Shown in pieces: positions 1 through 64,000 of a DNA stretch of 64,000 nt. The stretch covers positions 1 to 64,000 of the forward strand of contig MU057711.1 of the NCBI GenBank assembly GCA_013265495.1, given 5' to 3'. The notes under the pieces are model-generated. The model was not told where the DNA came from and did no database searches. It saw nothing but the letters and a program-made list of their open reading frames with translations. The position numbers and the translations under genes are program-made. Each line of letters starts with the position of its first letter. Positions within the stretch are counted from its first letter, which is position 1. This stretch comes from Vicugna vicugna (Eukaryota).

Positions 1-245
1 CTATCTAATGCCTATTTAGGAATAGAACTTAGGAAAAAAAAAAGAGAGAAAAAAAGAAAAAAATAATAAGAGAGAGAGAAAGATTTTTAAAAGAAGGGAG
101 AAAGAGGGTTTGAAAACAGTGTATAATGGATAATAGAAGAGCGAGTTAAAGCAGGGTATTAATCGGGTTGAGATGTCCTTTTAAAACCTTTAAAAAAAAA
201 AGGGGGGGTGGGGAGATGAATAGATGTATTTGAAGCCTGTGTCTC
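1..245 (-). mobile_element. Probable camelid L1 5'UTR-region fragment running off the left edge, abutting a MIR
   Basis: Purine-rich tract that I recall as the antisense of the camelid L1 5' region. It switches abruptly to MIR sequence at gtctcagtttcc. Confidence 0.45.
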
Positions 246-380
246 AGTTTCCTCATCTTAAATTTGGGATAATCATGTACCTATCTTATAGGATTGCAGT
301 AAAGATTGAGTGAACATGTGTAAAATAATTAGAACAGTGCCTGGCACACAGTAAGTGCTCAATATGTATGCACTATTAGT
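240..380 (+). mobile_element. MIR SINE 3' half
   Basis: ctcagtttcctcatct...agaacagtgcctggcacacagtaagtgctcaata matches the MIR core and tail. Confidence 0.85.
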
Positions 381-661
381 TTTTAAATTTTGGCCAAATA
401 AATTAATGTCCTTTTTGGTAATGAAATCTTATTTTCAATTATGTTGAACTACTGAGTGAGCAAATTATTTTAATCAAAACCAGAAACATTTATCAAGTTA
501 ACCTTCTAGTTTTCTTTAATGTAGGATTCTAAAACTACAGGAATAATTTATTTGCAAGAATGTATGTTTGGAATGAAATTCCACTTCGGAGTATATATAA
601 TTGCTGTATATAAAGTCAAGGTTGTTAGCTTACAGTAAATGCCTTTTCTAAAAGTCTGGTG

Positions 662-835
662 CTGTGGTTTTCAAACTTTAGCATACATCAGAATCCCCAG
701 GAGGGAGTGTTAAACCAGAGGTTCACTGGCTGCACCTCCAGATGTCTTTCTCGGTAGGTCTTGGTGGGACCAGGGAGTGTGTATTTCTTACAAGTTCCCA
801 GGAGAAGCTGATGCTGGTGGTTCTGGAACCCACTG
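662..835. mobile_element. MER5A-like hAT DNA transposon
   Basis: gtggttttcaaactttagcatacatcagaatc...acaagttcccagg...gctgatgctggtggt resembles MER5A. Confidence 0.75.
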
Positions 836-1801
836 ATCTACTGGGACTACACTTTGTATACTTCATAAAAATTGGCAGTTTCTGAGAGTATTTAGTGTAA
901 CCTATACTATTGTATAACAATTGAGTTTTGATTGAATACAAGAGAATAAAACCATTAATTCAGTTGAGTGCATAAAAAACAATGTTTGAAACACTTCTCA
1001 TTCTCTTCAGTTTTCATTCTTTTCAGTTGCTTTTAGTGGTGCAGAAAATTGTTTCTTTAGCAACAGTGCTCCTTTATCAACCAATAATAATGCAAAGGAG
1101 TTAAATGAGGGTTCACAGAACTGAAATTTCACAGAATTGAAAGGCAGAGAAACATCTGAATTGAGATTAAGAAGTTTTCTAAATTGTGATAGCACCTGCA
1201 ATGTTTACATTTACTTTAATTTATTTAGCTGTAAAAGGCATGATCTTAAAGTATTTATCGTGTAAATGTTTTCTCATGGCCTGTTCTGTTCTTACAGAAG
1301 CATACTCATTTTTCATACTTCACTATAAAACAGCATGATCTTTTCCTCCTAAAGGTAAACCTTAGGCTATCTAATAGCTAGGTATATAAGTGAAGTGCAG
1401 GGTCTTGTTGCGAGCAGAGTTGCCTTGACAAAGAGGCAAGTAGAATACACCAGAAAATGCAGATATTTCAGCATTAAGTAACCTTTATCAAAATTTAGAA
1501 GCAAATTATAATTTGCATGTGACTTAGATTCAGAGATAAGACAATAACCATGAAGGGAGGAGGAGTCTTACCTTGAACACTAAATACAGAGTAATTCAAA
1601 TGAAAGAATCCTGTAGTTTATGCAGTGCCACAAAAAATAGTTTTAAACAATTTGGAGGGAACATCTCAGAAAAGGAAAATATCTGATTAAATGGATAATT
1701 AGGGTGCAGGTTTAAAAAGATTAGGTGTACTGGTCAGAACACACAGCAAATCAGAGAAGGATGAGAGTAATTAACTTTTTATTGCAGTTGTTATTCTAGC
1801 C

Positions 1802-2016
1802 TAGGAGTTGGTAAACTCTTTCTCCGAAAAGTCGGATAGAGAGTAAATATTACAGGCTTTGTGAGCCACAAGATCTTGTGTTACAACTACTTAACTCTGC
1901 TGCAGTAGCCTGAAAACAGCCATAGACATGTATGTATATAAATGATTATGTCTATGTTCCACTAACAATAGGCAGAAAGCTGGATTTGGTCTATTGGGTG
2001 GAATTTTCTCACCCCT
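1802..2016. mobile_element. MER58A-like hAT DNA transposon
   Basis: ggagttggtaaact...agtaaatattacaggctttgtgagccac...aactctgctgcagtagc...cagccatagac...cacccctg. Confidence 0.8.
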
Positions 2017-3679
2017 GTTCCATCCAACAGGAGACACAATAAGGCAGAAATTACAAACGTCTAAGTAGTTTGACACACTTATCAGTCTAACAGAAAGTTC
2101 TGTGCCAATCCTACACTTTAATGTTTAGAAATGTGTTCCATATACATATCATACTTTTAATGATATATAAAGTAAGTAATTGCTTTTAATTTCCTATATT
2201 AAGTGAATAATTAGGGAGTTCTTCAAAATTTCATGAGACAGTTTCTTCCTTTACACAGTGAGACATTTAAGTTCCTGACTTGAACAGAACAAGGTTTGTA
2301 GGTGGTAGGGGCAGGCTCTGAGTCAGGGTATCTAGGAATGGACCTGGTGCATGTGCTTAGTTTCATTTGAATTTTCTTATCATGGTTTTGAGGATGCAAC
2401 CCATGGTAAGTGGTATGACAGTCTTAGTTGTCTAAATGCAAAGAGTTCTTGCTTAATGAAATCAACACATACTAGGGTTTCTATAAAATGAACTGTTTTC
2501 TCCTTAAAAATTTTTTTTTGATAAAGCAGAAACATATTTTCATGGAACATATTTAGCAAATTGACTTAATACATTTTGGTAAGACAAGGTTAAGACATTA
2601 GCTATTCCTACGGAATGCTGAGCACTGTACCCCATCACCTAGCAAGTTCACTTTTTGTGTGAAAATCTTAGCACAAATCTCCCACAGATGATCTTGCCTT
2701 TCCTTTAAAATGTCATGTCTGATATTTGAAAGAGTTCAGAGAAATTAAAAAAAATTACTGACCTTTCAATGTTTCCATACCATAAGTAAAAAAAGGACTA
2801 TATTTAGTTTTTTTTTCCTTCTTCCCTTGCTCAAGGATGTGTCACACTGATGTGATGTATGATGTAGTTTAGGTGTTGTATTATAAGATTCTTTTAAACT
2901 AACTATCCTCTGTATGCCTGTTGATGTCTACAAAATCAGGGTTGGAATGCCTCTATTTTCTTAAGAAACAACCTTTTTCAGTAGCCAGGAGAAATTTTGA
3001 TGGTTTCTGTGTCAGTGTCAAGGACCTGATTATCTAAGGATTTGTTTCAAGGAACTGGGCTCCTACAATGAAGACCAAATATATTCTACATCATTGGCTC
3101 TGGAAGATAAGACAAAACTGGAAGGACTTACAAGACATATTATATTAGATAAATATCAGTGTTAGGTTTGATTATGCCATATAAGTTTATTATTCTAGAA
3201 CATTAGAAAGATAGCTGCCTTACAGTGTGCACTTAATTTTTCTCAAAGGTAATCCATCATGTTTTTCATAAACACTCACTGATATTTTTCTTTATGTTCA
3301 TTAGTGTTAGCTGCATTGCCCAATTTAGTTTAATACTGACTTTTTAATATTGTTTCTTACTCATTTCTTCAAGACATTAAATTCAATATATTATTCTCTT
3401 TACTCTTCAATATTTTATTTTCTTTCAATTTTGGTTTCTTCTTAAAACTGCAAGACATTTTTTCCCTTTGTAAAGGATGGTAAAAAGACATATCTCTGGG
3501 AACACAAGTAAGGGAAGTTTCCCTTTATATTAGGGCCTTGCAGAGTACATTTCTCTTGTGAATAAGTTGTGGTTTATTTTGCAACTGTTCAAACTTAACA
3601 ATGAATATGTGATCGTGGTAAAGAGACGGTATAGTAAATTGATCAGTGTAGGACTATCAGAAAACAAACCAAATTTTAG

Positions 3680-5210
3680 GAAAAGCTCATTTATTCATAC
3701 ATCAAATATGTATTGTGTCAGGCACTGTGTTAGGAAGTAAGGACAGAATAATAAACAAGACACAGCCTTTCCTCTTCAAGGACTTAGGACAGAAAACTCA
3801 CTACATGACTGAAGTGGTAAGCAGTAGGACTAACTAAGCACAGGCTGCTGAGAAACAATAGAAGATGTGTCCAATCCTACGTCAAAGGGGAGCCAGCAAA
3901 GGATTCTCAGAGGAGATATGGTCTAAGAGCTGACCTGAAGGTCACATGGAGGACTCTGAGAAGCTGGAGAAGAGGAGGCTGCAGGTAGAGGAATAACACG
4001 CAAGAGGCTGGAGATGAGAGAGCATGGAGGACATAGTAGTTCAGTGCGGCTGACAGCGAGCTGGGAGAGGGTGTGAGCAAGGACAGCAAGGGGTAAACAG
4101 AGGCTCTAACTCAATAAACTAGATTAGACCCACTGCTCAAGGGCAGAGGGCAGCCACTGAAGGTTCGTATTTTACAAAATCGCTGAGGTCGCTTTCTGAA
4201 GGATGGCTCAGATAACTGTAGTCAGGTGAAAAATGATGATAGAAAGTAGCAGGACACAGAGAAGGGGCAGTTAAGGGGAGAGAACAGTAATCTAGTAGAT
4301 GTGGGGGTGAGGGAAAGGAAAAAATAACTGGATAGGGAACATGAGTAGTTTACTGGGGGGACACACTCGATTTTAGTTTTGAGGTCCTGGTAAGACACTC
4401 AGATATAAAGGTCTGAAACTCAGGAGGGACAGATGGTAAATTTGGGAGTAATCAGTGTCACAAATAGCAAAGAAAAAAAAAAAAAAAAAAAAAGAAAAGC
4501 CAGGGGAGAGACTGAAATATTTGGAGTACATATAGAGTGAAAAGAAAACTTGGAATGGAATCCTGAGATGCAGCAACCTGTAAAGGATGAGCAGAGGGCA
4601 AGTCCACAAAGGAAGCTGGGAGAGTGGCCAGGGACATAGGAGAGGATCCAGGAAGGGAGAGTGTAAAGGAAGCCAGGAAGGGAGTGTTCCTGGAAGAAGT
4701 GATCAGCAGAATCAAGTGCACTTTCAGTGGTGTAAGGCCAAGGACTAGACTGCACAGTGGGTTAAAGATATGGAAGTAAACAACTGGAGAGATCCAACTG
4801 TAGAGAACTCAAGAAGTCTGGCTAGGAAGGAAAAACAGGGATTAGGCAGTGACTGGAGAGGAGGTGGGGTTTTGGAGGTAGTACCTGTATATGTGTTTAT
4901 AGATAAGGGAGATTTAGGCACTCTTAAATGCTGATTCCCTGGCACCAACAAGGATGGAGTTGACTACATGGGCCAGACAGAATAAGCAACTGAATGAGGT
5001 CCCTGAGATGTATGTAGGACCCTCAGCATAGTTAGAGCATTAATTTTTAGTCACGAGAAAAAGGAAGAGGGATGAGTGTGGATGAAGGGATGACATTTTC
5101 GTGCTACAGAAGTCAACTGACAAATTGTTAAACACAAAGTCCTGCGCTAGGTTCTCTAAGACACTGACAAACAAACTGATACTATCTGCCTTCATGGAGC
5201 TATTTAAAAG
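3680..5210 (-). mobile_element. Degraded L2 LINE
   Basis: Begins with cattcatttattc-like L2 tail sequence followed by gtcaggcactgtgttagg. The purine-rich body is typical of antisense L2. Confidence 0.7.
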
Positions 5211-5844
5211 GAACATGCACAGACTCTCTGTATACAGAGTATTAAAGGGACATTTCTAAACTCCTCTGCTGTTCAACTGGGAAAGAACTCATCTGCTTGC
5301 TTCTAGACTCATAATCTATAAAGTGGGAAAAGGCACCACTAGGCTTCGGTAAAAAGAATGACCAAGTGACAGGGAAAGAAGCTATGATCTCTACTAACAT
5401 AGAGGAAGGCCAAAATACTGAGAATAAAAAATTCAAAATATTAATTGAATATTGAAAGAAAAAAGTTAGGAAATAGGAATATATTCTTTTGATTCACAGA
5501 TGCTTATGGTAGCTTTCACTAAAAATACTGGTATCTTCCATATCCATATTTCATAAATTTTGTAATATCTATTAAAAAAGATCTATATGACAAGAAAAGG
5601 TCAAGAAGAAGTCAAGGAGATCTCTGAATGGGACTATTCTGAAGGCAGGCAGAGTACCAGTGTTTCTCAGATATTTGGAACTCACTGTCCTTATTAATAA
5701 AGGGATATTATGGATCCAGGGGAAAAAACATTAACATTGACAAATAATAGCAGATACACTTTTTGAATATTTATTGTATATTAGGCCTCTCTTGTGATTT
5801 ATCTATATTAATTCCTCTATTCTTAACAAAAACTTATGTGGGAG

Positions 5845-6447
5845 TGTAGTAAGCAGAATAATTATCCCCTAAAGAGGTTCATATCCTAATTCCCAGAACC
5901 TGCTAAATATAATGCTGCAAGTGGACTTTGCAGATGTGATTAAGGGTTTTTTTTCCTCTTAAAAATATGGAATGCTTGCTGAATTTGCATGTCATCCTCA
6001 TGCAGGGGCCATGGTAATCTTCTCTGTATTGTTCCAATTTTAGTATATTTGCTGCTGAAGCAAGCACATGATTAAGGATCTTGAGATGGGGAGATTACTT
6101 TGGATTATCCAGGTGGGCTCAATGTAATCACAAGGGTTCTTATAAGTGAAAGAAGAAGGCTAGATGGGTTAGGGTCAGGAATTTGAAGATGCTACACTGT
6201 TGGATCTGGAGAGGGAGCAAGGGGCCATGAGCCAAGGAATGTAGGAGACCTCAAGAAGTTCATGAAAGGTAAGGGAATGGATTCTCCCCAAAGCCTCCAG
6301 AAAGAATGGAGCCCTGCTGATGCCTTGATTTTAGCTCAGTGTCAACCACATATGGGGTTCTGACCTCAACTGTACAAGAATAAATTTGTGTTGTTTTAAG
6401 CCACTAAGTTTATGGTAATTTGTTAGCAGCAAGAGAAAACTAACATA
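5845..6447 (+). mobile_element. MLT1D-like MaLR solo LTR, interrupted by the U6 copy and inserted in a minus-strand MIR
   Basis: tgtagtaagcagaataat...ggactttgcagatgtgattaagg...aataaatttgtgttgttttaagccactaagtt...gaaaactaacata. Confidence 0.88.
5961..6067 (-). pseudogene. Full-length U6 snRNA retropseudogene
   Basis: Reverse complement reads GTGCTTGCTTCAGCAGCAAATATACTAAAATTGGAACAATACAGAGAAGATTACCATGGCCCCTGCATGAGGATGACATGCAAATTCAGCAAGCATTCCATATTTTT. This is U6 with mostly CpG-decay substitutions. It has an A-rich tail (5947-5960) and a direct repeat tgattaagg at 5937-5945 and 6069-6077. Confidence 0.95.
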
Positions 6448-6689
6448 AATGGGTACTATTAGTTTCCCTGTTATATACATGTGGACAAAGAGACCTGACA
6501 GGAGTTAAATAATTTTCCCAAAGTTACGTGGATAGTTGAAGAAATTCTCACTTTATCTTCTTATTTGCTCTTTGAGGTAGGAGACAAGGTCAGTTACTGA
6601 GGACTGGAAGTTGGGGTTGGATGTAAAGGAAACTGGAAAATATCTAAAGTAGTTCTTATGAAAAATAAGAATTTCCAGTCTCATATGTA

Positions 6690-7310
6690 AATTCCTTATC
6701 TCACACTAAAGTATTTACAGAATATAAGATATGACGAATTTGCCTTAAAATTATCTAAGGGAGGCTGTGAGGGGAGTAAGTAGTGGATGGGGGTATAGGT
6801 GAAATAAGACTGAGTATGCGGGGGTAGTGTTCCAGCTGGACGGTAGTATGGGCACAGGGAGTTTTATACTACTGTATATTTTTAACCATATTTAAAAATT
6901 TTCAAAAAAAGTTAAAAACACAATTCAAGGTAAAGAGCAAAAAATGTCACAGAGGAAGATATACTTTAAAAGCCATGAAGTAACAAAACAAAAACAACTT
7001 TTAAAATAAAGCAACACTGACTGACAGAGAACCTATCAGTGGTGTCTGAGGAAGAGCTGGGTAGGGAAGGAGGGCCAGGGAAGGTGGGAAGGAGGGACAG
7101 CCGAGGGGCACGAAAAACTGTTGGATGTGATATACTCATTATTTTGATATTAGTTGTTGATCATCTCTGTGTATCCATAAAAAGATATATTGCATATATA
7201 CATATATATTATACATGTCATAACATCAAATCAAATATATCAAATGTGTACAGTTTTATTGCATGTAAATTATACTGCAATAAAGCTATAAGAAATAAAC
7301 AAACAAAATA
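6690..7310 (+). mobile_element. Old L1 (L1MC/MD-type) 3' UTR fragments
   Basis: Recognisable old L1 3' end motifs, e.g. gtacagttttattgcatgtaaattatactgcaataaagct. Confidence 0.65.
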
Positions 7311-7333
7311 AAGCAATACTGATAAAAATTCAA

Positions 7334-8820
7334 GGAGAGCTTCTGGTTTCTGGTCCGACATGTAAAAAGCTTGGAAGTTGTTATTCCTGTACTCATAGCA
7401 AAAAAAGCTGAAGAAACTGAAAATCAACTCTATTTAGATGCATCAGAGAACTGAGGTCACAGGGCAAACTGTTACCCTGAAAACTGAGAGAGGCAGACAC
7501 AGAGAATCACAGCTTACTGGGAGCAGAAGTCTAGAAGCAGAAGACTGAAATTGGAGCCAGTACTGGTAGGAACACTTAAACTGTGATTGAAAAATTGCTG
7601 AAGAATCAGTTAAAACAGTTTGAGAGTTCAAAACTCTGGGGGAGACAGGGAGGCAGTCTTAGAGGAACCCCACACTTCTGTAACTTTTACCTCCAGGAGT
7701 TCATCAAATTCTCAAGGGGAAGTTTGGGGGAAAAACCCCTCATGCTTCTAGCACAGAGAGGGGCAAGAAAACATTTAAAAATATGCCCAGAGCTCTCTCC
7801 TCCTTAATGATAGCTTGCCCTTAAGGGAAACTATTTTACCAGAGCTCAAGTAATTTGGGTTTTACTAAAGCCTAACCCAGGGGAAAGGAAATAACTAACT
7901 TCAGCCTCCTCTAGCTTTCCTGTTTAACCTGCAGGGGAGGGGAAGCTGAGAAGCACCTGTGCAAGTCTCAGCCCAGGGATACAGGCTCACTAAGACTGAG
8001 ACTTAATCACAGAGTTATAGGATGCTTCTCCTACTGTAGTGCTATACTTCACAACCACATCAATTGGGCTCCTGTTTAATAATGAGATTACAGTAAACAG
8101 AACTGCAAACTTCAGACCCATTTAAGAGGGTGTCTGTAGGGTGACATAAAGACAACAGAGGAGATAAAAAAGACACTAGAGGAAAATTTTGCCTTTGACA
8201 GCACAGCTACTGCAAACAGTAACACGGTCTATTTCCTAGCCAGATAAACATAAAACCTCATAATAAAGGCTTATCTACCAGTTTCTTTCATCCAATACAT
8301 CATGTCTGGCTCTCAACAAAAAATTTCAAGGCATGCTAGCAGGCAGAAAACAAAGTTTGAATAGACAAAGCAAGCATCAGAACCAAATTCAGATATGGCA
8401 TGGATGCTGGAATTATCAGACCAGAAATTTAAAATCATTATGATTAACAAGATAAAGGCTCTAATGGAAAAAAGGAGACAGCATGCAAGAAAAGATTGTT
8501 AATTTAGGCAGAGAGATGGAAACTCTAAGCAAAATCAAAAGGAAGTGGTAGAAATAAAAAATACTGCAACAGAAATAAAGAATGCCTCTGATGAGCTCAT
8601 CAGCAGATTAGACACAGCCGAGGAAAGGATCAGTGAACTTGAAGATATAACAACAGAAACCTCCAAAACTGAAGTCCAAAGAGGGAAACTGATGAAAAGA
8701 CGGAACAGAGTATCCAAGAACTCTGGGAAAATTATCAAGGTGTAACATGTGTTGTGGGACTACCAGAAGGAAAAGGAGGAGAGAAAAGAACAGAAGAAGG
8801 ATCTGAACTTCAAAGAAAGT
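7334..8820 (+). mobile_element. Old L1 5'UTR plus ORF1 N-terminal relic
   Basis: ORF 8545..8745 (EIKNASDELISRLDTAEERISELED) is L1 ORF1p coiled-coil sequence. The upstream sequence resembles an old L1 5' end. Confidence 0.85.
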
Positions 8821-9455
8821 AATGAATGAATGGGAGGCAGAGGATGAATAAATGGATGAATGGGAGGCACTCGCAGAAAAGCCCAAAGGTGCTGGGCTGT
8901 TAGAGTAGTCATTCTAAGAACAGCTCTGCACGCTGGACTTTACTTATGTGACTTTCTAAATGGTTCCGTTCTCCATATAATAGAAGTGGGTGTTAGTTTA
9001 GGATAAGGAGCATTAGTGACCTTAGAAGTATAACCTGCCCTAATCAAACAGCCTTTCCTATCAAAATTTCTGCTAAAATTTGTGGGTAAAAAAAATGGGC
9101 TCAATTTCAACTTTTTAAAGTTCTTTGATTGACCATGTAATGAAAGAGCCATACAGTGGGGATATGGTCAATAAGAAAAGAAGAGGAACAAAGGGTCTGA
9201 ATATTTCACAAATTGGTTAGACAATACCTGAATAAACAAGTCTGATTAATTGGGGGCTAATCTTGCATTTAATTAAAAAATAGACTTTATTTTTATAGTT
9301 TTTGATTCACAGTAAAAATTAGGTGGGAAGTACAGATTTCCCACATACCCTCTGCACTTCCCCTCCTCAAAGCCTCCCCCACTGTACACCTACATTTTTA
9401 TAATGATATGGAAGCAGATACGTTTGACCAGGTACTCATATCATTCACAGTGGAT

Positions 9456-9815
9456 GTTGTGACACAGTGTCCAGACCTTCCCTTCAGGACTGAGGCAGTA
9501 TTCCCTGAGCTGTTCCAAGTGTTGGCTGCTAACAACTCACAGCTGAGTTCTTACCTAGAAATTCTTACCTAGAAATTTTCTTAACCAAAGGGAGCTGGCT
9601 TGTACAAATTATAACCCCTTCCTAGAGACTGCCTGCATGCTATATCTGGTTCATGCAGGACCATCTTAGAAAAACCATCCTAGCTCCACAGCTCATACAC
9701 CAACTTCTCCTTCAGCCAGTCCTGCTTTCCTAACTACTCCAGAGATGTTGCTCTCAAGAAGAGTCTACATTAAACCTTTCCATGCAAATCTCTGGGTCAG
9801 GGTCTGCTTCCACAT
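9456..9815 (+). mobile_element. LTR16-like ERVL solo LTR
   Basis: cccttcaggactgaggc...ctcacagctgagt...ccatcctagctcc...caacttctcc...tgcaaatctct...tcagggtctgcttcc. Confidence 0.75.
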
Positions 9816-10653
9816 GTCTTAAATATGGGAAGTTTCCCAATCATACATAAAACATTGATAATGAAGTAGTGCTTTAAAGGGTTATTAAAAATATGAAACT
9901 CTAATCAGAACATCTAGTTCTGTGTTTTAGTTTCATTAATTAATGGCTCTATGATTTTGGATAACATTTCTCTGAGCCTTAAGTTTCCTCACCTTTAAAT
10001 AAGGCATATAATTCCTTATGAAACATGGGTTTTTATGAGGACCCAAACAGGGATATACCAACACACATGCATGCATTCATGCTCATGCTTTTAAATATAA
10101 TGTAATATTCTTATTACAATTTACATGAACTGGAAATTTCAAAAACTAAGCCTAATTATTTTCACATTTTGTTATTTCATGGAAATATTCCATTATACAG
10201 CAAGTCAGTATTAAGATTTTACCCCCCAAAATTCATTTATTGTCTACTACATGCCTGACCCTGTGCTATGAACCAGGTATACAAAGACAGCATGGTTCTT
10301 GGCCTCAAGGGATTGCAGTCTAGTGTGGAGAGGCATTAAATACAAACAGAGTGTGATCAAGTATTATATATGCCAAAATGGCAGTAATATGCCCAGAAAT
10401 AATGGGAGGTGTGGTCAATTTTCCAAAAAAATTCAGAAAAGTCTTCATAAAGGAAGTGAACCTTAGGTAAGAAATTTTTCAGTAAAGGTACTTTATTCCC
10501 AGTAAACTTTACTTGAGCACTGAAGGATACTTTAATCACTTCTAAAAATAACAACAATTTGATTTAACCTATAACAACTATTTTGTGTGCATCTATTTAT
10601 CATGCAGAGAATTTTCACAGAAATATTTACAACTGAGAATTAAGGTTACTTAC

Positions 10654-10697
10654 CGTTATCTTACGAGGGCAGTCATTAGAACAGAAACCACTAAGAA
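10654..10697 (-). CDS. ITFG1: ITFG1 internal coding exon, 44 bp: (V)LSGFCSNDCPRKIT
   Basis: tttttccacag|TTCTTAGT...ATAACG|gtaagt. Phase 1 to 0. The next expected exon (PFGVNQPGP...) was not found in 1-10653, so the gene continues beyond the window. Confidence 0.95.
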
Positions 10698-12009
10698 CTG
10701 TGGAAAAATTTAAAAAAAAACTATTATTACTGTTAGAATGTAAACTTACATTTAAAGTAAGCTCTAATTTTTCCCCTAAAATCTATTATGCCCGACTGAT
10801 TCATGATCATAAGTAGAAACCAATTCAATTTCTTTAGATCTGAGGAAACTAAATTTCTGTTGTTCACTTTATGCCAACACATCTAAAGCCTTTATTAAGC
10901 AGTCAAGATGGTGCCATTTTGTGAAACACATAGGTGAGATAATTAATCATGGTCATATCATACCTACTGTTGGCAGTAGGTTCTACTTTATATCTGGTTA
11001 GCTAAATTCCCAGGATGACTCAGGATCTGACAGAGAAGTGCCAAATGCAAACCAATTAAAATGTATACAAATGAACCCAAATAGAGTATTTAGCATTTCA
11101 TATCTCAGACTAGACCATTTCCATTTATCTAGTCAAAGTTCCTGGGTCAAAGAGTTTGGGCAGCTCTGATAACTTGTACAGAGAACACACCTATAAAATA
11201 ATTCATGGGCCTACAACAAATATACAAAAATTATGATACATTTTTCTATAATCACCCAAAAAGAAAAAGCTAGAATATCTGAACATTCTATAACTAACAC
11301 AAGTTTTGTAATATAACTATACTACTACCATCTCATGTGAACCAATTCCTTTGTAAGAAGGCAGACTATTAAATATGTGCTATTAAATATTCTATATGTT
11401 ATAAATTAAAAGAAGACAGCTGACAATACTTAGGACTGACTTCTCAGTAAGTATCAATTATATCAATAATAATTGTGATTACTGGCTAGCTCAAATATAT
11501 CCATAGGAAAATGGTTCCTTATGTTTATTTATATTCTACAAATGTGAAATGACAGTCATTCTAATAGAAATATTATACTTAGGCAGGGTATATAGAGTAC
11601 AAAGGCATCAAGAAATGAATGTGACATTTCATCACAAAAGAAGATACTTGTTCATTTACTATAATACTTACATTAAATACAACTTGAGGAAACACTGAAA
11701 TGTTTCATACTTGTAAAACAATTTTCAATTTAAGTTTATTTATCCCAGCACAGTGCCTCTTTTATTCTCAAACACTCCATGACCTTACTTCTCCCTCTCC
11801 TTTGTTCCTCTTCCCTCAACTCTAGGCAGTCATTAATACTTCACTTGTCCCAAAGTGATTTTCATAAACCTTCATTAAAACGTTATCATGCTGAATAGCA
11901 AATTATTTACTCACAAGTCTGTCTTTGTACCAGGATGCAAGCTCTGTATAATTTTATTCTTACTTTCTCAGGGCCTAGCCCAATATATTTACTTAATAAA
12001 CACTTGTTA

Positions 12010-15000
12010 GAGAGGGAAAGGATGAATTATTCAGTAAACGGTACTGGATAATTGGCTAGTTGGAGGAAAATAAAGTTAGACTTTGATGTATAAAATAAAA
12101 ATTACATTTGGTAAAGACACGGCTAATATAAAGAACTCTTGCACTTCAATAATAAAAAGAGAAACCAATGAAAAGATGGGCAAAGGATCTGAATAGGCAC
12201 TTCTCCAAAGATTATACAGAGGTATCAAAAGCTCATAAAAAGATGCTCAGCATCATTAGTGATCAGGGATATACAAACCGAAACCACAATGAAATGCAGA
12301 CCGTTCACACTATTCAAGAGGTGGAAGTAACCCAAATGAATGCCCACTGGCAGAAGAGTGGCTAAACAAAATGTGGTATAAACTCAGAGTGGAAATGAAT
12401 ACTATCCCACTTTAAAAAGGAAAGAAATCCTGTCACATGGTATAACATGAATGAACTTTGAGGGCATTATGCTAGGTAAATCAAACATAAAAAGACAAAT
12501 ACTGTATCGAAAGTTGTCAAATTCAGAGAAACAAAACAGAATGGTGATTACCAGAGGTTGAGGGTAAGGGAAGAGGGGCAGTTGTTAAATGGGTACAGAG
12601 TTTCAGATTTGTAAGGTGAAAAAGTTCTGGAGATCTGTTTCACAACAATGTGAAACACTAAACACTACTAAACTGTACACTTAAAAATGGCTAAGATAGT
12701 AAATTTTATGTTACCACACACAAAAAATGGTAAAGATGTTAAAAAAAGCAAAACAAACCCCCAGTGAGATATCACGTCACATCCATTAGGATGGGTATAA
12801 TCAAAAAGTCAGATAAAAACAAATTTTAGTGACGATGTAGAGAAATTGGATCTCTCATACATTTCTGGTGGGAATGTAAAATGGTCGAGCTACTTTGGAA
12901 AACTTTGGCAATTCCTTAAAAAGATGAACAAAGAGTTCCCATTTAACCCAACAGTTTCACTCCTAGGTATATATCAACAGGAATTAAAATATATGTCCAC
13001 ACAAAAACTTGTACATGAATGTTCACAGCAGTATTATTCATAATAGCCAAAAGGAAACCATCCAAATGTCCATCAAATGATGGATAAACAAAATGTGGTA
13101 TATTTATATAATGGGATATTTGACAATTAAAAGAAATAAAGTACTGATGCATGCTACAGCATAGAAGGACCTTGAAAACATTATCTCAGTGAAAGAAGTC
13201 AGATCACATATTATATGAACCCATTTATATGAAATATCCAGGATAGACAAATCTATGGATACAGAAAGTAGTGGCTGCCTAGGACTGGGGATGGGGGATT
13301 GAGGGTGGTAGCTAAAGGGCACAGGGTTTCTCCTATGGTGATGAAAATGTTCTACAATTGATTGTGGTGATGTTTGCACAATTCTGTGAATATGGTAAAA
13401 TCAAATGGGCGAATGGTATGGTATGTAAATTATACCTCAGTAGAGCTATCGTGGTGTTACAGAATTAAAAAAGATATCACAAAATTAAAAAAAAAACCAA
13501 ATGACCGGGGGCTGTGAACTTTTAAAAAAAACATACTAAGTGATACTATTGCTAATACACAAAGAGCTTCTAGATATGAGTTAGGAGAGGATAATCTAAT
13601 AAAACCAAAGGGTATCAAGAAATAATATCCAGAAGATAAAGTACCAATAATCAAAAAACCATGAAGAAAGATACTCAGCCTCACTAGTCAGGGGAAAAAA
13701 TCAATTTTATACCTAACAAAAAGGCAAAAAGAACCCAATAAAATGTCTGTAGGAAAAACAATAAAGTCAAAGATAAATGGCAAGCTATGAAGAATATTTA
13801 TAATGTATATCACAAAGGAATAATTTCCCTAATATATGCTATGGTACATTTATAAATCAGTAAGAAAATGAAAAAGGACAAGGGCCGTTCATAGAAAAAA
13901 TACGGATGGCTCTTGAACACATGGAAAGACGCTGAACTATGCTCAGTATAAGAAAAATGCAAAACAAGAAAACACTTTTCACTTTGTAATTGGCAAAACT
14001 CAAAAAGCTTAATAATCCACTGGGTTGGTGAAGGTGATAGGAAATGTTCATTCTCCTACACTGTAAGCAGAAGTGTAAACTGATATGATTTCTATGAAGG
14101 GACATTTGTTAAAACAAAAAATGCAAGGTCAAAACCAGGAAGAATTAACCTACTGTTCTGGAAATTAAATTAGCAGTTACCTGTAGGTAAACTGGGTTAG
14201 TAACAAAAAAGCAGGGCATGAGGAAGCTTCTGGTTGCTGTTATCATGTTCTTCTTGATCTGAGTATATTTTCATGTGTGCATTTATTTACTTAGTGAAAA
14301 TTTACAGACCTGTGTACTTACGTACATTTTTCTGTTATGTACGCTATATTTCAATAATGCTTATTTAAAAAATGCACATGTATTATTTTTAGTAATTCAG
14401 TTTTCAGGAATTCATCCTACAGGATATTCCCTGTGGCATCATTTGTAATAATAACCATAAGAGACTGAAAATAACCTGATATCTATCAATAAGGAACTCA
14501 TTAAATTACGCTGTGTCCATACTATGTGACACTATTTAGTGGTTAAAACGAGATAGCTTTACATTATCTTGTTATCTTAACAAGATATATTGTTAAGTGG
14601 AGAAAGCAAAGTCTAGAACTATCATCTATGTAAAATAAAAATATTTACATATATGTGCTTGTATATGCATAAAATATCCTGGACACAAAGAAGAGGTTGT
14701 TTTTGGGGAGAGGAACTGAACCACTGGGAAACAGGGGTGAAAGGGGGACTTACTTTTCACCATTATATTCTTTTATATTTTTTCACCATTTGCATGTATT
14801 ACTTTTTCTAAAAACAAATTTATTACTGAAATAAAACTGTACAGCTTTTAGATGAAAATGTGGTAAACTGGACAGTGTCATATGCTGGTGGGAATATAAA
14901 TGTGTACAACTTTTGAGAAAGGTAATTTGGTATTATCTGTTAACACTAAAAACATAGCCCCTCAACTCATCAGTTTCACGTGTATGAAATACTGGAAATT

Positions 15001-15460
15001 ACCTATGTATCGACTGAGAGAGAAAATGCTTAATAAATTATGGAACATCTATAGTATTATGGAATGACATGGGTCTATTAAAAGAATGAGACACCTGTAA
15101 GTGCTGACTTCAAAAGGTATTCATACTCTCTTGATAAGGTGGAAAAAAAAGATGTAGGCAAATATGTTCAGTAAGATTCTATTTACAAATGTTAAGTGTT
15201 GGATGAATTTCACAGACATAATAGTGAACAAAAGAAGCCAGACACAAAGAGAACATACTGTACGACTGCATTTAAATAACATTCAGAAATGGAAAAACTA
15301 ATCTATGGTGACAGAGATCAGAACAGTAGTCACACTCCCGCAGGGAATGTTGGCTGGGCAAGGGAATACGAGGGGTCTTTCTGGGGTGCTGGAAATATTT
15401 TATCTTGATTGTGGCTACAAGGGAGAGTATCTCTGTAAAATCTCACCAAGCTATGCACTT
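12010..15460 (+). mobile_element. Cluster of nested old L1 (L1MB/MC/ME) ORF2-end and 3' UTR fragments
   Basis: ORFs 12168 (KRWAKDLNRHFSK) and 12846 are L1 ORF2 C-terminal relics. Several L1 3' ends are present. Confidence 0.85.
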
Positions 15461-15662
15461 TCACCTTATTTCCTCCCATTGCCACAACTTTCTTTCTACC
15501 ATCTTATCACTTTACATGTAGATGACTGTATTCCAAAGCCCGACCTCTTAGGTCAGACTTTTTTTTTTAATGAACATCTACTTTTTCTTCTGAATATTGC
15601 TGCAAAATTCACCTTCTTAATCTACACATTTGATCACAGACTCTGATGAAGAATTTAAATAC

Positions 15663-16120
15663 AGTAATGGTTATATGTGTCAACTTAACTGGGCCATGAG
15701 GTGCCCAGATATATGGTCAATCGTTATTTTAGTTGTTTCTGTGACAGTGTTTTGGATAAGATTAACATTTAATCATTACATTGAGTAAAACAGATTTCTC
15801 TTCATAACGTGTGTGGGTCTCATCCAACCGGTTGAAGGCCTAAATAAATAGAACAAAAGCCGACCTTTTCCTGAGTAAGCACTCTCCTGCCTTATGGCCT
15901 TCAAACTGGGACATGAGGTTTTTCTGCCTGATGAACTGGGACATCAGTTTTTCCTGGTTCTCAGCTGCCTGCTGGCCTTTTGACTCAAACTGGGATGTTG
16001 GTTCTGCAGATTTTGCACTTGCCAGCTTCCATAACTATGTGAATCAATTACTTATAATCTCTCTCTCTTGTTCTCTATTTTCTATTGGTTCTGTTTCTCT
16101 GGAGAACCCTGACTAATTCA
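15663..16120. mobile_element. MLT2 (ERVL) solo LTR
   Basis: gtaatggtta..tatgtgtcaactt...gtgcccagatat...ctattggttctgtttctctggagaaccctgactaat. Similar to the copy at 46334-46887. Confidence 0.88.
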
Positions 16121-17019
16121 ATTAAGTATCTGCAGTTACTGGTTCACTGAAAAAATCTCTTTGCGATAGATGCCCATGTATCAACGGATACTATCAACAT
16201 TGTCTCTTAACAATCTTCAACACAGTACAAGAAGGCGAGTTAGTTTCTACTTTTCACTATCTGCTCATTCTTTATTGCTGTGATCACGGCCTCCCACTCC
16301 TGGAATGTTAACTGCCCATTTTGGTCCTTCCAAACCTTAACCATCTTTCAGCATCTAGGTTCCCACCTATCATCGTCACAGAAGCCTTCTTTGACCTTAA
16401 AATCTTGTAGCATATATAATTCCATTCAACATTCGAGTATAAAGCTCGTTTTACTGCTCTTTAGCTATCTACATGTGTATATCTTCCTCTTCCAAGCAGA
16501 CAGATTCCTGTTGATAGCAATGAATGTTTGCTGCATAACAGATCTTCGCTGAGAAAAACTGACTAGGAGTCAAAAGCCCAGACAACATAATATGCAGCGG
16601 GGGAGAATATGCTGGACACAGTGACTGTAAGTGCTAACAAACAGATTTCCAAAACCCCCTTCAGACATATTTTTATAGCAATTTTATTGAGATAGAATTC
16701 ACACACCATTGTATTCACCCATTTAAAGTGTCCTATTCATTAGTTTTTAGTATATTCCCAGAGCTCTCTCCACAATCAGTTTTCATCACCACAAAAAGGA
16801 AACCCTGTGCCCTTCAGCTATCATGCCTCACTTTCCACCCGTGGCCCAAAGCAACCACTGATCTGCCAGTCACTTCCTATGTCTATATGTTTTTTGAATA
16901 TTTTGAATACATGTTATTTTAGGAAAAAAAGTTAAAATATAGAGAAGTAAAAAGAAGAAAATAAAAATCACTTGTAACCCATCCATATGTTGTTTCCAAT
17001 TTGTTGTAAGGTATTACAC

Positions 17020-17391
17020 TGTCAAGGACTGAATGTCAGGCCCTGCCCCCTCAAGTTCTGTGTGGCCGTACTTGGAGATGGGGCCTCTCAGGAAGATATT
17101 AAGGTTAAATGAGGTCTTGGAGGTGGAGTCCTGATCTGATAGTATTAGTGTCCTTATAAGAAGCTTGCTCTCTTGTTCTCTCTCCCCCATGAGCACAAAG
17201 AGGGGGTCAAGTGAGCACACAGCAAGATGGGGGGCCTACTAGCTAAGAGGAGAGACCTCAGAATGAAGTCGACCTTGCTGGCACCTTGACCTTGCAATTC
17301 CCCACCCCCGGAATTGGGAGAAATAAATCTCTGTTGTTTAAGCTGCCCAGCCTGCGGTGCTTTGTTACGGCAACTGGAACAGACTAAGATG
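17020..17391 (+). mobile_element. MLT1A-like MaLR solo LTR
   Basis: tgtcaaggactgaatgt...aaggttaaatgaggtc...gagaaataaatctctgttgtttaagc...gactaaga. Near-identical 5-bp flanks tacac/tacaa. Confidence 0.85.
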
Positions 17392-18310
17392 TACAAATAC
17401 CAAAAAAAAAAATTATTTTTTCACATAAATGAAATCATACGACACACAATTTTGTCATCTTCTCTTGGTTAGTGTAACCTAAGCTTTTCCCACATCATTA
17501 AATACACATACATGTACACAGACCCACTTTTCTCATTAGGGTATTTAGGTTCTCCTCTACCCTATAATCCAACATTTTATCCTCTTAAAAACACCACCGA
17601 AGATCACTTTTACAGACATAGTGCAGTATACACAAATCTTTGGCATATCTCTGACAATTTCCTTGCGATAAATTCATAGAAATATAATTATTTCTGGGTT
17701 TAAGCTTAAAGCTTTGGGCATATATAGTGAAACTATCCTCTAGAAAGGCTATCAAGCATCTTTTTAGCAAACATTCACTGATGTTCTGGTAAGTGCCAAA
17801 CTCTGAACATGAATTTGCTTTCATGCATGCTCTTCCTTAATCCCCACAGCAAGGCTGTGAGGTAAGTCTAACGCCATCTCCCCCATCCCCTACCTTTTTT
17901 TTTTTTTTCAGAAGAGGAACCAGAAGCTTGGGCCAGTACATTACTCAAGGTCACAAAAGGAATGGCCCTCTTCTGAAAGACCTTGTGGCTGCTAGACACT
18001 AACTCATTTAAAAAACACATTATTATACTTCCATAGCAGATGGGAAGTCAATGGAAAATTAGATTATTTTATTTTCTGTATAAGATAAAATGTCTTGTTT
18101 AGCATAGTTGAGAGTATTTACTTGAAATTACATTAACAGTCTCTTTCATTTTGTTTATAGCAAGCTAAAAATTGGGTTCCTGTATCTATTTCTGTTGTTT
18201 AGAAGACTTCCTCTACTGAATCTGAAGTTCCACATTATAAGCACATAATAGGATGAAAATGATAAGATTTAAATGTATACATATGCACATATCACACATA
18301 CGTATCATAT

Positions 18311-18833
18311 GAGAATAACTCATTTTTATTGCACTTTGCATTTTTATACTTCTCAGACATTGCAGATTTCTTTAAATTTTATTTTTTCTACAAATTGAAG
18401 GTTTGTGGCAACCCTGTGTCAAGCAAGTCTATTGGTGCCATTTTTCTACCAGCATTTGCTCACTTTGTGCCTCTGTGTCACATTTTGGTAATTCTCACCA
18501 TTTTGCAAACTTTTCCATTGTTATTATATTTGTTAAACACACATACATGTACACAGACCCATGTGTGTACATGTGATCTCTGATGTTACTACTGTGAATT
18601 GCTGAAGGCTCAGATGATGGTTAGCATTTTTTAGCAATAAAGTATTTTTTAAATACAATTACATTTTTAAAAAGACTTAATGGTAATATTGCACACTTAA
18701 CAGACTAAAGCATACCTTAAACATAACTTTCATATGCACTGGGACCAAAAAATTTGTGTGATTCACATTATTGTGATATTCACTTATTACAGTGGTCTGG
18801 AACCAAACCTGCAGTATCTCTGAGGTATGTCTG
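18311..18833. mobile_element. Internally deleted Tigger1 derivative (TcMar DNA transposon)
   Basis: One Tigger1 end (acaaattgaaggtttgtggcaaccctg) is joined near 18600 to the other end (gctgaaggctcagatgat...atctctgaggtatgtctg|TA). Confidence 0.88.
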
Positions 18834-21800
18834 TATATATGTATGTTTAATAAAAGAGTTGTCTACATAACACAAATAGAATATGCATTTCCTTAGGTTT
18901 TGCAACTACAGATTCAAGAAGGAATAGTATTATTCCTTGAGCTTAGTTAATATTCTGATTGATAACATTGATAATATTGTTTAGTTAGGAATTCAGAACT
19001 CCCAAATACTATTATAAAGGTTAAGCTGTTCTTCATCTGAAATTATTATTTCACCTACCTTTCATTTCATCCTGACCTTTTGTCCAGTGACAGCTACATG
19101 GTTACTGCAGCAGGAAAGGTAGACTTAAACTGCATGATTTCCAGGCTGTACTAGCTATGAAAGTTTGACATAAGGCAGATAAAAAATGTCTTTAGCTACT
19201 TTCATTAATTATACTGTTTTTGTTAATGAATACTACAGATGAGGAAAATTTTACTTTCAGCTTTGGCTTTATCACTAGATCCTTTTGTAACCCACCCGTT
19301 AGTTTTACCATCAGAAAAAAAGGGACACACTCAACTCATGTACATAAGTTTTACTATTTTCTTCCCTTCAAATTAATTAAAAAAAAGTCTAAAATGTGTT
19401 AGGTTTCTTTAAATGTACAGGCTATATAAGGAAAATTTTTATTCTCATTTTCTCTCTCCATAATTTTTCAGCATATTAATGTGACAGGTTTGTAATACAG
19501 TTTAAACATAGTTTAACATTAAACATATTAAAGTAACATGTAACTTCTTCAAAAAGAAAGGAAGAACTGAATTAAATGCTGCTGAGAAACACAACAGAGC
19601 ATACATTTAATATGTGTTAGTAGTTCATCTTCCGTTATTAACAGGATTTTTGTTGCTGCTGCTAGTTTCTGTGCATATCAGATTAGTCATGCAGAAGTCT
19701 ATAGGTCATTAGTGCTTACCAAGAATAAACCCCAAAGTGACTATCTGATGTCAACACTTAAAACCATTAAGTTCAGCTCCTCTCAGGCATTCTATTCATA
19801 CAGTACAGGATGTTCCATTAAGTAGGGCCATCTACTGCTGTGTGAGCCAATGCACAGCATGGGCCTGGGCAAATCACTTCACCTTTCTCTGTTATACAGT
19901 TTTAGAAAAATCCTTAAAATAATGTGGTTAGATAAAATATTATAAAAAATATAAAATACAATTTATAAAGTGTACAAAATTTCCAAATCCTATGATTCCA
20001 AGCTGGGATCTATGTTGTTATTAGGTAGCTCCAGGTGCTCAACCCTCTGACTAGCATAGAGGAAAATGGTCTGGTTTTAAAGGGCTATTTGTGTATGTTT
20101 GCTTACATATGACACAATTATATAGAAAAGTGGGAGCCTTGAATAGGCAGAGTCTGAATGAATGAGGCTAGATCATGGATGATACATACTCTCTAAAGTC
20201 AGAAATCAAGAGAAAAAACCAGAAGTATTAACTTGTTATTTTGTATGCTAATTTTCTGCTTTCTCTTTCTCCTTATATAATATGTAAGATTATACTATTT
20301 TTAAAAGCTATACTTCTCATGCTTTCATTTAGAAATTATTACATATAGTTACTATTATATGAGACAACCCATGCAAAACGCTTGGTAGAGGATCTGGCAC
20401 ATGATAAGCAATAAATATTAGCAAGTCTCATTTGTCTTTTTAAATAAATTACAGATTCTATAATTCTGGATTCCAGGATTTTAAAGTATCAGCTTCACTG
20501 CTGCAGTTTCTTTTGAAACTCTAGGAACCAGCAGAAGTAAGCAAAGCATGCTCAGTGTTCAAATTGTTGTATCTAATAAGTGGCAAAGAGTGCAGTTTTT
20601 AAAAAATACTTTTCCAGACTTTCAAATGTTTTACAATAGGCTGCCATATTTTTGTAATGAGAAAACAAAATGAATACCAAACCAAAAATTTACAAATAAA
20701 AAAGGAATAATGCTTTAAAAATATCTTGCATAATCAAAAAAGAAAGGCACTTTTACAAATGTCACCTGGAAATTACAATTTTAAGACTCCATAATGTTAA
20801 GCTTATGAACAAGTGAAAAGTACCAGTGGTCAATTAAATCAGTGCATGAGTATAATTTCCCAAGTGATATCAGAATAAAAAAATGTCATCCTTTGTGCTT
20901 CAGTCAGAAAAAAATCACTCAATTCTAAATGGTCCAAGGCAGAAGTTATTATTACAGCATAAGCTCACTTCCTACAAGTGGGACAGTTTAATATTTTGTA
21001 TAGAAGCATATGGCTATAAATGAAGTAAAACATTTTTCTTCAGCAACTCTAACAACAACTGGGAAGGTGTGATAAAGTACATAAAGGGTCCATTATGGAA
21101 AAGGGAAATTTAACAGGACAGATACTGCTACATAATTTCATCCTTCTACTATTTGTGTTTTCATCACCATGAACTTGGTTTTTATTTGTTTGATTTTTAA
21201 GTGTCTCTCTGTTTCTCACTTTCAAGTGTCAATAACTGTTTTCCTACTAATTGATCTTGGCTGATCCACAGTCTAATTTTTAGAAGTTTAAGGATTTTTA
21301 ACCATTTCATATACTTTTATAACTTATTAGTATTTGTAATCATATTAGAAAAGTATATATAGATTTATTATAGCATCTTATAATGGCTTTTTAAATAAAC
21401 TGTTCTAAAAAGTGATTTCTAATATCTCAAGACTTTAAAACCAAAGTTGTTTAAAAAAGATTAATGAAATGTAAGAAGACAGCCTATTCAGAGTTAAAAG
21501 AGAAACTGTAATTAAAATACTTAATGAGATATGTGAATTATTGGTTATTAGCTTAAATTAGTTTAAAACATGACTAATGGGATGTGCAATTTATAAGTTT
21601 TCCTTAAAATGACAATGCTTAGGATCTGAACATTTCATGCTAAACCACACTATACGTTATAGCCCACATATTCTTAAAGATATTTAAAGTACAAAACCTT
21701 GGCTTCTAGTTTGATGGTTCAGTTTACATTAGCTACTTTACACAGATGCCAAAACCAAAACATTGCAACAACTGTGCATAAATACTATAGTATCCAGTGT

Positions 21801-23602
21801 GCAGGTTGGGAGGAGGATGAGTAGAATAAAGTCAAAGCTATAAAGGTCAATACTGTACAATGGTTTTAGCAGCATTTAAAATGAGAGATCTTTGCCTGGA
21901 TTATGAGTGACTGTTCACATACATTCTCTGAAAATATCTATTTTTTTGTTTCTTTAAGACACATGAATATAAAACAAATATCATAATCATAAATCACATG
22001 TGAAATAGAAACCCCCATCTGAGACACTGTCATTTAGACATTATTTTAGACACCATAGGAAATCTTTTTTTGTCTGTTATTGATTATCTATCTTTCATTC
22101 ATTATTTTTTAAATACAAATAAAAGCTGCTTTAATACATACCAACATTCAGAAAATATATTAACCTATTTACAACTTTCTGAAAATCATTTGAGGAAGCA
22201 CTCCATCAAAAGAAATAGGAATTAAAATGTAGAAAGGGAAAGATGTGGTATATAAATAAAATAGTGGCAATAAAGCTAGTAAAACTTGTTAAGTTTAAAT
22301 AATCATTGATAACTGTTAAAAGATTTGGCTAAATAGAAGACAAAAAAGGTAAAACCAAATTAAACATCCAGAAATAAACTTCCATATTATTTCAACAAAA
22401 TCTGGAAGAAGGCAGGGGAATAAAAGCTTTTTTAAAGGTCTCATCTTATTTGGAAAGTGAAAGGCGAAGATACTATTACAATTTAAAAATTCCAAGGAAA
22501 TATAGGTTCATACATGTTTGTTAGAAATTTGAGTTAAGTATTAGTAGAATCAAAATGCAGAATCTCTAAATGTAGCAGGAGCAAGAGAGAAAAATAGAGC
22601 TAGTAACTAGTTTTGATTCAGGGGAGCTAGGGAACCCCTAGTTCTGCAACACACAGGTCCCCTGTCTGAAGAGCATCCTGTGGGTCTGTGGTGTAGTGAG
22701 GACCAGTGTGGGAACAGGCAGAAGGACAGTTTTACCTTTCCCTAGCCACACACAGAAGTTTAAGTACCCAAATTTCCTTAACTGAATGAAAAATAGTGGC
22801 ATTTAATATAGGCTGGTTTGAGCATTAGAGTAACAATTATTTTAGAGCAAAATCAACTCTGGGCATTGTAGATGGCTTTGAAAGGGTAATTTTATACTAA
22901 TAATTGTCTGACGTAAGGAAAACAATAACCAAAGGGAAGTGTGGAAGAGCATATCAAGTCAACTGGAAGGTTACTTTTTACAAATGATTGCTCTAAATTG
23001 GTATCTTATCTTTCATGACCTTTCTGTAAAGTGTTAATTCATATTTATGTTAATACCTTTAAATGCAAAGTTATCTTGTTTTCTAAAACTAAAACCTGCA
23101 CCAAATTGGCTGTCTCGGGGTCTGAGCTTGGAGATGTGTTGAGAAAACTTTCCCCAGGATACTGTTACTGTGATGGCGGTGCTATCCGGTGGTGCTCATC
23201 CTTGGCTTAGGCTAGGAAGTTACAGGCCACAGACTCTCACAGAGAATCTTGCATTTTTAAACTTTTTACATGGGATTTTTCAAACATAAACAAAATTAGA
23301 AAGAATAGTGGCAAGAACCCCACTCATATGTCATACAACTTCAACATGTGGCCCAACTTTTTTCATCTGTATTCCATTTCCCACTTCCCTGGATTAAAGC
23401 AAAAGGCCTCAGACGTAACATTTCAAGTAGTTTGTTTATCATTATTTAACTCTTTATAGAAGCTTACTTTTTCCTGAGCAGGAATATAATGTATTTATAG
23501 GTACTCTGTTACTATATAAAATAATTATGGTCTGCTTTTAAGAATAAAAATGGCAGTAATTTTATTAGGACTAATTTTTTTTTTAATTCAACAGATACTT
23601 AA

Positions 23603-23775
23603 GGGGAGGGTATAACTCAAGTAGTAGAGTGCATGCTTAGCATGCACGAGGTCCTGGGTTCAATCCCCCCTACCTCCATTTACATACCTACATATATACA
23701 TACATACACACATACATACATACATACGTACATATATACGTACACCTAATTTCCTCCCTCCCCCAAAACCAAAAG
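23603..23775 (+). mobile_element. Vic-1-type camelid tRNA-derived SINE with (TACA)n tract
   Basis: ggggagggtataactcaagtagtagagtgcatgcttagcatgcacgaggtcctgggttcaatcccc carries A and B boxes. Paralogues lie at 28210, 39203 and 54435. Confidence 0.88.
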
Positions 23776-23779
23776 CATC

Positions 23780-24745
23780 TTCTACTAAAAGGAACTTGGG
23801 CTCCTTGAAGAAAGAGACCAGATTCTACACTTAGGGCAACGGAGATAAAAGATGAATCTGGAATATCCTGTTTTGTCAGAGCACAGGTGAAAAAGATAAA
23901 GGAGCCAGGCTGAAGGAGTCCCTATTGCCCCAACTAGGAACAATTTTAACATTAAAACAAATTATTTTATTTATTGAATAAAATACGAACACACAGATAT
24001 ATACTGATAAATGAATACATAAATATGTAAGAGATAAGTGAAAGAGCTTCCTTACAGAAGAATGCCAACTAATAAATGCAAGAGGGTTGGAATCAGAAAA
24101 TCACTTTCGGTGCCTGTCGTATAGAAGGGTGATTCAGGCAGGAGTTGTCAATGGACTCTAAGGCTGGTAGGTAGAAACTGGACACAGAAAAGTATACTAA
24201 AGTAATAGCACAATACCACTCTACAAAACACTGATCAATTACAAAGGGGAGAAATAGTGAATTTAAGGTGGACAAGTCTGGTAATCATCAAGATGACCAG
24301 ATGATCAACTTAACATCATGGTGGTGGGACAGGTCAACATTATGTGCTTGCTGATGTGATGTACTGCGAAGGGCATACATAGCATGGGTTCTACTAAATT
24401 GCATGCAGTGGAGTTTCTGCAAAGAATGTGTGTGCTCAGCTGGGTAATGAGGAAACAGCATTATCCTATAGAATGTAAGGCCTGTATTCTTTAAAACTGA
24501 TGAGGACACGAAAAGGAACTATTCCAGGTTGAAGAATTCTGCAAAGATATAACAATTAAATGCAACAGGTATTCCTGGTCAGAATCCAGGACCACAAAGA
24601 AAAAAGTCATTGTTGGGACAGTTGGCAAAATCTGAACAGGGTGGTAGTGTTGTACTGAAGTTGATCTTCTCTGCTTTGGAGAGCTGTACACACGTTACGT
24701 AGGAGCATGTCCTAACTCTTTGGAAAATGTGTGTTGACAGAGAAA
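23780..24745 (+). mobile_element. L1MC3/MC4-type 3' region
   Basis: aggaacttgggctccttgaagaaa...acaattaaatgcaaca...aaagtcattgttgggacagttggcaaaatctgaa. Confidence 0.7.
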
Positions 24746-24799
24746 ATACAAAATTAAATGTTAATACTGAATAATAAAATATATAAAACAAATACTCAC

Positions 24800-24908
24800 C
24801 AATGACTTTAACAAAATAAGCATCTGCTTCAAAGTTATTTTTTAGTGTATGGATGGCAAAATCATTCTTTGTATATCCTTTACTTAGTACGACAATGTCC
24901 AGGATTCC
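24800..24908 (-). CDS. ITFG1: ITFG1 internal coding exon, 109 bp: GILDIVVLSKGYTKNDFAIHTLKNNFEADAYFVKVI(V)
   Basis: ttttttccag|GGAATC...GTCATTG|gtgagt. Phase 0 to 1, continuing the frame of the previous exon. Confidence 0.97.
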
Positions 24909-26368
24909 CTGGAAAAAACATAAACAAAACAGGTAAGAACAAACTACTGGACTGACTGAAAAAAATGATGAAAACGCACAACATGCTTATTATGTAAATA
25001 TAAACCTTACTTATTCAACCTGATGTTTAAAAAAATACTATTAAAATATAAAACCTTGAATAGTAAAATATAAATAAAATGAAAAACATCTATAATTTTC
25101 CTTTCTGCAGATAATTGTTAGTATTTTGTTCTATCTCCTTCTAGTCATATCTGCATGAATTTTTAAAGGCCTGTGACATGGACTGCCAAATTGTTTCTAA
25201 TCATCAGAGAAAGAGGGTATCTTTTAATCTACTCTGGCTCCCATTATTTTTTTTTTCCTAAAATAGTGGGAAGCTTTGCTAATTTTATTAGGGTTATAAA
25301 AGGTGTACTCATTTAAATTTCCATTCTGCTGACTTTCTCTTAATGAGCTTGATCATTTATATCTTTCCATATGTTAGCTACATGTTTTTCCTGTAAATTG
25401 ACTTAATTATGTTCTGTTTTTCCACTTGTATCAGTTTGTATAAACCCCTTTTATGTTAAGAATATTATTTAATTCTTTCATAGCACATTTATTTCCCAGA
25501 TTGAAACACAATTTTAAATTTCATTTATGATGCTCTTTTATGTATAGAAATTAAAAATTGATTTGTAATCAATTCTGTTGATTTTCTCTCTTGTGATTTT
25601 TTTTACCAATTACTTTTATGCTTAGAAATTGCTAATAAAAAGTGAAATAACAAGAGATTTGGTAGAAGAAAGACAGAGATAAACAAGGGCCTGGATAATT
25701 CATATAATTGAGAATCAGCCTCTTAAAAAACAAAACCAACTAGGGTTAGGGTTGGACATAAATGTCCTGATGGAGATTTAACTTTTTTAAATAGTCAAGC
25801 TATTTCATAAGGATATACTGTGATATATTAACTCTGGAATTCAACATTTTTATCACAATTTTGTTATTTCTCTGAGTGACAAACTGGCTTTTGACATTAG
25901 AAGGAAGAAATCCAGGGCCCTGAGTGCCTTTCCCAGGTCAGCTGGCGACTGAAGACAGTCCCAAGAATCTGTGGCAATAGACGCCATGTTTAGTGCACAT
26001 GGTGAAAAGAGACTACTGCACTCACTCTTCTGTGTACTTGTGCAGGCTCAGGGGTCTGTTATCTGTTGGCTGTGCTATCCTTTACTGGTGCACTTGCACA
26101 ACTGCCATGAGCATGATTCTCTAGTGGTTTAACTAAATGAGCATAAAATTTATGAGATAAAGGCATTTTCATATTTCACTGTACTAATCAGCCAGTGGTG
26201 TCAAGACATTTGTTCCCTCTGCCATTTACCATTAAAAAGGGCTTTCTTTAATTAACTCATTTGCTTTCATTATCTCATCTACATTTTCTGGTCAAATAGG
26301 GTGAAGTGAAAGTGAGACGAGGTGGATGGCAATTAGACTCCAAACACACAGAAGAGCTCTGAACTCAC

Positions 26369-26519
26369 ATCTTCGTAAATGTCAAAGAAGGTGGCAACAA
26401 CGGCATCTCTGATTTGATTTAGGTCCGTCAGCTCCCAGTAGACTTTAAACATACGACGCGCCCCCTCACAGCTTGCATTATTACAAGGGACATTCTCCAG
26501 TAAAAAGGCCTGCTGATTG
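26369..26519 (-). CDS. ITFG1: ITFG1 internal coding exon, 151 bp: (S)NQQAFLLENVPCNNASCEGARRMFKVYWELTDLNQIRDAVVATFFDIYED
   Basis: ttgtctcacag|CAATCAG...GAAGAT|gtgagt. Phase 2 to 0. Overlaps ORF 26333..26530. The peptide is recognisably ITFG1. Confidence 0.97.
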
Positions 26520-27074
26520 CTGTGAGACAAAGGAAAGGCATTTAGTTAACGTACCAGTGCTGTGTAGCATCAGCTGTGGTGTATTTCCTAGAATCAAAGA
26601 AATGGTAAATGGTACATACTCAAATAATATGAAAAAAATCCCCAAACCTTACTAATTATTGTACCGTGTCATAAAAACTTAAATTGTCGGCTATTCTTTG
26701 CCAGCCTTTGGCAAAAATCCTCAGAGGCTAGTTGGCTGCTGGTTGCTCTCTCCTCTTTTGTGGTTTCCAAGGCCATTCCTCCTTCCACCCTTACTGCTCC
26801 ACAGCCACTGATGCTGTGTTTCATTACTGAGTTCCTGGGCGCTGTCATCATCCCTTCAGATGTGTGTAACTTCTCAGGTGAATACCTGCATTTTAACCAG
26901 AGATCCCTGACATCCCCAAGTCTTGTAAACCCGAAGTGTGAACCTATGATGACAGAACTTCAGCTTCCCAGACAGGCAGTAGGGCAGACATTGCTGAGCA
27001 CCTCTCAGATAAAAGAAGTACTGCACTTTGCCTGGCTATGAAGTCCTCCCTCTTGAACCCTACTCCAGAGGCAA

Positions 27075-27310
27075 AGTGGTTATGAGTTTAGATTTTGGAA
27101 CCAGATTACCTGGATTCAAATCCTGGCTCTGTCATTTAGCAGTTATGTGACCTTAAACAGGTTAATTAACCTCTTGATGACACAGATCTTTATTTGTAAA
27201 CTGAGTAATAAGAGTACTTATAGGATTGTTGTAAAAATGAAGTACTGAATGAAAAGTACTTAGAACAATTCCAGTCATCCAATCAGATCTCAGTAAATTG
27301 TTTATATTAT
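27075..27310 (+). mobile_element. MIR SINE
   Basis: cctggattcaaatcctggctctgtcatttagcagttatgtgacctt matches the MIR head and core. Confidence 0.8.
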
Positions 27311-28209
27311 CATCACTCTTACTTAGGTAGTCAAGACTATGCCATATAAAATATTTTCTTTAGATACAGAAGTAACTTTTGTAAACAGTGTGATTTTAAG
27401 CAACGTCTCCTATTTACAGAAATTTTTCTAATATATACATTCCTTCATGTCCCTCTATGCTAAATAGAAAATAATAGGCTAAAAGGCTTAAACTTAATTC
27501 CTGCTCAATTTTCTCTAATAATTATTTCAAATAAAACCATAAAGATAGACTTCTTTTTTCCCTATTACTTTGGGTCTAGGCAATTTGGAAAAGAAAAAAA
27601 AAGGTTCTATTATAAGAAAGGTAAATTTCTTAGTGTTCAACAGAGTAAGAAAAAAAGTGCAAAATATTCAATTTGCTTGATATACTAAATTACATGATTG
27701 ACTTCAAATTATTTTTCTGGACAAAAAAATTCCAGCACAAATAGTTTAAACTCCCAGATTACAATATTTACATGGTAAACTTTGAGATGACTTTGCTCAA
27801 GACTCAACATATATTAGTATTCTTCTACTAGAAGGAATAGTAATTTCTTCTTTGTCTTCTAATAACTGATTTTAAATTCTAATTTGTAATGCTTTTTCCA
27901 GGTAATTTACCTATCCCATCTTTTAGCTAAATAATTTTACTAGATATTTCACATAAATAAAGAACAGTCTATTTTGTCACTAGATTATATTAAAACATGA
28001 GAACAAGTGATAAAGGCAGGCATTTTACAATCTTCTACAATCAATGAATCATACTGGCAACCTTTTGAGTGAGCGTTTGCCACTGGTTTCCCTTTTCAAA
28101 TGGGGATGCATGGATTTCATTATTATAATCCTTGCTATAATTTCAAATAGACAACATAACCCACAACAAAAACACAAATTGCCATTGCACAATTTAAAAT
28201 GTCATTTTA

Positions 28210-28296
28210 GGGGGATGGTTATAGCTTGGTGGTAGAGCACAGGCTTAGCACACATGAGGTCCTGGGTTCAATCCCCAGTATCTCTGTTAAAAAAAT
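28210..28296 (+). mobile_element. Short Vic-1-type SINE with 14-bp TSD
   Basis: tRNA-like head followed by an A tail. TSD aaaatgtcatttta (28196-28209) / aaaatttcatttta (28297-28310). Confidence 0.88.
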
Positions 28297-28480
28297 AAAA
28301 TTTCATTTTAATTTTTTTATATGAGTTTGTAAAGATTTTAAATGCCATGTACTATGGTTCTTGTTTGAAAGTTCACTAACCAGCTTGGTCTTGTATTCTG
28401 GAACATGGGGTCTGTAAAATTCCAGTATTTTTAAGCTGAGCCCTACAGGTAGAGCGTAACATATTATCTATAAAAATAAA

Positions 28481-31030
28481 ATTCCACAGACCAATATTGT
28501 TGATGAACATAGATGCAAAAGTTCTTAACAAAATGTTAGCAAACAGAATCCAACAACACATAAAAAAGATCATATACTATAATCAACTTGTATTCAACCC
28601 AGGGACACAAGGATGGTTCAACATATGGAAATTAGTCAACGTGATATACCACATCAACAAAAGAAAGGACAAAAATCACATGATCATCTCAAAGATGCAA
28701 AAAAATCATATGATAAAATTCAACACTGATTTATGATAAAAACTCTTAACAAAGTTGGTATACAGGGAACATATCTAAACATAATAAAAGCTATTTATGA
28801 CAAATGTACAGTCAGCATAATACTCAACAGTGAAAAGTTGAAAACCCTCCTGCTAAAATCTGGAACAAGACAAAGATGCCCACTCTCACCACTTCTATTC
28901 AACATAGTATTGGAAGTCCCAGCCATAGCAATCAGACAAAAAAATAAATAAAAGGGATGCAAATTAGAAAAGAAGAGGTAAAATTGTCACTATATGTGGA
29001 TAACATGAAACTCTATATAGAAAATCTTGAAGGCTCCACACCAAAACTATAGAGCTGACAAAAGAATTCAGAAAGGTAGCAGGATACAAGATTAACATAC
29101 AGAAATCAGTTGCATTTCTTTACACTAACAATGAAATATCAGAAAAGGAAAGTAAAAAAAAAAAATCCCTTTTAAAATTGCATTAAAAAAATACATTTAG
29201 GAATAAACCTGACCAAGGAGGTGAAAGACTTATACAAAGATAACTACAAAACACTGATTAAGGAAAATAGAGATGATTGAAAGAAATGGAAAGATATTCC
29301 ATGCTCTTGGATTGGAAGAATTAATATTGTTAAAATGGCCATACTTCCCAAAGCAATCAACAGATTTAATGCATTCCTATCAAATTATTCAGGACATTTT
29401 TCACAGAAATAGACAAATAATCCTAAAATATATATGGGATCACAAAAGACTGAGAATTGCCAAAGCATTACTGAAGAAAAAGAATGAAACTGGAGGAATA
29501 GCACTCCCAGAATTCAGACAATACTGCAGAGCTACAGTAATCAAAACAGCATGGTATTGGCACAAAAACAGACATATGAATCAATGGAACAGAACAGAGA
29601 GCCCAGAAATAAACCCACAGACCTATAGTCAATTAATCTTCAACAAAGGAGGCAAAAATATACAATGGAGAAAAGAGAGTCTCTTCAGCAAGTGGTGTTG
29701 GGAAAACTGAACAGCCACATTTAAATCAATGAAGTTAGAACACTCACTCCATACACAAAAATAAACTCAAAATGGATCAAAGAATTAAATATAAGGCAAG
29801 ATACTATAAACCTCCTAGAAAAAAACATAGGCAAAACATTCTCTGACATAAATCTTAGCAATGTTCTCCTAGGGAGCCTACTCAGGCAATAGAAATAAAA
29901 GCAAAAATAAACAAATGGGACCCAATAAACTTAAATGTTTTTGCACAGCAAAGGAAACCATAAGCAAAATGACAACCTATGGAATGGGAGAAAATATTTG
30001 CAAATGATGAGACTGACAAAGGTTTAATTTCCCGAATATAAAAATGGCTCATACAACTTAATAACAAAAAACCAAACAGCCCAATCCAAAAATGGGCAGA
30101 AGACCTAAACAAGCAATTCTCCAATGAAGACATACAAATGGCCAATAGGCACATGAAAAAATGCTCAATATTGCTAATTATCAAGGAAATGCAAATCAAA
30201 ACTACAATTAAGTATTATCTCACACTATTCAGAATGGCCATCATTCCAAAGTCTGTAAATGGTAAATGCTGGAGAGGGTGTGAAGAAAAGGGAAGCCTCC
30301 TACACTGCTGGTGGGAATGTAGTTTGGAGTAGACATTATGGAAAACAGTATGGAGATTCCTCAAAAAGCTAAAAATAGATTTAACATATGATCTAGCAAT
30401 CCTGCTCCTGGGCACACATCCAGAGAGAACTGTAATTCGAAAAGATACATGCACCCCAATGTTCATAGCAGCACTATATACCATAGCGAAGACATGGAAG
30501 CTACCTAAATATCCATTGACAGATGACTGGATAAAGAAATTATGGTATATTTGTACAATGGAATACTACTCATTGATAAAAAAGGATAAAATAATGCCAT
30601 TTGCAGCAACATGAATGAACCCAGAGATTGTCATTCTAATTGAAGTAATCCAGAAAGAGAAAGAAAAATACCATATGATATCACTCATATGTGGAATCTA
30701 AAAAAAAGAAAAAAAGAGGACACTAATGAACTTATTTACAAAACAGAAACAGACTTGCAGACATAGTAAACAATATGGTTACTGGGGGAAAGGGGTAGGA
30801 ACGGATAAATTTGGGAGTTTGAGATTTGCAAATGGTAACCACTATGTATAAAAATAGATTAAAAACAAATTTCTTCTGTATAGCACAGAGAATTATATTC
30901 AATATCTTGTAATAATCTTTAATGAAAAGGAATATGAAAATAAATACATGTATATATCTGCAAGACTGGGACATATGCTATACACCAGAAACTGACACAC
31001 TGTTACTGACTATACTTCAATTTAAAAAAT
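28481..31030 (+). mobile_element. 5'-truncated lineage-specific L1 (ORF2 RT and C-terminus plus 3' UTR), frameshifted
   Basis: ORFs 28497, 28733, 29273 and 30138 give broken L1 ORF2 peptides ([52 protein letters not shown]). The 3' UTR ends gactatacttcaatttaaaaaa. Confidence 0.95.
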
Positions 31031-31655
31031 AAATAGTCTGGTAGTTTCTCAAATGGTTCAACATTGAGTTCCATTCCTAAGCATATCCCACTCCTAGACA
31101 TATTTTGAGAGAAATGAAAACATGTCCACACAAAAACTTGTATATGAATATTCATAGCACTATTATTCATAATAGCCAAAAAAGAAACAATTTATATATA
31201 CATATATATATAATATATATACACACACACATATATATATAAAACTGATGAATGAAAGATATATGGTCTATCCATATAATAGAATATTATTCAACAGAAG
31301 GAAATGAAGTACTGATACATGCCACCATATGGATGAGCCTTGAAAACATTATGCTAAGTCAAGCCAGTCACAGAGTACCATGTATTGTATGATTGCATTT
31401 ATATGAAATGTAAGGAACAGGCAAAACAGAGAGAAAATGAGTGGTTTCCTTGGGCTGGTAAGATTGGAGGATGGAGGGTACAGAAGGTGGGGCTTCTTTT
31501 TGGGGCAATGAAAATGTTCTAAAATTGACGGTGGTGACAGATGCATATACTAAATACTACTAAAAATATACAAAAGCCACCGAATTGTATACGGTAAATG
31601 GGTGACCTGTATGGTATGTAAATTATACCTCAATAAAGCTGTTAATTAAAAAAAC
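31030..31655 (+). mobile_element. L1MB-type 3' fragment with (TA)n/(CA)n tract
   Basis: Similar to 12900-13450. Ends gtatgtaaattatacctcaataaagctgtt. Confidence 0.82.
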
Positions 31656-32929
31656 AGAAGTAATTGCTGAAAATTTTAACCCACAAAAAATACACATGGG
31701 AAGTGTTTTAAATGACATAACATGTAAATGAACCTATCAAATGCCTCTTCTCTGAACAGGCCAATATTTATACACCTAGTGTGCAGTCCTTCGAGGCTGG
31801 TTTAATTTCTCTTCAAGGCTATAAAATTGGTGTTGTTTCTCGATAAACAATCACTTGACAAAGTCTGAGTTATTCTAAGCTGTTAATATGCTGTGTGCAT
31901 CTGTCTTATTTCTCATTAAGAAAGGTAGCTGATGGATCATTTAAGTTTGATTTTCTCCCTGGCTGCTCTTTGAGCTTGTGTGTCCCCCTGAGTCATTTCT
32001 ATATCCAGTGCTCTTCTAGATTGTTCTTACCTCTCTTTCTCTTAATTTTCCAATCTCATTATCAGTCTAGGCTCACATGGAAGGAAAAGAGCTCTAATTT
32101 GGGATACGTCTATAATTCTGTGTAAACCTTACGAAGGCAGTTCTACACACAGAAGAAAAACAAATGAAGAAGAAATACAAATAAGTCTATTAGGAATCCT
32201 CTAAAAATGAAAGAAAAAAAATTTGAGTTGCTGCTCTGAAATAGCTGCCAGCTATTGGTAAACACAGAATCCTCAGCTAAGCTAATGCAAAAAAAAAAAA
32301 AAACTTCCACTGTGAAATTACTAAAATTATTTAAGTATTTCTGTAATAGAGACTAGTGACAATTAGAAATGTTCCAAAGAGATGATAAACCTAATATTCA
32401 GAATGAAGTTCACTTGAGCTCTGGGCAAAAGAACACATTTATTCCCCAGATAGCATCTAGGATATGAGTCAGTGGGCAGACAGTGAATGTTTCTTGAATG
32501 AAAAGAGGAAGTAAGCATCTTTTGTAGAGCAAGGCCATTTTAAAGGCAAATTTAATAGGATGTATGATTGAATGCTAAAAGTTCCTGTCAAATAAGTGGT
32601 TAGAAAAGATTCTGTCATGTTTTAATTTATCTTTATTCAAAGGTATTCCTTATATTGGCTAATTTAATGGCCACTCACTACATTTTTTTCTAGGTACTAT
32701 AATATTTGTGTTTTTTAATTATGTAAAATGAAATACAATGGTCATTTTGTTAGTTGGGTAAACAGAATATTGAGACATAAAGAGTAAGACACTCACGGAC
32801 ACACCACAACTTATGAAGTATAACACACAGAAGCAACAAAGATTGGTTAGGGAATTATACTAGTTCTGTTTAGCTGTTAACACTGTAGGATGCAGTGATG
32901 AGTTCGATAAAGGGAAAGGGAGAGATGAA

Positions 32930-34110
32930 ATGATGAAATGAGTAACAACTTCTACATTTCTGGTTTGAATGATTGGGTGTATGATGGTACCACCACCTGA
33001 GATAAACAGAATTAGGAACAGATTTAGGGGAAAGAAGATTGTTTCAGGTTTGCGGTGCCATCAGGCAGTTACACATCAAGTGTGAGGCCCAGATACAGGG
33101 ATATAAGTCTTAAGCTTATTAGTGGTAATTAAAATAGCCAAAGCAGATGAAGAACATGCAGAGTGTGAACAAAGGGCTGAGAATGGAACCCTCAGAAACA
33201 CCAATATTAAAGGTGGCCAAGGTGAAGAGGGGTTCTCAGAAGAGATGGTACAGGAACCAGTGAGAGAGGACATAGAGAGAAACAGAAGAGTTTTAGGAGT
33301 AGGTTACCAACAGCAAAAAGTTGACAAAAGCCTGGTGACATAAAGACTGTGAGGTGTTCACTGGATTTGTCAATTAGAAGTCACCGGGACTGAATGAGAG
33401 GTTTAGTAGAGGGGAGTGGCCTGAAGCCAGACTGTGGCAGGTTAAGGGTGAATTTAGATAATAAAGCAGAGTCGCCAATTTTTTTTTAAGTCTGGGGAGA
33501 CTTGCACATATTTAAATAAAGACTGGGGGAAGAGAGGATGGAATGAGAAGATTCTGAAGGCAAAGGAGAGGGGATAATTGATGCAGCAAGATCCAGAAGA
33601 TACAGGCAGAACTGAAAGGGAGAGGATATCAAATAACGAAATCAATGAAGAAAATGTTAAAAATAATAATTTAGGATAAAGAGAAAGGGACTTGAACTAG
33701 GGAAGGGGCTGTGATAATGGAAAAGAAAAGAAGCCTGAAAATCACATGAAAGAGGAATGTACCTGCTTGGTGGTGGAGTCAAACGTAATTTAACTTTTCT
33801 AGGCTAAAATGATTGGGGCCATGAGAATTTATTTGTAGTAAGCAGGGAAATTATGAGGAAGAGTTGGATTTGAAGAGACAGGGAGGTATGATTAAGTTTG
33901 ATTTTAGACAAGGCAAGTTTGGGGAGATGGTCAGACAGCAACATGGCAGAGAAGACAAGGTTTGAGATTAAGATTTGGGAGTTTTTTATCTAAAAGTTAA
34001 GATAACTTGTGTTGTAAATCTGAATGAAATAGCTGAGGGAAGAAACACAGGAAAAAAGTCAACAGTTGAAGATTCTGCCTTGTGGAATGTCCCCAGGGAG
34101 TGGATGAAAT
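32930..34110 (-). mobile_element. Degraded L2 fragments
   Basis: Purine-rich antisense L2 motifs (tggatttgtcaattagaagtcac; ccagactgtggcaggttaagg). Confidence 0.6.
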
Positions 34111-37100
34111 ATTAAAAAAACAAAACCCAAACAACAAACCAGAAGAATGAAAAGTGTATATCTTACAGTTACGGAGAGAAACTTGTATCATTCAACATTA
34201 GAAAGGAATGACTTTTTTGATTATGTGAACTTCAGCTAAACATGACATCTTTCCATGCGATTTTTTTTGAGTTATGCTACGACAGTCCAAGCATACAATA
34301 ACTGAAGGCTGGTTAAATCAACCAAATGGAACATTTTATAATTGTTAAAATGGTATCATAAAAGTAATATAACTGACATGTAAAACTGTTTACATTATGT
34401 TAAGTGAAAAAAGCAGGTCACAACACAGTATTAACAGTATGATCTTATTTTGCAATACAAAAAGAAGCATCACACACATAGTCATGCATACTTCTGAGCA
34501 CAGAGAGGTAGAGCTGGGTTTGGAAGGATATACATCTAAGACTAATGCTAGTTATATCACAGTGGCAGGGTTTTAAGTACGTTTTATTTTCTTTCTTTTG
34601 ATTTGTATGTAGCTTTGTGTAGTAGGCAGAAGACAGTGTTTTCCTGTAGTCACCAGTCACTCACTCTCACATCACCTACTTTAATTCACTGCATAGTTTT
34701 AGCACCACTTTGTATTTTTATTTGTGATTTGCTTGTGTATTGCATACTTTTCTTAAAGGTCTCCCTTATTCACTTTTGTATCCTCAAGCACCCAGAATTT
34801 GCCTTACTAGAAGTCACTCAATAAATATTTTTAAAGTAGAAGTTAACAGATAATGCTTTCTAAGAAGAAAAATAAACACTTTCAGCTAATTTATTGTTAA
34901 GTACTATCATCTTCCTTCTCAGCTCCTGTATTTCTGAAGTGATCAAATATGTTAGAAGCATAGGGAAATGGAGATGTAGTCTACTTGGACCCTTGAGAAG
35001 ACTGTGAACCCAAGGATGGCCAAACACTTCTCTGGGCTGCCTAGTGAGACACCTCACGAGGCCAAGAGTGGCCCAGGAACACTGCTCAAGAAAAAGCGGA
35101 ATGTGACAAGCTGATGACTGATTTTTATAAAAGAATACTCTCACAACACACACAAATCTTGTGTCCTCCAAGCAAGCTCCTTGTGATGCTCTGTACCTCT
35201 TTCAATGTCAGTGCTCATGACAGTTTTGTGATTACTCTTTGAGGATAACTTTGGAAGCTGCTGTCTTCTGACATCCACAGGGATGGTAAGTCTTCAATAT
35301 GAGCAATAAATGAACGTAAGTGTTATGGTTAAGATCAGTAAATAGCTTGGTTGGTACAGTATTTGTACAAAACAAAGTATATGTAAGGCAGTGAGGCATG
35401 TGAGACTGACTCTTTGACTTATTTTATTAAGACAACTCAGTTACCATATAATTCACCATTTTAAAGTGTTCAGTTTAGCAGTCTTTGGTATACTCACAAG
35501 GTTAAGTTTCAGATTATTTTCATCACCCTCATATAGAATGCCATCCCTATCAGCAATCACTCCCCATACAGGCAATTCTTATATAACTTCTAAAGAAATG
35601 TTCATTCTACTAAGGTGACTCCTCCAGACAACTGATTCAACCGATTCAACTGTGTTTTAGATAAATATCAAACATATTCATTTAGAGTTGGGGACACCAA
35701 TGAAATTCAATCAAGGAAAACAAACTGTTGTGTCACCAGCCATATTTTGTGTTTATACCATATTCTAAAATCAACTTCTATGAAATATTCATAGGTAAGA
35801 AATCCTATGTATTTGAATACCTGAATACCCGAGAGAAAAGAACTAACCACATTTAAGTTCAATTTTATCTTCTTGGGAAAAGCTTAACAACATGCTGAGT
35901 TAAGATAATTACATACCTTAAAAAAAGAGCATTATCCCATCAATGAAAATGCATTCAAATAAGATTAAACCAGGAACATATACATAATCACTTGCTAAAA
36001 CCCTTTATTAAGCAGAGGACAAAACATTTAGGTAATTAACTAAAACTGAAAGAAAAAGCAGGTGTAACACAATTAGTGCTTCTATAAAGCTATAACCTTT
36101 TTCCTTATCAGTTCTTTCTTGGCCTTGAGTGGCCCCAAGTGACCCAATTTAAGATTTAAGCTTATCATTTGAGATTACTTTGTACTATTATTTGAAGGTA
36201 AGTTTCCTGGGTTAGAAGTTTAGATTATTGATTTGATAAAGATATTCTTCGCTAATGTAAACATTTAGTGCCATAAAAATTTCTCATAAGAACTGCCTCA
36301 TCTGTATCCTACAGATTCTGATATTTTCATTTTCATGTAGTTCAATATAAAAAATTTCCTTTGACTCACCTATTATTTAGAAATGTGGTTAATTTCTAAG
36401 TGTTAAGAGACTTTCGTGTTATCATTTATTGACTTTAGTTTAATTCCACTGTGGTCATATATTGTACAAGTAAATATGTTAAGGTATGTTTTATTTTGTT
36501 AAACACTCCAAGTGTTTGCATAAAAATATGTGTTCTGAGGGGAGTGGCCAAGATGGCATAACAGGAAGACACTGAGCTCACTTCCACCCACAGGCACACC
36601 AAAATTACAACTATTTACAGAGCAACTATTGATAAGAAGGACCTGAAGACTATCAGAAAAGATTTTCCACAACTAAAGATATAATTAAGGAAACACAATG
36701 AGGCTGGTAGGAGGGGTAGACATGCAGAATAGTCAAGACCTACACACTAAAGAGGCAACCCACAAATTGGAGGATGATCACAACTGCTGAGGTCCTTCCA
36801 GAGGAGCGAAGGGTCCAAGCCCCACAATGGGTTTCCCTGAATGAGGATCTTGTACTGGGAAGACAAGCCTCCATAATGTCTGGCACTGAGGGCCAACAGA
36901 GCTTGCACACTGGAGAGCTGGGGATCTCTGGGAAATAGAGACTCCACTCTCAAAGGGTGCTTGTAAAATCTCACATGCTTCAAGACCCAGTGCAGAGGCA
37001 GTAATCTGAAAGGATTGTGGGTCAGACACACTTGCTGATCTTGGAGAGCCTTCCAGAGAGGCAGGAGGCAACTGGCACTAGCCCTGGAGATACAGATGCT

Positions 37101-38463
37101 GTTGGCAGCCATTTTCGGAAGCCTGCACTACCACGGTAACATTGGTGCTGGCAAATGCCATTTTGGAGTCCTCCCTATAATGTATTAGTGCTGGGGGCTT
37201 ACATGCCCACCAAACGATGAGCACCTCTCTCAAGGATGCCCAGGCCAAGCAGCCAGCCATGAGGGGATATATAGCCCTGCCTAACTGCAGGTTGGCACCA
37301 GCCATGGGTCTCTCCAGGCCCCAACAAGTCCCTCAGCCAGCCACCCCAAAGCCAGGTCTTGTCTACCAGAGGCCAGGAACAGTCACAGGATGCCCCAGAC
37401 CCTGAAGATAGTCCTCCAGGGACTTGGCCACACCTGCTAGTGGGCAGCACCAGTCCTGGAACTCCTCAAGCACCACAGCCAGCTGCCATGGGACTGGTTC
37501 TGCTCACCATGAGGCTGGTCTCAGATCTGGGCACAGCAGGCCCTAGAGCCATTCATACCAGGACCCAGCCCCACCCACCAATACGCTGGACCAGCTGTGG
37601 AAATGCTAGGCCATGAAGCCAGTTGCCCAGAGACCCAGCCCCACAAAACAGCAGACTGGCACTATCCCAGGACTCCCCAGGCCATGCAGCAAGCCATTCT
37701 GGGATCTGGACCAGTGGATGGCAGCCTTCCAATCAGGCAGGGCCTGACAGCCAACTGGGTGTGAGGGGTCAGCCCTGCCCACCAGTATGCCCACAGTAGT
37801 TGGTCCTGCCACAACAGAAGGGCCCATGGAGCTCACAAGGGAACACTGCTAGATCATATACCTCTGGTGATAGAGGGGCATTGTGCTGCTGGGGCTCCTA
37901 CATAAGGTCACTTCTGGAACAACACCAAGAGTATTAAAATTTACATATAGGGGTGGCAGAAGAGAGAAAGAGGCAGAGAACTTATCTGAAGAAATAATAG
38001 CTAAAAACTTCCCTAATCTGGGGGAAAAAACCCCCAGATCTGTAAGCACAGAGTTTCAAACAAGATCAACCCAAAGAGATCCACACCAAGACACACTGTA
38101 ATTAAAACAGCAAAAATTAAAGATAAAGAGAAAATATTAAAAGCAGCAAGGGGAAATGACTATCCACAAATAGGGAAACTCCCAAAGACTATCAGCTGAC
38201 TTTTCAGCAGTAACTCTGAAGGCCAGAAAGGAGTAGTAGTATATATTCAAAGTGATGAAAGGAAAAAAATCTACAACCAAGAATACTGTATATGGCAAGG
38301 CTATTATTGAGATTTGAAGGTGAGATCAAGAATTTTACAGAGCAGCAAAAGCTAAGAGTTCAGTACTACTAAACTGACTTCACAAGAAATGCTAAAGGGA
38401 CTTCTATAAGTAGAAAAGAAAACACCAGGACCACAAGTGGAAATATAAAAATTATGAAAGAAA

Positions 38464-38656
38464 CTTATTTATCTATTCTATATATGCCTGTCACTGTATA
38501 GCACAGGGAAATATATACAAGATCTTGTGGTAGCTCACAGTGAAAAAAATGTGACAATGAATATATGTATGTTCATGTATAACTGAAAAATTGTGCTCTA
38601 CACTGGAAATTGACACAACATTGTAAAATGACTGTAACTCAATAAAAAAAAAGTTT
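38464..38656 (+). mobile_element. Short young L1 3' end with 5' inversion, nested in the older L1
   Basis: Perfect TSD aaaaattatgaaagaaa at 38447-38463 and 38657-38673. Contains an L1 3' UTR ending in aataaaaaaaaa. Confidence 0.9.
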
Positions 38657-39202
38657 AAAAATTATGAAAGAAAAAAATCTCACTGGTTATGGCAAATGTA
38701 CAGTAAAGACAGTAAATCAATCACATATAAAACAGAAGGAAGGTTAAAATCAAAAGGAGTAAAATCTTCTATATCTACAATCAATAGTCAAGGGCCACAC
38801 AAACAAAAAGATGTAAAATATGATGTCAAAGACAGTCAATGTGGTGGGTGGCAGTAAAAATGCAGGGTTGTTAAAATACATTTAAACTTAAGAGATCAGC
38901 AACATAAAATATATTTCACTATATAAAACCTCATGGTAGCCACAAACCAACAATTTATAATGGATACACACACACACAAAATAGAAAGGAATCCAAACAT
39001 AACACTAAAGATGACCATCAAATTACAAGGGAAGGGAACAAAAGAAAGGAACAAAAAAGAACTAGAAAAAAACCCAAACCCCAGAAAACAATGAACAAAA
39101 TGGCAACACGTACATACCTATCAATAATTACTTGAAATGTATATGGACTAAGTGCTGCATTCAAAAGACAGAGTGGCTGAATGGATTAAAAACAAGACCT
39201 GT

Positions 39203-39340
39203 GGGGAGGAGGGCATAGCTCAGTGGTAGAGTGTTTGTGCTTAGCATGCATAAGGTCCTGGGTTCAATCCCCAGTATTCCCATTAAAAATGAATGAATGA
39301 ATGAATGAATGAATGAATAAATAAATCTACCCCACCCCCA
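39203..39340 (+). mobile_element. Vic-1-type SINE with (GAAT)n tract nested in L1 ORF2
   Basis: tRNA-like head with gggttcaatcccc B box. Flanking repeat aacaagacctg/aataagacctg. Confidence 0.88.
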
Positions 39341-39683
39341 ATAAGACCTGAACATATGCTGCCTACAACAGACACACTTCAGATCTAAATAACACAGTCT
39401 GAAAGTGAGGGGATGGGAAAAGGTATTCTATGGAAATGGAAATGAAAAGAAAGCTGGGTACCAACACATATCAGACAAAATAGGCTTTTTAAAACAAAGA
39501 CTATCAAGAGACAAAGAGGGACATTACATATGATCAAGGGATCAATCCAACAAGAAGATATAACAATTGTAATTGAACCCAACATAGAAGCACCTAAATA
39601 CATAAAGCAAATATTAACAAACATAAAGGAAGAAATTGATAGTAACAGTAATAGGAGGGGACTTTTAATATTCCAGTTACATC

Positions 39684-40153
39684 TAATGACAAATAAAATA
39701 ATACTGAAATAATCATAGTTTAGGCATACAAAAATTGAGACATGTAGCCATTGAGGATCTGGTCTCAGACATACCCTTGCACTACTGAGAGCTTAAATTT
39801 TCTCTGAACTGGATCAAACCCAAGGACACCAGGAGCTGTATTTGGAACAACCTCCACCAGTGGTAACTTTATGGACTCAGGGTACCCCCCCTTGTAACTA
39901 CATAACCATTTCAGATGCCACCAAACCATGCTTAATAAGCACCCTTACTTCTCGCCAGCTCTAATTATAATTCTTGACAAACAACTTATGTAACTAAATG
40001 TGGCCCTGCAATTTTTGCCTTTATAAGTTTCCTCCACAGAACACAATTCAAGTGCTTCTGGAATCTGTGTCTCCCAGGCTACAGTCCTAACAAAATACAA
40101 ATAAATGCCTCTTTATTTCAATCAAGTCTCTGTTTCTGAAATTTTGGTTAACA
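39684..40153 (+). mobile_element. 470-bp solo LTR (probably ERV1 class) nested in L1 ORF2
   Basis: Interrupts L1 ...ttacatc|aatagacagatca. 4-bp TSD catc at 39680-39683 and 40154-40157. Ends ...ttaaca. Has TATA-like tttataa near 40020 and AATAAA near 40099. Confidence 0.8.
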
Positions 40154-41551
40154 CATCAATAGACAGATCATCTAGACCAATAAGAAACCACTGACCTTAA
40201 CTGACACATTGGACCAGATGGACCTAAGATATCTACAGAACTTTACACCCCAAAACAACAGAATACACATTCTTTTCAAGTGCATGTGGAACATTCTCCA
40301 AGATAGAGCACATGCAAGGCCACAAAACAAATCTCAAGAAATTTAAGACTGAAATCAAATCAAGCATCTTTTCTGACCACAATCTTATGAGACTAGAAAA
40401 CAATTTCAAGAAAAAAAAAAAAAACCTGTGAAACCTAAAACTTGTGGGAAAAAAATGCTCCTAGGCAACCAATGGGTTACTGAAGAAATCAAAGAGGAGA
40501 TAAAAATATACTTGGAGTTATATGAAAATGAAAACACAATGATCACAAATCTATGCAATGCAGCACAAGCAGTTCTAAGAAGGAAGTTTATAGTGATACA
40601 AGCTTACCTCAGGAAACAAGGAAAGTTTCAAATAATAAATTTATATGTAAGGGAACCAAAAATAGAACAAACAAAACCCAAAGTTAGTAGAAAGAAATAA
40701 TAGTAGGAATACGTGAAGCACAGACTAAGAAAAAACAATGAAAAAGATCAATGCAACTAAGAGCTGGTTCTTTGAAGAGATAAGCAAAATTGATAAACCT
40801 TTAGTCAGACTTATCAAGAAAAAGAGAGAGGGCCCAAATTTAAAAAATCAGAAATGAAGGGAGATGTTACAAACAACACCACAGAAATATAGAGGATCAT
40901 AAGAGATTACTAGGAACAATTGTATGCCAATAAAATGGACAACCTAGGAGAAATGGATAAATTTCTAGAAACACACACTCTCCCCAAACTGAACTGGAAG
41001 ACACAGAAGACATACTAATTAACAGTAATAATAATAATCATAATAAAAAAAACTGCTAATAAGTAAAAGTCCAGGATCAGAAGGCTTCACAGATGAATTC
41101 TACCAAATATTTAAGAAGAGTTAATATATATCCTTCTCATACTATTACAAAAATTGAAGAGGAAGGAACAACTCTGAAACTATTTTACAGGCCAACATTA
41201 CACTTACACCAAAACCTGACAAAGACACCACAGCTCCTTCCTCTCCCTAATCCTTTGTGCATTCCCTTGTTGGTAGGTTTGCTTAGAGTAGGGTGGGGAT
41301 GATCAACAATGCTCCATTCTTACAATTTCCAAAGCATTTAAGAGGGAGAGGGTGGTACACCACTTTATTAACAGAGGGTGGGAATGGTCATGGGGCTTTG
41401 CCACAGTCTGTCTACCAGATGAGGAGAAGCAAAGGATTGCCTCTTTAATGTACAGTCAGCATATTCCAAAAGGCTCTACTCCCCAGTCTCCATGGCACTC
41501 CATAAGGAGGGTGGTGGCTTCTGCGGTGGTGTTCATTTGCAGTAGAGCAGG

Positions 41552-41885
41552 TTCTATGGACTGAATCATGCCTCTCTGCCCCCATTTCATCTGTTGAAGC
41601 CCTAATCTCCAATGTAACTGTATTTGGAGATAGAGCCTTTAGGGTAATTAAGGTAAAATGAGCTCTTAAGGGTGGAGCCCTAATTCTATAGGATTAGGTG
41701 TTTATAAGAAGAGACACTAGAAACAGAAAAGTTCATGTGAGAACACAGAAGGAAGGTGCCTGTCCCTAAGCAATGAAGAAAGATCTCACCAGAAGCCAAT
41801 CCTGGATATTGTACTTCTAGCTTCCTAAATTGTGAGAAATAACAGATTTGGCAGAAAGGATTTCTGTTGTACAAGTCCCGCAACT
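41552..41885 (+). mobile_element. MLT1A/B-like MaLR LTR
   Basis: ctatggactgaat...gttgaagccctaatctccaatgt...gtatttggagatagagccttt...taattaaggtaaaatgag. Confidence 0.82.
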
Positions 41886-42219
41886 TTCTAGTCCTCTGGC
41901 TTAAGTCTTAGAACTTTTTGTTTCTGTCTTGGCTCAACAGCATCTCTGAGTTGCAGGCTACATTAGTGCCAGGCCAGGATATTTAAGAAAAAAACAAGTA
42001 GACAAACAACCAAAAAACCTAACTAGCTATAAAATCATCACAAAAACAAAAAGAAAAGAACTCATCACTGGATTGTCCCTCTAGTCCTGAGGTCCCTAGC
42101 CAGTCTACTCCTCTGTCCACCTTTCAGTCTTATGATTAATTGTTTTATGTCTTTTATTTTTTCAGGTGTAATTAGCAGGAGAAATAAGGTGCATTTTGAT
42201 AATTTCATTTTCTCTGAAA

Positions 42220-43650
42220 TTGGAAACCCCCATTTTCTCCTGAATCCACTCCTGCTGGACTTTAATCCTTTAAAAACAATCTTGTCCAAATTACTAAGAG
42301 TTTCGCATTGCTAAATCTAATGGTGACTTCTCGAGCTTCAGTTTATCCAGACTCTTAGCAACACTTAACAGTAGTTGATCACTTCCCACTCCTTGGAACA
42401 TTCTTTGCGTAGACACACTGTGGTAGTTTTCCTCACTGGCCACAGTCCCTCGGCGTCCTCTGTTGGCTACTTTCTGTTCCTGACTTGTAGATGTTGGAGG
42501 GCCCTATAGCTCAGTTAACAGACTTCTCCATCTGTACTAATTCCCTAAATTATCTCATTCAGCCTTAAGGTTTTAAATATCAAACATTATATACAAGCTG
42601 ACCAATTCTCAGTTTTTTTCAATTCAGCCTTATATTACCTTTCCTAAACTTTATATTTACATGTCCAACTACCTATGCAACAACTCCTGGGGGATGAGTA
42701 ATGGACATCCCAACCGACGCATATCTAAAACACATTCGACACTTTCCTTCCTCCTGTATCCAAACTGCTTCTCCTCCAGTGCTCCTCAGGAAATGGCACT
42801 GCCACTCATCAAGCTAGTCAGGGCCAGAACCATGGGGTCATCCATGACTCCTCTCATTCTCTTAAACTCTACATTGAATTCATAAGGAAAGCCTGTTGGT
42901 TCTGTCTTAAAATAGTATATAGCAAAACATGACTTTCCCGCAGCTTCACTGTTACCACCTCAATTGACCATTATCTCTTGCCTAGAATTCTGCAGCAGAC
43001 TCCTATGGCTTCCCTTATTCAAATCTTGCCCAACTTCACCTCAAACCCATTTTCCAAACAGCAGCAAGATTAGGAATGATTCCTTTAAAATTCAAATCCT
43101 GCCTCCATTCAAACCCTCTAATGTTTTCCTAGGATGCTTCAAGTAAAATCCAAAGCCTTTACTATGGCCCATAAAGCTGTAAATGATCTGGCCCCTGGCT
43201 ACTTCACTGGACTCATTTCCTGCTATTTTCTGGATCACTCACTCCAGCCATTCTCATTTTCCTGGAATACTTGAACATGATCTTTCAGAACCTCTTACCT
43301 CTACTTAGAATGTTCTTTAACAGATATTTCCATGGCTTTCTGCTCACTGCATTCAGGTTTCCGCTAAACATCACTGCCATAGAAAGGTTTCACCTGATGT
43401 CCATATCCAAAATTACCTACTGCCTCTTAGCTGTCCTCTACTCCCATCCTGTCACACAACTGCTTGCTTAATTTTGTTTTCATGGCACTTATTTCTTACA
43501 TTTTATAATGTATTTACATGTATTTGTCTGTGGTCTATTTTATCCCCCCAACATCAGCTCTAGGAAAACAGGGATTCATGCTGTTATTTCCATAGTATAG
43601 TAGAGGGCCAGGAACATGCTACACCCTCAATAAAACTTGTTCAGTGAGTA
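42220..43650 (+). mobile_element. L2 LINE 3' portion
   Basis: cattgctaaatctaatggt...cagttgatcact-like...atgtccaactaccta...caaagcctttactatggcc...ctcaataaaacttgttcagtgagt. Confidence 0.82.
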
Positions 43651-44149
43651 AAGTAATGACCAAGTTTTATGATGCAATCTGTAGTTCTCATGTGGCTATC
43701 TCCTTCTCACCATTTTAGTTTAATTTCAAATGTTATTTCTTTGGCAATGCCTGATGTGACAAACACAGGTTGAAGCAGACATCTTGCCTCAGCCCCAAAC
43801 TCCAGAATGTAAAGGTCAATGAGAATCAAAGGCCTTATCTTTTCTTATTCCTATTCTATCTTTAGTACCTGAAAAAATGCCCAGCACTATTTAGTTTCTA
43901 AGTGAATGAATACATGAATAAACATAAGTTTCTTAAGAGAAAAAAATATCTTGACAAACTGAAATAACAGGGATTAGGATAGAAGAAAGAGAAAACAGAT
44001 AATCAGTTTAGTAGATTAAAGGAATATTTTAGCTATTTTCAAGGTTATTATGGTAAGGAAAGACAGTTTTATTCCTGTTAAATAACATATTGTATTGCCT
44101 CCATTTTTGCAGATGAAGACAACGCTCTTTTAATAGTCTATGAGTTTTC

Positions 44150-44475
44150 TTTCTTATTGTGGAAAACATACCTAATTTACCACTTTTAACAATTTAAAAG
44201 TATACAGTTCAGGAGCATTACATACATTTACACTGCTGTGCAATCATCACCACTATCAAGTTCCAGAATATTTATCATCTTCAAAAACTGAAGTGCTATA
44301 CTCATTAAACAGTAATCCCCATTCCCCTCTCCCCCAGCTCCTGGTAACCACCATTCTAATTTTTGTCTCTATGGATTTGATTACCCTGGGTACTTCATAT
44401 AAGTGGAACAATACAGTATTTCTCCTTTTGTCACCGGCTTCTTTCACTTTGCATAATGTCCTGAAGGTTCATTCA
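44150..44475 (-). mobile_element. L1MB-type 3' end
   Basis: tatacagttcaggagcattacatacatttacactgctgtgcaatcatcaccactatc matches an antisense L1 3' UTR. Confidence 0.8.
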
Positions 44476-47130
44476 GGCAGAATAATGGCCACCCAAAGAT
44501 CGGCTGATGTGGGCCTCAGCAGAACAAGAATAGTTTCCAGAAGCTGAAAGAGGTAGAGGATAAACTCTCCATTTGAGACTCCAGAAGGAACCAACACTGC
44601 CAAAAGCTTGGTTTTAGCTTTCTAAGACTCATACAGAAATTCTGATCTCCAGAAATGTTGCGGAATAAATGTATATTGTTAAACCACTAAATCTGTGATA
44701 ATTTGTTACAGTGGCAATAGAAAACTAATACATACTTTGGTACCAGAAGTGGCACAGTGCTACAAATACCTAAATATATGGAAGTGGCTTTGAAATCGGG
44801 TAGCAGGTGGAGGCTGAAACAATTTGAGGAGCATAATAGAAAAAGCCTAAACTGCTTCGAACAGACTGCTATTTGTAGAAATATGGATGTTGAAGACTGA
44901 TGGTGAAGGCTCAGAAGAATGATCAAAAAAACCTATACCTTCATAGAGAATACCTAAATCATCATAAATGGATTGTTGGCGGAAAAATGGATGTTAAAAG
45001 CTCTGCTGGTAAGGGCTGAAACAGAGATGAGGAATATGCTGTTGGAAACTGGAGGAAAGAGGATCCTTGAAATGAAGTGGCAAAAGGATTAGCTGACTTG
45101 TGTGCAACAGTTACATGAAAAGCAGAATTTTAAGTGATGAATGTGTCCATTTAACTGAAAAGATTTGAAGAAAGTTTTTGAAGGTAAAATGTGGTTTTAC
45201 TGTTTATGGAAAATGTGACAGGTAAGAAACAAATTGAGGGAGGACTGTTAATCAAAAAGAAACCAGAACTTGATGATTTGGGAAATTTTCAGCCTATGCA
45301 GGTTGAAAAGACAGAAAAATTAAGAGATTCAGTCAGGAAGACATGCTCAAGAGAGAATGTCAAGGACATGCATGAACAATATTTTGCTGCTGTTTTGGAA
45401 GGATCAAAAAATCAAAAGTACTCAATCACAAATAGGGCTCTCTGAAGAGATTAGGTGTGTGACTCATGTACCCCCTTAGCCATTTCAGATGCCAAAAATG
45501 GAGACAGGTTTATCCAAGAAAGATTTGTGGAGAAGCCTCTTATCTGAGGGAGAGAATCCCTTAGAAACATGGCAGAAGACCCATCGAGTTTTTGAAAATG
45601 CTATACCAGCAGAAATACCAGCAGGTTGGATGGAAAGGAACAGGGAGAGAAAGAAATGAAAGAAGGCTATTAGACTCTCAAAATTCTACAGGCAGGAAAT
45701 ATGCTGATGAACCACTTGGCTGCAAACATGTAACACCTTTTAGGAGAAATGGACAAGCTGTGGGCCTGTGATGGCGCTGAGGGCCTCGGACCTAATGTAG
45801 TATGTCTGGTTGGATTTTGTAATTGTTTAAAAGCAGTAATTCCTTTTTTTCCCTTAGCTTTCTCCCTTTTTGAATGGGAATATCTATAATTATCCTATGC
45901 TTATATTTATAATTATCCTATGCTTGTCTCATCATTGTATTTTTATTTCTAGTTTTACAGATCCATAAACAAAAACTAATTTTGCCCTAATATCAATTTA
46001 CCCTGATAGCCGTACATGTGTCTAATTTAGGTAATATACATAATGAGATTTGGGACTTTTGAGACTTTTTGTCATTTGAGACTTAAATGACATTCTGGAC
46101 TTGGGATGATGCACTAACAGGTGGAGATTTTGGGGGATATTGAGAAGGAGTGAGTGTATTCTGCATGTAGTATGATGGTGAATCATTAGGAAGTCAGAGG
46201 GTCTCATCATAATAGGCTGAATAATTGTTCCCCAGAGAAGATCATGATGTTCCTTATCAAAGGGAAACAGGAACATGGGAGCAAGGGAGAAGATGTAAGA
46301 ATGGAAATAGAGAGGTCAGAAAAGAGAAAAGATATTGATGGTTAATTTTATGTGTCAACTTGATGGGGGCATACAATGCCCAGGCATATGGTTAAATATT
46401 ATTCTGGGTATGTCTTTGGCAGTGTTTCTGGGTGAGACTAACATTCAAGTTGGTGGTTCAAATTCCTAAGGCAGATCACTTTCCCTAAGGTGCGTGGGTC
46501 TCATCCCACTAATTAAAGACATGAATAGGACAAAAAGGCTGACTAAGAGGGAACTCCTTCTGCCACTGCTCAGCCGGGACATTGGTCTTTTTTGGCCTTG
46601 GGACTCGGACTGAAACACTGCCTTTTCTTGGGCTTTGAGCCTGGTTGGAATTTGGATTGGAACTTAAACCATCAACCTTCCTGGTTCAGATGAGGACTGG
46701 AACTACACAATGGCTCTCTTGGGTCATCAGCCTGCTAAGTGTAGGTCACAGGACTTTGCCTCCACAATCATGAGAGCCAATTCCTTACAGTAAATCTCAA
46801 TCCCTCTTCCTCCCTCCCCCACTCTCTGAGTTTCTATCTGTATATCTCCTATTGGTTCTGTTTCTCTGGAGAACCCTGAATAATACAAAGATGCTACGCT
46901 GTTGGGTTTCACAATGGAGGAAGAGGCTATGAACCAAGGAATGTTGGCAGCCTTGAGAACCCGGAAAAGGCAAGGGAAGAGATTTTTAGCTATGGCCTCT
47001 AGAATGAACCAGCATTGTTAGCACTCTGACTTTAACCCAGTGAAACTGATTTCAGACTTCTGACCTCCAGAATTGCAGCAGAATACACTTGTGCTTTTCA
47101 GAGATACTATGTCTGTGGTAATATATTAAT
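44475..47130 (+). mobile_element. MaLR (MLT1-type) provirus relic: LTR, internal region, LTR
   Basis: 5' LTR ends gaaaactaataca (~44732), followed by the typical MaLR internal start tttggtaccagaagtgg. The internal region runs to ~46205. The 3' LTR starts taataggctgaataat and is split by an MLT2. Confidence 0.82.
46334..46887. mobile_element. MLT2 (ERVL) solo LTR nested in the MLT1 3' LTR
   Basis: tgatggttaattttatgtgtcaacttg...gagaaccctgaataataca. 5-bp TSD aagat at 46329-46333 and 46888-46892. Confidence 0.88.
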
Positions 47131-48116
47131 ACACAGTCCACTGTCATTCTTGGTACTCTTTGACAACACTGTGCCAGTCACCACTTGAAGCCTGGATAAA
47201 TAAAATTTAGAATATACATGCTGTGGAAGATTATTAATAAAAAGAGGTATTTATACATGTTACAACATAGGTAAACCTTGAAAATACTATGCTAAGTGAA
47301 AGAAGCCAGTCATGAAGGACCAAAAATTGATTCCATTTATCTATAAAAAGCTAGATCTTGCTACTACAGGTCTATTATGTTTTTTGTTTTGTTTTGTTTC
47401 TTTTAAATCATGTGTAGTAGCAACACTGAAAACAGTGGCCCACTACAGCATTCAATCTCCCAGTCTTAGGGAGAAAAGGCTGAAAATGAGGTCTGGAAAG
47501 ACTTGGCATATTTTAAGTCACTTCCTGAAATCAACAGAAGAAAACTTTTTGCTGACACCTTTTAATTTTCCCTTTTCATTCTCCTTTGGAAGCTCCTGTG
47601 GTACAAAATTAACAGGAATAAAATAGCCTTTAATCCTTTCTCTGACAATAATCTGTGTGGTCTGTAGGTGGTAGGAGTTCACCTAGCTATCACAGATCTT
47701 TTGGAACTAAAGTTGACATTCATGTTGTTGACAGTCTAGTTTAAATATATTTCTTAATAAGGTAAGATTTGGAGGGAAGAGGAAGGAATCATGTTTCATT
47801 TAATCACACAAGAAATTTACAAGGTAGGTACAGTCTTCCTTACTGTATAGATTTATAGATATATAGACAGGCTAAATACCTTGCTAGAGGAAACAGAGTT
47901 CCTAGTGGCAGCACTGGATTGAAGCTGAAGACTGAAGCCCATGTTTTCAAAATTAAATTAAAAATTTTTTATCCTAAGCTTCAATTAGAAGTAAACTTTT
48001 CTTTTAACCCCATGTGATACACAATGTAGTGGAAGAAACATGTGTTTTACAATGCACCCTAAGTCAAATCCCTTTCGGGACAAACGTTGTCAAACATTGG
48101 GAGAAAAAAAAGAAAA

Positions 48117-48927
48117 GGACATCAGCGTCATGGTGGAGTGAGATGCTCCCCTTGTTCTCTCCTTCAAGTCTAAAGCCAGTAAAACATCCACAACTCAACA
48201 AAGGTGTCTCTGCCCAACACATCAGGCTAGAAAATTCATACATCTGCATATTTAAAGTGGGTGGAAAAGGGGGAACAGTGAAGGCAGTAACTACAACCCT
48301 GCTCACATGGATCCCTGGCAGCAGCAGCTGGGCCCATGGCCACAGAGAACCCAGTAGCAACAGGGGCCATGGCACATCCGACTCTGGCCTCCTGGCTGCT
48401 TGTGCTTGTGGCTACAGTTAACAAGGAAGCAGTGGCAGAAGGACTATGGTCCCGTCCCTCCAGCTGTGGAGGCGCCCACGACTCTGGCCCCCCACCCACT
48501 GCCTGCAGCAGTGGTACCCATGAACCAGAAAACAATGGACACGGAAGGGGTACCCACAGCCCTGGCTCCCTCTTGCTCTTTCCCTCCCCCAGTGGTGGCG
48601 AGGCCTGTGACTCAGGAGACCCAGACACAGCAGCCCACCACGAACGTAATACGTAAAATACAAACAAATAAAAATCCTCCCAAATATGTGATCAAACCAA
48701 ACCAAAGAAAAAATGTAGATGCAAAGAATAGAGCAGTAGTGACCAAGGGGAAGGAGCGAGTGGGAAGGAGGGGGAAATGGATAAAGGGGATTAACTGTCT
48801 GGTGACAGATGGAAACTAAATTTTTGGTGGATGAGCACACTGCAGTGCATATAAACAGAAATGTAATGTCGTACACATGAACTTTGTACAATGTTATAAA
48901 CCAATGGTACCTCAACAGGAAAATTTG
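48117..48927 (+). mobile_element. L1 5' end fused directly to an L1 3' UTR (no ORF1 or ORF2)
   Basis: GC-rich L1-like 5' end (ggacatcagcgtcatggtggagtgag) runs to ~48650. It is followed by an L1 3' UTR ending aatgttataaaccaatggtacctcaa. Flanks are aaaaagaaaa on both sides. Confidence 0.7.
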
Positions 48928-49708
48928 AAAAAGAAAACTTGTTTGTGTTTTCTCTTTTCATGAATGTATCTGACCTCAAGGACACAACAGGTCTGAATCT
49001 AAGTTTTCCCAATTCATGGACTATTAGGAGAAGCATCTTCAATTCTGTCATTCTGGGAAACTGATTCTATGCTACCAGTTTCTAACAACATTAGTATAAC
49101 TTATACAGCTAGTAAGAATTATGAAAACAGAAGTTCAAAATCTCCCATGTTACTGTTCTTTTGAAGAAATTCGGTTACTGTTCCTTAGAGGCAATAAAAC
49201 TTTGTGGCTACTATCTAGGAAGGAAAATGAAACAAAATTGATTCACGTATATAGTCTAGAATGCTTTCTCCTTTTCCAGCAACTGCTCACCAATTATAAA
49301 AGTTAACTGTAAATGCTGATGATTCAAGAGTTAAAAAGCTTACTTTGCTTTATATTAGCATAATTTTATGCAAAAACGAAGTTAGCAGTGAACTCATCAA
49401 TTATATAGAAAATGCTTACTGGAATTTATCTTGGTAGCTGTGGTGACTAAGTAATGAAATTTATTAACACAGTTCATCTGGAAAGATTAGCATATACTCA
49501 TATCAACTTAGAAGGCTATACTCTGCCAAATTAGCATTCAGGATGGAGGAAAATAAAGAAGTTTTCAGACCTGTAAGGTCTCGGAAAGAGTCTGCAGATT
49601 CTCCTTGATAGAATTACTTGACAATGTATCCAGAAAAATAACAGATGAAACAAAGAAAGAATGGAAAACATGGGTGTTCAATGGTGGTCAAAGAAACCAG
49701 CAAACTTT

Positions 49709-49927
49709 AGGAGGGATAAACTGGGAGTCTATAGATACTAGCTACTATATATAAAATAGATAAACAACAAGGTACTATTGTAGAGCACAGGGAACTATAC
49801 TTAATAACTTGTAATAGACTATAATGAAAATATGAAAAGTAATATATATGTATGTTAACTCAATCACTATGCTATGCATCAGAAATTAACACAACATTGT
49901 AAATCGACTATACTTCTAAAAAAAAAA
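49709..49927 (+). mobile_element. Cetartiodactyl-type L1 3' UTR fragment with A10 tail (head of the putative transduction)
   Basis: ggagggataaactgggag...ctactatatataaaatagataaacaacaagg...cacaacattgtaaatcgactatacttc is homologous to 30790-31020. Confidence 0.9.
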
Positions 49928-50169
49928 GACTGTTTTTTTTTAAACAGAAATCAGAAATCCATACTTCTATATGAATTCTCCTGATTATTCAAGGAAAACA
50001 GGCCACAGGCTGAATTCAGCCCACAGATCACATGTATGCAATTTCTGAAAGAGAGGCTTTGAGTAATCCAATAATAAGCCTGGTCTAACAATTCTATATC
50101 AAATTTGGGACAAATTGAAAAATAGAGTTGGAACGTACAGAAACATCATCCATGACACAAAAGCAGATC

Positions 50170-52250
50170 ACCTAAAAGATGGATAATTTTGCCCACGTCA
50201 AAACTAACAATATCTGTTCAATTACTAAAAAATTTCTTAACTAGAAGAAAATGTTTGCAACATATATACTTGATAAAGGATTAGTGCCCAGACATATAAT
50301 TGCTACAAATTAGTAAGAATTAAAAAAAAAACAGCTAACAGAAAAATTGGCAAAAGCAATCCAAAGGAGAGAAAATACAAATGGCCTTATAAACATATAT
50401 AAAAATATTCAACCTTGCTAGTAATGAGGGATATGCCAATTCAAGCAACAATGAAAACCATTTTTTCTGTCAGTTTACCACGTTTTAAGTTTAATCATAC
50501 CATGTCTGCAGTGATGTGGAGAAGTGGGCAACCTCATAAAATACTAGCAGGGAACACAATGCTGCTTTGAATGACAATTTGACTTCATTTAAAAATTTAA
50601 ACATACGTGTCTTATGATCCAGAAATTTCACTTTTCACATCAAACCATAGATATTTTCTCACAAATACACAAAGAGGCATGCTTGAAAATGTTCACTGTT
50701 ACAGCAACAAATGGCAATTACCTCAATGTGTACCAATGGAGAAATGGTCAAACTATAGTATGTCCATTTGATGCAGTTCTATACAACAGTTAAAAAGAGT
50801 AAGGTAGATGTGTCTGCGTATTCCAGTGTGAAAATACTACTGTATTATTATCGCTAAAAGAAGTGAACTGCAGAAAAATACCTAAAATAATAATTTTTTA
50901 AAGTCTATAAAACTACCCCTTCCTCATGCCACATACAAAAATCAATTCTAGGCAGACTGTTAAGGTAAATGTGAAAGGCAAAAGAATAGAAGTCTAGAAC
51001 ACAATGTAGGAAATTATTGTCCTGAAACTAGGCTAGGAAAATTTTCTTAAACTGGACAACAAAAGTACAATCCATATGGTAAAAGATTGATAAGCTGGAC
51101 TAGATTCAAATGAAGAGCTTCTGTTGATCAAAAAGACACCTTTAACAGAATGAAAGGGCATACGTGAAACCAATGAAAAGGTCATATACAGAATGCATAA
51201 GGAGCTCCTACAACACTCCTATGGAAAGCTGAAATGGTCACGGAAGCTGAAGGTACACATAGCCTATGACTCCCCAAGTCCTCTCCTGAGTATAATCAGA
51301 CAGGATGCGTGCATGTGTGCATCAAAGACTTGTACAAGAATTTTCACAGCAGCATTTTCTGTACTAAAAAAATTGTAAGCAACCTAAGTGATTAGGCTAG
51401 AGACGGAGGCAAAGCCTAGTAACTGGGAAGTGGCGTGAGGGGGATTTCTGGAGTAATGGAAACATTCTCTATCTTGACCTGGGTGGGGGTTGCATGAGTA
51501 TTTAGCTATGTACTTCTGTGCGTGCTTTTGTACATGTTTGTAATACTTAATAAAAATAATTTAAAAAATATATGGGTAAATACAATTCAACATTTATAAG
51601 ACAGTCTAGAAAATATGAACAATTGATTGTATATTATTCTATACAGAATTCTTGTTAATTTTTTAGAAGAAGCACGTCATTAGGTGTGATAAAGCAAGTC
51701 ATTAGCAAGTCACATAATTATATTTTTAAGAGTATTTATATTTTAGAGATCCATACTAAAATATTAACAGTGAAAGGATACTATGTCTGAGATTTTCTTT
51801 AAAATAATCCATGGGAGGTGTGGGGAGGACACAACGAGGTATAGCTGAAAAAAGACTATGAATTTATAATTGTTGAAGCTGAGAGCTAATAACTTTTGAA
51901 GTTAGGGGATGAGAACATGGAGAAGCTTCATTACATAACTCGCTCTATATCCTGAAATTTTCCAAAATACTAAATATAAAATAATACTCTCTATAAACTA
52001 TTATATGTACATACTATTTATATGCATGTAATACATAATACATAAAATATTTATATACGTTCTCTTTTAAAAAGTCTGCATGTACATGTAAATTCACTGC
52101 AACAGATCTGGAAGGACACAATACACCGAATTAGCAACAGTGATTAATTTGAGGGCAGGGAAAGGGATTGGTAATATTTGTAATGTGTACCTTTTCTCCA
52201 AGTAGAATATAGTCATGTACATCTAATAAAATACAAAAATTAATGCAAAT
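50170..52250 (+). mobile_element. Ancient L1ME/MC fragments inside the putative transduced segment
   Basis: Highly decayed L1 ORF2-end and 3' UTR motifs. Confidence 0.65.
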
Positions 52251-52714
52251 TAAAAATAAAATAAATTAAAAAAAGAAACTAGCAAACTTTGTAGCCAAGT
52301 GTAAATAATTATAGCAAGAAAATGTGAAAGTAAGTACATACATAAATAGGTAAAACTTGGATGATATCAGTACGGTAATATCACTGCATGAGAGTAACTG
52401 GGTAGGAGAAAGAGAATTGAATGTATGCTAAAAATCTTGTCTTAAGGACTGTCTTATCTGTAGTTAGTGAACTAATGTCTAGTTCACTAAAGAAATGAAG
52501 TTTAAACATAAGTACTGAACGTTTAAGTGTAATGACTAAAACAGCAATAAAATTTATAATATACCAACCATCTTAGGAAGTACAAAAGGAAGAAAAATTT
52601 GAATGATTCAACAGAAGGCAGAAAAGAAAGAAGAAAAATGAGATAAAAACAATGAATACAAACATTAAGTGGCAAGAATAAATTAAAGCATGTGTAATCA
52701 CCTAATATCACTAA

Positions 52715-52960
52715 TAATTAAAATAACAGTAGGCACTACATAGAATCTTATACTGTGCCAAGCAGTGTTGCAAGTCCTTTGCATATGTTAACTCATTTCA
52801 TTCTCACAATAACCTCACGACGTAGGTACTATTATTATTCTCATTAACAGGTATTAAAACTGAGAAAGGTTACTTGCCATGATCAAACAAATAATAAACT
52901 GTAGAGCTAGAATCTGAATCTAGGCTCCACAGTGCAAGCTTTTCACTACTCAATTATACT
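52715..52960 (-). mobile_element. MIR SINE
   Basis: tatgttaactcatttcattctcacaataacctc..gtaggtactattattattctcatt matches the antisense MIR core. Confidence 0.82.
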
Positions 52961-53029
52961 GCTTCTTTGAATGGGTTAAATTCTATCATTAGAAGACAAA
53001 GACTTATATATTCAGTTTTTTAAAATTTC

Positions 53030-53985
53030 CATCATGTAGCCCTTTCTTAACTTAAGGTTTTAGAGGTCCACCTATGCTGCTGACTACACTTCTTTAGTAA
53101 TTTATTATTATTTTTTATCGATAAGAATTGTTAAATTGTATAAATATACCATCACTTGTTTATCTATTTTCTTGTTATGGACATCTGATTTGTTTCCAAT
53201 TTATAAGCCTTTTTGTGAATTTTTCATTTCTCTTGCATAAATACCTAGGAATGAAATTGCTGGATCACAGGAAAGGTACATGTTTAACTTCATGAGAAAC
53301 TGACAGAATTTTCCAAAATGATTATGCAATTTTACATTTCTGTCAAAAAATGTATGAGGGTTCCAGCTGTTCTACATCCTTACCAACATTTGGTGTTATT
53401 TGCTTTTTTAATTGCAACCATTTTAGTGCACATGAATAAGAGTATCAAAATGGCTTTAACTGCATTTCCTTAATTACCACTGATGCTGAACATCTTTTCA
53501 TATTTTTGTATAACTTTTTCACTGAATTGCCTTGGCACCTATGTAAACAAATCAGTTGGTCATAATATGTATAGCTCTATTTCTGGACTCACTGTTCTGT
53601 TCCACTGATCTCTATATGTATTTCTTACGCAAATATCACAATGCCTTGATTACTGCAACTTCACAGAAAGTCTAAAGTCAGGTAGAAGGAGTCTTCTTTT
53701 TTTGTTGTTTTCTTTAAGATAACTTTGACTAATTCAGGTTTTAATTTAAATATTTTAACCAGCTAATCAAGTTTTTTCATATAAATATTAGAATCAGCAT
53801 ATCAATTTCTACAGAAGCTTGTTGGGATTTTGATTAGAATTGTGTTCAATCTATAGACCAAGTTGGAGAGAACCAACTTTCTCAGATGGAGAGAATATTG
53901 AGTATTCTGACGTGTGAATACGGTATCTTTCTCCATTTTTTGGGTCTTCTTTAATTACTCTCAGGAGTGTTTTGGGGTTCAAGAA
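53030..53985 (-). mobile_element. Old L1 ORF2/3' fragment
   Basis: aaatacctaggaatgaaattgctggatca; ccttgattactgcaacttc; gttgggattttgattagaattg. Confidence 0.8.
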
Positions 53986-54434
53986 CAGGTACAAACAACT
54001 TAGGCTGACAGAAATAAAAACACTGAGAACTTATGAGGCTAGGGATTAACTAGAAGGGAAGTATGAGAAAGTTTTCTGGAGTGATGGAAATGTTTTATAT
54101 CTTGATTGGAGTACTGGTTACATAGGTATAAACATTATCAAAACTCATCAAATTCTACATGTAAAATCTTTGCATTTCATTGAATGCAAATTTTTCCTTA
54201 ATAACATGCCACAGAAAAGTTGAAAATAAAGGAACAGAAATATGTCTGATAAATGCTAAGAAAAAGAAATAGCATAGAAATCATAATACTACAAAAAAGA
54301 GAATTCAAAGCATAAAGCATTAAGTGCATAAAAAGGGATTTCATGATTAACAAAAGAAGTGAGAGGACAAAACCTTATGCACTCAAGGTTGCAAACATAT
54401 AAATTAAAAGTTGATAGAGAAGCTGACAATTGGG

Positions 54435-54523
54435 TATTGATTGATTTACACAGAGGTACTGGGGATTGAAACAAGGACCTTGTGCCTGCTAGACATGCAC
54501 TCTACCACTGGGATATACCCTCC
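54435..54523 (-). mobile_element. Vic-1-type SINE (antisense on the + strand)
   Basis: gaggtactggggattgaaacaaggaccttgtgcctgctagacatgcactctaccactgggatataccctcc is the reverse complement of the SINE head. Confidence 0.85.
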
Positions 54524-57500
54524 TTCTTCAGGAACTATTTATTCTTAAAAACACTTACTAGAAATTAAGAAAATGGAAAATTCTATTAGCTATGTATTCA
54601 ATGAAATAAACTAAAACAAACAAACAAAAATAGCAAAAATGTAAGGGATTATAGAAACAGAAATAGATAAAATATTATGGAAATCAATTTTATCATTGAA
54701 AATAAGAGTAATTTTTCAAACAACTATAATAACAACACAGACATGAATGAAATAATAAAATGGATCAGCCTTAATCGAATCTGATGAATAAATAAAGAAG
54801 ACAAATAACATTAGAAACATGAAGGGGTTATACCTATGGATTGAAAGGAAATGCAAAAATTATAAAAGAATGCAATGCTATGCTAATAAATTGTGCAGGA
54901 GTAATTATTAATAGACTGATTAAAGTGATTGCTGATAGAGTAAATAATATTTAACATACATCTTTTTGAATTAACAAAGCCTGTCAGTGTCTTTAACTTA
55001 CTGTCTCATAATCTTTTTTTCATAAGTAGTAGATTTTAAAATTTTAGTATAGGGTGAAGAACTTTAATATGGGACTCATTAGGGCAGAAGAATAGGCAAC
55101 CTTATTGTAGAGAAAATATGATCTTTATAAATACTAACTACTGAAGCTGAAGTTGGTTTGTGAGAAAAGGTCAGTCAATATATCAGTATGAGTTCTTCCA
55201 TGATATGACAATATGAGTTCTTCAATTCTGAGTTATCATCCAGGATAAGATTTGAAACACACTTTGTCATTTTTTTATTCTGCCATACCATACTGGGCAA
55301 TTTAGTATTCTCCCCCATTTGAAGTACCAAAAAAAGCTACTGAATAAGACAGTAAGTCAGAAATAGTGTAAAAATGAAAGTAAATTTAAGCCTGTAAAGA
55401 TACCCTATATGGTAAAAACTTAATTAAAAAAAACACATATTGAATATTTCTGGAGGTTTTATAATAATTTGCTTAAGAGGAAGTAATAACTTTATTAAAT
55501 CAAGCAGTGATGTGAATATGATTCTTGAACTCAGTAGCTTTGTTAATTTTGAAAAACAAACATTTTATAAAAAATTTGCTCTACTCCTACATATAATTCA
55601 ATAAAATGCCCTAAGCAAAAATAGTAAGATATTCTTCAGTCTTCAATAAGTTGTGAATGCAGATAACTTCCTTACACAGAGTTACTATTATTCATTAACT
55701 AGAGGTTAGTTAATGATTTAGGTGATAAGACTTAGTGATGTAGGTTGTAATGTCAGAAGTAGGTTATCCTCTCAAGCAGTATTTGAACAGATGAAAATTA
55801 TGTAAAAAAGCCAACCGAGATTTCTTTTGCATGCTACCACTAAGCATTCCTAGGCAGAGTTGGCATGGAATGTTTTCTTCTTTAATTGTAAATTAGGAAG
55901 ACTTTTATATTTTCACATCCATGGAAAAGGTGGTGATTAACTTCATTTTAAAAAGATTATGGCGAACCATTTGAAATATAAGATATAAAATCAGTAAGAG
56001 ATCTGATGTAATTTAAAATGATGATGAGATCCTTTGAATATATTTCATAACAAATATGAAAAACAACACTGGCTACAAGTACAAGTAGATAAAGGCATCT
56101 GTACTATCAATCTCCTTGCCTATGAAAGCAGAACATCTGGAACATAAAATAACCTTTTCTTGGTGACTCAGGGTATCAATGCGAAGCTAAATTATTTTAT
56201 AAAGCTGAGAGTGAAGATAAAAATGCAGATTATTCTGAACAGGTGGTTAGCTAATACCTACAGAAGTCTCCAGCAATTCTTTTTTGACAAAATGCAAGAT
56301 CCCAATTTGCTTCTGGTCATTTTCCAACCTTTCATAATGGTAGCTTGAAAGTGTACCATCAACACATCTAAATTATGTCACTGCTTTCCAAATGACAAGA
56401 GACCACATGACTGCACGTAATCAATCTCTTTTGACAGTAAGCAGTTTTGGTGAGGAACTGCTGTTATGAAATATATAGACAGTTGTTTATTTTTTCCTCT
56501 TCAGGACTCAGAAAATTATGAATTTTATTTATTTGTTACTAGCTTGCTCCTTCTTTCTCTTGTTAGTGACTTTTACTATGTGCCCAAATCATCACTTCCG
56601 ACTTTTGCTAAAAATGTGTTATTTTTGGTTATCTACTACTACCTCCTTCTAAATTTTTTTCTTACAAGGAAAGAAGAAGACTCGGATTCTGTGAACTTAA
56701 GAGTCCTGACTGCAACTGTGTGACCCTGCACAAGTTGCCTGGCTTATCTGAGACCATTTCTATATTTACAAAGTAAAGATAACACCCTTTAAAAAATTAC
56801 TGTGAAGTAATGAAGATCACTTAACAAACTAAAGCTATTTTCTTCTTGGCGTTAACTGACAAGGAATACATTGCATTTGGCCATTTATTGATTTACTTGC
56901 CATTTAACAGATTTGTGGTGTTCTCATGGCTGAAACTCAGAATCTCCTTTGCTGCTAAAACCTCTTGTTTAAAAAAAATTTTCTTTTTCCAGTACTTTTA
57001 GATTTGTATTTCCCATAAATACCTTCTGGAAGTTGAGGTTTCGTTATACAGTTTCATCCACTGACTTGCAATTTATTAATAACAATAAAACTTTTCTTAA
57101 ATATATTAACATTCTGATTAAGTAATATGGAATAGGAAACAAAGACTAAAAATCACTCTCTTATATCTTCAGTTAAATGCTTAAAATAAGGAATAAATAT
57201 GCACTGTACATGCTTCACAAAATGAATCCTTGACACAACTTCTAAAGTATCAATGTTAAACAAGTATATATGTAGTTTTAGCAAATTACCATCTATGTTA
57301 TCCTTGAATTTTAAAAAAAGATTCAATATGGTTTAGAATATTAATTTAAATTTGGTTTATAAAATTTTCCTACAGAAACCTAATAGTTGCTTTAAATTGA
57401 AATTAAGATTTAATTTTATCTATGACATTATGTTTCTAGGGGAGTTTTTAGGGGAATGTTCCTTCTAATATGAGCAAAAAATAAAATTTCCAGTATACCA

Positions 57501-60073
57501 AATATTGGGCAAAAATAAATTTAAACTTTTCATTTTCGTGTACTAGTTTTTCTAACAACTCTGGCTAATCAAAAGATAATAGGGATTGGAAATCCCTAAG
57601 GATAAGAGTTTAATTACATAAACAGTACATAAATTTTTTTATTATAATTTATCTTTTAGTTCCATTTAAAAAGGTTATTCAATTCCATACTAAAGGGTTA
57701 GGGCATAAAAAAATCTTTTCAGTTACTTTATACATGGAATTTAAAAAATTCTAAAAACAGAATTACTGTTAGCTTAAGAGCACATTATTGGAACAATGTC
57801 ATTTTAAGTTTGCCTTTTTTCCTTCGAAGAAATGAAAATTCAGACAATTAAGACAATATGATTACACACAGAAGATGACAGTAAACAGGGCAACTGAGAG
57901 GCAGTGGGACAGCCAAGAAGAAAAAACCATGGTTTTCAGTCAGTGGTAGCACAGATTTAAAATGACTGAACTCGGACCATGTTCTTTTGTTCAGAGTCAC
58001 TCACTGCCTCTATATAATATCATTAATAGAGATTTTTCTTCATGCAACATGATTTTAAAGGTTAACTTTCGGCAAATTGGGCCTTTCGTGTAAAATAAAA
58101 AACAAACAGAAACCCAAACAGCAACTGTCTTCTGAAAACAAACAAAAACCGAAACAAGTTAACAAGCCATGATTTCAGAACTTCTTTTCATGAAGTACAT
58201 ATTGTGGATTTTATTCTCATCTGCACAGTTAATCTCTACCTGATTTTCAAAACCTGCAGAAAGAATGGAGACAGAATTCTTCAGGTAGCAACCTTTGAAA
58301 TTAGAAGCCATAGCCCTGGGCTACTTCTCAGCAATACAGCAGCCTTGAAATCAGTTAAAAATTATAAAATGCTTTTTCAACAAAAGCGAGTTCAGGAAGG
58401 AAAGGATTATAATGCGCATTATGTCTTTTTTTCCTTCTTCTGTGTTTCAAAGGACGTACTATGCTGAGATCTCCTAGAAGCACAGGCATTTCTCATCTAG
58501 TGATTTAATGAACACTGACGCTGTAATGCACTAAAATCTATCTATCCTTCAATTTTCATCTATCCCAAAGCAACAAAAAAGAAACCCTTGGTTTTAAACA
58601 TTGCTTTTATAAAAAAGTTTCAAGAGCCTGACTATCTTTTACCTTACATTTCCCATAGAGCCATAGTGTTCACTGTTGAATTAGCTGTTGACAGCATCAT
58701 TATTAATGAATGGTAAAGGTAAGCTAAGTATTTTATGGTTGGAGGGAGAAAATGTTGATAAAAAACTTTTATGACAAAAATAGTCTGGATGTTTTTCTAA
58801 GAATATGTAATCACGGACTTAAAGGACTTTAAGATGTAATTTCTTATTCTTTTGAATAAGGTGAATGTTCAAAAGTAAGCAGTTTTTACATTTCTTTGTT
58901 TTTATGTGCCACTATATCTTTAAAAGGAATGAAAACCACATTCAGCTCAGAGGTTTCTTTGGTTACATCAGATCTGCTTCACACACATGGGTTATGAGGG
59001 TATATATGCTGCCTCATGGATCGTGATGCTCATATTCCTGAAAAATTCTGTAAACACAACTCAGAGTGATTGCAATTCATGTGAAGGTCCTCAAGAAAGT
59101 TTAAGTATAGACTCTTCATAATTTTCTATACGTATTTAGAGACACTCACTAATAATGCTTGGTTCTCTAAAAATCACATTTCTGGACATTATTTGATGTT
59201 CAAATCAACAAAAGTCTGGGTTTTTTCCAGGGAAGCTGTATTGCATCATGAGGTTGGTAGTAAATGTTGAGCTGAGTCATTACTAATTCCAGAGTCAACA
59301 AATGAATTAACGCTCAGAAGAAAAATTATGGGTAGACATGATGCAGGAGGCAAGAAAGAAAAGGGCCAAGAAATATAATAAACTATAATATGAAGAACAT
59401 AAGGCATTAAAATTTAGGAAGAGGCATATTTATGAAATCTGACAAAATTCAGGCTAATTGTGAATTATATATATTGGTTTAGCTTATGGCACTCTACTTA
59501 AGAAAAAAAAGCAGTTGTAGCATTCAAAATCATTGATAATGCAATGAATATACTCAAAAATTTTATATTTACAAATAATATCAGTAGCCATGTCTGAATT
59601 CTCAACACCACTACAAAACAAGAAACAGTAAGGCAACACTGAAATAATAAAGTCAGCATGTGCTAAGTGTCTTGCTAATTGCTTCGTTTATTTTTATCTC
59701 ATTTAATCTTCATTATAACTCCATGACAGAGGTATAATTATTACTCTCATTTTACAGATGAGGAGTCTTCAGACTCATCGTGGTCTTCAGACTCAAAATG
59801 TAGCTGTTCATTTGCTTATAAAATTTTTGACCTTCCACAGATCAAGTTTTGTTAAATCAAAAACAAGACTTTTACCGTTCTGGAGAACCAAAAAGGAACA
59901 GGTATTCTAAGCAGTTGGAAGAAATTCAGGGACCATGTGAAAAACAGGAACTGAGCTCACTGTGTTTCTTAAATTATTTAAGGAATTGTACCATCTTGAG
60001 GTGCTATTCAGCTAACAAAGTGTCACAGTGAAGATATTTTATGCATATTTCTCATATGACTTAATTTCCATAC

Positions 60074-60246
60074 CTTCCAGATGTATTCTTCAGTATGGCA
60101 AGAGCATCTGGATAGCCATCCATGTTGTAGTCTCCAATACGAAGGGTAATTGGAATTGGTATTTCAGTTGGCCGTTGTTCATGTACAAATGGCACAAAGC
60201 CCCAGAGTGTGCCCTTATTGCTGAAATCCTGTAGGACAGGAACCCA
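60074..60246 (-). CDS. ITFG1: ITFG1 internal coding exon, 173 bp: WVPVLQDFSNKGTLWGFVPFVHEQRPTEIPIPITLRIGDYNMDGYPDALAILKNTSG(S)
   Basis: ctcttaatccgtag|TGGGTT...TCTGGAAG|gtatgg. Phase 0 to 2, open and in frame with both neighbours. Contains the FG-GAP motif GDYNMDGYPD. Confidence 0.97.
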
Positions 60247-62488
60247 CTACGGATTAAGAGAAAAAAGATTAGATTTCATAGTTATTTTAGAAAAGAAATC
60301 CACCATTTGCAAAACAAATGACTCATGAAAAGTTCTCAAAAGCATGACTTAAGTTCTTATCTCTACAAAATGGTAGGGAATTATAATTTACTTTGATAAA
60401 TAGGTAACTAACATTCTGGAATAAATAGTCTCCTTTAAAATTCATCACTAGTCATCTTTCCTTGAACTGGCACATAGAGACTTAAAAGGTTTTCACAGAA
60501 TCAATAGAATCTTAGAACAGAATTGATGTTGATAATCATACAAGTGAACTGTCCATTTTAAAATCTGTGCTTATTGGAAATTTAACTTCAAATGAGTAAT
60601 TTTAAAAATTAGAGCAAACTGTAATATCACTTAATACTAATGTCATTTTAGGAGGACCAGCTTAGGAAGGAAAATCAGAACATGACAGACTCTCCCTTGT
60701 TCTCCTGCTTTGCCTCTTATGATGACTTTAGCCATGATTCTCAGAGCCAAGCAGCTCTGAGGCTTTCCAAATAATACTAGCCCTGACAAGCTCTGCCTGC
60801 CTAGGAGAAAAAGCTTTGTCACCCAAACAGCTAGGAAGCTATACTTTAAGTAAGTTCTTTATTTCTATATTTATTATAATGAAGAGAACAGAGAAAATAG
60901 GTTGATTTCAAAATGAGCTTTTGGAAATCCTTTTCTCTTCTGAATGCTCAAATCTTTACTTTTAACACCCTAATGCAAACTAAAAATCTGAAGAGTGGAA
61001 ATCATCACATTAAAATTATAGATGTGCCCATAATTAGCTAAGACTATGGATTCTGGCACATAACCTGGAGATGTCCAAACAGAAGCAGGTGCAGCTGGCT
61101 TGAAACGGCAGGAGGCCAAACATGCCTACAGATGTTTTTTTTCAAATAAGCAGGTGACTCACTTATATGGCTCCAAGTCAAACTATATAAAAAAAAGATG
61201 GCTTCTTGAAAAGGGTTTTTAGTACACAGCGTATTCCAAATATTTTCTATGTTATCCATAGAAAGCATAATTTACCAAGGAAAAAGAAAAAAAATAGCTT
61301 AACCATAAAGACAAATTTACAGAAAATGAGCTGTTTTGAAAAACTGATCTGCATCTTCAATTTGTCAGTATTTCTTAAAATAAAAAGTATTGTATATTAT
61401 CAAAATGTTTTGATGTTTCATGTGACTGAAAAAAGCTGTTTTGGTTTGAAGAGGATGGGAAATTTCAAAAAAATGCTAGGTTTCTGAAGAGACTGACAGT
61501 TTATTAATGAGTATAAAGTATTTCTGTTAAGGTAAATGTATTAAGGTCTAAGCAGTAAAAAGATTTTTCATTAATATGACATCCTTAACAGTCAAAAAAG
61601 AACTGTGACATTTATCTTCCCAGAGAGAAATGATTGTATAATTTAAAAATATTCTTATAGCAGTCTGTCACTTGAAGACAGGCTATAATTACTAGGTTTA
61701 CTTTATAGCTGTGAACCAATAATGAGGTGTTACTTGACCTAATGTTTTCAGTGATTCAAAACTTAGAAAAAAAAATCCAAGATAATAAACCTTATGGGTG
61801 TATGAGTTAAATGCTTTTAGAATGCTGACTGTATGAATATTTGTTTTCTTTATTATTTTAGTATAAAAGGTGGTATTTTTTAACCATAAGAGCTATAAAA
61901 ATCAAAAGGTTATGCCATCATTTATTACCCTCAAACAGAAAATAAAACTGCTTAATTCTACTACTGTATTACTAGTTTTCTTTCAGGTGCTATCAATATG
62001 GAAAAAGTCTCAATGTCATAACCTATCATTTCCATATTAATCTTCTGCTGTGACAATCAGATTCTAAACTGTTTAACTATAAGCTACAGAGAAAAAGTCA
62101 GCATGAGAGAATGAAGCAGATCTAGATATCACAAATTAAAACAGATTTTATTAAAGACTAGCCTTGAAGACAGATACAATGTTCTTCTACATAATCCTTT
62201 ATTATAGTTACAGTGTGTTTTCCCATATTCCCAGCATGTAAATGGCTAACACATCACTTAACTACAAGATCAAGAATGGGTCTTTTTTACCAGAAGTGAT
62301 TACAATAGTACTTTCCTCCCAGTAAACCCATAAAAACAATTTAAATACATTTCAGTAAGTTAAAATTGAGGAAGTCAATTTATTTGGGGGTTTTTTCTGT
62401 TCTGATGCCTCAGATACTTTTTCTAATCTTGGAAGATTTTTTTTTCAGAAACATAAATCTAATTACATTAAAAAACAAGTAGATATAC

Positions 62489-62583
62489 CTGCTTTGTTCT
62501 GGATCTTGATAAGTAAATGGTACTCTTCTGGCAGTTTTTATCTTCACAGCCTGGCAGTAAGTGATCCATGTGTCCGTCTCCAT
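62489..62583 (-). CDS. ITFG1: ITFG1 internal coding exon, 95 bp (probably exon 9): (D)GDGHMDHLLPGCEDKNCQKSTIYLSRSRTKQ
   Basis: Minus strand reads ttttggcag|ATGGAGAC...AAGCAG|gtatat. Phase 1 to 0. The peptide matches the recalled mammalian ITFG1 sequence, including an FG-GAP-type DxDGDG motif. Exon number is from memory. Confidence 0.96.
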
Positions 62584-63454
62584 CTGCCAAAAGAAACTTC
62601 AAGAGTTCATCAACTGCCACAGAGTAATGTTCTTGCATGGGAGTTAAGTTTCCTATTTGTTCAAAGTCTGCATCAATCTAGCTAAACTGAAGAATATGAT
62701 TAATGGCTTTGTAGTGAATGTAATTCAATTAAAAAAGTACTCTGGCCTTTGCTATCCTGTTAACCAGACTGCGTCTTGTTTTAAATTGCTCACTTTTCTG
62801 AGGTTAAATATTTATCCAATGTTGGAAGAAGACCTCATTTCAGGCTTTAATGTTAAAATCATCAATTAAAAAAATGTGACTTTTAACTTATTTACATAAT
62901 TATCACTGCTGCCCCAGGAGAAAAACAAGCATGTCAATAGTAACCCATTATTACATGGCTTATTTTAAATGTCTTTACACATAACTTATCTTTACAAATA
63001 CTTTTAAGTGACAACGAACTTCAACTCAAGAGTTACAAAGCTCTCAGCACCCTAGCTTCTAAAATGCACAATACATTTTTAACAATAAAAAGGCAAATGA
63101 AGGGAATATAGATGTAATTTCCAACTGACTGGTTTTTAAACAGCTGCACAATGTTCTGCAAAGACCTCTAAAGATGAGGTTACTGAGGAACTTGGAGTCA
63201 TCTCCTCTAGTGCTCCCTCCTATCTACTGCTCCCTGCCTGATGGAGTTTACAGATTTTGATATCCTTGAGCTAAATCTCTGCAGGGATACAGGGACATTC
63301 ACAATGGAGTGGTCATGTAGCTTATAACTTTGGGCCCTAAATTTGTGTTGCTTTAATCACTAATTTGCTATGGTTTAATTTATCATTTAACGTGTGCCCG
63401 AATGAATACCTTTGCTTGTAAGGATATATAAGGGTTAAGAATAAAAAAACGTCC

Positions 63455-64000
63455 TTCCTTAAGGTTCTCTTACCCTGGGAAGCCCCTTCACCAGTGGGCT
63501 TCACCAGAGATCAGGTGGGATAGAAAGGGAGCTTCAGAAGTTTGGAAGAGAGTGCAGCGACTGGTCTGTGGCAAGCAGAACACGGAGAGACTGGCACAAA
63601 GGATCCATGCCACCCTGCTGCACTCTCCAACCTGAGATGCACAATTGCATCTTGGTTTGGTAAGTCAGGAATTTTACTGTGTGTTGGATTGGTATGTGTG
63701 GGGGTGCTGCATGCTGAAACTTGGGCTTCAGAGAACAGAACTGGGGAGAGGACATGGATTGGCTGCAAGGAGACAGCCTGAAGGGGCTGGAATGTGGTAT
63801 GGGTCGAAACCAGGAGTTTGTGCAAGGGAGGCTGGGTCTGCCATCAAAAGCCCCATTGTTAACAAGTGAAGGGAGGGATGGGACTCAGCCAAAGCAGCCT
63901 CTGAGCATACTCACAGGGGCATGACCCTGCCATAGAAGACCCACTGTTAACATGCACTGTGAAGAGAGGGGCGGCACCCAGCCATAGCAACCTCCTTATC
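63455..64000 (+). mobile_element. L1 5'UTR (cetartiodactyl type) running off the right edge
   Basis: GC-rich tract ggggagaggacatggattggctgcaaggagacagcctgaaggggctgga resembles a recalled L1 5'UTR. It is preceded by an A-rich target. Confidence 0.65.

Follow-up and report, generated by a model that had tools for sequence, protein, structure and literature searches.

How did some 2.3 kb of old, heavily decayed sequence come to follow the 3′ end of an L1 element inside an intron, with both of them enclosed by one short direct repeat? The block in question occupies 49709-52271 of the window, by which we mean the whole stretch of 64,000 nt that was analysed from contig MU057711.1 of Vicugna vicugna. 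A first-pass annotation had proposed that it is a single insertion into ITFG1, made when an L1 transcript from a donor locus ran on into the downstream DNA and carried it along. Here we follow the block from its surroundings inwards and weigh this proposal against the other routes that could lead to the same arrangement.

The host intron and the old L1 within it

Four exons on the minus strand of the window (62584-62489, 60246-60076, 26527-26369 and 24911-24801) match ITFG1 at 88-98%, and a 98% match to T-cell immunomodulatory protein identifies ITFG1 as the host gene. Two of these exons, 60246-60076 (amino acids 299-355) and 26527-26369 (amino acids 354-406), are consecutive in P0001 and enclose an intron of 33.5 kb (26520-60073, minus strand) with GT and AG ends. 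The block lies between them, which agrees with the intronic site first suggested. It is oriented antisense to ITFG1, and the nearest exon is the upstream one, at a distance of 7.8 kb. Searches with an ITFG1 exon against plasmids and the PDB gave no match. Read on the ITFG1 strand, the insert holds one ATTAAA and one acceptor-like site, and it lacks both AATAAA and donor-like sites (all judged by simple patterns). No exon or RNA gene has been moved by the block, and neither a function of its own nor an effect on ITFG1 is expected.

The window contains several other repeats. Short tRNA-derived repeats occur at 23606, 28215 and 39209 and, as we take it, resemble the camelid SINE Vic-1. A full-length U6 snRNA copy (5961-6063, minus strand; Rfam RF00026, 96 bits) lies in an LTR-like relic and is probably a retrocopy. 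A 30-nt direct repeat has its copies at 17498-17527 and 18533-18562, at a spacing of 1,035 nt. A presumably Tigger-like relic is broken up by the second of these, behind which comes a short fold-back of that copy; the arrangement resembles a repair insertion with a local template.

The flanks of the block were aligned, separately, to a reference L1 at 38150-39200 of the window. On the left, 49405-49674 aligns to the ORF1 end of this element at 38184-38439 (2 of 200 shuffles reach the score). The peptide of 49468-49605 aligns to the reference ORF1 peptide (10 of 2000 shuffles), which belongs to Pfam PF17490 (E = 1.6e-8); neither Pfam nor the PDB yields a match to the left-flank peptide itself. 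DNA and peptide alignments both point to the ORF1 end of an old L1 at 49405-49689 (plus strand). On the right, 52297-52720 aligns to 38675-39130 of the same reference (1 of 200 shuffles), and DNA alignment assigns 52291-52720 (plus strand) to the inter-ORF spacer, as far as the start of ORF2. When the inserts are left out, 40 nt stay unaligned between the two flanks here and 25 nt in the reference L1. An empty-site model, aligned with strict scoring, continues through the junction with a score of 52, compared with at most 48 in 590 real-sequence controls; the same score is reached by 13 of 500 shuffles, and control joins gave 51 (swapped halves) and 56 (cargo end plus right flank). Taken together, the alignments suggest, at weak to moderate strength, that both flanks lie in order on one old L1. 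The joined flanks presumably resemble a continuous old L1 consensus.

Further ORF2-like pieces follow to the right, at 54561-54893 (1 of 300 shuffles) and, weakly, at 54221-54353 (33 of 300); apart from such ORF2 pieces, a translated search against the L1s of the window returned mostly composition noise. HAL1 is an ORF1-like element without ORF2. Because the relic seems to continue into ORF2-like sequence, an ordinary old L1 seems to fit better than HAL1. The description of the flanks as halves of one old element holds at the strength given above, and its HAL1 label seems less apt. A gapped pattern made of the right repeat and its flank matched one viral, two metagenome and one bacterial locus; we discarded three of these, after comparison with the window, as chance AT-rich matches and the bacterial one as chance on the basis of its title.

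Just after another L1's ORF1 end, at 38444-38674, there is an L1 3′ end of ~190 nt whose 18-21-bp duplication is clean and which sits at nearly the block's position on the L1 map. The L1 that starts near 36540 is interrupted in ORF2 by ~450 nt of LTR-like sequence (39700-40155) and breaks off in ORF2 near 41230, with GC-richer unrelated sequence and an LTR-like relic at 41235-42030. An L1-like piece of ~830 nt (48105-48935) has a GC-rich part, similar to a 5′ region, joined directly to a 3′ end. Its possible duplication consists of A-rich 10-mers only, and it is perhaps an internally deleted L1.

Anatomy of the block

The outer boundary of the block is formed by the two copies of a 19-bp target-site duplication, at 49690-49708 and 52272-52290 (plus strand). 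They are identical at 18 of 19 positions, exactly as the first-pass annotation had reported, and the match is not extendable on either side. The left copy abuts the 5′ end of the L1 piece and the right copy directly follows the A-rich tail, in both cases to the base. Only 38 of the 63,982 19-mer positions of the window have, within 5 kb, a second 19-mer that differs from them at no more than one base. These positions fall into nine clusters, the block's included, and the other eight include repeats of tandem or low-complexity type, a pair of SINEs, a pair of L1 motifs and a further target duplication. On the plus strand of the window, the next-best match of the 19-mer has five mismatches. When the following 5 kb were shuffled, none of 1000 shuffles reached one mismatch or fewer, the best being two mismatches, seen once. 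These counts rule out a chance origin of the repeat.

Among five other inserts of the window, three young ones have clear duplications (no mismatch in 18, one in 15 and one in 11), the remaining two having only A-rich 9-10-mers as possible duplications. One mismatch in 19 is therefore of a quality like that at three other young inserts, and counts for insertion. The age of the block is poorly bounded by it, since one mismatch in 19 allows a pairwise divergence of anything from 0.1 to 26%. On the bottom strand the nick site reads CTTT/GA and fits the loose, weakly diagnostic pattern YYYY/RR, so that the proposed likeness of the left junction to an L1 endonuclease site holds in this form.

The first base past the left repeat is the start of a 5′-truncated L1 3′ UTR of 209 nt (49709-49917, plus strand), which runs antisense to ITFG1 and in the sense of the tail. 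It is 71% identical to the L1 end at 30803-31029, which comes after an ORF2 matching the L1 ORF2p of the PDB, and 72% identical to that at 38495-38651. A 23-mer taken from it had no match in viral or genome contigs. L1 sequence accounts for only 8% of the block. A first A tract (A10; 49918-49927, plus strand) follows, and it lacks AATAAA; both the truncated UTR and the signal-free tract are as originally described. The AATAAA that the L1 end at 38640 possesses is absent from the block's L1 end. This absence is not specific, because two of the three other L1 3′ ends of the window (31030 and 48930) also lack AATAAA and have no visible cargo.

No target-site duplication was found after A10: within 49915-49975 the best repeat of the left junction has 9 nt with one mismatch and is ~20 nt away from the tract. 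This rules out that the L1 piece went in alone with a duplication of its own. In a history of two steps, a solo L1 3′ end would have arrived first, and an L1-driven retrocopy (an orphan transduction or a non-coding RNA) would then have entered its A tail and duplicated ~12 bp of A-run plus GA. In agreement with such a history, A10 followed by GA at the left mirrors A7 followed by GA at the right, and the junction ahead of A10 is itself a T/AAAA site. However, among the insertions in Table 1 of PMC4859970 an A-run plus GA is very common at the start of L1 target duplications, and the donor's own duplication would explain the symmetry equally well. A second strike on one 12-bp site would also, we infer, be rarer a priori than a transduction, and we regard two successive insertions as unlikely.

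The cargo proper begins at 49928-50047 with a single end of a DNA-transposon-like relic. It contains a perfect 14-bp palindrome (50008-50021), the pattern of which has this one site in the window, and a partner piece is found nowhere else in the window. The relic is putatively MER103/hAT, and a palindrome of this kind is typical of hAT-Charlie ends. The body of the cargo (50048-52246, plus strand) is a mosaic of old L1 relics, among them no fewer than two distinct ORF2-end pieces and three that resemble 3′ ends. One ORF2 end, at 50240-50794, matches that at 29983-30581 of the window (E = 6e-17); the second lies at 51245-51389, of which 51268-51381 was matched to a window relic. Two of the pieces resembling 3′ ends, 51393-51501 and 51750-51881, have their matches among other relics in the window. 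Identities between cargo pieces and window relics are 58-70%, which bears out the view that the ~2.3 kb between A10 and AATAAA is older sequence. Searched with nhmmer, four of seven cargo sub-pieces, namely three plus the last 290 nt, had no window match. Alignments of the last 230 nt to two old L1-end relics gave scores reached by 41 and 5 of 200 shuffles, respectively; this last part we presume to be L1ME.

A close paralogue of the cargo is absent from the window, which rules out local tandem duplication, and a blastn search of 48940-53060 against plasmids and phages found no match. Eight frames from the cargo or its flanks had no Pfam match above the cut-off, and Rfam had none in the cargo. 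We rejected a weak match to the SRCR domain (E = 0.054), which came from a ten-frame Pfam scan with nothing above the cut-off. CpG depletion (0.18-0.27) does not separate the parts of the block.

At its 3′ end, the cargo carries AATAAA at 52225-52230 (plus strand), 16 nt before a second, decayed A-rich tail (52247-52271, plus strand; 19 A of 25). The tail is purest from 52252, where it had first been placed. In the window, 1 of 185 AATAAA sites (116 on the plus and 69 on the minus strand) is followed, 10-30 nt later, by the start of 25 nt with at least 19 A, and this is the site at 52225. The ends of seven old L1 relics in the window contain 12-19 A of 25, the relic at 7290 reaching 19 of 25. 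Since relic ends are equally A-rich, the tail of the block may be an old relic's own. Signal and tail are both present, as the first-pass annotation stated, but as evidence of polyadenylation they weigh less than it had implied. A further AATAAA lies inside the cargo, at 51549, and would have to be skipped under read-through.

The relic-like tail also bears on the view that the cargo is old DNA still in its original place. The old L1 spacer would then hold a stack of ancient insertions, the outermost of which would have left the 19-mers as its duplication, and the sole young part would be the 209-nt L1 piece, at the edge and without a duplication. The cargo pieces are indeed all old L1-type relics, mostly on the plus strand like the flanks, and no donor copy of the cargo was seen in the window. 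Three features argue the other way. At 30% pairwise divergence the probability of one mismatch or fewer in 19 is 0.010, a young L1 would have to land exactly at the inner edge of the repeat and leave no duplication, and the cargo opens with a lone transposon end. We consider old DNA in place to be improbable. A mosaic of heavily decayed relics would predate a young insertion, and a young block built from such a mosaic implies copying from another place.

Routes of insertion

Given a repeat that chance does not explain, an L1 piece that did not insert on its own, and flanks that appear in order on one L1, we judge it very likely that 49709-52271 is a single inserted block copied from elsewhere. 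To this extent the original proposal is supported: the window controls point to one block with the hallmarks of retrotransposition. Beyond it, we infer a donor locus, read-through and an RNA intermediate. Of the mechanisms considered, 3′ transduction by L1 read-through explains the block best, with a probability that we judge to be roughly two in three (0.68). It is favoured by the two A tracts, the YYYY/RR site, the AATAAA-tail geometry that is unique in the window, and the known frequency of the process. A YYYY/RR site and two A tracts belong to the anatomy that PMC4859970 gives for 3′ transduction.

In this mechanism, transcription of an active L1 elsewhere in the genome would have overrun the poly(A) signal of that element, a weak or damaged one. 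The read-through RNA would have taken in ~2.3 kb of downstream old relics and ended at the AATAAA that one of these relics has close to its 3′ end. ORF2p would then have nicked CTTT/GA in the spacer of the old, dead L1 within the ITFG1 intron. Target-primed reverse transcription, in one event, would have copied the tail, the cargo and 209 nt of L1 before an early stop left the 5′ truncation, and repair would have produced the 19-bp duplication.

Three other routes give the same anatomy as L1 read-through. The least improbable of them does without an RNA carrier: a solo, 5′-truncated L1 inserted and made the 19-bp duplication, its 3′ end broke at a later time and was patched by copying the end of another L1 copy with its 2.3-kb flank, and the ends were rejoined by A-rich microhomology. 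Such a patch would look the same as a transduction, and the A-rich end of the old relic that closes the cargo could serve as the microhomology. However, it needs both a break within about 220 bp and 209 nt of homology, and it would make the spacing of AATAAA, 16 nt and tail (1 of 185) partly a coincidence. We consider this route improbable. Were it true, it would suggest that repair scars make up a real share of those older 'transductions' that have been assigned on structure alone in reference genomes of mammals.

Alternatively, the RNA could have started at a cellular promoter, run through the 3′ end of an already dead L1 into the relics beyond, and been copied in trans, with the truncation falling inside the L1 piece. 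The cis preference of L1 is established, and in view of it a live L1 with read-through is a simpler origin for the RNA. In addition, the cargo has no spliced or exon-like part, as judged from the Pfam and Rfam searches described above. On the other hand, a host transcript would leave the same hallmarks, and PMC4862182 describes many source loci with only truncated L1s nearby. A retrocopied host transcript seems an improbable source for the block. To all other explanations together we assign very little weight.

Relation to known transductions

At 2.3 kb, the cargo is on the long side for transductions. The process itself is well known and frequent, and the block is probably a further example of it. 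Reported frequencies of 3′ transduction are about 2-9% of germline L1 insertions (PMC12350158, PMC4862182, PMC13141329). In human, 466 of 5,311 polymorphic L1s (8.8%) are given with transductions, the calls relying on a second poly(A) and on source mapping (PMC12350158). The primate study reports 274 events in 15 genomes, rates of 2.5-8.8% in three primates, and an intronic position for 90 of 280 cases, about a third (PMC4862182). The rate given for dogs is about 1.8%, mostly parentless (PMC13141329), and 3,669 of 18,739 somatic L1 events are listed as transductions (PMC7058536).

The closest known system is the partnered L1 3′ transduction, which has in common with the block a 5′-truncated L1, a first A tract, non-self sequence, AATAAA and a second A tract, all enclosed by one 4-25-bp duplication whose site fits YYYY/RR (PMC12350158, PMC4862182, PMC4859970). 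It differs in that published calls map the cargo to its source. The block is old and camelid, and its cargo consists of old repeats. With 8% L1, it would tend to escape the canine pipeline, which asks for at least 70% L1 and at least 25 bp unmasked (PMC13141329). The 'parentless' L1 3′ transductions of dogs (PMC13141329) likewise come from a non-primate mammal and have their cargo behind an L1, but they are recent and dimorphic, and an L1 is reported next to the source in only 3 of 27. A donor locus with no L1 beside it would therefore, by itself, still be compatible with transduction.

L1-mediated retrocopies and orphan transductions share the target-site duplication, the poly(A) tail and the foreign sequence (PMC4862182), and differ from the block, where the 5′ side of the cargo is taken up by the 3′ end of an L1 and the A tract belonging to it. 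In the U6/L1-type and mRNA/L1 chimeras described in bioRxiv 10.1101/2025.02.02.635956, one duplication also surrounds L1 and non-L1 sequence, but with L1 on the 3′ side and the other RNA 5′, the reverse of the order seen here. Among titles and the beginnings of abstracts, no description of this locus or of a camelid transduction was found. In the accessible text of a camelid repeat survey, 3′ transduction is named once, in a general statement (PMC8605555).

If the block is indeed a transduction, its short L1 piece with a long, repeat-derived cargo would represent a type of event that current pipelines can miss. For the camel family, the cargo would then be a barcode for an extinct L1 source, and the insertion a presence/absence marker.
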